Assembly (NCBI GenBank): GCA_038046485.1
Contig: JBBSWA010000047.1
Span: 1 to 32,000 of the forward strand
DNA from: Nanobdellota archaeon
GTDB taxonomy: Archaea; Nanobdellota; Nanobdellia; Woesearchaeales; SM23-78
Length of the DNA: 32,000 nt
Direction of reading: 5' to 3'
Both the position numbers and the translations under genes were made by a program. The number at the start of each line of letters is the position of its first letter. The first letter of the stretch is position 1. Below the pieces are notes generated by a model. It made no database searches, had not been told where the DNA came from, and worked only from the letters and a program-made list of their open reading frames with translations. Shown here piece after piece: positions 1 through 32,000 of this stretch.

Positions 1-29
1 GTGATGTGCAGCGAAACACGATTTGGATT

Positions 30-776
30 TTATGGACATGAAAGCTGATCCAGATCGAATATCAAGGTTTCTTCTTTTCCTTCTTGATTGGCTGTTGCTA
101 GTAACTTTCCCTCTTTTGAATAAACACAAGAGCCTCCCACACAATGCTCTCCCCATGAGATCCCCACCCGATTTGTAACGAGCAAAGGTGCTTCCATTGC
201 TTTTGCGATTTTTTCCCAATATTCTTGTGGTTGCCATAACTCGCGATTGTTGGGATAAAAAACCAGTTGAGGCTTTAATTCTTTAACTAACTTGAGGCAC
301 CGGCCGGCCATGGTATCGGCGCAGATGATGCAGGAAGCCTGGATCCCTTCGATCTCGAAAATTTCAGGCCCCGTTCCTGGGTCAAAGTCATCCGGTTCGT
401 TTCGATGACGGCGAATGGACTTGATGCGATCGGTTGTAGCATATAACCACGTCTTCCTGTATTTATAGATGAATCCCTTAGGACCTAAAAAGACTTGAGT
501 GATATAGCGATGGGTTCCGTCTTCCTCGATTAAACCAAATGAGATATACACCTCTAACTCTTCAGCTAATTTCCACACCGCCTGACAGGAAACATCGCCT
601 GGGACTTGCTCGGCAAATTTATCTATATTTTCTACATAATCTGTTAAACACCCCTCTGGAAATAAAACAATCTTGGCTCCTTGCTCTTTTGCTTTTCTAG
701 ATAGGTCTAAGATTCTTTGTAAGTTTTTCTCTGGCTGTTCTTGGGTGACTTCCATTTGAACGAGGGCTATTTTCAT
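30..776 (-). CDS. carbon-nitrogen hydrolase (nitrilase superfamily) protein
   Basis: 248-aa ORF with the Glu/Lys/Cys signature in the expected order (VLFPEG, YRKTW, SCIICAD). It has a 4-nt stop/start overlap with the upstream gene of the same operon. Confidence 0.8.
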   Translation of the reverse strand: MKIALVQMEVTQEQPEKNLQRILDLSRKAKEQGAKIVLFPEGCLTDYVENIDKFAEQVPGDVSCQAVWKLAEELEVYISFGLIEEDGTHRYITQVFLGPKGFIYKYRKTWLYATTDRIKSIRRHRNEPDDFDPGTGPEIFEIEGIQASCIICADTMAGRCLKLVKELKPQLVFYPNNRELWQPQEYWEKIAKAMEAPLLVTNRVGISWGEHCVGGSCVYSKEGKLLATANQEGKEETLIFDLDQLSCP

Positions 777-1423
777 CTTAACTCCAAGATCTTCTCTGCG
801 TTTAGTTCTTCCAAAGAATGAACGACGAGATCAGCTCCTTTGAAATCATCGGCTTTGTGAAACTGTGTCACCTTACCGATAAATTTCATGCCCAATTCCT
901 TTGCTTGTAAAATACCATGCACTGAATCATCGATAAAAATACACTCAGATGGCAAGACTCCTAACTTATCCGACTCCTTTAGCAGTATATCTGCACTATC
1001 CTTATGACCATTTGCATCCTCAAGAGCAGTCATTATCGGGAACTTTTCGAGCAATTCTAGATCTCTTAATCGCTTCACCAAAAGCTCTTTGGGGTACAAT
1101 GAAGCGATCCCAGTCTTTATTTTATGCTGCTGTAAATCTGCAATTAATTCTCTTACCCCTTTGTTGGGCACCATATTTTTTCCTAGTAAGTGATCGACTT
1201 CATCCCTTGTACTCTTTGAAAAATCCTCACAATCGATATTAAGATTGTACTTATTATTTATCTTATCCAACTGATCTTTCAACGAATGCCCTAGTAAAGG
1301 TTTTATTTCTTCGATGGATAGATGAATATTATATTTACTTAAGTACTGATTTCGGGCCTCCCAAATGTAGGGGGTTGTATCTATGATAACTCCATTGAAA
1401 TCAAAAATAACCGCTTTGATCAC
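773..1423 (-). CDS. HAD-superfamily phosphatase (YihX-like, motif I D-x-N)
   Basis: N-terminus MIKAVIFDFNGVI is HAD motif I and ECIFIDDS is motif IV. It has 4-nt overlaps with both neighbours. Confidence 0.8.
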   Translation of the reverse strand: MIKAVIFDFNGVIIDTTPYIWEARNQYLSKYNIHLSIEEIKPLLGHSLKDQLDKINNKYNLNIDCEDFSKSTRDEVDHLLGKNMVPNKGVRELIADLQQHKIKTGIASLYPKELLVKRLRDLELLEKFPIMTALEDANGHKDSADILLKESDKLGVLPSECIFIDDSVHGILQAKELGMKFIGKVTQFHKADDFKGADLVVHSLEELNAEKILELR

Positions 1424-2010
1424 GTTTGCTCCGCTCTTTGAATTAGCTCTTTTTCTAAATCTGTATCTTTTGAAAACAAGAGGGCTTGAAAGCCTAAGTT
1501 GCGAGCCGCTTCTACATTAGTTAATGTATCATCAATTAATAATATATTCTGCGCTTCTTCCCCAGTTCTTTGAAGCAATAGATCAAACATCGCCTTATCT
1601 GGCTTTTGAACACCTACCTTGAACGAACTGATGATATGATGAAAATTATCATAGAAAGCATGTTTCTCATTCAATCTATCCAGCATTTCTGTTTGATTTG
1701 CAAACAAGACGAGCTGGTGCTTTTCCTTGCACTTCTTTAAGTGCTCGATCACATGAGGAATGGGTTTAAACTGATTTTCCACAAAGGTATTTAGGATTTC
1801 ATGAGGAATTTGTTTTCCTACTCCCTTGCAAAAGTGATCCCAGAACTCCTTATTTGAAATCTTATTGACCTGATATTCCCAAATCCTAGAGGGCAGGCGC
1901 TTTAAGGATTCTTTATCAACCCCTGTAATTTCCTCTAAACCTTTCCAATACTCCTCCCAATTCCAGCTAAAATAAACTCCCCCAAAATCCACCGCAAGGG
2001 CTTTGATCAT
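1420..2010 (-). CDS. HAD-superfamily phosphatase paralogue
   Basis: MIKALAVDFGGVY is motif I and ILLIDDT is motif IV. It has 4-nt overlaps with both neighbours. Confidence 0.75.
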   Translation of the reverse strand: MIKALAVDFGGVYFSWNWEEYWKGLEEITGVDKESLKRLPSRIWEYQVNKISNKEFWDHFCKGVGKQIPHEILNTFVENQFKPIPHVIEHLKKCKEKHQLVLFANQTEMLDRLNEKHAFYDNFHHIISSFKVGVQKPDKAMFDLLLQRTGEEAQNILLIDDTLTNVEAARNLGFQALLFSKDTDLEKELIQRAEQT

Positions 2011-2645
2011 TGTTCACCTAGCAAGTACTTGAACGTTTGATCGACTTCTTGCAAAAATTCCTCTTTATCTGCGATGTTTTGAATTCTTATTTTTCTACAT
2101 GGAAATGCCTCAAATAGGGCGTGCACGTTTTCGTACACTCCTTGCATCCTTGTACGCAAGGCTTCCATGATTATTTCCTCATCCCCTCCTTCCTGAACGA
2201 TCAAACGCCTTGTTTGAGCAAGATACCTTTCTTTTCTGCGCTCCCACGCTACTGGAGGAGGAACATCCACAAAGATCGGAACGGCCGACACTCTAGCGAG
2301 CAACCCCTCCATTAAAGGAAAGTAGCGAGCAAATAATCCATACTTTTCATCGGTTATTAGATGGGCCAATGCCCCTATCAATCCACTTTCTTCAACGACT
2401 GTTTCTCCTAAAGATCCTGCCGCGATCTGTTCTAAACGTTCATACGTTCCTTGCACGATTTCTTGCACCACTTGATTTGACTTTGAGCCAGAAAGGCCAT
2501 TTTCTAACGCATGACGTGCCAAAACTTCTCCAGCGTATTCATTGAACGCCGTGCTGCTCGGGAAATGCTCTCGGACGTAGTTTACCGCTGAGCTTTTGCC
2601 GGAGCAAAGCCCGCCCATCACTGGAATGTAGAGTGTTTTTGTCAT
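2007..2645 (-). CDS. P-loop NTPase, putative small-molecule or nucleotide kinase
   Basis: Walker A GGLCSGKSS lies at residues 11-19 of a 212-aa ORF. It is the first gene of a four-gene overlapping operon. The specific substrate is unknown. Confidence 0.55.
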   Translation of the reverse strand: MTKTLYIPVMGGLCSGKSSAVNYVREHFPSSTAFNEYAGEVLARHALENGLSGSKSNQVVQEIVQGTYERLEQIAAGSLGETVVEESGLIGALAHLITDEKYGLFARYFPLMEGLLARVSAVPIFVDVPPPVAWERRKERYLAQTRRLIVQEGGDEEIIMEALRTRMQGVYENVHALFEAFPCRKIRIQNIADKEEFLQEVDQTFKYLLGEQ

Positions 2646-2747
2646 TTTAACCCTGTAAGTAGTGATTTCTTTAAAGATATAAACTTTTAGCTTAAAAGCT
2701 TAAGTTTTTTGCAAATGTTTATAAGTAAAAGGCTCTTATTCTAGGCT
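2646..2747. promoter_or_regulatory. divergent archaeal-type promoter region
   Basis: tttataag at 2718-2725 lies 22 nt before the ATG at 2748. gatataaa at 2676-2683 (tttatatc on the minus strand) lies 30 nt before the minus-strand start at 2645. Confidence 0.5.
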
Positions 2748-3629
2748 ATGCGAAGAAAACTCGTCCAAATGGGACAGCATACTCTGATGTCAGCCATCCC
2801 CAGTTCTTGGGTGCAACGACATGGATTGCATAAAGGAGACTATCTGGAATTCCATGAAGTGGAGAATAAACTCCTAGTGACTTCCACAGCCGAGGTATAT
2901 GAACGTAAAATCACGATTGATATTATTTCTCCTACGATTGAATATGTCTGGCGAGTCTTGCAACCTGTGTATCTTTCTGGATACGATGAAGTTAAACTCA
3001 CCTTTCAAGACACGAAGGCACTTGACATCATCGAGCGCTTTGTTACCAACATCATCGGCTTTGAGATTGTGGAGACTGGAAAGAACCATGTTCTGATCAA
3101 GTCCATCTCCAAGCAACTGGATGAAGAGTTTCCTACTATTCTAAAACGAAGCTTTCTTGTCCTCAAACAAATGGCTGATGTTACTCAAGAAGTCTTTGAC
3201 ACAAAAGATAAAAAACTTATTGCTCAAATAAGGCCTTTAGAGATGACGATCAACAAGTATACTAACTTTTTACGAAGGCTCATCAATCGCACGGGCTACA
3301 AATATCCTCATTATATGTACTTGATTGTTACCTATCTTGAGCTTACATCAAACCATCTAGACTATCTCTATCGCTATTACGAGCGCAATCCTCGCGCCAC
3401 CATTGAGAAGCAAGCGAGTAAGGATTTTTATAAACTCAGAGACTTGATTTACCGCATCCATGATCTTTACTACAACTATACCCCTGAAAAGTTCAGATGG
3501 ATCTCAGAAGAATTGCCCCACTTCAACTGGTTTGAAAAGATTCAAGATTTTGATGTGCGCTATAACTTCAAAAGCATGGCTGAATATCTAGTTCAGATCA
3601 GCAGGCAGATTGCAGCATTGCACTTATAA
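2748..3629 (+). CDS. AbrB/SpoVT-domain plus PhoU-like regulator (archaeal phosphate-uptake-regulator type)
   Basis: The N-terminus RKLVQMGQHTLMSAIPSSWVQRHGLHKGDYLEF fits the SpoVT/AbrB swapped-hairpin pattern. The helical C-terminal part is consistent with PhoU-like repeats; that part rests on recollection only. Confidence 0.55.
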   Translation: MRRKLVQMGQHTLMSAIPSSWVQRHGLHKGDYLEFHEVENKLLVTSTAEVYERKITIDIISPTIEYVWRVLQPVYLSGYDEVKLTFQDTKALDIIERFVTNIIGFEIVETGKNHVLIKSISKQLDEEFPTILKRSFLVLKQMADVTQEVFDTKDKKLIAQIRPLEMTINKYTNFLRRLINRTGYKYPHYMYLIVTYLELTSNHLDYLYRYYERNPRATIEKQASKDFYKLRDLIYRIHDLYYNYTPEKFRWISEELPHFNWFEKIQDFDVRYNFKSMAEYLVQISRQIAALHL

Positions 3630-3701
3630 TTCTCAAATGAGAGATTCTACCCTGCGATGTATATAGACAATGTTTATAAATTAACTTTAAAAGCTAGACT
3701 T

Positions 3702-4895
3702 ATGAGCATCTATTTAGCTGTGGATCAAGAAACCTATGTACCCCCACCTGTTTGTATCCTTCAAGTTTCTTTGGGAAGTGAAATGGTCATAACCCCCCCA
3801 CACCCTCTAGAAGGAGATGTTGTATACCTCGCACCCAGCTTCAATGGAACTTCCCGTCAAGCCATTGAATTTCTTAAAAAAACTGGCTTTCGAACCATCC
3901 ACCAACTTAACGACTCTTCACTCGCAGGACCAAGTACACTTAACGATTTAGTTGGAGTCATACCAAATTCAATGGTTGGCGAAAGCCCTGCCATCCGTCA
4001 AGTTCATGCCGATATTCAGACTTTCGCCAACCTAAACTCACCTGTGCTTATTACAGGCGAAAGTGGAGTTGGCAAAGAACTTGTTGCCAGAGCCCTTCAC
4101 AACCAAAGTTCAAAAAAAGAAAAACCTTATGTGACCGTCAACTGCCCCGCCATTCCCGTAGAGTTATTTGAATCTGAACTATTCGGCCACACCAAAGGAG
4201 CCTACACTGGAGCGGATGGTGGTACAGGAGGATATATCGGAGAAGCTCAAGATGGCACTTTATTCTTCGACGAAATCGGAGAATTTCCCCTCATTCACCA
4301 AGCCAAACTCTTACGCCTTCTTGAACAACATGAATACCGCCCTGTAGGGGGTAGTAAAAACTACACCACCCCTGCCCGGTTTATTGCAGCCACCAATCAA
4401 GACCTTGTCCACCTCGTCCAAAAAGGAAAATTCCGGCAAGACCTTTACTATCGCCTCAATGCACTCCCATTACCTGTGCCCCTCCTCTTTGAACGAAAAG
4501 AAGACATTTCTCGCATCGCCACCTACTATGCCCTTACTATCCAAAAAGGAAAACCCCTCTTGCTAGATCCAAGCGCAGCTACTACCTTACAAGCTTATCC
4601 CTGGCCCGGCAATGTCCGCGAACTACGAAACCAACTTGAATTGGCCGTAGCCCGAGCTCAGACCCCTTACCTTTCAGAAAAAGATTTCACTCTACCCCCC
4701 TCAGAAGAACGCCCAATATTGGGTAAAGGAAAAGGAAGCCTGCGCCAACGCATGAGAGAATATGAGAAAAGACTGATCTTAGACGCCCTCGAACAAAACC
4801 ATTGGAATATCAGTGAAACCGCTCGACAACTCAGTCTGGAACGCAGCAACCTCCACCGAAAAATAAACGGATTAAGCATTCAAACTCAAGAATAG
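3702..4895 (+). CDS. sigma-54-interaction-domain AAA+ transcriptional activator with C-terminal Fis-type HTH
   Basis: Motifs present: Walker A GESGVGKE, GAYTGA (a GAFTGA-loop variant), Walker B LFFDEIGE, RQDLYYRLN, WPGNVRELRN and C-terminal HTH ISETARQLSLERSNLHRKI. The ORF opens at 3657, but tttataaa at 3673-3680 sits 21 nt before the ATG at 3702, so I prefer that start. Confidence 0.85.
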   Translation: MSIYLAVDQETYVPPPVCILQVSLGSEMVITPPHPLEGDVVYLAPSFNGTSRQAIEFLKKTGFRTIHQLNDSSLAGPSTLNDLVGVIPNSMVGESPAIRQVHADIQTFANLNSPVLITGESGVGKELVARALHNQSSKKEKPYVTVNCPAIPVELFESELFGHTKGAYTGADGGTGGYIGEAQDGTLFFDEIGEFPLIHQAKLLRLLEQHEYRPVGGSKNYTTPARFIAATNQDLVHLVQKGKFRQDLYYRLNALPLPVPLLFERKEDISRIATYYALTIQKGKPLLLDPSAATTLQAYPWPGNVRELRNQLELAVARAQTPYLSEKDFTLPPSEERPILGKGKGSLRQRMREYEKRLILDALEQNHWNISETARQLSLERSNLHRKINGLSIQTQE

Positions 4896-5000
4896 TTTCA
4901 TACAAAGAGATCTTGAAGCCACTACCTAAACAAAGCGAAAGACTTTCTACAGGACTATAGAATAGACAACCTTAAAAACAAACTTTATTTTCCAACCCTC

Positions 5001-5846
5001 ATGAAAACCAGAACCCTTGGCCCCTGGAAAGTGTATCCTGTTGGACTCGGGGTCATGGCTGTCGACGAATATGGCCATACTCCTTTGAAAGAAGCGATTG
5101 AACTGTTTCAGTACGCTATGGAACAGGGTGTTACGTTGTTTGACACCGCCGATGTGTATGGCAATGGACATAATGAAGAATTACTGGGAAAGGCGTTTTC
5201 TGCTAAAGAACAAGACAAGATTTTGATCACTACAAAAGCAGGCTGTACACGACCGGGCGGTGTGGATTGGGGCTTAGATGGAAGACCGGAGCACATCAAA
5301 GAAGCCATCAAAGCCAGCCTGAAACGATTGGGGCTGAAACGAATTAAACTGTATCAATTGCATTCACCCGATCCCAATGTTCCCTTTGAAGATACTGTTC
5401 GTGCGTTCAAAGAGTTGCATGGGAAAGGACTTTTTGAACAGTTTGGACTATCCAATGTAAGCCTGGAACAGCTGAAGATTGCGCAGAAAATAATTCCTGT
5501 AGTGAGTGTGCAAAATCAATTTAGAGTACAATATAAAAAAGACGAAGCTGAATTACTGCCCTACTTGACCAAACACAACATTGCTTTCTTACCTTACTTT
5601 CCCCTCGGCGGGAACTTCAACGGAGTTGCAAGCCCCAAACTACGGCAAGAGCCAAAACTGCAAGAGATTGCGAAGAAACTCAAGATTAGCGTGAGTCAGC
5701 TTTGTTTAGCCTGGATCCTGAACAAATGGCCGACGGCCATTCCGATCCCTGGAACGACTTCAAAAGAACACCTTCTTGAGAATATCCAAGCAGCAAAGAT
5801 TGAATTGCCCAAGGAAGTGATTAAGAAGATGGATGAGATGTATTAG
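5001..5846 (+). CDS. aldo/keto reductase
   Basis: FDTADVYGNGHNEELLGKA and the rest of the AKR pattern run over the full 281 aa. Confidence 0.85.
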   Translation: MKTRTLGPWKVYPVGLGVMAVDEYGHTPLKEAIELFQYAMEQGVTLFDTADVYGNGHNEELLGKAFSAKEQDKILITTKAGCTRPGGVDWGLDGRPEHIKEAIKASLKRLGLKRIKLYQLHSPDPNVPFEDTVRAFKELHGKGLFEQFGLSNVSLEQLKIAQKIIPVVSVQNQFRVQYKKDEAELLPYLTKHNIAFLPYFPLGGNFNGVASPKLRQEPKLQEIAKKLKISVSQLCLAWILNKWPTAIPIPGTTSKEHLLENIQAAKIELPKEVIKKMDEMY

Positions 5847-5869
5847 ATAATTCTTAAGATACATTTATA

Positions 5870-6703
5870 TTAAATATCAATAAATTTAGATTTGAAGATA
5901 CCATTCGTCTTTTTCTGAATATTTTTATAAGACAAAAGTGCTTTGGGAGGAACCCCCCCTAATTTATACGTTTTGTTCCACCCTCTCCAAAAAGCCACAT
6001 TAATATAATTAAACAGTAAATCGAATAAATTACTTGCATTATTTTTATTATATCTTGGCGCATAATAATAATTTCCTTCCCATTTATCTTTCCCTAATTT
6101 TTTCCCAACATCAAAGAAAGCTTGGAATGTTCTCTTGCTATGATGACTAAACTGAGATAACCACACATAATAACTATAATCCTTTTCTTTATTCATACGC
6201 TTTAATAACTCTCTTATAGGTGGCCAATTATCTTTATATTTAATAGTGCTCTTCCCATTTTTTATTACTTCATCCCAATTCAGAAACTTTTCTTCATAAA
6301 ATTTTTGTCTTTCAAACCACTGCTCTAAAGCTTTCCCATCTATAACCATATACTCTAAAGCTATAGAACTTTCCATTATACTTCTAACTAATAATCCTGC
6401 TTCATTATAATACCCTTTACATATTAATTGAATACATACCTCTTCTTTTCTTACCATATCAGATAAAAAAATGGTTCCAAGTAGAAACAAGCTTGAATTT
6501 GCATCATTAGGTTTGAAAAGAGCCCAATTATCGTTATCTATAATAATTTCAAGAATAAAACTCTTTTGCTTTTTTAGATATTTAACTTTTTCTTTTAGAT
6601 CTATATTTGTCTTCATTACATTTGTCTTTTCAACTCTTTTCTTCTTTTTCTTGAGCTCAACTATTTTTCCAGATATCATCTTCCTTAACGTATGCCAGAA
6701 CAT
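5870..6703 (-). CDS. hypothetical protein in an AT-rich islet (possibly DUF5677-like)
   Basis: Long ORF in a markedly AT-rich block. The segment GLLVRSIMESSIALEYMV ... WLSQFSHHS resembles DUF5677 as I remember it. A TATA box (gtttatatta on the minus strand, plus coordinates 6704-6713) abuts the first ATG, so Met9 at 6679 is the more likely start. Confidence 0.5.
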   Translation of the reverse strand: MFWHTLRKMISGKIVELKKKKKRVEKTNVMKTNIDLKEKVKYLKKQKSFILEIIIDNDNWALFKPNDANSSLFLLGTIFLSDMVRKEEVCIQLICKGYYNEAGLLVRSIMESSIALEYMVIDGKALEQWFERQKFYEEKFLNWDEVIKNGKSTIKYKDNWPPIRELLKRMNKEKDYSYYVWLSQFSHHSKRTFQAFFDVGKKLGKDKWEGNYYYAPRYNKNNASNLFDLLFNYINVAFWRGWNKTYKLGGVPPKALLSYKNIQKKTNGIFKSKFIDI

Positions 6704-6827
6704 AATATAAACTTAATGTAAATAACTAAATAAATTATGCTACGCGTTAAGGACTAAGCTGCGATTGAATAATCCATCCTCTTTCTCAGGACAAACCTTT
6801 TTATAACTCCTTTTAATCCTCGATTGA

Positions 6828-8073
6828 ATGGATCGATCTTTTGCTCGGGAATTGGACCTGGATGATCCCCTTGCTAAGTATCGACGAAGGTTTGTGATTG
6901 GAGACCCTAATATCATCTATCTCGATGGGAACTCTTTGGGGAGAATGCCCAAAACCACACGAAAAAGGCTTCATCGAGTTATTGATGAGGAATGGGGCCG
7001 TGGTTTGATACGAAGCTGGGGAGGCAAAGCCAGCTGGATTGACCTGGATCAACGCATTGGAGCGAAATTGGCTCGTATTGCTGGCGCAGAAGAAAATGAA
7101 GCCATCGTCTGCAACTCTACTACTGTCAACTTATACAATTTAGTGGGTGCTGCCCTTGCCTTGGGCCATACGGCGATTGTCACGAACAAAAGCAATTTCC
7201 CCACCGATAGTTATGTCCTCCAAGGCATTGCTCAAGAAAAAGGGCTTACCCTCATTGTCTTTGAAAACGACCCTGTCCAAGGACCCCACTGCTCAAAATG
7301 TTGAGGAAGCCCTTAAATGGCTCAGATCTGGACAAACCCCCCTAGTTAGCCTGCCCCTTGTCTGTTATCGATCAGGTGCCCTTGCCGATGCTGATGCAAT
7401 CGATGCTGTTGTTGAAGACGCCGGCGGACGAACGATTTGGGATGGCTGTCATGCCTCGGGCATCATTCCTCTTGATGGAAAACTCATGGTATCCTGCACG
7501 TACAAATACCTCAATGGAGGACCAGGGGCTCCAGCCTTTATCGTTATCCCTGAAGAACTCCAAGGAAAACTTACCCCTGTCATCCAAGGTTGGATGGGGC
7601 AACAAAATCAGTTTGACATGGATTGGCAATACCAACCTGTACCTGGCATGAAACGATGGGCTTCTGGAACACCACCTGTATTATCCTTGGCTGCCATTGA
7701 ACCTGGTGCTGACATGATCCTCGAAGCAGGTGTAGACAACATCCGGCAAAAAAGCATGGTACTCACTCAATTTGTCATTCAACTCTACAGGAATCACCTC
7801 CAATCCGAAGGATTCACTCTCGGCACCCCTGAAGATCCTACTCGACGAGGCGGACATGTAGCGCTTTGCCACCCGGAAGCGTACCGGATCTGCAAAGCCA
7901 TGATCTATGAAGATGTGATCCCTGACTTCAGACCGCCCAACATTATTCGCCTTGGCTTAACACCTTTAGACACAAGATATGTCGATGCGTATGATGGCAT
8001 TGACATTCTACGGGAAATCATGCGAACGGAGAAATACAAACGACTTACAAAGGAACGATCACGAGTTACCTGA
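6828..8073 (+). pseudogene. kynU: kynureninase, interrupted by a +1 frame change near 7272-7282
   Basis: Frame A (6828-7304) carries YLDGNSLGRMP and the N-terminal domain. Frame B (open 7147-8073) carries WDGCHASG and the PLP-lysine motif CTYKYLNGGPGAPAF. The two frames overlap and both are needed for a full-length enzyme. Confidence 0.8.
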
Positions 8074-8170
8074 AGTTATTCTGCTTAATACGGAAACCAT
8101 CCGATTCTTTCGCAATTCTTACGGAATTCTGAGGAATCCCTTTTTGAAGACTTTCTTATCACTTTGCTGA

Positions 8171-8458
8171 ATGAGACTGTTTGAAGTCAACGACAAGACA
8201 GGAAGGATTATTTACTTGACTGAAGAGCGCTGGCGACATATCTTATTTAAACACCCGAATCTTATCTCTGAATTAGAAACTATAAAACGAACTCTCCTTT
8301 ACCCTTCCTGTATTCTACAAGACCCACGTAACCTCAGCATTCATTCTTATTTTGGACATTGCAAAAACAAACCTGAACCTTTTTTAGCTGTCGTCGTAAA
8401 GTATATAAACGGAGAAGGCTTTATCCTTACCAGTTTCTATACAGACCAAACAAAATGA
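8171..8458 (+). CDS. putative toxin (DUF4258-like small nuclease fold)
   Basis: 95 aa with LTEERWRHILFKHP and a C-terminal VVVKYINGEGFILTSFY pattern. It has a 4-nt ATGA overlap with the downstream DUF2283-like gene. Confidence 0.45.
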   Translation: MRLFEVNDKTGRIIYLTEERWRHILFKHPNLISELETIKRTLLYPSCILQDPRNLSIHSYFGHCKNKPEPFLAVVVKYINGEGFILTSFYTDQTK

Positions 8459-8679
8459 AACAAAAACTACATGTGCATTATGATTCAGAAGGAGACATCT
8501 TAGAGGTTATAATCGGCAAACCAACTCCTGCCATTATGAAAAACCTTGGTGACAATATCTTTCAACGGGTAGAAGAAAAAACAGGAAAAACAAAAGGATT
8601 TATGATTATGAGCTTCAAGAAAAGAGAACAAAAAGACATTGAAATTTCCCTTTCTAATGAACTGGCTTTGACGGTATAA
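8455..8679 (+). CDS. DUF2283-family protein (putative antitoxin)
   Basis: 74 aa with the HYDSEGDILEV motif typical of DUF2283/YuzE-like proteins. It appears translationally coupled to the upstream gene. Confidence 0.6.
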   Translation: MKQKLHVHYDSEGDILEVIIGKPTPAIMKNLGDNIFQRVEEKTGKTKGFMIMSFKKREQKDIEISLSNELALTV

Positions 8680-8685
8680 TTACTT

Positions 8686-9423
8686 TTAACGCTTTGCCAC
8701 GTGCTCCCAAAGATATTTATGATAACGTTTGTAGTTCTCCGCGAGTTCCTTGCTTTCTACGACGAAAGCAAAGAAGTCTTCCCCTAAAAGATAGTTGACG
8801 GCTTTGTTACCATGAACGCCTAGAACGGTAGGGTTTCCACTGAATGCTTTAGGCAAGAAACGCCATTCTTCCAAAGGATAGGGCTTTGCTTCTTTGCGCA
8901 GCTCATAACGCAAGAGGTTGTAAATCTTAATTCCTTTTTTCAAACGACGTTTGGTCCAATTTTCATAATACGTGGGGAGGCGCTTGGGCACATAACGACC
9001 TGCGGCAATCCAGTAAATGGCTTTGTAATTGAGCATGTCCTCCCATACGGTTTTGATTCCTTCAATGCCCCTATAGATCTCAGCATTGATGGAAGGCTTT
9101 GCTAGCTCAAACTTCTGAATGAAACTAGGCAGTTCTTTTTCCACGGCTTTCTTGGTTTCCTCCAGTGCTTCTTTCTTATCTTCTAGGTAGTCTAAAATCT
9201 TACTTGGATGCACAGCTCGGAATAAGCGCTTATTATTCTCCGTTACATAGGTGACCAAGCCCCGTTCGATGAGCTTATTTAAGATGTCGTAAATATTGCG
9301 ACGCTCAATGCCTGTTTTTTCATGAATCCGGTTGAGCGAGGTAATACCTATATCTAGTAAAGCTGAATATACTCTTATTTCTCCATCGGAAAGACCCACT
9401 TCACGCAAGATGGAAAGAGACAT
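8686..9423 (-). CDS. TrmB-family transcriptional regulator
   Basis: N-terminal winged helix LSDGEIRVYSALLDIGITSLNRIHEKTGIERRNIYDILNKLIERGLV, with a C-terminal effector-type domain. Confidence 0.8.
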   Translation of the reverse strand: MSLSILREVGLSDGEIRVYSALLDIGITSLNRIHEKTGIERRNIYDILNKLIERGLVTYVTENNKRLFRAVHPSKILDYLEDKKEALEETKKAVEKELPSFIQKFELAKPSINAEIYRGIEGIKTVWEDMLNYKAIYWIAAGRYVPKRLPTYYENWTKRRLKKGIKIYNLLRYELRKEAKPYPLEEWRFLPKAFSGNPTVLGVHGNKAVNYLLGEDFFAFVVESKELAENYKRYHKYLWEHVAKR

Positions 9424-9444
9424 TCTTTTCTTAAGCTGAACCTC

Positions 9445-9453
9445 TATATAAAT
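9445..9453 (-). promoter_or_regulatory. TATA box for the TrmB gene
   Basis: The minus strand reads ATTTATATAGAGGTT, 21 nt before the start at 9423. The same 15-mer occurs at 18033-18047. Confidence 0.55.
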
Positions 9454-9456
9454 TTA

Positions 9457-9475
9457 TGGTATTGTAACAATACCA
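9457..9475. promoter_or_regulatory. perfect 19-bp palindrome, candidate operator
   Basis: TGGTATTGT-A-ACAATACCA lies between the divergent TrmB gene and the beta-barrel gene, just upstream of the A/T-rich box cttattaataaaag of the plus-strand gene. Confidence 0.45.
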
Positions 9476-9510
9476 CAAATACTTATTAATAAAAGCCTCT
9501 TACATTCGTT

Positions 9511-10278
9511 ATGAAAACAAGCTTAGAAAGGCGGCTTCGCACCGTTGGCGCAACACTGAGTTTATGCACTGCTCTAGCTACGAGCGCCTCTGCCGATGAT
9601 ATCACTAAAGGAGTACGAGGCCCCACCCCTCTGCAATTGGATGACCGCGTCAGTTACAGCCAGAATGAAAAAGGTGTGCAAAGCTTCGGTAACACACTTA
9701 TCTTAAAATACTGGGATGGAAACCAACTGGGGAAATGGATGTTTGCCTCACTGCCTTATCGATATGTATCTTCTCCCACTAAAGAAACAACTGGATTTGG
9801 AGATCTCACTTTGGGTGGAGGACCTCGCGGCCGCATCGGTAACCTACACTTTCTTTCCTATGGCGCTCTTACTCTTCCTACTGGAGCTGAATTTATTAGC
9901 GCGGAACGAACGGATTTGAAATTAGGCACTTTTGTTACTTACCTGACTTTAGATAAAAAGTTTGAAATAGATAAATCGTTCGAATACACTCTTACTGGAG
10001 AAACCCCTCAACATGTGAATCCCCCCAATGAATTCGCTTTTGGATTTGTAGTTGGGCGGCAAATCACAGAAAAAATCAAATTTGCAGTCGGACTTACACA
10101 CCTCCTTAAAGAAGATGCTCTCACCAAAGAAGATCCTTACCTTACGAATTTAAGAATAGTCGGCAGATATACACCTTCCCCTACAATCCACTTTGAAACC
10201 ATCATAGATGTTGGGATTAAAAGTCATGAGCTGCCTAAAGGAAAAAGTGTAACGGTTTTAGCAAGATATAATTTCTAG
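9511..10278 (+). CDS. secreted beta-barrel protein resembling bacterial outer-membrane MetA-pathway/transporter family
   Basis: It has a signal peptide ending SASA-DD, GFGDLTLGGG and LTLPTGA motifs, alternating-hydrophobic strands and a C-terminal VLARYNF (terminal Phe). Confidence 0.6.
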   Translation: MKTSLERRLRTVGATLSLCTALATSASADDITKGVRGPTPLQLDDRVSYSQNEKGVQSFGNTLILKYWDGNQLGKWMFASLPYRYVSSPTKETTGFGDLTLGGGPRGRIGNLHFLSYGALTLPTGAEFISAERTDLKLGTFVTYLTLDKKFEIDKSFEYTLTGETPQHVNPPNEFAFGFVVGRQITEKIKFAVGLTHLLKEDALTKEDPYLTNLRIVGRYTPSPTIHFETIIDVGIKSHELPKGKSVTVLARYNF

Positions 10279-10288
10279 AAAGAACTTT

Positions 10289-11776
10289 CTAATCCCCATA
10301 ACTGGGCATGACCTTTTTCACGACGTGCTCGAAATGCTGACCTGTGATTGCGAGCTCGACGGCCATGGGGAGTGCCTTTCTTTTCATCACAATCGTACGA
10401 ACAATCAATCGCCAATACCACAAGCGCGCCCTCGACAAAACACCAATACGCCACATACTTTTTAAAAAAGCAATTATCCCCTTCATGTCCATTTTAGCCT
10501 TAACAGATGGAACATAATTCTTGATGAAGGTGTCAATTCTTCGGTAATATTGTTTTGGTTCATAAAGGGTTTTCATCACTTGCTTGTAACCTGCCATTAG
10601 TTTTTCTTTTTTCATCTTAGGCTTGAAATTCAAGACTCCGTCTGTGTTTCCGCCTGTTGACTCTCCTAGTAGCCGTCCTTCTTTTTTCATACGATACCAA
10701 AGTTGAGTCTGCGGCAAGGCTGTTAATACTCCCACCATAGCCGTTACAACTCCTGTTTTTTGGATGAAGTCAATTTGACGCTCAAAGATGTTCTCTGGAT
10801 CTGTATCAAACCCGACAATAAACCCGCCTAAAACCTGCATCCCATACTGTTGAATCTTTCTTACCGCTTCTCCTAAATCTCTGTTTGTATTTTGAACTTT
10901 CTGACACTCGATTAAACTCTCTTTTACAGGAGTCTCGATTCCTAAGAAAACCTTATAGAAATTTGCAGCACGCATCAACTCCAATAATGAATTATCTGCT
11001 GCTAAGTCTGTACTCGCTTCGGTGAACAACTGGAAGGGATAGTTATGATTTTTCTGCCACTTGACAATGGAACGTAACATCTTTTTTACGTTCACCCGGT
11101 TCCCAATAAAATTATCATCCACAATAAACAAAGACCCTCGCCAACCTGCCTCGTACAAGGCCTGGAACTCTCGCACCATTTGCTGTGGCGTTTTTGTTCG
11201 AGGAATTCTGCCATTCATGATGATGATGTCACAAAACTCGCAATTAAAGGGACAGCCTCTTGAATATTGGACCAACAATGTAGCGTAATCCTTGAAGCGG
11301 ATCAACGACCACATGGGAAGTGGCGTCTGTGTCACATTCGGCCGAATGGGTGAAGTATATACTGGTTTTAGATGGCCCTCTTTCAAGTCTTTCAAAAACA
11401 AGGGCAAGGTCACTTCAGCCTCATTCAAGATGAAATGATCCACTCCTTTGAAATTCTCGTGCTGTGTCGTGAAAACAGGACCCCCTGCCACCACTTTCTT
11501 GCCTAAGGTACTGCATCGAGCAATCACTTCCTCTGCACTGGGCTTCTGAACAATCATCGCACTGATGAACACCATATCCGCCCAAGCCAAATGATCATCT
11601 GTTAACTCAGTGACATTCATATCCACTAATTTCTTTTCCCACCGCTTAGGAATCATCGAGGCAATTGTGAGTAAACCTAAGGGAGGAAAGGCTGCTTTTC
11701 TAGAAATGAAGCGCAGGGCATGCTTAAAGCTCCAAAATGTGTCTGGATATTTAGGATAAACGAGAAGTATTTTCAT
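10289..11776 (-). CDS. B12-binding-domain radical SAM protein
   Basis: The N-terminal cobalamin-binding-type fold begins MKILLVYPKY. The CxxxCxxC cluster is GCPFNCEFCD, and there is a long C-terminal extension. Confidence 0.85.
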   Translation of the reverse strand: MKILLVYPKYPDTFWSFKHALRFISRKAAFPPLGLLTIASMIPKRWEKKLVDMNVTELTDDHLAWADMVFISAMIVQKPSAEEVIARCSTLGKKVVAGGPVFTTQHENFKGVDHFILNEAEVTLPLFLKDLKEGHLKPVYTSPIRPNVTQTPLPMWSLIRFKDYATLLVQYSRGCPFNCEFCDIIIMNGRIPRTKTPQQMVREFQALYEAGWRGSLFIVDDNFIGNRVNVKKMLRSIVKWQKNHNYPFQLFTEASTDLAADNSLLELMRAANFYKVFLGIETPVKESLIECQKVQNTNRDLGEAVRKIQQYGMQVLGGFIVGFDTDPENIFERQIDFIQKTGVVTAMVGVLTALPQTQLWYRMKKEGRLLGESTGGNTDGVLNFKPKMKKEKLMAGYKQVMKTLYEPKQYYRRIDTFIKNYVPSVKAKMDMKGIIAFLKSMWRIGVLSRARLWYWRLIVRTIVMKRKALPMAVELAITGQHFEHVVKKVMPSYGD

Positions 11777-11883
11777 ATCGCCCCTCTTAAAAAAGCTTTA
11801 TTTAAGTAAATCTGAATCCGTTTATAATAGTTCGCATCTAAACGAGCTAAACATTTATAAAAAAAGTCCTCTTGCACTTACCT

Positions 11884-12276
11884 ATGAACGTCTCCCAATG
11901 CACCTTGATCAATGCTTTATCCTGCTCCCCTGAAACACCCCTCCCAGAAGTTGCCCGGATCCTACGAGAACACAAACAACGACGCATCCTGGTTGTTAAC
12001 CAAAACCAAGAACCCATTGGTATTCTGAGCACGACCGACATGAACAATCGAGTCATTGCTGAAAACCAAAATGCCTCTACGCTTGCTGCCCAAGACATCA
12101 TGACCCAGCCCATCCATTTAGTTTGCGACTTAAACGATTCCCTCAACGAAGTCTATCACAAAATGATCAAAAAAACATCTTACTACTGCCCTGTCACTCG
12201 AGAAGGTAAACTGTACGGCATTCTAACCTACGGCGAAATGGTGCGCTGCCTCAATCATCTTCTTCATCATGGCTGA
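11884..12276 (+). CDS. CBS-domain pair protein
   Basis: ILVVNQNQEPIGILSTTDM and GKLYGILTYGEM are typical CBS repeats. The ATG at 11884 lies about 18 nt after tttataaaaaaa. The ORF track opens at a TTG at 11872. Confidence 0.7.
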   Translation: MNVSQCTLINALSCSPETPLPEVARILREHKQRRILVVNQNQEPIGILSTTDMNNRVIAENQNASTLAAQDIMTQPIHLVCDLNDSLNEVYHKMIKKTSYYCPVTREGKLYGILTYGEMVRCLNHLLHHG

Positions 12277-13081
12277 TTTTAAGGCTCCTAAAGGCCTAGG
12301 AAGCAAACTCTTCAAAAGCGGACTCTACTCGCTGTACCAAGAACTTACAAAAGGCCCAAAAAGTTTTAGACCCTTGGTTTCTGAACGAATGAAAGAAACC
12401 CTAGTTTATGATTCAGAACGTGGAAAAGAAGTTTCGCTCTACGACCTTGCCAAACACCACGGCCTTGAAAACGAACTGGACCATTACATCCAACAAGAAT
12501 TCAGCAGTCAGCAGGCCTACATTGGAAAAGCCTTACACATTGTAACCAATTTCAAAGACGGGTTAGAAGACCTCATTAGTGCAGCTGAACTCGGAGCGGA
12601 CGTCGCTGCTGGAGCACCTACGGCAGGTACGGGCACCTGCGTTGTGGAAATTGGAAGCAAACTCATTGAACTCCCCATCTATGTCGTCACCCAAAGCCTC
12701 TACACAGCCCTTTCCGGTATCCTCGGCTTTTCTGGAAAGATTTACGAACGAAACCTCAAAGGCGCACGACAATACGCCTGGGACACCACCAAAGGATTTG
12801 CCGGAGCCTTAGGAAGCACCATTCCTTTTTTAGGTACTGCTCTTGAATTCCTCACCAATCCTGATGATAAAACCGACCGCATTGCAACGGCACTGTCTAA
12901 AAACGTGCATCAACGATTACTGCAACGCATCCGCGGCGAAACCAGCCTAGAAGAGCGACTCCAGGCAAAACCCGGCATTCTTCAACGAATGACTGGAGGC
13001 CTCAAAGAATACGCTCATTTAACCGACGGATACGTACAAGACTGGTACCATAATGGATATGAGACAGTGCCTGCCACTTAG
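12269..13081 (+). CDS. hypothetical protein
   Basis: 270-aa ORF that overlaps the CBS gene by 8 nt and has a Gly/Ala-rich hydrophobic centre. I recognise no family. Confidence 0.5.
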   Translation: MADFKAPKGLGSKLFKSGLYSLYQELTKGPKSFRPLVSERMKETLVYDSERGKEVSLYDLAKHHGLENELDHYIQQEFSSQQAYIGKALHIVTNFKDGLEDLISAAELGADVAAGAPTAGTGTCVVEIGSKLIELPIYVVTQSLYTALSGILGFSGKIYERNLKGARQYAWDTTKGFAGALGSTIPFLGTALEFLTNPDDKTDRIATALSKNVHQRLLQRIRGETSLEERLQAKPGILQRMTGGLKEYAHLTDGYVQDWYHNGYETVPAT

Positions 13082-13121
13082 ACGGTAACTTTTTAAACCG
13101 AATTCTCGACCTTATTATTAC

Positions 13122-14888
13122 ATGGGATTTCGAGACAATCCAATCATTAACTTGAGCATTTATACTTGGAGGTATTCCAAAGGCAACCGAACTAATGTAG
13201 TCCTCTACTTTTGCCTGTTTCTGGTCGCTAACACCCTTAGTGCATTTGAACCTCTTATCGTAGCCTATTTACTTAATACCATTCAAGAACAAGGCATCAC
13301 CCCTCAAAATTACCCTCACCTTATCTTTATTGTATCCCTATTTGTCGCGCAAACCATTTCCTTCTGGGCCTTTCACGGACCTGCCCGAATCATCGAACGC
13401 AAAAACGCCTTCCTCGTTTCTACCGCCTATCGAAGATACTTACTCGATGGAGTCATGCGACTCCCCATGTCCTGGCACGCCAACCACCATTCCGGCAACA
13501 CCATCGACAAAATTGAAAAAGGCAACCAAGCGCTCTACCAATACTCCAGCAACACATTCGAAATCATTGACAGCTTAGTCAAATTTATTACCGCCTACAT
13601 TGCTCTTGCCTATCTCAACCTACACGCCATCTACACCCTCTTTTTCATGACCATTGTTGTCATCACCCTTATTCTTCGTTTTGATGCTGTTCTTGTCAAA
13701 AAGTACCGGAAACTCTACAAAACAGAAAATCGGGTAGCAGCTAAGATTTATGATATTATCAGTAACATTACTACTGTTATCATTCTTCGCATTGAAAAAC
13801 TTGCCTCAAGCAGCATCTACAAGAAAATGATGGAACCCTTGGGTGTTTACCAAGAAAGCAACCGCATCAATGAGACCAAATGGTTCTTTGTCTCCCTTTG
13901 CAATGCCCTTATGCTCTTCTCTATCCTCGGCACTTACATTTACCTCAACAAAGAGCAAGGTATTCTTATCGGAACGCTCTATGCCCTCTATGGATACGCC
14001 CAACGCATCAATGGCATCTTCTTTCGATTCGCCTACCAATATGGAGATATTGTACGCAGAAACACGGCTGTACTCAACGCCCAGGAACTTGCTTCTCAAT
14101 TCCAAGACTCAAAAACCATTCAACCCTTAAAACTAGAGCCCTGGAAAGAACTCACTATCCAAAACCTCCGATTCTCCTACCACTACAAAGACAAGACCTT
14201 GCATTTAGACAACTTGAATCTCTCCATTCATAAAGCTGAACGCATTGCCCTTATTGGCACCAGTGGAAGTGGAAAAACAACCTTCCTCAAGATCATCCGA
14301 GACTTATACACTCCCAAAAATGCTCAAATTCAACTGGATGGTAAGAATCTTCCTAACTTTCAAGCTCTTAGTCAACACATCACTCTCATTCCTCAAGACC
14401 CTGAACTCTTTGATGCCACTATTGAAGAAAACATCACAATGGGCATTTCTCACCCATTGAGTTACGTTCGACGCTTCACTGACATGGCCTGCTTTACTCA
14501 AGTTGTCAACCATCTCCCAAAAAAATTCAATAGTCGTATCCATGAACGAGGCGTGAACTTAAGTGGCGGAGAAAAACAACGACTCGCGTTATCTAGGGGG
14601 CTTCTAGCTGCTTATGACAAACCCATCTTACTACTCGACGAACCCACCAGTAGCGTCGACTTCAAAACTGAACTTCACATCTTCCAAAACCTCTTCAAGG
14701 CTTATCGCCAAAAAACCATCATCGCCTCCATCCATAGACTCCACTTACTCCCCTACTTTGACACTATTTATTTCTTTAAAGATGGCAAGATTATTTCCCA
14801 AGGAAACCTTGGGCAACTTCTCAAAACTAACCAAGAATTCAAAAAAATATGGAACAAACAAAAAGCTAAAACTCGCTCTTCGACCTGA
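13122..14888 (+). CDS. ABC exporter, fused permease and ATPase (MsbA/ABCB type)
   Basis: Six-TM N-terminal half, Walker A GTSGSGKTT, signature LSGGEKQR and Walker B LLLDEPTS. Confidence 0.9.
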   Translation: MGFRDNPIINLSIYTWRYSKGNRTNVVLYFCLFLVANTLSAFEPLIVAYLLNTIQEQGITPQNYPHLIFIVSLFVAQTISFWAFHGPARIIERKNAFLVSTAYRRYLLDGVMRLPMSWHANHHSGNTIDKIEKGNQALYQYSSNTFEIIDSLVKFITAYIALAYLNLHAIYTLFFMTIVVITLILRFDAVLVKKYRKLYKTENRVAAKIYDIISNITTVIILRIEKLASSSIYKKMMEPLGVYQESNRINETKWFFVSLCNALMLFSILGTYIYLNKEQGILIGTLYALYGYAQRINGIFFRFAYQYGDIVRRNTAVLNAQELASQFQDSKTIQPLKLEPWKELTIQNLRFSYHYKDKTLHLDNLNLSIHKAERIALIGTSGSGKTTFLKIIRDLYTPKNAQIQLDGKNLPNFQALSQHITLIPQDPELFDATIEENITMGISHPLSYVRRFTDMACFTQVVNHLPKKFNSRIHERGVNLSGGEKQRLALSRGLLAAYDKPILLLDEPTSSVDFKTELHIFQNLFKAYRQKTIIASIHRLHLLPYFDTIYFFKDGKIISQGNLGQLLKTNQEFKKIWNKQKAKTRSST

Positions 14889-14943
14889 CTCTTACAGACT
14901 GATTTTCACAACCCTTAAAAACAAGTGATTAAATAAACCCTTC

Positions 14944-15279
14944 ATGCGCATCCCAAAAATGTACGGACAAAGCAAGATTGAGCGATGCCCGTTCTGTGAG
15001 AAACAAGCAACCAGCCAAAACAACCAAGGCGTACCTACCTGTCAAGACCATAAAAAACAAGAACTCCAAGATGTGAAGTGCGCCTGCGGAAGTTGGCTGG
15101 AACTGCGTACCGGGAAATTTGGAAGCTACTTCAACTGCATCAAATGCGGCAATGTTAATTTCAAACGAGCCCTTGAAATGACCCAAAGCCCCCAAAACAG
15201 ACCCGAAGCTAAAACTGAGCCCAGTAAACCCAAACCCAAAGAAATCACGATCACTTCCGACGAAGTGGACCTGTATTAA
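14944..15279 (+). CDS. zinc-ribbon protein with topoisomerase-type C4 finger
   Basis: CPFC...C..H and CACG...GKFGSYFNCIKCG motifs followed by a basic/Pro-rich tail. The ATG at 14959 is 21 nt after gattaaataaa and may be the real start. Confidence 0.55.
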   Translation: MRIPKMYGQSKIERCPFCEKQATSQNNQGVPTCQDHKKQELQDVKCACGSWLELRTGKFGSYFNCIKCGNVNFKRALEMTQSPQNRPEAKTEPSKPKPKEITITSDEVDLY

Positions 15280-15367
15280 CCCCATAATAGCGAAGCTTTT
15301 TAAAGCACTCCATCCTCTCTTTTAATATAAGAGCAGCAAACTACTTTTCTCAACTATGATTCAAGTC

Positions 15368-15402
15368 ATCGTTAGTTGGGGAACAGTTTCCAACTAAACG
15401 AT
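15368..15402 (+). promoter_or_regulatory. stem-loop in the leader of the DEAD-box helicase gene
   Basis: gttagttg (15371-15378) pairs with caactaac-type sequence (15391-15399). This gives 8 contiguous bp, a 1-nt bulge, then 4 more bp, with a 10-nt loop. A TATA-like ttttaatataag lies near 15320-15332. Confidence 0.4.
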
Positions 15403-15445
15403 AGGGAGAGCCCAAGACCTGCTTATAGGCCTCCCGGACAATACC

Positions 15446-16711
15446 ATGAATTTTGAACAACTCGGCCTTAAAGATACTATTTTGCAAGCTGTCGAACGCG
15501 AACACTTTAAAGAACCTACTGAGATCCAGATTAAAACGATTCCTCTTATCTTAGAAGGCAAAGACGTCATTGCCCAATCTGCCACAGGATCTGGTAAAAC
15601 CCTCGCCTTTGGTGCGGGCATCATCCAACATACAGTCCACGGCAAGGGCCTACAAGCCTTAGTCTTAACTCCCACTCGAGAACTCACTGAACAAGTCACT
15701 CAAGCCCTACAAAAATTTTGTCACAATCAACTCAGCATTCAAGCCATTTATGGCGGCGTTGGCATTGGCCCTCAGATTCGCGCTCTTCCGAATGCCGATG
15801 TTGTTGTTGCAACTCCTGGACGCATGCTAGACCACCTTGAACGTGGAACCATCCAACTTAACAAAATTCACACCTTAGTTCTAGATGAGTCCGACCGCAT
15901 GATCGATATGGGGTTTATTCGTGACGTTGAACGCATCCTACACGGATGTCCAAAAGAGCGGCAAACCTTACTCTTCTCTGCGACTCTCTCTCCTGAAATC
16001 GGCCATATCGCAAGAAAGCATATGAAAACCCCCATCAAGGTCATCGCTGAAACTTATGTTGATCCGAGTAAACTCTCTCAGATCTACTATGACGTTCCTC
16101 GCAACCAAAAACTCTCACTCTTAGCCCACTTTATCCAACAAGAAACCTCTGGCCTGGTCATGGTTTTCTGCAACACCCGACGCATCACTGACTTTGTTGC
16201 TAAAGCCCTTAAACACGCCAATATCTACGCTACCCCTATTCATGGAGGCCTTACTCAAAGCAAACGAAGCAACACCCTTGAGCGCTTCCATAGCCAGAAA
16301 AGCCAAGTTTTGGTTTGTACCGATGTTGCTGCACGAGGCCTTGACATTCAAGGGGTAAGCCATATTTACAATTACGACATCCCCAATGACCCCAAGCAAT
16401 ACGTTCACCGCATCGGACGAACGGCACGAGCGGGAAAAGAAGGAAAGGTCATCAACCTACTCAGTCCTCAAGATCATGACTATTTTGGCATGGTCCTTCG
16501 TGAATACAACATTAAAATCGCAAAAGGAATTACCCCCAAAGTACAACCTTTACAAGTTCCTGCTCAGGAAGAGCGCCCCCGAAGGTTTAGCCCAAGAACC
16601 AATGGCCCTCGACATGGAGAAGCTAGACGAAACTTTGGAGGATCATCCTCTGAACGACCTCAACGAGAACGAAACCCTCGAGACCGCCCTAACCGATTTG
16701 GAAAAGCATAG
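15446..16711 (+). CDS. DEAD-box ATP-dependent RNA helicase (motif II reads DESD)
   Basis: Q motif, AQSATGSGKT, PTRELT, LVLDESD, SAT and HRIGRTARAG are present, plus an Arg/Gly/Pro-rich tail. Confidence 0.9.
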   Translation: MNFEQLGLKDTILQAVEREHFKEPTEIQIKTIPLILEGKDVIAQSATGSGKTLAFGAGIIQHTVHGKGLQALVLTPTRELTEQVTQALQKFCHNQLSIQAIYGGVGIGPQIRALPNADVVVATPGRMLDHLERGTIQLNKIHTLVLDESDRMIDMGFIRDVERILHGCPKERQTLLFSATLSPEIGHIARKHMKTPIKVIAETYVDPSKLSQIYYDVPRNQKLSLLAHFIQQETSGLVMVFCNTRRITDFVAKALKHANIYATPIHGGLTQSKRSNTLERFHSQKSQVLVCTDVAARGLDIQGVSHIYNYDIPNDPKQYVHRIGRTARAGKEGKVINLLSPQDHDYFGMVLREYNIKIAKGITPKVQPLQVPAQEERPRRFSPRTNGPRHGEARRNFGGSSSERPQRERNPRDRPNRFGKA

Positions 16712-16757
16712 TAACAAAAATCCGCCACTCTTTAATAATAGACAACTATACCCAATT

Positions 16758-16937
16758 TTACAACATGCTGCTCCTTTTTCCATCTCTTGTTGAACATTTT
16801 GTGGGCGTGCACCTTCCCTTCCTTCCAGGTGTCATCCCATCTGTACTTCGAATCAAGCGAATGGTTTTATTAAGAGCTTCTTCTATATGCTTATGACTCT
16901 TTTTATTTTCTCTTTTACCATCCTTTACTTCAGTCAT
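16758..16937 (-). CDS. possible 59-aa basic small protein
   Basis: ATG-to-TAA ORF just below the 60-aa track cutoff (MTEVKDGKRENKKSHKHIEEALNK...). A/T-rich boxes lie upstream on the minus strand. I recognise no family. Confidence 0.3.
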   Translation of the reverse strand: MTEVKDGKRENKKSHKHIEEALNKTIRLIRSTDGMTPGRKGRCTPTKCSTRDGKRSSML

Positions 16938-17044
16938 GGTCTTTAACCTACCCCTATAAAATAAGTAGGGTTTGTAAATTTATAAGAAACTAAAATGTAT
17001 ACCTCAAGAAGAACACGAGCACGACAAGAAGAATAATTAAAACT

Positions 17045-18016
17045 CTACCCAAAAATATTCTTTAGCCAGGCGATGAAGTGATCCCAACCACTTTGTTCTG
17101 GTTTGGAAGATGTGCTGGATGGGACATCGGAAGCTGCGCAGATACCTCGTGCACAACTTTGACTTGCACATTCATGGTATTGAGCGCACGAAGCCCCTTC
17201 ACTCTTCACCATCATCCAACCTGAGGATGAGCAATACTGCTGAAGGCCATCATTTGACAATTGTTTGCCCACAGGGAAACAGCCATCCTGCCAAGTGCAT
17301 CCATTGCACGTTGAAGCTGTGTCGACTGGTGCAACTTCTTGTACCGATGGAAGACTCTTTGAAGGCTGAACAGCCCCTTGTTTATCCACACAATAATAAT
17401 AATGATCATCACAGATGAATGAATTACACTCCCCATCGGAACTGCAACACTCCTTTCCTTCCTCACAACAGATGTGCCGCTCACAATGTACCGACTTACA
17501 CTCCGTGTTGGTATCACAACGACCGCCTGCGGGCTTCTGTACGTTAAAGCCAAAACCCCATTTGGATTTAGATTCTGCCTTTGCTTCTTCGGCTGTGACG
17601 GAAGTGACTCGAACCTTTACTCCAATACTGCCTTTGTTTTCATGATAAAAAATAATTGTGTTTTTTCCTGCCTTGAAAAAATTCGTTGCGTCAAGCCACG
17701 AGCCTACGCCTGATGTTGCATCTACAACCTTACCTAGAGTACGGTCCATGATAAAGACCCCGTTGGGGGTGGTTGATTTTACATTCCACACTAAATTGTC
17801 ATTTACCTTGACGATTCCATTCCAGCCCATGTATTTTGCGACTTGTTCTGAATTGGAGGCTTCGTAATTCGCGATTTCAATGGAACGAAAATCCTCTGGT
17901 AGTTCAACTGAGAGGGTTGCTGGGCTATGAGAAGGAACTGCACCTAGATCTATGACGTTTGTGTAAGCTAAGACTGCAGGTAATAACAGGAAGAACAATA
18001 CCATAAACTTCTTCAT
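17045..18016 (-). CDS. secreted cysteine-rich protein
   Basis: Signal peptide MKKFMVLFFLLLPAVLAYT. The Cys motif repeats twice as C-x5-C-x4-C-x4-C (CDTNTECKSVHCERHIC and CAQYHECASQSCARGIC). Confidence 0.65.
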   Translation of the reverse strand: MKKFMVLFFLLLPAVLAYTNVIDLGAVPSHSPATLSVELPEDFRSIEIANYEASNSEQVAKYMGWNGIVKVNDNLVWNVKSTTPNGVFIMDRTLGKVVDATSGVGSWLDATNFFKAGKNTIIFYHENKGSIGVKVRVTSVTAEEAKAESKSKWGFGFNVQKPAGGRCDTNTECKSVHCERHICCEEGKECCSSDGECNSFICDDHYYYCVDKQGAVQPSKSLPSVQEVAPVDTASTCNGCTWQDGCFPVGKQLSNDGLQQYCSSSGWMMVKSEGASCAQYHECASQSCARGICAASDVPSSTSSKPEQSGWDHFIAWLKNIFG

Positions 18017-18038
18017 ACTAAGAGAAGTGAGAAACCTC

Positions 18039-18047
18039 TATATAAAT
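18039..18047 (-). promoter_or_regulatory. TATA box for the Cys-rich protein gene
   Basis: The minus strand reads ATTTATATAGAGGTT, 22 nt before the start at 18016. Confidence 0.55.
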
Positions 18048-18076
18048 GTAGTTGAAAATTTTATTCGTTCAAGCCA

Positions 18077-19180
18077 TTAACGTATACTTTCATAGCCACC
18101 TTTTACACCTTCTTTGGAAAACACGATCTGCCAGAGTTGATTCTTGCGTGCACGGAAATCCCCTGCCCCCAATAACAGGTAGTACTTCCACATCCTGTAA
18201 AACCTTTCACCATACGCTTTCTTCAACTTTGGCCAATACTTGTCAAAGTTCTTGAACCAAGCCATGGTCGTGTTATCATAATACTGTCCGAAGTTATGCC
18301 AATCCTCCATCACAAACAACCCTTCCACAGATTTAGCCACTTGCTTTATCGAAGGAATCATGCCATTTGGAAAAATGTACTTAAGAATCCAAGGATCTGC
18401 GGTTGCTTGGGATAGATCTGAACCAATTGTGTGAAGTAAGAATAATCCTTTTTTATCTAAGCATTTATACACTACCCCCATAAAAGTCCTGTAGTTCTTG
18501 ACACCTACATGTTCAAACATACCTACAGAAACAATCCTGTCAAACTTCTCATGTATAGATCTATAATCTTGTATTCTTATATCGACAGGCAAACCTTTAC
18601 ACACTTCTTTAGCAAACTTTGCTTGTTCTTTAGAGATGGTTATGCCCACAACTTTTACTTTGTACTTCTCCGCTGCGTACTTTGCAAAACTTCCCCACCC
18701 ACAGCCAATATCCAATATTTTCATGCCCGGCCTTAACGATATTTTTTTGCAGATTAAGTCTAACTTAGCTTCTTGAGCCTGGTCCAGTGTGTTAGCGTCT
18801 TTCCAATAACCACAGCTATACACCATTCTTTTATCCAACATAAGCTTGTATAAGTTATTTCCTAGGTCATAATGACGGCGCCCAACTTCATACGCTCTAG
18901 AAGCACTCTGCAAATTAACCAACTTTGCTAAGATTACTGAGCCCATATCCTTCCAAGTCACCACCTTTTTATCTAACTCAGCTTCTAACAATTTACAGAA
19001 GAATTGATCCAGTGATTTACAATCCCACCATCCATCCATATATGACTCCCCTAAACCTAGAGAACCCTGACTTAACAATCGGGCATAAAACTTGGGATTG
19101 TGAACTTGAATATCCCAAGGTCGAGAACCATCTATCTTAATATCTGCTAAAGCGAATAAATCTTGAACCGCTTGTTTCAT
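18077..19180 (-). CDS. cfa: cyclopropane-fatty-acyl-phospholipid synthase family methyltransferase
   Basis: LGESYMDGWWDC and the SAM motif LDIGCGWGSFAKYAAEKYKVKVVGITISKEQ closely match Cfa/mycolic-acid methyltransferases. Confidence 0.85.
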   Translation of the reverse strand: MKQAVQDLFALADIKIDGSRPWDIQVHNPKFYARLLSQGSLGLGESYMDGWWDCKSLDQFFCKLLEAELDKKVVTWKDMGSVILAKLVNLQSASRAYEVGRRHYDLGNNLYKLMLDKRMVYSCGYWKDANTLDQAQEAKLDLICKKISLRPGMKILDIGCGWGSFAKYAAEKYKVKVVGITISKEQAKFAKEVCKGLPVDIRIQDYRSIHEKFDRIVSVGMFEHVGVKNYRTFMGVVYKCLDKKGLFLLHTIGSDLSQATADPWILKYIFPNGMIPSIKQVAKSVEGLFVMEDWHNFGQYYDNTTMAWFKNFDKYWPKLKKAYGERFYRMWKYYLLLGAGDFRARKNQLWQIVFSKEGVKGGYESIR

Positions 19181-19247
19181 CTACCCACTTAGGTTTCACC
19201 GATATTTATAAGGATTATGACTTTAAATAGAACGTTAAGAAATTCAA

Positions 19248-19275
19248 GCCTCCGGCGAGAGTTGCACTCAGGGCC
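19248..19275 (-). pseudogene. orphan 3' end (T-arm plus acceptor strand) of a tRNA
   Basis: The minus strand reads GGCCCTGAGTGCAACTCTCGCCGGAGGC, 23/28 identical to positions 45-72 of the tRNA-Thr at 20296-20367. It starts immediately after the LAGLIDADG stop codon. Confidence 0.65.
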
Positions 19276-20268
19276 TTATGTATCTTTGAGTTTACTTAAG
19301 TGGCGCTGATTACTAAACCCGACGATCTCTATGAATCTTTTACAGTTCTGAACGCCATTTATCTGGATTTTCCTGAAATCTGACGTTATGGTTGCATTTA
19401 TTTCAAAGCCTCTTAAAATGTCGTAAATTTGCGCCATAAGATGCTTGCTAACCATCTGTAGACCTATTCTTATGTAAGGCACTTTAAAGGTGGCTCTTTT
19501 ATCCCAGTATACGGAGCCATCTGTGTCAAATATACCTCGAATGCAACGTTTCAGCAGGAGAGAATCTGCTTTTAAGATCTCATCTGGAATAACAACAGAA
19601 TAGGCTTTTTTACCTGCTGGAAACTTGAACCTTTTCGTCAATAGATAGTGAAACTCTTTAGAATGAATGGTTAGCCTCAAAGCGTTCTCTTTGCTCGTCA
19701 AAATCGGATTTGACCTTGGACTGATGCCCTTAATGTAAGACATTAAGGTTGTGTAATATTCCTTGTCCAGCTGAGCGTGCCCTGTAAATTGGATTGTATA
19801 AGCGCCTCCGTACTTGTTTGTAAAGCCATCTCCTATGAAAGCTCCGATTAACTCGCATAGCCCAAGTGTTAAAGGCATATCAAACTTGAAATGATACTTC
19901 AGCACTTTTGCTGATTGCGCTCCTAACTTTCTTCCTTTTCGGAAGATGTCTGGATGCTTTCTAGATGTAGAAACACCTCCTTTTCTTCGACCCCAATCTT
20001 TCTCTTTTAGAACGATTTGCTCGAAGAAAAAGTTCTTATCTTGATCTTTTACACAGGCTATGAAGTTTAAGAACATCGAATAAGGAATGGACCGCGTGGC
20101 TGATCGAAAAGTGTCTAATCTCGATTTATAGAGTTTAAAATGTTCTTGTACACTTTTCCAAGAACCGAATCTCGTTTTCAGAGCAGCGAAGAATTGATTT
20201 CTGATTTTATCGTTTTTAAAGAACACTCTCTTTGAAAGCAACTCAGGGGAAGTTTTTTTATTTTTCAT
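19276..20268 (-). CDS. double-motif LAGLIDADG homing-endonuclease-like protein
   Basis: Motif 1 is LIGAFIGDG and motif 2 is CIRGIFDTDGSV, about 100 aa apart. There is an N-terminal extension of about 130 aa. Confidence 0.8.
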   Translation of the reverse strand: MKNKKTSPELLSKRVFFKNDKIRNQFFAALKTRFGSWKSVQEHFKLYKSRLDTFRSATRSIPYSMFLNFIACVKDQDKNFFFEQIVLKEKDWGRRKGGVSTSRKHPDIFRKGRKLGAQSAKVLKYHFKFDMPLTLGLCELIGAFIGDGFTNKYGGAYTIQFTGHAQLDKEYYTTLMSYIKGISPRSNPILTSKENALRLTIHSKEFHYLLTKRFKFPAGKKAYSVVIPDEILKADSLLLKRCIRGIFDTDGSVYWDKRATFKVPYIRIGLQMVSKHLMAQIYDILRGFEINATITSDFRKIQINGVQNCKRFIEIVGFSNQRHLSKLKDT

Positions 20269-20295
20269 AAAAGACCTCTTTGGAAAAATAAAAAA

Positions 20296-20367
20296 GCCCC
20301 CGACGAGAGTTGCACTCGCGACCTGCGCTTTACGAGAGCGCCGCTATAGCTACTAAGCCACGGGGGC
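20296..20367 (-). tRNA. tRNA-Thr: tRNA-Thr (anticodon CGU), no encoded CCA
   Basis: 72-nt cloverleaf folded by hand: acceptor GCCCCCG/CGGGGGC, D stem GCT/AGC, anticodon stem GCGCT/AGCGC with loop CTCGTAA, T stem GCGAG/CTCGT. A TATA box lies 25 nt upstream and a T-run downstream. The T-loop (TGCAACT) and D-loop (no GG) are atypical. Confidence 0.75.
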
Positions 20368-20392
20368 ATATGTGCATATGAACATTGATTCC

Positions 20393-20400
20393 TATATAAA
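20393..20400 (-). promoter_or_regulatory. TATA box for tRNA-Thr
   Basis: The minus strand reads AAAATTTATATAGG, with 25 nt between the box and the tRNA 5' end. Confidence 0.55.
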
Positions 20401-20407
20401 TTTTCCT

Positions 20408-20428
20408 TAGCTACTATGCTACGGAGGC
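20408..20428 (-). pseudogene. orphan 5' end (acceptor strand plus D-arm start) of a tRNA
   Basis: The minus strand reads GCCTCCGTAGCATAGTAGCTA, 18/21 identical to positions 1-21 of the adjacent tRNA-Thr. GCCTCCG is exactly complementary to CGGAGGC in the 3' fragment at 19248-19254. Confidence 0.65.
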
Positions 20429-20440
20429 ATGGATGAGGAG

Positions 20441-20605
20441 TTAGGCTAATTTCTTCTTGATTTCTTCGGTAGGGACGGACTTCTGGCAAGTTGGGCAAAC
20501 GGAGTGTTTAGTCTTCTTCTTGCCTTCTTTCGTATATACATAGGTGCCTAGGATCTTCTTGAGGAAGGTCTCTTCGATTGTCTTTTTACAGAGTTCGCAC
20601 TTCAT
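20441..20605 (-). CDS. 54-aa zinc-ribbon protein (below the ORF-track cutoff)
   Basis: MKCELCKK...HSVCPTCQKS contains two CxxC pairs. The TATA box ctttatatac on the minus strand ends 23 nt before the ATG. Confidence 0.55.
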   Translation of the reverse strand: MKCELCKKTIEETFLKKILGTYVYTKEGKKKTKHSVCPTCQKSVPTEEIKKKLA

Positions 20606-20641
20606 AGACGAGAAAGGACTTAAGAGCGTATATAAAGGTTT

Positions 20642-21217
20642 TCACTTAAACAGAACGAAGGAAGCCCCATAAAACCCTGCAGCTATGAAGAGCAAGGCGA
20701 AGTAAACGGCCTTATTCCAATGATATACTTTCTTTCCGTCCAATAACCAAAATGGCAAGAGATTGAATAATCCAAGCCAGGCATTGATTAAATAACCGTA
20801 ATGTGCGACCATCCCAATCCAAGGAGATAAGGCTAAGAAGAGCAAGGCAAGGATTAAGTTTGAAAGCGGGCCTGCGGCTGAGATTAAGCCACTTTGCTTT
20901 GAAGAGACATGACCTTGGATGATCACTGCACCGGGAGCTGCGAAGACGACGCCGAAGAGACTGGTGATGAGCGCTAAGAACAACATTTTATCATCACTTC
21001 TGAATTCAGCCCAACAATGATACCTTTGAGCAACTATTTTATGACAGAGTTCATGGATGAGAAAGCCTGAACCGACCGTGATCCCGGCAATGAGGACGTA
21101 GAGCAAGAGCTTAGGAGAGAGCCAACCATGTGGATTGATGACCAGGCCAAAAGCCACGCTGATGACGAGCCAGGCCTTGAGGAGGTCGTGTTTTTCGATG
21201 GAGCTGAAACGGAGCAT
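20642..21217 (-). CDS. M50-type (site-2 protease family) membrane metalloprotease
   Basis: HELCH (HExxH) lies in a TM helix, with NLLPFWLLDG downstream and multiple TM segments. Confidence 0.75.
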   Translation of the reverse strand: MLRFSSIEKHDLLKAWLVISVAFGLVINPHGWLSPKLLLYVLIAGITVGSGFLIHELCHKIVAQRYHCWAEFRSDDKMLFLALITSLFGVVFAAPGAVIIQGHVSSKQSGLISAAGPLSNLILALLFLALSPWIGMVAHYGYLINAWLGLFNLLPFWLLDGKKVYHWNKAVYFALLFIAAGFYGASFVLFK

Positions 21218-21290
21218 ATACTCTTCTATTCCACCACCTATTAAAAATGTTACCCTTAGACTTAAAAATGAGGCTTATTTTCTTGAGCCC

Positions 21291-22034
21291 ATGAGCGTTG
21301 AAGAAGCAGTAAAAAGTGCCTTTCCAGACTATCCTGAAACCCATAGCATATTGCGAATGATGCTTACCACCCACTCAGCTCCAATCGAAGTATTGCCTAC
21401 ACTCGCTGAGCATCATGGCACTATTCTCTCCAGTTATGATCGTCGAAAGGCCTTACGATTCTTGGAAGATCTTTCTATTCACAATGGAAACCTAAACTCT
21501 GAGCGAATCGCAGAACAAGCTAAACAACCTTACGATCGAATGCGAGTTTCTGTTCAAAATATTCCTCTCCTTTACCTAGCAGCAATTGGCATGATCCGAA
21601 GAGACTTTGGAGACACAACTCAAAGTGCCAGTAAACCTACTTTTACTATAGTGAATGACCGATGGAGACTCACCACCCACTACAAAGGACCTCAAGGAAG
21701 CTTGTCCTTTGCCTTAATTCGTCAGGCTCCTTGGATCCCAGATATCACTCCAGATGTATATGACTTCTTCAATGAACGCAATCCTTACCATGTCAATTTC
21801 AACCGAAAAGAAGGAAGCACCTCTTCTGATGTTCACGCCCAATTCAAAGCTGACCCAAAACGACATGTAGAGCTTCTTGACCATTGGGAAAGTACTGCCC
21901 GAAATCCTGAAAAAGGGAAAGAAGCGATGGAAGGTGCTCTCTACGAGTTTTATGGAGCAGCTCGACCGATAGATGTACGGGTTTTTGCAGATTATCTACG
22001 GCAAAAACATATTGAATTTGAGGATCTAAAATAG
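21291..22034 (+). CDS. hypothetical protein
   Basis: The ORF opens at 21135, but that part overlaps the M50 gene and its promoter. The ATG at 21291 follows cttaaaaatgagg by about 17 nt. I recognise no family. Confidence 0.5.
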   Translation: MSVEEAVKSAFPDYPETHSILRMMLTTHSAPIEVLPTLAEHHGTILSSYDRRKALRFLEDLSIHNGNLNSERIAEQAKQPYDRMRVSVQNIPLLYLAAIGMIRRDFGDTTQSASKPTFTIVNDRWRLTTHYKGPQGSLSFALIRQAPWIPDITPDVYDFFNERNPYHVNFNRKEGSTSSDVHAQFKADPKRHVELLDHWESTARNPEKGKEAMEGALYEFYGAARPIDVRVFADYLRQKHIEFEDLK

Positions 22035-22213
22035 CTTATTTTTGTTATTCTATAGTAGTATATAATCGAAAGATTTAAATACTCGAACTACTTTATAGAG
22101 GATAGCCTTACACCTCCGTGAATACCTTGGAGCACAGATCGAGTACCCCTCCTTCAAACTCCAAGGGACTTCACCCCTAAGGTTTAAGAATCATTAACAT
22201 TTCGTGATGTAAA

Positions 22214-23151
22214 ATGGACCTATTTGGAAAAAGTCGAATTTCTGAACTTGAAAGAACCACTACTCGATTAGAACGTGAATTAGCTACTGCTCGAAGAGAG
22301 AATACCACACTTTCTCAAGATCAAGCACGAATAGCACAAGAACTAAGAAACGCAACAACCCTAGAAAGAGGAACTTAAGAGGAACTTCTCAAGAACTTAC
22401 TCGCTTACAAGGAGAATTCGGAAAGATTAACGGAGAACTAGGAGAACTCAGAGGAAGACTCATTGTTGTACCTCCTGTTGCGATTACCAAAGACGAATTG
22501 GTTGCTTATGCAACAAACTCCGCCGATCGAGGATATCAAACCCTGTTCAATCAGTTCCGAGATCGAGCTGCAGAAAGAGGAGCTCAAATATATCCTGAAC
22601 CTGGGAGATGTCATGAAGGAAAATTCCGCATCTACCTCACACCCGATAAAGAACCGGATGGATTTGAAGCCTACATTGAAACCCAAGGGCTGGAATCCAG
22701 TTACGATTTGCAAGAACGCAGACATGATCTAGTACTAAAAGGAACTCTTAAAGGAAGATATATTTCTAATAACCATAAAGATTCCCCCACTCCCGAAATG
22801 CGCGCCCGTGGCCAATATCATGGTGGTCCTTGCTGGGAATACGGCCTTGGAAGAACTAACTATCCAAAAATCTGGCAAGACCAACTGGAAACAGACTTAG
22901 GCGCATTGTTAAAATCATTCAGCCATGGAGTTGCTGCCCAACACCTTGCCAGTGAACCTACTGAAAAAGCTGGACCTCTACGAGAACAACGCGTTGGTGT
23001 TATCTTTGGCCTCATGGAACAACAAGAGCTCGCTCAAGACCCAGTCTTACTCGCACGTATCCGAGAAGCCTTAACAAAAGGCGATGGAATGTATGCCGCA
23101 ACGATTAAACCACACTTGGAAAGACTCGGGATAGAAGTACCTACATCTTAA
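22214..23151 (+). pseudogene. coiled-coil-headed hypothetical protein split by an 11-bp tandem duplication
   Basis: An ATG ORF at 22214-22378 stops inside the first repeat copy. The downstream ORF (to 23151) has no ATG or GTG and is open back to 22279. Deleting one 11-mer fuses them into one 309-codon frame. Confidence 0.6.
22367..22388 (+). repeat. tandem 11-mer agaggaactta/agaggaacttc
   Basis: This is a direct read of the sequence, with 10/11 identity between the copies. Confidence 0.95.
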
Positions 23152-24499
23152 ATGGCATCTTGCCGCCAAACTTTTGCATCATCTTTTGCATGTCCTTTTC
23201 TGAGCCGCCCTTGAACATCTTGACCATCTTCTTGGATTGCTTGTATTGCTTGAGAAGCGCGCGAATCTCACTCGATGAGCAACCAGAACCCTTTGCGATT
23301 CTGTCCACACGAGAGCCATCCATATCCTCCGGGTTTTCCAACTCTTCCTTGGTGCATGAATCCAGGATGAACTTCCACTTCGTAAGCTTTTCTTCTTGCA
23401 CTTCCAACATTTCTTTTGGTAGGTGAACTTGACTCATGCCAGGAATCATCTCCATGATCTTTGTCAAAGGACCCATCTTTCTTACTGCTTGCATCTGCTC
23501 GTACAAGTCCAACAAGCTAAAATCACCCTTGAGGAACTTATTGCCTAGATCTTGCGCTTCCTCCTCAGAAATCGCGCCTTTGGCCTTTTCTAAAAGAGCT
23601 TCTAAATCACCCATACCTAAAAGACGGCCGACGAAACCTTCTGGACGGAATTCTTCCAGATCATCTGCTTTTTCCCCCAGACCAATGAACTTAACGGGAG
23701 CGCCTGTGATGGCAGCAGCTGCTAATGCACCGCCTCCTTTCGCTGTACCATCTAACTTAGTAATCACAATGCCTGTTACGCCACAGGTTTCGTGAAAGGT
23801 TTGGGCTTGCTTTTCGGCCGCTTGACCGAGGTCTGCGCCCATGACTAAAAGGATTTCATCTGCTTTGACGGCCTTGTGGATGCTGTTGAGCTCTGTGATG
23901 AGTTCATCTGATAAGGCGTCTCGACCGGCCGTATCCACGATGACCAAGTCGTATTTGTTGAGTTCTGGTTCGAACTTCTTGAAAATCTTAGCTGGATCTT
24001 TTGATTTCTTATCCCCCATGAAATCCACGCCGACTTTCTTTGCGAGTTGTTCCAATTGATCAAAAGCCGCTGGACGCCACGTGTCGGTTGTCATGACGGC
24101 TACCTTGAGACCTCGTTTTTTGTAATAATGAGCGAGCTTTCCTGCAGTGGTGGTTTTTCCGTTTCCAAAGAGACCCACGAGCATGAGCTTGAAGGGCTTT
24201 TTCTTCATCTCGATCTTAGAACTAGAGCCGCCTCCCCCTAAGAACTTAGTGAGCTCTTCATAGAGAACCTGGATGAGGTATTCTTTCTTTGAAAGGGTTT
24301 TAGGAGCTTCTTCTTTTAGAACGCGCTCCTTGATTTTATTGGAAAGATCTAAAACAAGCTTGACGTTGACATCGGATTGAAGCAAGGAACGCTGGACATC
24401 TTTGACGAGTTCGTTTACGAGCTTTTCATCCACGAAGACAGCTGAAGCGATCTTCTTTAACGTATTTTTTAAGGAGTCGGAGAGCTTGTCAAGGACCAT
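23141..24499 (-). CDS. srp54: signal recognition particle protein SRP54 (archaeal type)
   Basis: N domain MVLDKLSDSLKNTLKKI...SDVNVKLV, G domain GLFGNGKTTT, DTAGR and TKLDGTAKGGGAL, and a Met-rich M domain. The ATG at 24499 is 21 nt after the TATA box; the track start at 24508 is a TTG. Confidence 0.95.
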   Translation of the reverse strand: MVLDKLSDSLKNTLKKIASAVFVDEKLVNELVKDVQRSLLQSDVNVKLVLDLSNKIKERVLKEEAPKTLSKKEYLIQVLYEELTKFLGGGGSSSKIEMKKKPFKLMLVGLFGNGKTTTAGKLAHYYKKRGLKVAVMTTDTWRPAAFDQLEQLAKKVGVDFMGDKKSKDPAKIFKKFEPELNKYDLVIVDTAGRDALSDELITELNSIHKAVKADEILLVMGADLGQAAEKQAQTFHETCGVTGIVITKLDGTAKGGGALAAAAITGAPVKFIGLGEKADDLEEFRPEGFVGRLLGMGDLEALLEKAKGAISEEEAQDLGNKFLKGDFSLLDLYEQMQAVRKMGPLTKIMEMIPGMSQVHLPKEMLEVQEEKLTKWKFILDSCTKEELENPEDMDGSRVDRIAKGSGCSSSEIRALLKQYKQSKKMVKMFKGGSEKDMQKMMQKFGGKMPFKM

Positions 24500-24520
24500 G
24501 AAAAGCAAAAAAGAATGAAA

Positions 24521-24528
24521 TTATATAA
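24521..24528 (-). promoter_or_regulatory. TATA box for srp54
   Basis: The plus strand reads ttatataa (a palindrome, so the same on the minus strand), 21 nt from the ATG at 24499. Confidence 0.55.
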
Positions 24529-24545
24529 GCTTATCCATTGGATTT

Positions 24546-25283
24546 CTATAATTTATCCACTTCCCCCAACCTTATAATTTCGTCTACAGAACTTCCTAAG
24601 CGTCTATATAAGGGAACGCCCGATTGAAGCTCAGGAAAATCAGCCATATGCATTAGACCCCCAATATGTACATCTGGATTTATTCTTAAAATTTCATCTG
24701 CCATAAACTGTTCTCGAACCTCTTCGAATTCAGGTTCATCTGCCCGCATGACACTGCGCAAATGATCCACATCTTCTTGTGCCAAGCGTTCCGCTATTTT
24801 TGAAAAAACACTTATCAATAGAGGTTTATCTAAATACATCCTATCAAATAATTCAACGAAAAAGGGCCTAACCTGACAATAGCTTAATCCCAAAACTTCT
24901 GATGGGAGGCTTCTACTCTCTTCCTCTAACTGTCTACGGAGCATATTTTCATCTATTGATAAAGTCTTAAGTACTTCTGGATGATCTACTCCATAAATTT
25001 GAACCCCCTCCTTTCGAGCATATAATATAGATTCCATTGCTTCATATCCTTCTTGGCTAAACATTTCTGTATATAACGCTCGAACACAATCTGGTAACTG
25101 AACACTTGCCAAAATATCTAATGTTTGAGTTCTCCTATCTAGCAGTAATCTTTCTACTTGTTCTGGAGACCTATCACTAGGTGTTTCAATCGTTATCTTT
25201 TTAGGTTTAATCCTCTGCAATAATTTTTCCAAACGCCGTGGTCCTTCTAGATCATAATGATGAATTGTACCGATGAGTTTCAT
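24546..25283 (-). CDS. hypothetical protein (weak TraB/GumN-like N-terminus)
   Basis: 245-aa ORF. LIGTIHH...PKKITIE resembles the TraB/GumN opening motif, which is weak evidence. A TATA box (aatatataaac on the minus strand) lies 20 nt upstream. Confidence 0.5.
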   Translation of the reverse strand: MKLIGTIHHYDLEGPRRLEKLLQRIKPKKITIETPSDRSPEQVERLLLDRRTQTLDILASVQLPDCVRALYTEMFSQEGYEAMESILYARKEGVQIYGVDHPEVLKTLSIDENMLRRQLEEESRSLPSEVLGLSYCQVRPFFVELFDRMYLDKPLLISVFSKIAERLAQEDVDHLRSVMRADEPEFEEVREQFMADEILRINPDVHIGGLMHMADFPELQSGVPLYRRLGSSVDEIIRLGEVDKL

Positions 25284-25385
25284 ACCCCTTATAACCTCAT
25301 TTAGTTTATATATTTTACTACTTATTAGTTAATATTTAAACATCATATTATTTTCTATATAGTCAACTATTTACAGCCGACAACC

Positions 25386-25393
25386 ATATAAAT
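25386..25393 (+). promoter_or_regulatory. TATA box for the tRNA-Gly gene
   Basis: atataaat lies 24 nt before the tRNA 5' end at 25418. Confidence 0.55.
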
Positions 25394-25417
25394 CAAATCC
25401 GAGCACAAAACAATCAT

Positions 25418-25582
25418 GCACCGGTCGTCTAATGGTTAGGAGTGCTTAAGCAAGCGCTTAAGAACTAACAAATGCGAGCCTTCCAAGCTTGCGATCCGGG
25501 ACGTTCAAAATCTACGGGTTTTGACGCGGAGATTCGAAAGTGAAGGGAACGACCCCTTCCTGAACACATCCCGGCCGGTGCA
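25418..25582 (+). tRNA. tRNA-Gly: tRNA-Gly (anticodon UCC) gene with a D-arm BHB intron and an unexplained 69-nt T-loop insertion
   Basis: Elements present: acceptor GCACCGG/CCGGTGC plus discriminator A; D-loop AATGGTTA; anticodon stem CGAGC/GCTTG with loop CTTCCAA; T stem CCGGG (25496-25500)/CCCGG (25570-25574). A TATA box lies upstream and TTTTTT immediately downstream. Whether the T-loop insertion is removed is unknown. Confidence 0.65.
25441..25471 (+). other. 31-nt BHB-type tRNA intron at a non-canonical position (23/24, D stem)
   Basis: The central 4-bp helix GTTA (25435-38)/TAAC (25466-69) is flanked by 3-nt bulges GGA (25439-41) and AAA (25470-72) on opposite strands. The inner 10-bp helix (25442-51/25456-65) has one G-A mismatch and loop AAGC. 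Cutting after the second bulge nucleotide yields a D stem GTCT/GGAT and a canonical-length 5' half. Confidence 0.7.
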
Positions 25583-26213
25583 TTTTTTCTTTACAATAAT
25601 CTTCGTATTTTTTCTTTTTTATGGAATGATCAAATCCAATTTTTTTGAATTCTAAAAAAGACTCAGAAGGTATCCGAATCGTATAACATATTTTATATTT
25701 TAACTTCGTAGGTAGTCGATTATACAAAGTCGTCCTAATCCCTTCTAAGGCTAACATCTTTTGTATCGTTAAAACTGCTTTCTTATTTGTATTATAACAC
25801 ACAATGCAACTCTTATAAACACTTCCTTCATCATCAAAAATGGCTCTTAACCATATTTTTCTAAACCGTTCATTTTCAACGATCTCTTGAGGTATATCCC
25901 AATTGCTCCCATCAATATATTTCAACATTTTTAGCATGCAGTAAAGGGGCTTATTTCTTGCTTGAATTCTTCTTTTTTTATTATCTCGATATACGTATGT
26001 TTTTGGAAATAAACTCTTAATTGCTAGAGTCATTTTATCCAAAAGCTCTGGGCAGTAATTTGTATATTCAATTACATGTCTATAGAAAGGTTCAGTCATT
26101 CTAGAGTTTTTAATAGCCGAAGGGCTTCTTTTTTCCTTTTTCATGTACATATTTCCATCGCCGCACACATGTGCATGGATATGTACCAAGTTTTCATTCA
26201 ATTCTATCTGCAT
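25512..26213 (-). CDS. double-motif LAGLIDADG homing-endonuclease-like protein
   Basis: Motif 1 is IHAHVCGDGNM and motif 2 is WLRAIFDDEGSV. The ATG at 26213 is 20 nt after tttttataa; the track start at 26225 is a TTG. The last 24 codons or so run antisense through the tRNA-Gly 3' end and T-loop insertion. Confidence 0.75.
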   Translation of the reverse strand: MQIELNENLVHIHAHVCGDGNMYMKKEKRSPSAIKNSRMTEPFYRHVIEYTNYCPELLDKMTLAIKSLFPKTYVYRDNKKRRIQARNKPLYCMLKMLKYIDGSNWDIPQEIVENERFRKIWLRAIFDDEGSVYKSCIVCYNTNKKAVLTIQKMLALEGIRTTLYNRLPTKLKYKICYTIRIPSESFLEFKKIGFDHSIKKKKYEDYCKEKMHRPGCVQEGVVPFTFESPRQNP

Positions 26214-26346
26214 TCTGCCGCTCAAATAAATTGTTATAAAAATGACTTACCTTAACTTATATACCCCACCATAGAATGTCCAGTGGACTAAGTTACACCC
26301 CTTTTCTTCCGCAAAGTATTAAAGCCTTCTAAACCCACATGAGAGC

Positions 26347-26988
26347 ATGGCCAAGCAAAAGATCCTTGTCATTGTAGCACACTCAGACGACCAAATCCTA
26401 GGAGCAGGCGCCACCATGGCTGATTATGCCCATGAAGGACACTTTGTTAAAACAATTATTCTTAGCCAAGGAGAGAAAAGCCATCCACACCTCAAAGCAG
26501 ATGTCATCTGCAAGATTCGGCAAAAAGAAAGCGAACAAGCGGATGAAGTTATCGGCGGAAAAGGCGTTACCTTCTGTGACTTCAAAGAAGGACAATTCCC
26601 TATGCATTACCCTAAACATGAACCCCTTCTCAAACAATTCATCCGAAACTACAAACCCACTAAGATCTTTACCCACTCCATTGATGATGGACACCCTGAT
26701 CATGTCAATACCCATAAAATTGTGGTTGAACTCTATGACCAAATGAAACTCAAATGTGACCTTTACACGTTTGATGTCTGGACCCCCTTTAACCTCAAAA
26801 AAAGAGAAAACCCTTGGATGATGGTGGATGTAACCAAGACTTACCCCAAAAAAGTAGAAGCACTTAAGTGCTTCAAAAGCCAATATGTCGCTGCAGGCTA
26901 CCCCCTTATCCTATCCTACCTGCGTGCCCTCTACCATGGATTTCTTAACAACATTCCCTATGCGGAGATCTTCTACAAAGTACGATGA
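26347..26988 (+). CDS. PIG-L/LmbE-family N-acetylglucosaminyl deacetylase
   Basis: VIVAHSDDQILGAGATMA and the HPDH motif are present. Confidence 0.85.
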   Translation: MAKQKILVIVAHSDDQILGAGATMADYAHEGHFVKTIILSQGEKSHPHLKADVICKIRQKESEQADEVIGGKGVTFCDFKEGQFPMHYPKHEPLLKQFIRNYKPTKIFTHSIDDGHPDHVNTHKIVVELYDQMKLKCDLYTFDVWTPFNLKKRENPWMMVDVTKTYPKKVEALKCFKSQYVAAGYPLILSYLRALYHGFLNNIPYAEIFYKVR

Positions 26989-28112
26989 AAAAACTACTGA
27001 TCGCAACGGACACGTACCATCCCTGGCAGGATGGCGTAACAAGAACTTTAGCAGAAATTATCCCCCGACTCAAAAGGCATTTTGAAATCCATGTGCTATG
27101 CCCTGACATGGGCGTACCTGAAGAAAACGGTGTGATCCTTCATAAAGTGCCTTTAGGTAACATCCAAATCAAAGAAGTTACTGGAGGCTTTCGCTTTGCC
27201 CAATTCAAACCCAACCTGGTAAAAGAAGCGGTTTCAAAAGCTGATGTGGTCTTTAGTCAAGGCCTAGGCCCAATTGGACTTCTTGCGATCCACTATGCCC
27301 GAAAACTCAAAAAACCTGTTGCGAGCTATGTCCACACATTGGAATGGGAAAGAGTTCCTGCTGTCATTAGTGCCCCCATCCTCAAATTTTTGACTAGAAA
27401 ATTCATGCGATGGCTTACCAAGAAATACTATAATAAGTGCGATCTTTTGATCGTACCCAGCGACAACATTGGCGAACGACTTGCCTGGCAGGGCATTCAC
27501 CCCCACAAAGAAATTATTCCTTTAGGAGTTGATGTTCACACGTTTAAACCAGGTCGAAACCATGAACTAAGAAAAAAACTGGGCATTGAGGAAAGAGACT
27601 TGGTCATCGGCTACCACGGGAGACTTGCACGGGAAAAAGACCTTCCCACCCTTCTGCGAGCCTATGTTCATTTACGCCGCAAGTATCCCTCGCTTAAACT
27701 CCTCATTGTTGGTGAGGGCCTGAAAATTCTTACCTGGAGATTGGAACACCAAAATGGAGTGATCTTATCTGGCAAACAGCAACACGTCGTTCCTTACCTG
27801 CAATGCATGGACATCTACTGCCTTACTTCACTCTCTGAAACCACGAGTTTGAGTACATTGGAAGCCATGGCCTGCGGACTACCTGTCATTGCAACCCCCG
27901 TTGGGTTTATTCGGGAATATTTACACAACAAAGAAAATGGATTGATCACGCCGAAACGTGATTCAGTTATCTTAGCGAATAAAATTGAGGGACTCATCCA
28001 AAGCCCTGAACTACGAAAGAAACTAGGCGAAAATGCTCGGAAAATGATTGAACACCAATTCAACTGGGAAAGCACAGCCGAGAAGATTAGGAAAGTGCTT
28101 GAGATCTTATGA
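26985..28112 (+). CDS. GT4-family (GT-B) glycosyltransferase
   Basis: GRLAREKD, LLIVGEG and the SLSETTSLSTLEAMACGLPVIAT E-x7-E region are present. It has 4-nt overlaps with both neighbours. Confidence 0.85.
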   Translation: MKKLLIATDTYHPWQDGVTRTLAEIIPRLKRHFEIHVLCPDMGVPEENGVILHKVPLGNIQIKEVTGGFRFAQFKPNLVKEAVSKADVVFSQGLGPIGLLAIHYARKLKKPVASYVHTLEWERVPAVISAPILKFLTRKFMRWLTKKYYNKCDLLIVPSDNIGERLAWQGIHPHKEIIPLGVDVHTFKPGRNHELRKKLGIEERDLVIGYHGRLAREKDLPTLLRAYVHLRRKYPSLKLLIVGEGLKILTWRLEHQNGVILSGKQQHVVPYLQCMDIYCLTSLSETTSLSTLEAMACGLPVIATPVGFIREYLHNKENGLITPKRDSVILANKIEGLIQSPELRKKLGENARKMIEHQFNWESTAEKIRKVLEIL

Positions 28113-28716
28113 TTAAAGCCATTATCTTTGACTTTGCAGGCGTTCTTTCTAACACGGGAAGCCTTCATCTTACCATTGTTGATTACGCTAAAAAGCACGG
28201 AAAAGATCCTGAAACAGCCTACCAAGTTTTGCAAGAAAATTGGAAAAAAGCCAAGATAAATCAGATCAGCTCCGAAACTTTCTGGAAGAACCTTGCCCAA
28301 CACCTCCAAGCTGCACCCAATGAACTACGTGAACACTGCATGAACTATTTCGGATTCCGCGACGAAACCCTAGAACTCGCAAAAAAACTAAAAACGCACT
28401 ACAAACTAGGCCTACTATCCAACCAAATCGAGGATTGGCTAGAAGAAGTCATCAAAAAACACCATTTAAATGAAGTGTTTGATGTTATTGTTACTTCTTA
28501 TAACAGCCGCATTGCAAAGCCAGACCCAGCCATTTTCAAAGAAATGGTAAAAAAACTAGATACTAATCCGGAAGAGTGTATATATATATATATATATATA
28601 TTGACGACGAAGAGAAAAATATCTCTCCAGCCCAACATCTTGGAATGAAAACGATCCTGTTCAAAAATATAGGACAAGTGAAAAAAAAACTAATCTCATA
28701 TGGAGTAGAAAGTTAA
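28109..28716 (+). pseudogene. HAD-superfamily phosphatase frameshifted at an internal (TA)11 tract
   Basis: MIKAIIFDFAGVL is motif I. After the TA tract the annotated frame dies at 28648. The other frame reads IDDEEKNISPAQHLGMKTILFKN (motif IV and beyond) to a TAA at 28714-28716. Confidence 0.75.
28579..28600 (+). repeat. (TA)11 dinucleotide microsatellite inside a coding region
   Basis: This is a direct read of the sequence: 22 nt of alternating TA. Confidence 0.95.
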
Positions 28717-31700
28717 ACCTTCAAACTGGTCACTTTAGAAACAGCGTGTACATCCATACTGATGCCGAACAAGGTATCTGATTCTGAGATGATGGCATCG
28801 TTGTGACTAATGACTATATATTGGGCCTTGGTTGAATAGGCCTTCAAGAGCTTGCCTAGCTTTTCACTATTTCTCTTATCTAAGGCTGCATCGACTTCGT
28901 CCATGATGTAGAAGGGTGCCGGGTCGTGCTCTTGCACTGCGAACAAGAAGGCCAAGGCAGTCATTGTTTTTTCTCCACCGGATAGACCCCGGATGTCCAT
29001 GAATTTACTTCCTGATAAGCGAACCTTCATGGTAAGACCACCATTGAATGGGTCATGCTTATCCTCCAACTCAATGAAGGCTTCCCCTTTAGTCGATAGA
29101 AGGCCGAATATTTTTTGGAAATTACTATTCACAACATCAAAGGTCTTCATGAACAAGTCCTTCTTCTTGCTATCGATCTTATTGATCATGACCATCACAT
29201 CTTCGCGCTCCTTCCCTAGCTTTTCTTTCTTACCTAACAACTCTCCATACTCTTTTTCTACACTTTCGTAAATCTCTAAGGCACGCATGTTCACAGCACC
29301 CATTTCGCCCACCATTTTTTCGAACTGCTTGATCTCAACTAAAATTTCTTCCTCAGGCTTACCCTTGAACAATTGAACACTTCCATACTGCTTGAATTCT
29401 TCCTCTAAACCAGCGAACTCGGCCTTCACCCGTGCTGCTTCCAATGAAAAGCCGATTTTCTTCTTATCCACTTCACGCATGCCTAAATCTTTCTTATTTA
29501 CGTCCTGCTCCAGTTTAGAAACTTCATCAGAAAGCTTGGTACGCTGCGTAAACAAGGCCTTGAACTGCTCGTAAAACTTCTTTTCTGACTCTTCTTTTGC
29601 TATCAAGTCTTTGCGCTGCTGCTTTACTAAATCCATAAGCGCTTTTTGTTCCTTTTCGAAATCACCCTTCTCCTTTTCCTGCTGCTTTAAGATGCGCTCG
29701 GCCTTTTCTGTTTCCGGCTGCAAAATATTTTGAATCTCAGAATCCATCCCTTTCATCTCACCCTGCAATTCCTGAATTTCCAAACGAAGCTCATTCTTTT
29801 TCTGCTCGAAGGTGTTTAACTCAGCTAAGAGACGAGGATTACGAAGCTGGGCAATGCGATCCCGTAACTTTTGCTTATCGGTTTTTACTTCAGCCAAGCG
29901 GAGGTTTTTTTCACGGATTACTTCTTGCTCTTTTTCAAGCCTTTTTTCCACGTCCTTTAATATGGCCTCCACCTTGGCCTTTTCTTCCTTACTTGCCCCT
30001 AGGTCTGCTGAATCTAAATGTAACGTCTTTTCTAACTTGATCACATCCCCTTCTACATTAGCCTTACGCTCTCTTAATGTTTCAATTTCCTTACCCGCCT
30101 CGTGCTTATCCTTTTCCAGACGCTCGGCTAAGCCTTCTAAATCACTTACTTCTGCTTCCATCTTTACTAGCTGCTCCATAAGCTCTTTTTCCTGGAAGCC
30201 TCCGGCACGCTCTTGATGCCTGAACCCTCCTTGCATGGAACCGGAAACATCGAGCAAGTCCCCGGACTTAGTTACCATCCTTGCTTTTCCAATCCCTACC
30301 TGTCTTGCTGTGGGTATATCCTCCACTACCAAGGTATTTGAGAATACGTACTGGAAAACTTTTTGATACTTCTTATCAAAACTAACCAAGTCCAATGCTA
30401 AACCATGGATTCCAGCACCTTTCAATGCTGGGTTTTCTGTACGCATAGAAGGATTCAACTTGTTCAGCGGCAAAAAGGTAGCCACGCCTAACTTATTATC
30501 TCGCAAGTACTTGATGCATTTCTCAGCGACTTCATCGCTGTCCACCACAATGCTCTTCAATCGGTTTCCGGCAGCAATTTCAAGTGCCAGTGCATACTCG
30601 GATTTCACATTTCCTAACTCAGAAACCAAGCCATGAATGCCCTTCCACTTGGTCTTTAACTCTAAAATCTTTTGTGCTGCGCCCCGTGCACCTTCCCTGA
30701 AAACAGCTGAACGCGCCCGAACCTTAGCCAACTCTTCTTGACGAGAAAACAATTTTTCTCGTGCCGTTCCTAACTCTAAACTCACTTCAGACTCGGCATT
30801 TAATAAACCTGAAAGACGATCGGATGTTTCTTTTAAGAGCTGTTTTTTCTTCTTCAACTCTTCCAAACCCACCTTGTTCTCCTTTGAAACCGCCATGATC
30901 TTTGAGACTTTATCATCAATGGACTGCAACAAAAGCTCACACTTATCTTTTTCCCTTAACAAACCCTGCTGATCCTCTCGCAACTTAGAAATCTCTTCTT
31001 GCACTTTTTCTGCTTCTTTATCCAATGACTCAATTTTCTTATCCACATCCTGTGCATCTTCTAACTTGTTCTTGGCCTTGAACTCATCAATTCGCTTATC
31101 TAACCCCTGAATGGAAAGCTCATGATCCTTGGTCTTATCTTCCAAGGCTTTCTTATTTTTCTTGATGGCTTCAATCTTATCCTTCAACTCTTTATGACTC
31201 TTGACCAATTCACTTCGACGCTCTTCTAACTTTTTCAATTCTGACTTTAATGCTTCTGTACGCTGCTCATTTACCGTAAGATCAACCTTGAACTTCTCTA
31301 CTTCTTTATGGATGGTGAGCTGTTCTTTTTCCCCCTTACGCTCTACTTCCTGATTGATTTGCTCGATTTCCTTCTTTTTATCTGCAATCTTTTGCTTGAG
31401 CGCATTGATCTCTTCTTGCACTTTTTGGATACTCTCGTCGTGAATGGAAAGCTGCTTATCTAAACTGTCGCGTTCTTTGATCTTCTTTTCCATCTTGTTG
31501 TTTAATAGAGTTGCCCGATTGCGTTTGATCTTTTCATCCAAGCCCTTAAACTTCATGGCTTCATCTCGCTCTTTTTTTAATTCTTTGAGATAGGTTTTAC
31601 GCTCCGTAAGAATGATCTCGGCTTCGTTCAATTTTTCTTCTACACGCTCGAGCTCCCGAATCGCCTTATCCTTTTTCCCTTCATAAATGGAAATGCCGGC

Positions 31701-32000
31701 AATTTCTTCTACAATCCCCCTTCGCTCTAATGAGGACATCTCCACGAGATGGACAATGTCTCCTTGCAAAATGATGTTGTACCCGTCGGGGTTTACCCTT
31801 GCTTTACTTAACAAGTCCAAAACTTGCTGACGCGTATGCACTTTTCCATTGATTCTGTACGTGCTGTTTCCCGCCTGGGTAACGGTACGCTTGATCTCAA
31901 TTTCGAGTGAGTCTGGATCAAACACTTTTCCTTGATTATCCAGTATGATCGCTACTTCCGCTGAACTTGCCGGCTCCCTTGACTTCCCCCCATTGTAGAT
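28713..32000 (-). CDS. smc: SMC chromosome-segregation ATPase, N-terminus beyond the window edge
   Basis: Long coiled coils, hinge GIHGLVSELG...ATFLPLNKL, signature LSGGEKTMTALAF and Walker B FYIMDEVDAALD. The frame stays open to base 32000 (IYNGGKSREPASSAEVAIILDN), so the Walker A head lies outside the window. Confidence 0.95.
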   Translation of the reverse strand: MYNGGKSREPASSAEVAIILDNQGKVFDPDSLEIEIKRTVTQAGNSTYRINGKVHTRQQVLDLLSKARVNPDGYNIILQGDIVHLVEMSSLERRGIVEEIAGISIYEGKKDKAIRELERVEEKLNEAEIILTERKTYLKELKKERDEAMKFKGLDEKIKRNRATLLNNKMEKKIKERDSLDKQLSIHDESIQKVQEEINALKQKIADKKKEIEQINQEVERKGEKEQLTIHKEVEKFKVDLTVNEQRTEALKSELKKLEERRSELVKSHKELKDKIEAIKKNKKALEDKTKDHELSIQGLDKRIDEFKAKNKLEDAQDVDKKIESLDKEAEKVQEEISKLREDQQGLLREKDKCELLLQSIDDKVSKIMAVSKENKVGLEELKKKKQLLKETSDRLSGLLNAESEVSLELGTAREKLFSRQEELAKVRARSAVFREGARGAAQKILELKTKWKGIHGLVSELGNVKSEYALALEIAAGNRLKSIVVDSDEVAEKCIKYLRDNKLGVATFLPLNKLNPSMRTENPALKGAGIHGLALDLVSFDKKYQKVFQYVFSNTLVVEDIPTARQVGIGKARMVTKSGDLLDVSGSMQGGFRHQERAGGFQEKELMEQLVKMEAEVSDLEGLAERLEKDKHEAGKEIETLRERKANVEGDVIKLEKTLHLDSADLGASKEEKAKVEAILKDVEKRLEKEQEVIREKNLRLAEVKTDKQKLRDRIAQLRNPRLLAELNTFEQKKNELRLEIQELQGEMKGMDSEIQNILQPETEKAERILKQQEKEKGDFEKEQKALMDLVKQQRKDLIAKEESEKKFYEQFKALFTQRTKLSDEVSKLEQDVNKKDLGMREVDKKKIGFSLEAARVKAEFAGLEEEFKQYGSVQLFKGKPEEEILVEIKQFEKMVGEMGAVNMRALEIYESVEKEYGELLGKKEKLGKEREDVMVMINKIDSKKKDLFMKTFDVVNSNFQKIFGLLSTKGEAFIELEDKHDPFNGGLTMKVRLSGSKFMDIRGLSGGEKTMTALAFLFAVQEHDPAPFYIMDEVDAALDKRNSEKLGKLLKAYSTKAQYIVISHNDAIISESDTLFGISMDVHAVSKVTSLKV

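What the first reader, a model, noticed from the sequence alone, without database searches (positions are those of the whole stretch)
2748..4895. A bacterial enhancer-binding-protein module (sigma-54 AAA+ plus Fis HTH) in an archaeal context, next to an AbrB-PhoU regulator
The ORF has every hallmark of a sigma-54 activator, including an intact GAFTGA-type loop (GAYTGA) whose only known role is contacting sigma-54. Archaea transcribe with TBP/TFB and have no RpoN. The gene nevertheless has its own archaeal-style TATA box (3673-3680).

Its N-terminal domain of about 95 aa matches no sensor domain I recognise (no REC, PAS or GAF signature). It sits directly downstream of an AbrB/SpoVT-PhoU-type regulator.

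Either this is a recent, possibly non-functional transfer, or the AAA+ module has been repurposed.
Basis: partly seen in the sequence, partly recalled or inferred. Interest (0 to 1): 0.6.

Follow-up and report, generated by a model that had tools for sequence, protein, structure and literature searches.

The report
Bacterial sigma-54 activator gene in archaeon
A tiny groundwater archaeon (DPANN, Woesearchaeota-like) really carries an intact bacterial-type ATP-driven transcription activator behind a normal archaeal promoter, although its obligate bacterial partner, sigma-54, was not found in the genome, so the protein either works in a new way or is idle cargo.

Summary
Window 3702-4895 (+) encodes a 397-aa bacterial enhancer-binding protein (bEBP). 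It has a sigma-54-interaction AAA+ domain (E 7e-63), intact Walker A/B, a GAYTGA loop, a lid and a Fis-type HTH.

The host is archaeal: TBP is present, the genome is 1.53 Mb, 89.9% complete and 0.34% contaminated. No sigma-54 domain was found with three Pfam models or with a lineage-specific mini-sigma-54 profile.

The gene is not an assembly artefact. Both flanking genes are conserved (77-87% DNA identity) in same-genus genomes that lack it, and the identical protein occurs on 5 contigs from NCBI, Logan and ENA.

It sits in a variable island and is compositionally ordinary. Its BRE/TATA lies exactly at the genome's canonical -29 leaderless position, so the true start is 3702, not 3657.

The first ~90 residues match nothing. 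The AbrB-PhoU-like neighbour is a native, unrelated gene.

Strong PF00158 hits occur in 25 of 400 good genomes of this phylum. Earlier agents of this scan reported archaeal bEBPs on other DNA at least six times, but I found no paper describing them.

Best reading: a horizontally acquired, expressed bEBP acting without sigma-54, or idle cargo. Its function is unproven.

The parts
2748..3629 (+). Native AbrB/MazE-type plus divergent PhoU-like regulator gene (293 aa). It is the left flank of the insertion slot and not part of the EBP unit.
   Evidence: It is conserved at 82-87% DNA identity in G001 and G002, which lack the EBP.
3630..10288 (.). Variable island, absent as a block from congener G001. 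It holds the EBP, an aldo-keto reductase, an AT-rich DUF5677 gene, a frameshifted kynureninase, a TrmB regulator and a MetA-pathway-like gene.
   Evidence: In G001 the AbrB-PhoU gene directly abuts the radical-SAM gene (window 10289-11776). G002 holds a 1153-aa ORF with no Pfam match in the EBP's slot.
3663..3670 (+). ATAGACAA, copy 1, at -39 from the EBP ATG. It overlaps the BRE-like AGACAA at -37 to -32.
   Evidence: The same 8-mer sits at the same offset before the AKR gene (4962-4969). Only 3 of 461 promoters hold it.
3673..3680 (+). TATA box TTTATAAA. The hexamer starts at -29 from ATG 3702.
   Evidence: Genome-wide, TATA-like hexamers peak at -31 to -27 from the ATG.
3702..4895 (+). bEBP gene, 397 aa, probably translated from a leaderless mRNA. 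The longer ORF from 3657 would give 412 aa.
3702..3971 (+). Orphan N-terminal region (~90 aa). No recognisable sensor or receiver domain.
   Evidence: No homologue in 1.84 billion representatives except itself and one weak repeat hit. No Pfam match at E 10. A REC profile scores it no better than shuffled copies. pLDDT is 33-57. The ESM Atlas gave nothing.
3972..4472 (+). Sigma-54-interaction AAA+ core.
   Evidence: PF00158, E 7e-63/7e-64. Modelled at pLDDT above 90. Best solved relative is ZraR 1ojl, E 2e-67.
4056..4079 (+). Walker A, GESGVGKE.
   Evidence: Alignments.
4197..4214 (+). L1 loop GAYTGA (GAFTGA-type sigma-54 contact motif).
   Evidence: GAYTGA is a natural, functional variant in HrpS and in Clostridiales EBPs (PMC3105312, PMC6615313).
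4269..4274 (+). Walker B, Asp-Glu.
   Evidence: Invariant D190/E191 in alignment A2.
4491..4691 (+). AAA+ lid domain. The usual LRER motif that precedes it reads LFER here.
   Evidence: PF25601, E 1e-13. R263F is one of three departures from 44 invariant columns.
4752..4865 (+). Fis-type helix-turn-helix (HTH_8). It is the only one in the genome.
3974..4032 (+). Perfect 12-bp inverted repeat (GGTTGGCGAAAG / CTTTCGCCAACC, 35 nt apart) inside the coding region, at the junction of the N-terminal region and the AAA+ domain.
   Evidence: As RNA it folds at -23.4 kcal/mol, z -4.75. The 12-mer occurs nowhere else in the window. Its role is unknown.
4913..4951 (+). Short dispersed repeat directly after the EBP stop codon.
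   Evidence: About 90% identical copies lie on contigs C35 and C68 of this genome and in G001 and G002. It is not a tRNA or an Rfam family.
4962..4969 (+). ATAGACAA, copy 2, at -39 from the AKR ATG. With copy 1 it brackets a 1299-bp unit that holds the EBP coding sequence.
5001..5846 (+). Aldo-keto reductase gene, the right flank of the slot.
   Evidence: PF00248, E 3e-65. It is 77% identical in G002, which has no EBP.

Best explanation
Shown: this is a genuine gene of a DPANN (Woesearchaeota-like) archaeal chromosome. It encodes a complete bacterial enhancer-binding protein of the NtrC/NtrX/ZraR kind. It was acquired horizontally, and the family is otherwise bacterial. It lies in a slot between two conserved native genes that holds different cargo in each of three congeners.

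Shown: the gene carries a BRE/TATA promoter at exactly the position this genome uses for leaderless mRNAs. It keeps the ATPase motifs, the GAYTGA loop and the Fis-type HTH. Its former regulatory domain is unrecognisable.

Inferred: it is expressed and assembles into an AAA+ ring that no longer depends on phosphorylation. It binds DNA through its HTH.

Inferred: because no sigma-54 of any kind is detectable, it acts independently of sigma-54. It would be a DNA-bound regulator, for example a repressor or architectural factor, or an ATP-driven remodeller of some archaeal DNA-protein complex. FleQ, VpsR and TyrR are bacterial precedents for EBP-family proteins acting away from sigma-54. The target genes are unknown.
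For: bEBP membership:
-.
- All catalytic motifs are aligned.
- 41 of 44 columns invariant among 46 bacterial homologues are kept, despite a terminal branch of 1.0-1.5 changes per site.
- The AAA+ and HTH parts model at pLDDT above 90.

Archaeal residence:
- TBP is present and contamination is 0.34%.
- The flanking genes are 77-87% identical in congeners.
- The identical EBP and its three neighbours each occur on 4-5 contigs from NCBI, Logan and ENA, all with the same longest contig of 101,283 bp.
- The gene's tetranucleotide distance is at the 33rd percentile of the genome.

Expression signal:
- TATA hexamer at -29 and BRE-like AGACAA, matching the genome-wide promoter profile.

No partner:
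- PF04552, PF04963 and PF00309 are all negative.
- A profile of DPANN mini-sigma-54 proteins is negative.
- No sigma-70 region 2 was found.

Retention in such hosts:
- 25 of 400 good genomes of the phylum carry strong PF00158 hits. Most of the 19 examined keep a GAFTGA-type loop. Two family-level clades (f34, f90) have 100/97 support, which points to vertical inheritance.

Contrast within the island:
- A neighbouring kynureninase gene in the same island is frameshifted, whereas the EBP is intact.
Against: - There is no expression, binding or activity data.
- There is no close relative, so selection on this gene inside the archaeon cannot be measured. Its long branch could have built up in an unsampled donor.
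- It keeps only 80 of 92 columns that are at least 90% conserved (87%, against a bacterial mean of 96%). An invariant Arg in the LRER motif is Phe. This is compatible with relaxed constraint.
- The gene is absent from both congeners, so it is dispensable for the genus.
- A retained GAYTGA loop has no known use without sigma-54, which fits a young passenger as well as it fits a new partner.
- The genome is only 89.9% complete.
Confidence: 0.55

Rival explanations
1. Idle passenger. The gene arrived by horizontal transfer into a fast-turnover island, has no function in a cell without sigma-54, and simply has not decayed yet.
For: - It is absent from both same-genus genomes and from 15 other genomes of the family, apart from one 32% fragment in an unpublished genome.
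- The island also holds a frameshifted kynureninase and an AT-rich foreign gene.
- Conservation at near-invariant sites is reduced, and R263F is present.
- The regulatory domain is degraded beyond recognition.
Against: - The 397-codon frame is intact with every catalytic motif, despite a very long branch.
- The promoter sits precisely at the native position.
- The composition is already host-like.
- Family-level clades of such genes persist in other sigma-54-less DPANN lineages.
Confidence: 0.3
2. Canonical-like mechanism with an undetected partner. A sigma-54-like adaptor is encoded in the unassembled ~10% of the genome or is too divergent to recognise, for example the core-binding-domain-less mini-sigma-54 seen in a few DPANN genomes. 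The GAYTGA loop acts on that adaptor.
For: - A family of 233-312-aa proteins with a region-I-like Leu-rich N-terminus, a Sigma54_DBD and an RpoN box exists in 6 of 401 genomes of the phylum.
- In G210 one lies 7.5 kb from a sensor-less EBP on the same contig.
- The L1 loop is retained here.
- The genome is 89.9% complete.
Against: - No hit in G000 with three Pfam models or with the lineage profile; the best is E 0.1.
- 23 of 25 EBP-bearing DPANN genomes also lack it.
- The mini proteins lack the core-binding domain, and archaeal RNA polymerase is not known to bind sigma factors.
- There is no clear excess of -24/-12 motifs and none on this contig.
Confidence: 0.08
3. Artefact. A bacterial fragment was mis-assembled or mis-binned into an archaeal contig.
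For: The protein family is otherwise bacterial. The top 120 database hits and the top 80 genome loci are all bacterial where they carry a name.
Against: - Native genes conserved in congeners lie within 30-110 bp on both sides.
- The same protein and its neighbours were recovered on 4-5 contigs from three sources, sharing a 101-kb longest contig.
- The tetranucleotide composition and promoter are host-like.
- Similar genes sit deep inside near-closed DPANN genomes of 2-8 contigs.
Confidence: 0.02
4. Inter-organism effector. The archaeon delivers the EBP to a bacterial partner to drive that cell's sigma-54 promoters. An earlier agent of this scan suggested this for another copy.
For: DPANN archaea are thought to be symbionts, and the sigma-54 contact loop is kept.
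Against: The N-terminus shows no signal peptide or secretion signal (read directly). There is no delivery system nearby. Known DPANN hosts are archaea (own knowledge).
Confidence: 0.02

Closest known systems
ZraR / NtrC1 / NtrX-type bacterial enhancer-binding proteins (PDB 1ojl, 1ny5/1ny6, 5m7n)
   Same: The AAA+ sigma-54-interaction core, lid and C-terminal Fis-type HTH are colinear. E 2e-67 to ZraR and 47-50% identity to NtrX-like proteins over the core. Walker A/B, arginine fingers and a GAFTGA-type loop are all present.
   Different: No receiver domain or phospho-acceptor Asp is detectable. The linker is about 14 residues shorter. The host is an archaeon without sigma-54. The gene has an archaeal leaderless promoter.
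PspF (E. coli) and HrpS (Pseudomonas syringae), sensor-less bEBPs
   Same: There is effectively no working sensor domain. HrpS naturally carries GAYTGA (PMC3105312).
   Different: PspF and HrpS act on sigma-54 and are controlled in trans (by PspA and HrpV). No such partners are seen here. This protein keeps a ~90-aa N-terminal extension of unknown fold.
FleQ, VpsR, TyrR and Rhodobacter capsulatus NtrC: EBP-family proteins that regulate sigma-70 promoters
   Same: They are a precedent for an EBP-fold protein regulating transcription without sigma-54 through its HTH. This is the working model proposed here (own knowledge; VpsR is also covered by PMC6158489, listed).
   Different: The sigma-54-independent members, except FleQ, have lost the GAFTGA motif. 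This protein keeps it. The RNA polymerase here is archaeal.
Bacterial sigma-70 homologues in Woesearchaeota (fam00359 of Castelle et al. 2021, PMC8204110)
   Same: Bacterial transcription-initiation components are encoded in DPANN genomes. Mis-binning was excluded and their mechanism is unclear.
   Different: It is a different protein family. G000 has no sigma-70 region 2. That paper and its supplements do not mention sigma-54 or NtrC-type proteins.
Other DPANN-encoded bEBPs
   Same: Intact sigma-54-type AAA+ genes in sigma-54-less DPANN genomes, often on variable islands. About 1 genome in 16 has one.
   Different: This copy is only 34-45% identical to them. It has no supported sister among them. 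It keeps a canonical HTH_8 and has its own orphan N-terminal region.

Membership tests
Bacterial enhancer-binding protein (sigma-54-dependent activator, NtrC family) | Sigma-54-interaction AAA+ domain (PF00158) above the curated cut-off | tested here: met
   211.7 bits against a cut-off of 20.2, full-length match 1-167/168. 214 bits in the genome scan.
Bacterial enhancer-binding protein (sigma-54-dependent activator, NtrC family) | Walker A, Walker B, sensor I, arginine fingers and sensor II intact | tested here: met
   GESGVGKE, GTLFFDEIG, AATN, FRQDLYYRLN and PGNVRELRN all align with bacterial and DPANN EBPs. 41 of 44 invariant columns are kept. One departure is R263F in the LRER motif.
Bacterial enhancer-binding protein (sigma-54-dependent activator, NtrC family) | GAFTGA-type L1 loop | tested here: met
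   GAYTGA at 4197-4214. The variant is reported as functional in bacteria (PMC3105312, PMC6615313).
Bacterial enhancer-binding protein (sigma-54-dependent activator, NtrC family) | C-terminal Fis-type HTH (PF02954) | tested here: met
   41.3 bits against a cut-off of 22. 45.7 bits in the genome scan.
Bacterial enhancer-binding protein (sigma-54-dependent activator, NtrC family) | Sigma-54 (RpoN) encoded in the same genome | tested here: not met
   PF04552, PF04963 and PF00309 are negative. The DPANN mini-sigma-54 profile is negative. Caveat: the genome is 89.9% complete.
Bacterial enhancer-binding protein (sigma-54-dependent activator, NtrC family) | -24/-12 (GG-N10-GC) promoters at target genes | tested here: inconclusive
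   Strict consensus: 5 sites against 2.1 +/- 1.4 expected. Loose consensus: 34 against 20.6 +/- 5.4. None lies on contig C47.
Bacterial enhancer-binding protein (sigma-54-dependent activator, NtrC family) | ATP-dependent opening of sigma-54 closed complexes | not testable with these tools
   This needs biochemistry or a reporter assay.
NtrC/NtrX-type response regulator | N-terminal receiver (REC) domain with a phospho-acceptor Asp | tested here: not met
   No PF00072 match at E 10. A REC profile built from 106 homologues scores the N-terminus no better than shuffled copies. MAFFT places Gln where the Asp should be and shows a 31-residue gap. Weak hints of a REC remnant are not significant.
Sigma-54-independent EBP derivatives (TyrR, VpsR, R. 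capsulatus NtrC) | Loss or degeneration of the GAFTGA motif | tested here: not met
   GAYTGA is retained. The protein may work like these proteins but is not one of them by sequence.
AbrB/SpoVT-PhoU fusion regulators (the neighbour gene 2748-3629) | N-terminal AbrB/MazE swapped-hairpin domain plus C-terminal PhoU-like helical domain | tested here: inconclusive
   AbrB/MazE matches in 33/33 family members, best E 7e-8. PhoU matches in 8/33, best E 2e-5. In this protein itself the scores are 23 bits (below the cut-off) and E 0.16. JGI names relatives 'phosphate uptake regulator'.

The most novel reading that the evidence does not exclude
DPANN archaea have domesticated the bacterial enhancer-binding ATPase as a motor that acts on a non-sigma-54 target. 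The target could be a component of the archaeal pre-initiation complex, or a core-binding-domain-less mini-sigma-54 adaptor in the lineages that have one. This would be ATP-dependent, enhancer-type control of transcription in Archaea. The copy studied here would be an independently evolving, expressed member that still uses its GAYTGA loop on that target.
Probability: 0.15. Interest if true: 0.85.

Novelty: new member of a known kind. Interest (0 to 1): 0.5.

Why it matters
bEBPs are textbook obligate partners of sigma-54, and both are regarded as purely bacterial. A 2025 survey used 380 archaeal proteomes as a negative control and found no sigma-54-specific EBPs (PMC12316311).

This case shows, with synteny and evidence from several assemblies, that an intact bEBP sits in an archaeal chromosome behind a native promoter. 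In my sample about 1 in 16 good genomes of this phylum has such a gene.

If these proteins are active, they must have a partner other than sigma-54. That would open the question of ATP-driven transcription control in Archaea. If they are inert, they are a clean example of how far bacterial regulatory genes penetrate DPANN genomes. They would also caution against reading motif conservation as proof of function.

This copy, with its canonical HTH and short gene, is a convenient test object.

Tried and rejected
1. N-terminal domain. All of the following gave nothing usable:
- Pfam at E 10.
- phmmer against 1.84 billion representatives. The only hit was a weak match to a repeat in a 2525-aa protein.
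- ESM Atlas.
- AlphaFold without an alignment (pLDDT 37) and with one (N-terminus pLDDT 33-57).

2. 'Degenerate receiver' idea. MAFFT and one BLAST alignment (E 0.07) hinted at REC strands, but a REC profile scored the region no better than shuffles. I dropped it as unproven.

3. Functional link to the AbrB-PhoU-like neighbour. Rejected, because that gene is conserved without the EBP.

4. Chimera.

5. Independent acquisition. A quick tree placed the EBP among bacterial sequences, apart from 16 DPANN EBPs. An AU test then did not reject joining them (p 0.84), and the careful site-heterogeneous tree leaves it an unplaced long branch. The donor and the number of origins are unresolved for this copy.

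6. Sigma-54 promoters. There is no convincing excess.

7. Promoter duplication. The overall similarity of the EBP and AKR promoters is not exceptional: 25 of 242 promoters match as well. Only the shared 8-mer at the same offset stands out.

8. The repeat at 4913-4951 is not a gene end, a tRNA or an Rfam family.

9. There is no internal promoter before Met at 3972.
Full report
WHAT IS THERE

The second ORF (3657-4895, 412 aa) matches Pfam Sigma54_activat over its whole length (E 7e-63). It also matches AAA_lid_14 (1e-13) and the Fis-type HTH_8 (1e-10). NCBIfam aligns it with NorR, NifA, AtoC, NtrC, ZraR, PspF and NtrX, all below their equivalog cut-offs. The best solved relative is ZraR 1ojl (E 2e-67).

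Walker A (GESGVGKE), Walker B (DE), sensor I, the arginine fingers and sensor II all align with bacterial EBPs. The L1 loop reads GAYTGA (4197-4214). This variant occurs naturally in HrpS and in Clostridiales EBPs and still works with sigma-54 (PMC3105312, PMC6615313).

With an alignment of 46 homologues, AlphaFold models residues 90-340 and 347-390 at pLDDT above 90.

THE TRUE START AND THE PROMOTER

In 1180 long ORFs of this genome, TATA-like hexamers pile up 27-31 nt before the ATG, about 15-fold over background. The weight matrix shows an A-rich BRE at -37 to -32 and TTT(A/T)(A/T)AAA at -30 to -23. Most mRNAs here are therefore leaderless.

The native neighbour gene has the same AATGTTTATAA at -30. 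The gene is therefore 3702-4895 (397 aa), the form one public source also calls (P0003). The first 15 codons of the long ORF are promoter.

IS THE HOST ARCHAEAL AND THE GENE REALLY IN IT?

The genome (G000) has 1.53 Mb in 80 contigs. It is 89.9% complete and 0.34% contaminated, and it encodes TBP. The window is the first 32 kb of the 37-kb contig C47.

That contig also carries:
- a TrmB regulator;
- an SMC that matches TIGR02169 best, which I recall (own knowledge) as the mainly archaeal type;
- LAGLIDADG genes.

The left neighbour (2748-3629) belongs to a family of about 43 proteins of about 293 aa. Where the sources give a name (5 of the 43), the organisms are Candidatus Nanoarchaeia, Woesearchaeota, Nanoarchaeota or 'archaeon'.

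DNA comparison with the two same-genus genomes is decisive:
- In G001 the left neighbour (82% identity) is followed directly by the radical-SAM gene that lies at 10289-11776 in the window. So 3630-10288 is absent there.
- In G002 the left neighbour (87%) and the aldo-keto reductase (77%) are both present. Between them lies a 1153-aa ORF with no Pfam match instead of the EBP.

The EBP thus occupies a hot slot between conserved native genes, inside a mosaic island.

The identical 412-aa protein is on record on 5 contigs from NCBI, Logan and ENA. Its three neighbours are on 4-5 contigs each, all with the same longest contig of 101,283 bp. The gene's tetranucleotide distance from the genome is at the 33rd percentile of random segments of equal length, and its GC is 45.6% against 42.6%.

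A chimera is therefore very unlikely.

NO PARTNER

Sigma54_DBD, Sigma54_CBD and Sigma54_AID find nothing in G000. Neither does Sigma70_r2.

While scanning the phylum I found short proteins (233-312 aa) in 6 of 401 genomes. They have a region-I-like Leu-rich N-terminus, a Sigma54_DBD match and an RpoN box (ARRTVxKY). An earlier agent of this scan had described this family (e1-3381703).

A profile of these six finds nothing in G000 (best E 0.1). It also finds nothing in 23 of the 25 other EBP-bearing genomes.

-24/-12-like motifs are at most slightly over expectation, and none lies on C47.

THE N-TERMINAL REGION

Residues 1-90 of the 397-aa form have no Pfam match at E 10. They have no relative among 1.84 billion representatives beyond a weak repeat hit, nothing in the ESM Atlas, and a low-confidence fold.

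Alignments hint at a receiver remnant with the phospho-acceptor Asp replaced. However, a REC profile scores the region no better than shuffled copies. I treat the region as an orphan, possibly the wreck of a receiver domain.

ORIGIN

The best of 8000 scored homologues in 5.8 billion proteins is 47-48% identical over the AAA+/HTH part only, and every named hit is bacterial. The best 80 loci in species-representative genomes are bacterial and come from many phyla, at 37-49% identity. The 19 other DPANN EBPs I fetched are 34-45% identical.

The trees do not place this copy:
- A quick LG+G4 tree placed it among bacterial sequences.
- An AU test did not reject joining it to the main DPANN cluster.
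- The careful site-heterogeneous tree leaves it as an isolated branch of 1.5 changes per site in an unresolved backbone.

That careful tree does support two family-level DPANN clades (f34 and f90, 100/97). EBPs therefore seem to be inherited vertically within DPANN families. None of 200 bootstrap trees showed a single origin for all DPANN copies.

The donor and date of this copy are unresolved.

CONSTRAINT

The protein keeps 41 of 44 columns that are invariant in 46 bacterial homologues. It keeps only 80 of 92 columns that are at least 90% conserved (87%, against a bacterial mean of 96% and a minimum of 87%).

Departures include R263F in the LRER motif before the lid and several changes around the pre-sensor-I loop. 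This is the pattern of a protein still constrained as an ATPase but somewhat relaxed or retargeted. It cannot tell where the changes happened.

In the same island a kynureninase gene is split by a frameshift (6828-7304 and 7147-8073). Decay does happen here, and the EBP has escaped it so far.

HOW THE GENE MAY HAVE GAINED ITS PROMOTER

The 8-mer ATAGACAA lies at -39 from both the EBP ATG (3663) and the AKR ATG (4962), 1299 bp apart. Only 3 of 461 promoters hold this 8-mer. Under the promoter weight matrix, a match at that offset has a chance of about 1e-4 (my calculation). Overall promoter similarity is unremarkable.

I infer, tentatively, that the insertion duplicated or recombined at the AKR promoter.

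WIDER PICTURE

PF00158 at E <= 1e-25 occurs in 26 of 401 genomes sampled from the phylum, or 25 of 400 good ones. These include assemblies of 2-8 contigs. One of the 26, G268, is unpublished. So is G010, the only family member with an EBP fragment.

Of the 19 copies examined, 14 keep G(A/S)(F/Y)TGA.

Earlier agents of this scan reported archaeal bEBPs at least six times on other DNA. The full-text library I could search holds no paper on them. Castelle et al. 2021 describe sigma-70 homologues, but not EBPs, in Woesearchaeota.

VERDICT

This is a real, intact, probably expressed bEBP in an archaeon in which no sigma-54 was found. Membership of the bEBP family is met on every sequence criterion. 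The one functional criterion that fails is the partner.

My estimates for the alternatives are:
- about 0.55: sigma-54-independent DNA-bound regulator or ATPase;
- about 0.3: idle passenger;
- about 0.08: hidden sigma-54-like partner;
- about 0.02: artefact;
- about 0.02: effector delivered to a bacterial partner.

Noticed in passing
L041-L046; L130:11786-12598 (G210:C15); L131:6164-6946 (G248:C12): A family of short (233-312 aa) sigma-54-like proteins occurs in 6 of 401 genomes of the phylum. They have a region-I-like 'LSPLELELLL' N-terminus, a Sigma54_DBD match and an RpoN box, and they have no core-binding domain. In G210 one lies 7.5 kb from a sensor-less EBP (L130:3247-4239) on the same contig. 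An earlier scan note (e1-3381703) describes the family.
   Followed up: partly
L022-L040 (19 genomes of the phylum): Strong PF00158 hits occur in 25 of 400 good genomes of the phylum. Fourteen of the 19 copies fetched keep G(A/S)(F/Y)TGA. Three copies of family f34 have (R/G)VATGV and two of f90 have ..TDA. The f34 and f90 copies form well-supported clades, which suggests vertical inheritance. One positive genome (G268) is unpublished.
   Followed up: partly
window 6828-8073: The kynureninase gene is split into two overlapping frames. ORF 6828-7304 matches TIGR01814 positions 2-132 and ORF 7147-8073 matches positions 170-400. It is a frameshifted pseudogene in the same island.
   Followed up: partly
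window 5870-6703 (-): A DUF5677 gene has 28.7% GC in a 42.6% GC genome. It is the most deviant tetranucleotide make-up tested (100th percentile), so it is probably a recent foreign gene.
   Followed up: no
window 9511-10278 (+): This ORF matches PF13557 (putative MetA-pathway of phenol degradation). To my knowledge that is a family of bacterial outer-membrane proteins, which is odd in an archaeon.
   Followed up: no
window 3974-4032: A perfect 12-bp inverted repeat with a 35-nt spacer lies inside the EBP coding region, at the junction of the N-terminal region and the AAA+ domain. The RNA fold has z -4.75. No explanation.
   Followed up: partly
window 4913-4951; G000 C35:6270-6309, C68:6517-6543; G001:C11:10251-10290; G002:C58:11646-11684: A short dispersed repeat (~40-70 nt, ~90% identity) lies directly after the EBP stop codon. 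It is not a tRNA, an Rfam family or a real gene end. It could be an end of a mobile element or a conserved 3' signal.
   Followed up: partly
L020:1755-5216 (G002:C41): In congener G002 the slot that holds the EBP here holds a 1153-aa ORF with a hydrophobic N-terminus and no Pfam match.
   Followed up: no
whole genome G000: Promoter architecture is very regular. A TATA-like hexamer lies 27-31 nt before the ATG in about 40% of long ORFs, with an A-rich BRE at -37 to -32 and a T-rich spot at -12/-11. Leaderless mRNAs therefore dominate.
   Followed up: yes
L008 (G010:C6:4-576): A fragment 32% identical to the EBP C-terminal part lies at a contig edge in one same-family genome. That genome is unpublished, so nothing in this report rests on it.
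   Followed up: no

Follow-up and report, generated by a model that had tools for sequence, protein, structure and literature searches.

The free-standing endonuclease SegB of bacteriophage T4 has its recognition site in tRNA-gene DNA, at the T-psi-C stem-loop, and takes the tRNA genes beside it along when it spreads to genomes lacking SegB (PMC2330249). At the locus described here, located in a 32,000-nucleotide stretch of DNA (the whole of which is referred to as the window) from a groundwater Nanobdellota archaeon, a DPANN member of the Woesearchaeota/Nanoarchaeota type, a broken tRNA-Thr gene on the minus strand holds a LAGLIDADG endonuclease gene together with its own promoter and a working tRNA-Thr copy. 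As in the intronless homing of SegB in T-even phages, the endonuclease gene lies among tRNA genes and outside any intron or intein, and the functional logic may be shared, in that a homologous locus would be cut and a resistant gene copy co-converted. SegB, however, is a phage-borne GIY-YIG enzyme with no nested arrangement and no target remnants, whereas the cassette encodes a LAGLIDADG protein, resides in a cellular archaeal chromosome, lies inside its broken target, and comes with a promoter of its own and a full replacement tRNA.

Integrative elements of archaeal tRNA genes provide a second comparison. In Caldiarchaeum, a recombinase-encoding insert separates a 5′ fragment of tRNA-Thr(GGU) from an intact tRNA-Thr 1.8 kb further downstream (PMC3293823). 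There, as in such elements generally and in the window, a displaced tRNA fragment flanks an insert and a functional copy is retained; tRNA-Thr is involved in both the Caldiarchaeum case and the window cassette. Archaeal integrative elements depend on tyrosine recombinases or transposases, and as a rule no more than the att portion of the tRNA is duplicated, whereas the LAGLIDADG endonuclease is the only protein of the cassette, and a whole tRNA with its promoter is supplied.

The archaeal rRNA-intron and intein endonucleases I-DmoI, I-Tsp061I and PI-PfuI, which were the best sequence and structure matches, share with the cassette protein their fold and motifs and archaeal hosts, and they target stable-RNA or essential genes, as the cassette protein would. 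In their case, RNA or protein splicing preserves the host gene; in the cassette there is no splicing, and a spare gene is supplied in place of the host gene, which is destroyed. Collaborative homing reportedly combines a free-standing endonuclease with an intron interrupting its target, for example cyanophage F-CphI/psbA. Introns at anticodon-stem position 30-32, found in 7/11 type-A cassette tRNAs against 3/51 cassette-free alleles, could by analogy shield the donor copy, although the window cassette tRNA is intronless and the introns of relatives would be of the bulge-helix-bulge (BHB) type and not group I.

Organization of the interrupted tRNA-Thr gene

All features were located on the minus strand. 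A 54-aa zinc-ribbon gene (CxxC...CxxC; 20441..20605), taken from the ORF list, provides context outside the cassette. Its stop codon is separated by 12 nt, the native distance, from the 5′ remnant of the resident tRNA-Thr(CGU) gene, GCCTCCGTAGCATAGTAGCTA (20428-20408), which comprises tRNA positions 1-21 and is identical to the intact copy at 18/21 positions. The 3′ remnant, GGCCCTGAGTGCAACTCTCGCCGGAGGC (19275-19248), covers positions ~45-72 and is identical at 23/28. The resident gene is split after position 21, and the gap is filled by a self-contained transcription unit of 1132 nt (19276..20407) replacing positions ~22-44, so that the anticodon arm of the outer gene is missing. Coordinates, fragment positions and identity counts of the preliminary description were all reproduced to the base, as was its inventory of the insert: a TATA box, the intact tRNA-Thr(CGU), the LAGLIDADG ORF of 330 aa and, between these two, a T-run.

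Directly downstream of the 5′ remnant lies a putative archaeal-type promoter (20393..20407), consisting of a BRE-like, purine-rich AGGAAAA (20407-20401) directly 5′ of a TATA box, TTTATATA (20400-20393). From the end of the TATA box to tRNA position 1 there are 25 nt; the corresponding distance was 22-26 nt in eight type-A loci, the spacer sequence itself being unconserved. The intact cassette tRNA-Thr(CGU) (20367-20296, discriminator base 20295) was detected by ARAGORN, a run proposed earlier, and scored 58.5 bits (E 1e-11) against the Rfam tRNA family. Its elbow is unusual, with the D loop AGUAGCUA and the T loop UGCAACU. Between tRNA and ORF lies the T-run TTTTTTATTTTT (20295-20284), which, judging by its sequence, probably serves to terminate or attenuate archaeal transcription and may at the same time act as a TATA-like element ~20 nt 5′ of the ATG; a comparable T-rich stretch 3′ of the tRNA was present in five relatives (L005-L009). 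The free-standing endonuclease ORF, assigned by Pfam, extends from 20268 to 19276, and its TAA stop codon (19278-19276) abuts the 3′ fragment, as originally noted. No splicing signals and no Rfam intron were found in the region, and the endonuclease gene, adjoining a homolog of its presumed target, thus lies outside an intron or intein.

The similarity of the fragments to tRNA-Thr, the significance of which had been left to be established, withstood scrutiny: at up to three mismatches, each fragment was the sole other match in the 32-kb window to the matching end of the intact tRNA, and no fragment-like matches arose by chance in 100 dinucleotide-preserving shuffles. The acceptor strands GCCTCCG/CGGAGGC pair at 7/7 positions, and the change from C4:G69 in the intact copy to U4:A69 in the fragments is genuine, both forms occurring in uninterrupted tRNA-Thr(CGU) genes of relatives. 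The window 3′ fragment carries a C:C mismatch at 49:65 in the T stem, which was absent from functional alleles inspected by eye. An nhmmer alignment taking this fragment back to position 24 was rejected as a probable artefact in the conserved NxRHLxK coding motif.

The 330-aa protein matched LAGLIDADG_3 (Pfam, E 1.4e-8) and comprises an N-terminal helical domain of ~125 aa followed by a monomeric double-LAGLIDADG core with the motifs LIGAFIGDGF (D147) and IRGIFDTDGS (D250). Homologs numbered 129, the nearest being 82% identical; D147 and D250 were invariant in 33 aligned homologs, and more than 100 intact ORFs of the family keep both catalytic Asp residues. The AlphaFold2 model (pLDDT 92) has the pseudo-dimeric alpha-beta-beta-alpha-beta-beta-alpha fold, with I-Tsp061I (E 1e-9, TM to target 0.70), I-DmoI (TM to target ~0.7) and intein endonucleases as top Foldseek matches; WhiA and bI3 maturase were also among the structural matches, and none of the matches returned had a counterpart of the ~125-aa N-terminal domain. 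From its two motifs, invariant Asp residues and confidently modelled I-Tsp061I/I-DmoI fold, the endonuclease looks active.

Cassette-free and occupied loci in relatives

A metagenome scan for the zinc-ribbon gene, using a 4-sequence alignment, returned 296 relatives, and the 80 closest loci were examined. None of the 80 encoded the endonuclease (tblastn), and 64 had a full tRNA-Thr downstream of the zinc-ribbon gene, mostly 2-30 nt from its stop codon. The uninterrupted allele sought in relatives is therefore present, as a tRNA-Thr(CGU) directly after the zinc-ribbon gene with no endonuclease; in such cassette-free relatives the resident tRNA is probably co-transcribed with the zinc-ribbon gene. 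One uninterrupted tRNA (L133) matched the window 5′ fragment at 20/21 and the 3′ fragment at 25/28 positions (45/49 in sum), with an acceptor stem identical to that of the fragments. The two fragments, contiguous in this relative and at a syntenic site, are accordingly the ends of one former tRNA, as had been proposed, and the concern that they might never be contiguous in related genomes does not apply. The suggestion that the broken gene was another Thr isoacceptor has to be corrected: because the empty sites are CGU and the longer remnant of L005 keeps a CGT anticodon, it was tRNA-Thr(CGU), the isoacceptor of the replacement.

Presence/absence polymorphism, also anticipated, is seen among relatives both in the unoccupied zinc-ribbon loci and in a direct comparison of L005 (occupied) with L132, L152 and L139 (empty), with both flanking genes in common (84-85% and 70-74% amino-acid identity). 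Between the anticodon stem and the 3′ end, the L132 tRNA can be aligned with the 3′ remnant of L005, and the aligned stretch takes in the CGT anticodon as well as an intron homologous in the two. A gapped alignment that made the tail of the L005 ORF (KHLGI) the start of a whole degenerate tRNA was rejected, the tail being conserved as protein in homologs. In one further locus (L156), an intact tRNA stands with the 5′ remnant and a 3′ remnant that has degenerated, but the endonuclease gene is missing; going by its sequence, this locus is a possible stage of cassette loss. Within the window's own population no cassette-less allele was found, 10/10 contigs with the identical M50 neighbour being occupied.

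The arrangement given in the preliminary description is not unique to the window; it characterizes an entire DPANN protein family and comes in several layouts. A full tRNA-Thr touches or adjoins the endonuclease gene in at least 66 of the 81 homolog loci from DPANN archaea; many of these loci also retain 5′ or 3′ tRNA remnants or both, and four layouts recur. The order seen in the window (5′ remnant, TATA box, tRNA(CGU), endonuclease gene, 3′ remnant) recurs in L005-L009, L011 and L012, where the 5′ remnants are homologous to the window fragment and the endonucleases are 48-59% identical; in L005-L010 and L012 the fragment or tRNA is preceded by a zinc-ribbon homolog. In the type-B layout (L014, L016, L018-L022, L027, L032) the endonuclease gene sits in a broken tRNA copy that directly follows an intact one, and in type C the ORF adjoins tRNA position 1 with no gap and relies on the tRNA for its stop codon. 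The 3′ remnants of relatives start at HMM position 24 to ~60 and are ~13 to ~46 nt long. A module of 5′ remnant and promoter, CAGAAAC...TTTATAAA, is conserved among layouts, and this conservation could stem from a module inherited vertically over a long time for its promoter function, and not from repeated invasion. The family is associated with all three tRNA-Thr isoacceptors in dozens of DPANN lineages and therefore probably represents a widespread class of small mobile element that has apparently gone undescribed. Viral contigs yielded only distant, partial LAGLIDADG matches and no member of the family that might serve as a vector.

Proposed homing with a spare tRNA and competing explanations

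We consider it probable (about 0.7) that the cassette is a free-standing homing-endonuclease unit, one that invades tRNA-Thr genes and makes good the damage with a tRNA of its own. The enzyme would cut cassette-free tRNA-Thr genes, likely in the D-arm to anticodon-stem region, a site absent or interrupted in occupied alleles, and the break would be repaired by copying an occupied allele, with the 5′ remnant or the cassette tRNA providing homology on the left, the 3′ remnant on the right, and flanking DNA in addition. Differences in sequence or, in many relatives, an anticodon-stem intron would protect the cassette tRNA from being cut, and this tRNA would keep the cell supplied with tRNA-Thr(CGU), so that disruption of an essential gene would be tolerated without an intron or intein. 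The earlier proposal, in which a resident tRNA gene is split and destroyed by a cassette made up of a promoter, a replacement tRNA and a LAGLIDADG gene, gains support from the empty alleles, the occupied/empty pair of L005 and recurrence in relatives; that the invasion was endonuclease-driven is what we infer. Several observations count against this reading. The left homology arm of 21 nt is short for recombination, the window cassette tRNA lacks an intron and has the same D arm as cassette-free alleles (for example L097), and the nearest homolog is only 82% identical, with no near-identical cassette turning up in another genomic setting. The 10 contigs with the identical M50 neighbour, all of them occupied, give no sign of recent mobility in the window's population, and the search of viral contigs revealed no vector.

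An unlikely account derives the locus from tandem tRNA-Thr(CGU) duplicates, one of which decayed after an unrelated LAGLIDADG insertion or illegitimate recombination, the endonuclease being a passive or dead passenger inherited vertically. The intact tRNA directly upstream of the broken copy in type-B loci, fixation of the cassette in the window's population (10/10 contigs) and conservation of the 5′-remnant/promoter module between layouts would all fit. The cassette tRNA and the remnant, however, differ by the compensatory 4:69 pair in the window and by T-loop type in L005 and L012, where the remnant T loop is canonical (GTTCAAATC) and that of the cassette tRNA is a variant (GTGCAAATC). They are therefore not recent local duplicates, and the purely local gene conversion between tandem copies once offered as an alternative becomes unlikely; the same differences fit import with the cassette, and in some loci (L005, L012), going by the T-loop types, the cassette tRNA is foreign to the locus. 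The sporadic distribution in close relatives, with 0/80 of the nearest zinc-ribbon loci occupied, is also at odds with local duplication, and more than 100 intact ORFs with invariant catalytic Asp residues are at odds with a dead passenger. Those residues bear also on domestication, whereby a LAGLIDADG protein would serve as a DNA- or RNA-binding factor in tRNA-Thr expression or processing and the fragments would be conserved binding or processing sites. WhiA and intron maturases are LAGLIDADG proteins working as DNA- or RNA-binding factors, and both WhiA and bI3 maturase appeared among the structural matches; the tight association with tRNA-Thr (66/81 loci), the extra N-terminal helical domain, type-C ORFs flush with tRNA position 1 that take their stop codon from the tRNA, and the conserved 5′ remnant beside the promoter point the same way. 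We nevertheless regard domestication as improbable: WhiA has lost its catalytic Asp residues, whereas both are invariant here, most close relatives have a plain tRNA and no such gene, and the 3′ remnants end at arbitrary positions and carry stem mismatches, as expected of decaying DNA.

Partial tRNA duplications around an insert are a hallmark of tRNA-gene integrations, and such duplications flank the insert here, as they would in the remnant of an integrase-type element or transposon (pNOB8/SSV-type, or as in the Caldiarchaeum tRNA-Thr case) with the LAGLIDADG gene as cargo. That origin is very improbable, since an integrase or transposase would not fit into the 1132 nt of the insert, whose sole ORF of at least 100 aa is the LAGLIDADG gene, and the minimal cassette recurs in dozens of genomes. 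Least credible is the idea that a functional tRNA is assembled at the RNA level from the two fragments, as its exons or halves, through a giant BHB or group I intron or as a split, trans-spliced tRNA. Archaeal rRNA introns do carry LAGLIDADG genes, the 7-bp acceptor complementarity is perfect in the window, and true D-loop introns at ~20/21 occur in L131 and L134. With the entire anticodon arm (~22-44) absent, however, exons of a BHB intron would sum to 49 nt and yield no complete tRNA; the T stem of the 3′ fragment is mismatched, the 3′ fragments of relatives vary from ~13 to ~46 nt, and comparison of the region with Rfam at E ≤ 10 gave neither a group I intron nor any family other than tRNA. 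A split or trans-spliced tRNA was rejected on the missing anticodon arm, the arbitrary ends of the 3′ fragments, and the position of the only promoter element identified, which lies downstream of the 5′ fragment; the 'exotic split-tRNA' alternative is thus excluded. Across loci, the 5′ and 3′ remnants showed no convincing covariation, pairing being 5-7/7 with positions 1-3 and 5 invariant, which gives no support to the remnants functioning together.

Implications for tRNA-Thr genes

To our knowledge, homing endonucleases in essential genes usually survive only through self-splicing introns or inteins, or between phage genes. Here a LAGLIDADG gene in cellular archaea appears to package a promoter and a complete replacement tRNA, with the broken target left around the gene; literature searches of incomplete coverage returned no earlier description of such a spare-tRNA endonuclease cassette. 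We suggest only tentatively, and with more doubt than confidence, that a spare gene is a third route for homing endonucleases into essential genes and also drives tRNA-gene fragmentation and intron gain in archaea. If so, non-canonical tRNA-Thr introns would be kept because they break the endonuclease target, the introns concerned being those at anticodon-stem position 30-32, overrepresented among cassette-borne copies, and those in the D loop at ~20/21, exactly the cassette junction. The old idea that introns and split genes shield tRNA genes from mobile DNA would thereby gain a testable case. The loci may offer a natural model for the origin of archaeal tRNA fragments, duplicated tRNAs and perhaps non-canonical tRNA introns, and the family a set of enzymes likely to recognize tRNA-gene DNA. 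For annotation, tRNA fragments and tRNA-overlapping ORFs in DPANN genomes should be treated as real features.

The broken tRNA-Thr gene and its cassette

All features of the locus lie on the minus strand. A zinc-ribbon ORF of 54 aa (20605-20441) is followed after 12 nt by a 5′ tRNA remnant (20428-20408, GCCTCCGTAGCATAGTAGCTA), AGGAAAA plus TTTATATA (20407-20393), a 25-nt spacer, a complete tRNA-Thr(CGU) (20367-20296; ARAGORN; Rfam tRNA, 58.5 bits) and a T-run (TTTTTTATTTTT). The endonuclease ORF (330 aa, 20268-19276; Pfam LAGLIDADG_3 match) ends in a TAA stop codon flush with a 3′ tRNA remnant (19275-19248, GGCCCTGAGTGCAACTCTCGCCGGAGGC). The 5′ and 3′ remnants were 18/21 and 23/28 identical to the intact tRNA, their acceptor strands were paired at 7/7 positions, and they carried the same odd D loop (AGUAGCUA) and T loop (UGCAACU) as the intact tRNA's type; a compensatory pair differed, being C4:G69 in the cassette tRNA and U4:A69 in the remnants. 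Each remnant was the sole other match to the intact tRNA's ends at ≤3 mismatches within 32 kb, and no such match arose in 100 shuffles. The preliminary description, which had placed two ends of one tRNA around a cassette, was reproduced exactly in coordinates and identities, and ARAGORN, as it had proposed, recovered the intact tRNA-Thr.

Zinc-ribbon proteins encoded upstream in relatives were aligned, the alignment was used to scan metagenome contigs, and the 80 best loci (L085-L164) were examined. Endonuclease coding was found in 0/80, and a full tRNA-Thr lay downstream of the zinc-ribbon gene in 64/80, mostly 2-30 nt past the stop codon, with a CGU anticodon wherever it was read. The uninterrupted tRNA of L133 (GCCTCCGTAGCTTAGTAGCTATAGCACCTGCCTCGTAAGCAGGAGGTCGCGAGTGCAACTCTCGCCGGAGGC) was 20/21 and 25/28 identical to the window fragments and had the same acceptor stem; the fragments are thus contiguous in relatives and, because empty-site tRNAs directly follow the zinc-ribbon gene, the window 5′ remnant sits at the native gene's start. 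The earlier interpretation that a cassette has broken a tRNA gene was thereby supported, but its guess of another Thr isoacceptor was corrected: judged by the empty-site anticodons, the broken resident gene is tRNA-Thr(CGU).

Occupied L005 and the empty loci L132, L152 and L139 have in common an upstream 584-aa gene (84-85% identity) and a downstream 502-aa gene (70-74%), by which measure they form a cleaner occupied/empty pair than the window offers. Alignment of the L005 3′ remnant with the L132 tRNA extended from the anticodon stem through to the 3′ end and took in the CGT anticodon as well as a homologous intron. An additional 58-aa ORF between the L005 zinc-ribbon gene and 5′ remnant (2667-2843) extends into the remnant, which supplies its stop codon. 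At the cassette-free loci (for example L155 1157-1234 and L133 184-262) the short distance from the zinc-ribbon stop leaves no space for a promoter of the tRNA's own, and an mRNA-tRNA co-transcript is its probable source; since the cassette would sever this link, it would have to carry a promoter.

Layouts of the endonuclease family

For the window ORF, 129 homologs, about 330 aa in length, were found in DPANN archaea, the nearest 82% identical. A scan of species-representative genomes gave 188 relatives, with loci fetched for 80 of these; by tRNA-Thr profile search and ARAGORN, a full tRNA-Thr touched or adjoined the endonuclease gene in 66/81 loci. Type A (window, L005-L009, L011-L013, L028, L035) runs 5′ remnant, TATA, tRNA(CGU), endonuclease gene, 3′ remnant. 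Type B (L014, L016, L018-L022, L027, L032) has an intact tRNA(CGU), a decayed 5′ remnant with promoter ...CAGAAACACAAAATATATAAA, the gene and a 3′ remnant. Type C (about 21 loci, 31-37% identity) has a 5′ remnant, ACACAAAATATATAAA and a gene whose reading frame runs on into an intact tRNA-Thr(GGU), ending 15-39 nt inside, sometimes with a further 3′ remnant; in L059 each remnant is fully complementary to the other but not to the intact tRNA. In Iainarchaeum-type genomes (type D) the gene extends into an intact tRNA-Thr(GGU/UGU) that is antisense to it, and several loci also have an antisense 3′ remnant upstream of the gene.

The TATA element ended 22-26 nt ahead of tRNA position 1 in eight type-A loci, in which the spacer sequence varied freely; this spacing matches archaeal promoter geometry. 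The 5′-remnant/promoter module was conserved between layouts, and long vertical descent therefore plays a part. The 3′ remnants had variable start points, between profile position 24 and about 60 (L007 keeps only about 13 nt), and look like decaying DNA rather than conserved exons. L156 (2662-2900) and L158 (2697-2964) each have a duplicated tRNA 5′ piece (1-21) separated by 90-200 nt from an intact tRNA-Thr(CGU) downstream; in L156 this spacing is 91 nt, and a degenerate 3′ remnant lies 30 nt past the tRNA. Neither contains the endonuclease gene, and both are possibly cassettes that have lost it.

Proposed spread and its alternatives

An AlphaFold2 model of the 330-aa protein (pLDDT 92) showed a monomeric double-LAGLIDADG core at residues about 130 to 330, with I-Tsp061I, I-DmoI and intein endonucleases as its best matches; an additional helical domain, for which no match was found, occupies residues 1-125. 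D147 and D250, which close the two motifs, were invariant in 33 diverse homologs, which speaks for an active nuclease. In a WhiA-like domesticated protein these catalytic Asp residues are expected to be lost, and a domesticated tRNA-Thr factor is, given their retention, very improbable.

We infer a free-standing homing-endonuclease cassette whose specific targets are tRNA-Thr genes. The endonuclease would cut cassette-free tRNA-Thr alleles, repair would copy the cassette over from an occupied allele through homology of the tRNA-derived repeats and flanks, and the promoter-plus-tRNA module would take over the destroyed gene's function. Pairing could involve the 5′ remnant or the cassette tRNA on the left and the 3′ remnant or the whole tRNA on the right; differing partners would account for interconversion of the four layouts and would also let precise loss restore a plain tRNA gene. 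Roughly positions 18-27 of the resident gene were absent from every type A-C locus, and the recognition site is therefore expected to reach across the D arm into the first part of the anticodon stem. Two kinds of insertion fit this placement. Uninterrupted tRNA-Thr(CGU) genes in L131 (853-974) and L134 (857-1034) carry a D-loop intron of about 30 nt at about 20/21, coinciding with the 5′ junction of the cassette; in L134 an anticodon-loop intron of 72 nt is present as well. An insert at position 30-32 occurred in 7/11 type-A cassette tRNAs vs 3/51 distinct cassette-free alleles, these loci being related and the counts not an independent statistic; by analogy with collaborative homing, it might shield the donor copy. 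The window's own cassette tRNA is intron-free, so that such an insert would not account for its protection.

A purely local history of duplication and decay would dispense with homing. Four observations speak against the homing mechanism: fixation of the cassette in the window's population, the 82% identity of the nearest homolog, the lack of family members on viral contigs, and conservation of the 5′-remnant/promoter module between layouts. In the window the cassette tRNA and the remnants differ by the compensatory 4:69 pair, and L005 and L012 have a canonical GTTCAAATC T loop in the remnant vs a GTGCAAATC variant in the cassette tRNA. At least in some loci, the cassette tRNA is thus not a local copy and would have entered together with the cassette, out of a lineage whose tRNA-Thr is of another type. 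We regard the purely local history as unlikely. The evidence effectively excludes both a tRNA that is spliced or split and an element of the integrase type.

Among known systems, the cassette is closest in function to T4 SegB, a free-standing endonuclease encoded among clustered tRNA genes, which recognises tRNA-gene DNA and propagates itself along with neighbouring tRNA genes (PMC2330249), in fold to archaeal rRNA-intron enzymes, and in anatomy to tRNA-targeting integrative elements and a Caldiarchaeum tRNA-Thr fragment beside a transposable element (PMC3293823). Unlike SegB, the rRNA-intron enzymes and the integrative elements, the present LAGLIDADG gene lies in cellular archaeal chromosomes, nested in its broken target, in a cassette that brings both a promoter and an entire spare tRNA. 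A full-text literature search, incomplete in coverage and hence no proof of novelty, found no prior description of this arrangement.

Additional observations

The elbow of tRNA-Thr(CGU) is unusual (window 20296-20367, minus strand; L085-L164), with D loop AGUAGCUA, no G18-G19 pair, and T loop UGCAACU, in which position 55 is G. Where relatives have a normal GGTTCAAATCC T loop, their D loop is normal as well (..TGGTAGAGC), and the two loops seem to co-vary. In type C (L041, L039, L044, L047, L059, L061, L067, L030) a conserved protein end, NKRHLDKI/V, directly abuts tRNA position 1; excising the tRNA from a co-transcript would yield an mRNA without a stop codon, and tRNA processing could be coupled to endonuclease expression. 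A short protein form (about 200 aa, LAGLIDADG core, no N-terminal domain) also lies flush with tRNA genes, several of them containing introns (L063, L064, L068, L071, L075, L076, L078-L080, L082-L084).

The window holds a second LAGLIDADG-like ORF (25512-26225, minus strand; 237 aa; motifs VCGDGNMY and IFDDEGSVY), about 1 kb from an SRP54 gene. Its 3′ end enters a segment of about 165 nt (25420-25583, minus strand) closed by a 9-bp helix (AUGCACCGG...CCGGUGCAU), which matched no Rfam family at E ≤ 5 and folds better than shuffles (z −2.9). This ORF may be another endonuclease in or beside an unrecognised RNA gene.

Follow-up and report, generated by a model that had tools for sequence, protein, structure and literature searches.

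The window, a 32,000-nucleotide stretch of DNA from a tiny groundwater archaeon of the Woesearchaeota/Nanoarchaeota (DPANN), most likely holds a functional tRNA-Gly(UCC) gene with three BHB introns that has received, directly at its 3' end, a cassette encoding an I-DmoI-like endonuclease, with homing and co-conversion as the process that would have brought the cassette there. We hold this joint account to be probable, and the evidence for it comes from predicted splicing of the tRNA gene, from relatives in which the same chromosomal site is empty, and from the company that this endonuclease family keeps elsewhere.

A tRNA-Gly(UCC) gene interrupted in the D arm and T loop

Archaeal BHB motifs consist of two 3-nt bulges on opposite strands with a 4-bp helix between them, and the splice sites lie in the bulges. 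Read in these terms, the tRNA locus has the following parts.

25386..25393, plus strand: TATA box of the tRNA-Gly(UCC) gene, ATATAAAT, about 28 nt upstream of +1
25418..25440, plus strand: exon 1, positions 1-23 (5' strands of the acceptor and D stems, the D loop, and two bases that open the D-stem 3' strand), placed by in-silico splicing with ARAGORN and by the match to the intronless ortholog L109
25441..25471, plus strand: intron 1, 31 nt, D arm 23/24, from the BHB scan
25472..25500, plus strand: exon 2 (rest of the D stem, anticodon arm, variable loop, T-stem 5' strand)
25501..25532, plus strand: intron 2, 32 nt, T loop 53/54, the best-scoring BHB of the whole pre-tRNA
25533..25537, plus strand: exon 3, a 5-nt micro-exon, TTCGA, equal to T-loop positions 54-58
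25538..25567, plus strand: intron 3, 30 nt, T loop 58/59
25568..25582, plus strand: exon 4 (AT, T-loop positions 59-60; T-stem 3' strand; acceptor 3' strand; discriminator A)
25583..25588, plus strand: T6 run, probably the terminator of the tRNA gene and part of the inserted cassette

The sequence-only reading of this DNA had recognized a single tRNA-Gly(UCC) transcription unit, running from the TATA box to the T6 run after the discriminator, and a BHB intron in the D arm; both stand, with their coordinates unchanged. The central helix of intron 1 pairs GTTA (25435-38) with TAAC (25466-69) at 4/4 positions. The anticodon TCC lies at 25483-85, the acceptor stem joins GCACCGG (25418-24) to CCGGTGC (25575-81) ahead of discriminator A25582, and the T stem (CCGGG, 25496-500, with CCCGG, 25570-74) encloses 69 nt. 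That reading had also held that dividing a 7-nt T loop at any one point yields neither a BHB nor a TTC loop, which was borne out when all eight splits were scored, and that the 69 nt fold instead as a three-way junction outside the BHB class. An exhaustive BHB scan of the insertion found two BHB introns in place of the junction, under a scoring rule that, when checked on the canonical 37/38 intron of locus L006, gave that intron its top score. Resolution into two introns was possible for 2/2000 shuffles of the 69 nt.

Intron 2 has a complete central helix (TCCG, 25495-98, with CGGA, 25528-31; 4/4), bulges GG/A and GA/T, an inner helix CGT(T)CAAAA/TTTTGACG of 8 bp with one bulged T, and an outer helix of 3 bp. 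Unconstrained minimum-free-energy (MFE) folding recovers this BHB (MFE z = -4.8), and homologous loci L006 and L025 have an intron at 53/54 with an identical TCCG/CGGA helix. Intron 3, at a position also used in L004 and L114, has the inner helix AG(T)GAAGGG/CCCTTCCT and a central helix of (G)TTC with GAAC (25562-65) that is paired at 4/4 positions after removal of intron 2 and at 3/4 before, making it a relaxed BHB motif in the primary transcript. Probably, then, the 53/54 intron is removed first, or its removal completes the helix that the 58/59 intron needs. A competing GTTC at 25503-06 could also pair with the intron-3 GAAC, giving a dead-end product. Exon and intron strands covary among homologs, with TCCG/CGGA at 53/54 in the window, L006, and L025 versus CCTG/CAGG in L010, and GTTA/TAAC in the D arm of the window versus GCTA/TAGC in L004.

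These results leave very little room for the idea of a single 69-nt insertion that folds as a three-way junction in the T loop and is kept in the tRNA or removed by a non-BHB route, and we regard it as the least probable of the accounts considered. Both of its hairpins exist, and its outer stem GTTCA/TGAAC can be paired on paper. The hairpins, however, are the inner helices of introns 2 and 3 rather than arms of a junction, the outer stem is missing from the MFE and centroid folds, which contain TCCG/CGGA, and the TTCAAAA that had been likened to a T loop sits within the first T-loop intron. Homologs carry one or two separate introns at 53/54, 58/59, or 59/60, unrelated in sequence and with no conserved junction. 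Splicing through the GTTCA/TGAAC stem, with 25509-25567 removed, leaves a 10-nt T loop, ACGTTCAAAT, for which ARAGORN forces a broken T stem. An alternative two-intron split, TT/CACAT, was rejected because the T loop of the orthologs reads TTCGAAT.

In-silico removal of all three introns yields a 72-nt tRNA-Gly(UCC) with T loop TTCGAAT that ARAGORN accepts; removing one intron or only part of the set gives either an ARAGORN failure or a 10-nt T loop. Comparison with the tRNA-Gly(UCC) loci of relatives supports the spliced exons, since the gene occupies the same syntenic site and is intronless in L109/L110, where the ortholog scores 67.7 bits against the Rfam tRNA model and differs from the spliced product at 3/72 bases. 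Across ten spliced or intronless homologs, 98.6% of cloverleaf cells are paired, and 11/21 pairs show compensatory changes. The TATA-box block CGACAACCATATAAATCAAA is invariant or nearly so in the syntenic relatives L101, L103, and L109, and the box ATATAAAT itself does not vary among three syntenic relatives.

One could still view the locus as a decaying pseudogene damaged by insertions, with fortuitous BHB-like pairings, as neither ARAGORN nor Rfam calls a tRNA in the unspliced locus (at a permissive threshold, Rfam returned only a chance sRNA match in 25350-25650) and the central helix of intron 3 is imperfect in the primary transcript. This is very improbable. Promoter loss, broken stems, and unselected exons are not what 25418-25582 displays: its promoter is conserved, its exons are intact and compensated, it lies where relatives have tRNA-Gly(UCC), its BHB helices covary with exon changes, only 0.1% of shuffles mimic its T-loop introns, and eight further loci share this design. 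We therefore take 25418-25582 to be a resident and apparently functional tRNA-Gly(UCC) gene with its own TATA box and three predicted BHB introns, which an archaeal splicing endonuclease and ligase would remove; a scan of ten ORFs of the window did not find an EndA gene.

An I-DmoI-like endonuclease gene inserted at the tRNA 3' end

Immediately behind the discriminator base, relatives and window part ways. The inserted DNA and its gene are laid out as follows.

25583..26297, no strand assigned: free-standing homing-endonuclease cassette of about 715 bp, delimited by alignments with the empty sites of L101, L103, and L109
25512..26213 (or 26225), minus strand: LAGLIDADG endonuclease ORF, 233 aa, Pfam LAGLIDADG_3
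26257..26263, minus strand: putative TATA box of the endonuclease gene (TATATAA), read from the sequence, with a presumed promoter function
26277..26286, minus strand: conserved motif CCACTGGACA (TGTCCAGTGG on the plus strand), located 13 nt upstream of this TATA box

The predicted protein matches Pfam LAGLIDADG_3 (PF14528) with E = 1.9e-9 and 38.1 bits, against a cutoff of 22.5, and the acidic residues of its two motifs, HVCGDGNMY (D19) and FDDEGSVY (E129), are invariant in 7 homologs. A sequence search of the PDB with the family profile returned nothing meaningful, so a structure model was needed. The AF2 model of the 233-aa protein (pLDDT 84.3, pTM 0.78; residues 216-233 disordered) shows the two-domain alpha-beta-beta-alpha-beta-beta-alpha fold, and Foldseek placed I-DmoI as its best match (E = 2e-9, TM 0.56-0.73, 17-21% identity in the structural alignment). 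The top 22 PDB matches were all I-DmoI, followed by intein endonucleases, and WhiA was among the fold matches. I-DmoI is a monomeric two-motif LAGLIDADG endonuclease encoded inside a BHB rRNA intron of Desulfurococcus. The window protein resembles it in structure and in having one Asp and one Glu in the two motifs, and the model thus points to an I-DmoI-like monomeric homing endonuclease with putative cleavage activity; in contrast to I-DmoI, at 17-21% identity, its gene is free-standing rather than encoded in an intron or intein, lies outside the tRNA, and is on the opposite strand. A giant intron holding the LAGLIDADG gene was considered and rejected, as no CCCGG-CCGGTGCA tRNA 3' half occurs downstream of 26225. 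The second LAGLIDADG protein of the window (19248-20428 locus) is not a close paralog: only the second motif is common to the two, and they belong to different families.

As the sequence-only reading had described, the ORF runs antisense through the 3' part of the tRNA. Its last ~24 codons are antisense to that part and to intron 3, and its stop lies within the tRNA gene simply as a consequence of where the coding end meets the tRNA; its start, its promoter, and ~630/702 bp lie outside the tRNA gene. This overlap does not look functional for the protein and seems incidental, because the tails of different homologs use three reading frames across the tRNA and the modeled tail is disordered.

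Evidence that the gene is an insertion comes from three syntenic relatives, L101, L103, and L109/L110, which share the order SRP54, 245-aa protein, tRNA-Gly, and PIG-L (PIG-L identity 82, 80, and 63%) and carry no endonuclease gene, the flank running straight on after GCA. At the terminator position these empty sites read TCC(C/T)TTTCTTCC in place of T6. The site, with collinear flanks, is therefore polymorphic for presence and absence, occupied in the window and empty in the relatives. The cassette starts directly after the discriminator base, 15 nt past the last T-loop intron; its right boundary is uncertain by ~6-8 nt, with the native flank CCCCTTTTCTTCCGCAAAGTATTAAAG resuming at 26298. Set against L101, the window has exactly three extra insertions within a span of 100 bp, the cassette and both T-loop introns; the D-arm intron occurs in both (intron 1 has a homologue in L101, z = 9.1, and none in L103 or L109). 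Window and relatives together provide an allele series at a single chromosomal site, comprising one allele without introns, one with just the D-arm intron, one with just a T-loop intron, and that of the window, with three introns and the cassette. A search for further endonuclease-less tRNA-Gly loci through PIG-L synteny in distant Woesearchaeota ended where synteny is lost, in L105-L108.

The LAGLIDADG ORF is the only gene of the cassette, and the integrase and att direct repeats of an integrase-type element are absent from it. Beyond the cassette, a displaced copy of the tRNA 3' end is not significant in the window (p = 0.98). Such fragments are significant only in L114 (p = 0.01) and visible in L023, so that we do not treat them as a general feature of the cassettes.

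The sequence-only reading had proposed that these LAGLIDADG genes target tRNA genes, an idea that gains support from the empty sites and from the distribution of the family. Homologs free of tRNA contact were sought as a refutation, and all nine lineages of the 233-aa family (9/9) proved to abut the 3' end of a tRNA-Gly gene convergently, including one tRNA-Gly(GCC) gene and settings with different flanking genes. Among 84 distant relatives of the endonuclease, 42 have a tRNA within 300 nt, where ~1 would be expected, and distant relatives abut other tRNAs in the same convergent manner. The exact motif CACTGGACA stands upstream of 10/84 non-redundant LAGLIDADG loci, versus 2 matches in 688 kb elsewhere, and its spacing to the endonuclease TATA box recurs in other loci.

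LAGLIDADG-derived regulators exist, and the gene might be a domesticated host factor in stable linkage with the tRNA, for example one that regulates by binding DNA or that assists the expression or processing of tRNA-Gly. All homologs have full-length ORFs with invariant motifs, the motif upstream of the promoter is common to distant relatives, and WhiA is among the fold matches, all of which would fit such a role. So would the comparison of the close relatives L004 and L005, in which the endonuclease and the neighboring housekeeping gene DHH are both 78% identical; the endonuclease diverges no faster, which argues for purifying selection, not decay. We nevertheless consider domestication unlikely. 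The gene is missing from the three closest syntenic relatives, a search of 5.8 billion sequences found only 7 protein clusters, both catalytic acidic residues are kept, and between the window and L004 the endonuclease is far better conserved than the flanks. It is 62% identical to P0002 while the neighboring PIG-L and GT4 proteins are 38% identical, a difference that suggests horizontal spread of the endonuclease gene.

T-loop introns beside the endonuclease

For convergent LAGLIDADG/tRNA pairs in which the ORF ends within or right at the 3' end of the tRNA, 13/19 lineages show a T-loop intron in the adjoining tRNA, compared with 0/8 for other tRNAs of the same loci (Fisher p = 0.0014; the counts are small, the lineages are not phylogenetically independent, and the scanner was ad hoc). 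For tRNA-Gly alone the figures are 7/9 and 1/3, which is not significant (p = 0.24, again from lineages that are not independent). L034 and L048 each show the contrast within one locus, with a 59/60 intron in the abutted tRNA and none in the tRNA after it. The 58/59 introns of three endonuclease-bearing loci, the window, L114, and L004, resemble one another, with the window intron matching that of L114 at z = 4.35 (0/500 shuffles).

According to the account of the locus that we favor, the endonuclease would act on tRNA-Gly alleles that lack its gene, cutting them within or close to the conserved T-arm/acceptor DNA, and double-strand-break repair would copy the cassette and the nearest tRNA sequence, T-loop introns included, into the recipient. 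Tight linkage to the tRNA 3' end would keep the endonuclease gene within the co-conversion tract.

A more specific form of this idea is collaborative homing, in which the endonuclease recognizes uninterrupted T-arm DNA and the T-loop BHB introns are the immunity determinant, co-converted with the cassette. The association at abutted tRNAs, its confinement to them in L034 and L048, the likeness of the 58/59 introns, the T-loop introns and cassette as the only differences between the window and L101, and the displaced tRNA 3' fragments retained beyond the cassettes of L114 and L023 are all consistent with it, and the cassette does lie beside a gene whose intron interrupts conserved sequence. A precedent exists in F-CphI, a free-standing endonuclease that acts with the psbA group I intron of cyanophage S-PM2 (PMC6083498), and T4 mobE provides a related case in the trans-homing of I-TevIII (PMC2790892). 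As in the window, a free-standing endonuclease gene there lies beside a gene with an ORF-less intron in conserved sequence; in contrast to the window, with its protein-spliced BHB introns and putative cleavage and immunity, those are group I introns and cleavage was demonstrated experimentally.

Other observations pull against collaborative homing. Beyond the small, nonindependent counts, exceptions occur both ways: the T loop is intron-free despite an endonuclease in L023, L024, L028, L044, L053, and L058, among them two members of the 233-aa family (L023 and L024) that abut a tRNA-Gly with an intact T loop, and the endonuclease-less allele L103 carries a T-loop intron. From L023, L024, and L103 it follows that T-loop introns are neither necessary nor sufficient companions of the endonuclease. 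Furthermore, 53/54 and 59/60 are major T-loop insertion sites of DPANN archaea with no endonuclease reported (PMC3239211). Collaborative homing thus remains a minority view here, and only tentatively would we extend it to the general proposal that free-standing LAGLIDADG enzymes of DPANN archaea target the conserved T-arm/acceptor DNA of particular tRNA genes and park at tRNA 3' ends, with T-loop introns both protective and co-converted. Co-mobility of introns and endonuclease as such is plausible but unproven.

Related systems and implications

We know of no mobility machinery linked to the BHB introns of tRNA genes, whose small size leaves no room for an endonuclease gene. A literature search for tRNA-linked free-standing LAGLIDADG genes in DPANN archaea found none. 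Published explanations for archaeal tRNA introns invoke transposition of the introns or a role in guarding against integrating elements (PMC4033280).

The occurrence of two introns within a single T loop has a published precedent. The pre-tRNA-Pro(GGG) of ARMAN-2 (Micrarchaeota) has them at 53/54 and 59/60 (Fujishima et al. 2011, PMC3239211), and cleavage of a 59/60 intron of that genome by the ARMAN-2 splicing endonuclease was demonstrated. Like this DPANN case, the window has two BHB introns in one T loop, one of them at 53/54. It departs from it in the position of the second (58/59, so that the micro-exon between them has 5 nt), in its additional D-arm intron, in tRNA identity and host (tRNA-Gly(UCC), Woesearchaeota-type lineage), and in the adjoining endonuclease gene, a neighbor not reported for ARMAN-2. 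Thermoproteales, as summarized in a review (Sugahara et al. 2007/2008; PMC4033280), have up to three BHB introns per gene at noncanonical positions with rapid gain and loss, and the multi-intron genes, positions, and turnover between relatives are alike; they are of another phylum, however, and the spread proposed in that summary is intron transposition without a homing endonuclease.

Mobile insertions at tRNA genes also have parallels. Phage T4 SegB is a free-standing endonuclease in a tRNA gene cluster that is inherited by co-conversion (PMC2988022, Table 1). Its gene likewise lies between or next to tRNA genes and it targets the tRNA region, but it is a phage-borne GIY-YIG enzyme with an intergenic target, whereas the window gene is LAGLIDADG, chromosomal, archaeal, and placed precisely at a tRNA 3' end. 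In Caldiarchaeum subterraneum, according to the account in PMC4033280, a natural population is polymorphic for a mobile 1.8-kb insertion that disrupts a tRNA gene and leaves a tRNA fragment (Sugahara et al. 2012, PMC3293823). The setting is similar, but that insertion encodes a putative recombinase, in contrast to the window, with its LAGLIDADG gene only, no integrase, and no significant repeat.

ARAGORN detected 2/9 of the tRNA-Gly genes at the loci studied here. Standard tRNA finders miss such genes, and DPANN tRNA sets therefore look incomplete. New meganuclease specificities could also come from compact I-DmoI-like enzymes such as these, which would have tRNA genes as targets.

The locus and its relatives provide a concrete, testable system, with an allele series at one site and an endonuclease family that is always found at tRNA 3' ends. 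The pairing of endonucleases with many tRNA genes in these archaea may help to explain the spread of their introns. Should the enzyme prove to cut intact T-arm DNA, homing endonucleases would have tRNA introns among their partners, next to group I introns and inteins, and the co-conversion reading, if true, would supply a DNA-level mechanism for the gain and rapid turnover of noncanonical archaeal tRNA introns.

A tRNA-Gly(UCC) gene with three predicted introns

The window is a chromosomal archaeal piece whose genes include SRP54, SMC, a PIG-L deacetylase and a GT4 glycosyltransferase, and homologs of the PIG-L neighbor and of the LAGLIDADG proteins carry the source labels Woesearchaeota or Nanoarchaeota. 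Hainich groundwater metagenome contigs carry an identical copy of the gene for its 233-aa LAGLIDADG protein. When the window was scanned with ARAGORN and with Rfam at the gathering threshold, the sole tRNA called was tRNA-Thr(CGU) at 20295-20367, with no call for tRNA-Gly(UCC) at 25418-25582. The elements that a sequence-only reading had assigned to the latter are all present: a TATA box (25386-93), the acceptor stem (25418-24/25575-81), discriminator A25582, a T6 run, and T-stem strands CCGGG (25496-500) and CCCGG (25570-74) enclosing 69 nt, as is a minus-strand ORF that ends at 25512 and matches LAGLIDADG_3 in Pfam.

Bulge-helix-bulge (BHB) introns were scored by a 4-bp central helix between the four exon bases preceding the last two of the 5' exon and the four intron bases preceding the last two of the intron, with flanking helices added; this rule was validated on homolog L006, where the canonical 37/38 intron ranked first. 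The scorer recovered the D-arm intron already proposed, and exhaustive enumeration bore out the claim that no single-intron split of the 69 nt works. The further claim, that the 69 nt form a non-BHB three-way junction, was wrong: scan, enumeration and folding instead predict two BHB introns.

Predicted introns and micro-exon of the tRNA-Gly(UCC) precursor
25441-25471, plus strand: intron 1, D arm; BHB scorer, central helix GTTA/TAAC paired 4/4
25501-25532, plus strand: intron 2, T loop 53/54; best BHB of the entire precursor
Between introns 25501-25532 and 25538-25567, plus strand: micro-exon TTCGA, 5 nt
25538-25567, plus strand: intron 3, T loop 58/59; GTTC/GAAC BHB

In intron 2 the central helix TCCG (25495-98)/CGGA (25528-31) is flanked by a 3-bp outer helix and an 8-bp inner helix, the latter with a single bulged T. 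The central helix of intron 3 is paired 3/4 in the primary transcript and 4/4 once intron 2 is removed, and the micro-exon plus AT (25568-69) gives the T loop TTCGAAT. Enumeration left only one alternative two-intron solution, with T loop TTCACAT, and shuffled versions of the 69 nt could be resolved as two introns in 2 of 2000 cases. Both inner hairpins and the TCCG/CGGA helix appear in the unconstrained fold of the precursor (-65.9 kcal/mol, z = -4.8); the two hairpins of the three-way junction are thus retained, but its outer stem GTTCA/TGAAC is absent. Removing all three introns in silico yields a 72-nt tRNA-Gly(UCC) that ARAGORN accepts. Precursors retaining any intron were rejected by the same program, as was the product of splicing via the outer stem.

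Near its start, intron 2 also carries ACGTTCAAAATC (25503-25510), which almost duplicates GGGTTCGAATCC of the T-loop region. The GTTC in this sequence is able to pair with GAAC 25562-65, the partner required by intron 3, and because this pairing would yield a mis-spliced 10-nt T loop, splicing order may matter.

The PIG-L neighbor protein led us to three relatives sharing the order SRP54, 242-248-aa protein, tRNA-Gly, PIG-L. In L109/L110 (PIG-L 63% identical) tRNA-Gly(UCC) is intronless with the same promoter (Rfam tRNA, 67.7 bits) and differs from the predicted spliced product by three bases, which argues that the predicted exon junctions are right. L101 (PIG-L 82%) has only a D-arm intron, homologous to that of the window (z = 9.1), and an intact T loop, and L103 (PIG-L 80%) lacks the D-arm intron and has a single T-loop intron at 59/60. 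Across ten spliced or intronless homologs, cloverleaf pairs are standard in 98.6%, compensatory changes occur in 11 of 21 pairs, and exon changes are matched in BHB central helices (CCTG/CAGG in L010, GCTA/TAGC in L004). These comparisons argue for a functional gene under selection, with three predicted introns of known type. The same pairing, compensatory changes and BHB covariation make a tRNA pseudogene very unlikely.

ARMAN-2 pre-tRNA-Pro likewise has two introns in one T loop, there at 53/54 and 59/60, and a 59/60 intron from that genome is cut in vitro by the ARMAN-2 endonuclease (PMC3239211); the published maximum per archaeal tRNA gene is three introns (PMC4033280, PMC3239211). Given both, the tRNA is a further case of a known kind. 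Against that maximum, a 72-nt tRNA is reached only by removing four BHB introns (22/23, 37/38, 53/54, 59/60) from the tRNA-Gly(UCC) that adjoins a relative of the 233-aa protein on the minus strand of L010 (3635-3789), with an identical copy in L022.

The endonuclease cassette at tRNA-Gly 3' ends

Alignment with empty sites places an insertion of ~715 bp, which carries the ORF, at 25583-26297, straight after the tRNA discriminator base; native flank (CCCCTTTTCTTCCGCAAAGTATTAAAG...) restarts at 26298.

Putative promoter and upstream motif of the cassette
26263-26257, minus strand: TATA-like TATATAA
26277-26286, minus strand: conserved motif CCACTGGACA, 13 nt upstream of TATATAA

The 233-aa protein has two motifs, with D19 and E129 invariant, and homologs in only seven protein clusters among 5.8 billion. 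No PDB relatives were found by sequence alone, and its model, confident except at residues 216-233 (pLDDT 84), has I-DmoI as best Foldseek match (E = 2e-9), the closest apparent precedent by fold. About 24 C-terminal codons run antisense to the tRNA. Homologs differ in which of three frames this tail takes through the tRNA, and its conservation does not exceed what the tRNA imposes, so the overlap is incidental, a by-product of abutment.

All nine lineages of the family (window, L004, L005, L006/L009, L010/L022, L023, L024, L025, L114) are convergent to a tRNA-Gly and overlap its 3' end, including one tRNA-Gly(GCC) (L023) and unrelated flanks (L006), and the gene is missing from the three closest syntenic relatives. 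Between the window and L004 the endonuclease is 62% identical and the adjacent PIG-L and GT4 proteins only 38%, a gap suggestive of horizontal transfer. L004 and L005 share 78% identity in the endonuclease and in the neighboring DHH protein alike, which argues for purifying selection on the endonuclease gene once resident. Together these features match a free-standing homing endonuclease, with DNA cleavage its presumed activity; the closest precedent is T4 SegB in a phage tRNA cluster (PMC2988022).

The L023 cassette itself adjoins an intronless tRNA-Gly(GCC), and on its far side (1130-1175, minus strand) lies GGTCGGCGCA, a tRNA-Gly(UCC)-type 3' end, then a ~30-nt duplicate of the endonuclease gene 3' end (TTCTTAAAAATTCAGCATATTT); these fragments suggest that the cassette moved between tRNA-Gly genes. 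In L114 (300-480, minus strand), past the endonuclease promoter, a displaced T arm (CTGGG-TTCGAA, an insert of about 75 nt, T-CCCAG) and then a partial acceptor strand make up another tRNA 3' fragment, which has a 59/60-type insert of its own (p about 0.01 in local alignment). LAGLIDADG_3-containing inteins occur in SRP54 and SMC of close relatives (products 1044 and about 1695 aa; L103 1-2612 and 6283-8573, L105 3273-3639), and the window's SRP54 (455 aa, 23141-24508) and SMC (1070-aa ORF, 28713-31925) have none, so the neighborhood is polymorphic for several homing elements.

Distant relatives and the second LAGLIDADG locus

Family-profile scans gave 84 further non-redundant loci with proteins 25-36% identical, mostly from DPANN and some from Omnitrophota. 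ARAGORN found a tRNA <=300 nt away in 42 of them, with about one expected (background in the same loci, 0.019 per kb), and a simple acceptor/T-stem scanner found disrupted tRNAs missed by ARAGORN adjoining further members. In L028, L031, L034, L043, L044, L048, L058, L064 and L071 the ORF stops within a convergent non-Gly tRNA or at its 3' end. Other members (L011-L013, L038, L040, L046, L047, L060, L061, L079, L097; Omnitrophota bacteria account for several) are found 190-260 nt downstream of genes for tRNA-Leu, Ser, Pro or Met in which ARAGORN reports "introns" of 220-640 nt; these may be group I introns with the endonuclease gene nearby or embedded.

Upstream of free-standing LAGLIDADG_3 genes of only 25-36% mutual identity, the motif CACTGGACA is followed 12-13 nt on by a TATA box (often ...GTGAGATATATAAA). 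Ten of the 84 loci carry it, versus 2 matches in 688 kb elsewhere, and in L112 it also precedes the Zn-ribbon ORF; it may serve as a regulator or autorepressor site, or be left over from the target.

Sites of CACTGGACA
Window, 26277-26286
L004, 5063-5071
L005, 215-223
L023, 1166-1174
L020, L028, L043, L048, L050, L064, L067: upstream of the match

The window's other LAGLIDADG protein (330 aa) belongs to a different, larger family of at least 129 clusters across DPANN. The layout of Zn-ribbon ORF, tRNA-Thr(CGU), endonuclease and 3' T-arm/acceptor fragment is kept in the window and in two relatives, L111 (1380-2540) and L112 (1285-2510), at 57% and 42% protein identity.

Features of the 330-aa locus in the window
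20430-20407, minus strand: 5' tRNA fragment (GCCTCCGTAGCATAGTAGCTAAGG), then a TATA box
20367-20295, minus strand: intact tRNA-Thr(CGU)
20268-19276, minus strand: 330-aa LAGLIDADG gene
About 19270-19248, minus strand: 3' T-arm/acceptor fragment, acceptor strand pairing 7/7 with the 5' fragment

T loops of the tRNA-Thr(CGU) genes and displaced 3' fragments (window 20295-20367 and 19248-19270; L111; L112) read TGCAA(A/C)T or TGCGATT, with G at position 55, where U is near-universal, and the GG pair is missing from the tRNA-Thr(CGU) D loop, AGTAGCTA. These traits may mark the lineage or relate to endonuclease targeting. Together, the nine tRNA-Gly lineages, the distant relatives and the 330-aa layout give good comparative support to the earlier suggestion that tRNA genes are the targets of these LAGLIDADG genes.

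T-loop introns and the tRNA-associated cassettes

A plausible extension, separate from the main finding and in our view rather unlikely, is that the T-loop introns are linked to the endonuclease by collaborative homing, as in the precedent of F-CphI and the psbA intron (PMC6083498). The window is set apart from L101 by exactly three insertions, all inside 100 bp, namely both T-loop introns plus the cassette, and the D-arm intron, farther from the cassette, is common to both. The 58/59 intron of the window is similar to those of endonuclease-bearing L114 (z = 4.35, 0/500 shuffles) and L004, a similarity partly forced by exon pairing. T-loop introns occur in 13 of 19 lineages of convergent abutting pairs versus 0 of 8 other tRNAs at the same loci (p = 0.0014), but the contrast is not significant for tRNA-Gly alone (p = 0.24), and the counts are small and the lineages non-independent. 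Only the abutted tRNA has a T-loop intron in the tandem pairs of L034 and L048, yet T loops are intact in the abutted tRNAs of L023, L024 and four others, and in L103 a T-loop intron occurs where there is no endonuclease. Displaced tRNA 3' fragments past the cassette in L114 and L023 fit a transferred unit that takes in the 3' part of the tRNA; however, 53/54 and 59/60 are frequent DPANN intron sites anyway (PMC3239211).

In DPANN archaea, free-standing I-DmoI-like endonuclease cassettes are tightly and site-specifically associated with tRNA 3' ends; this association is real and recurrent, and no account of it turned up in the searchable literature. It gives experimental access to how tRNA introns arise and turn over.
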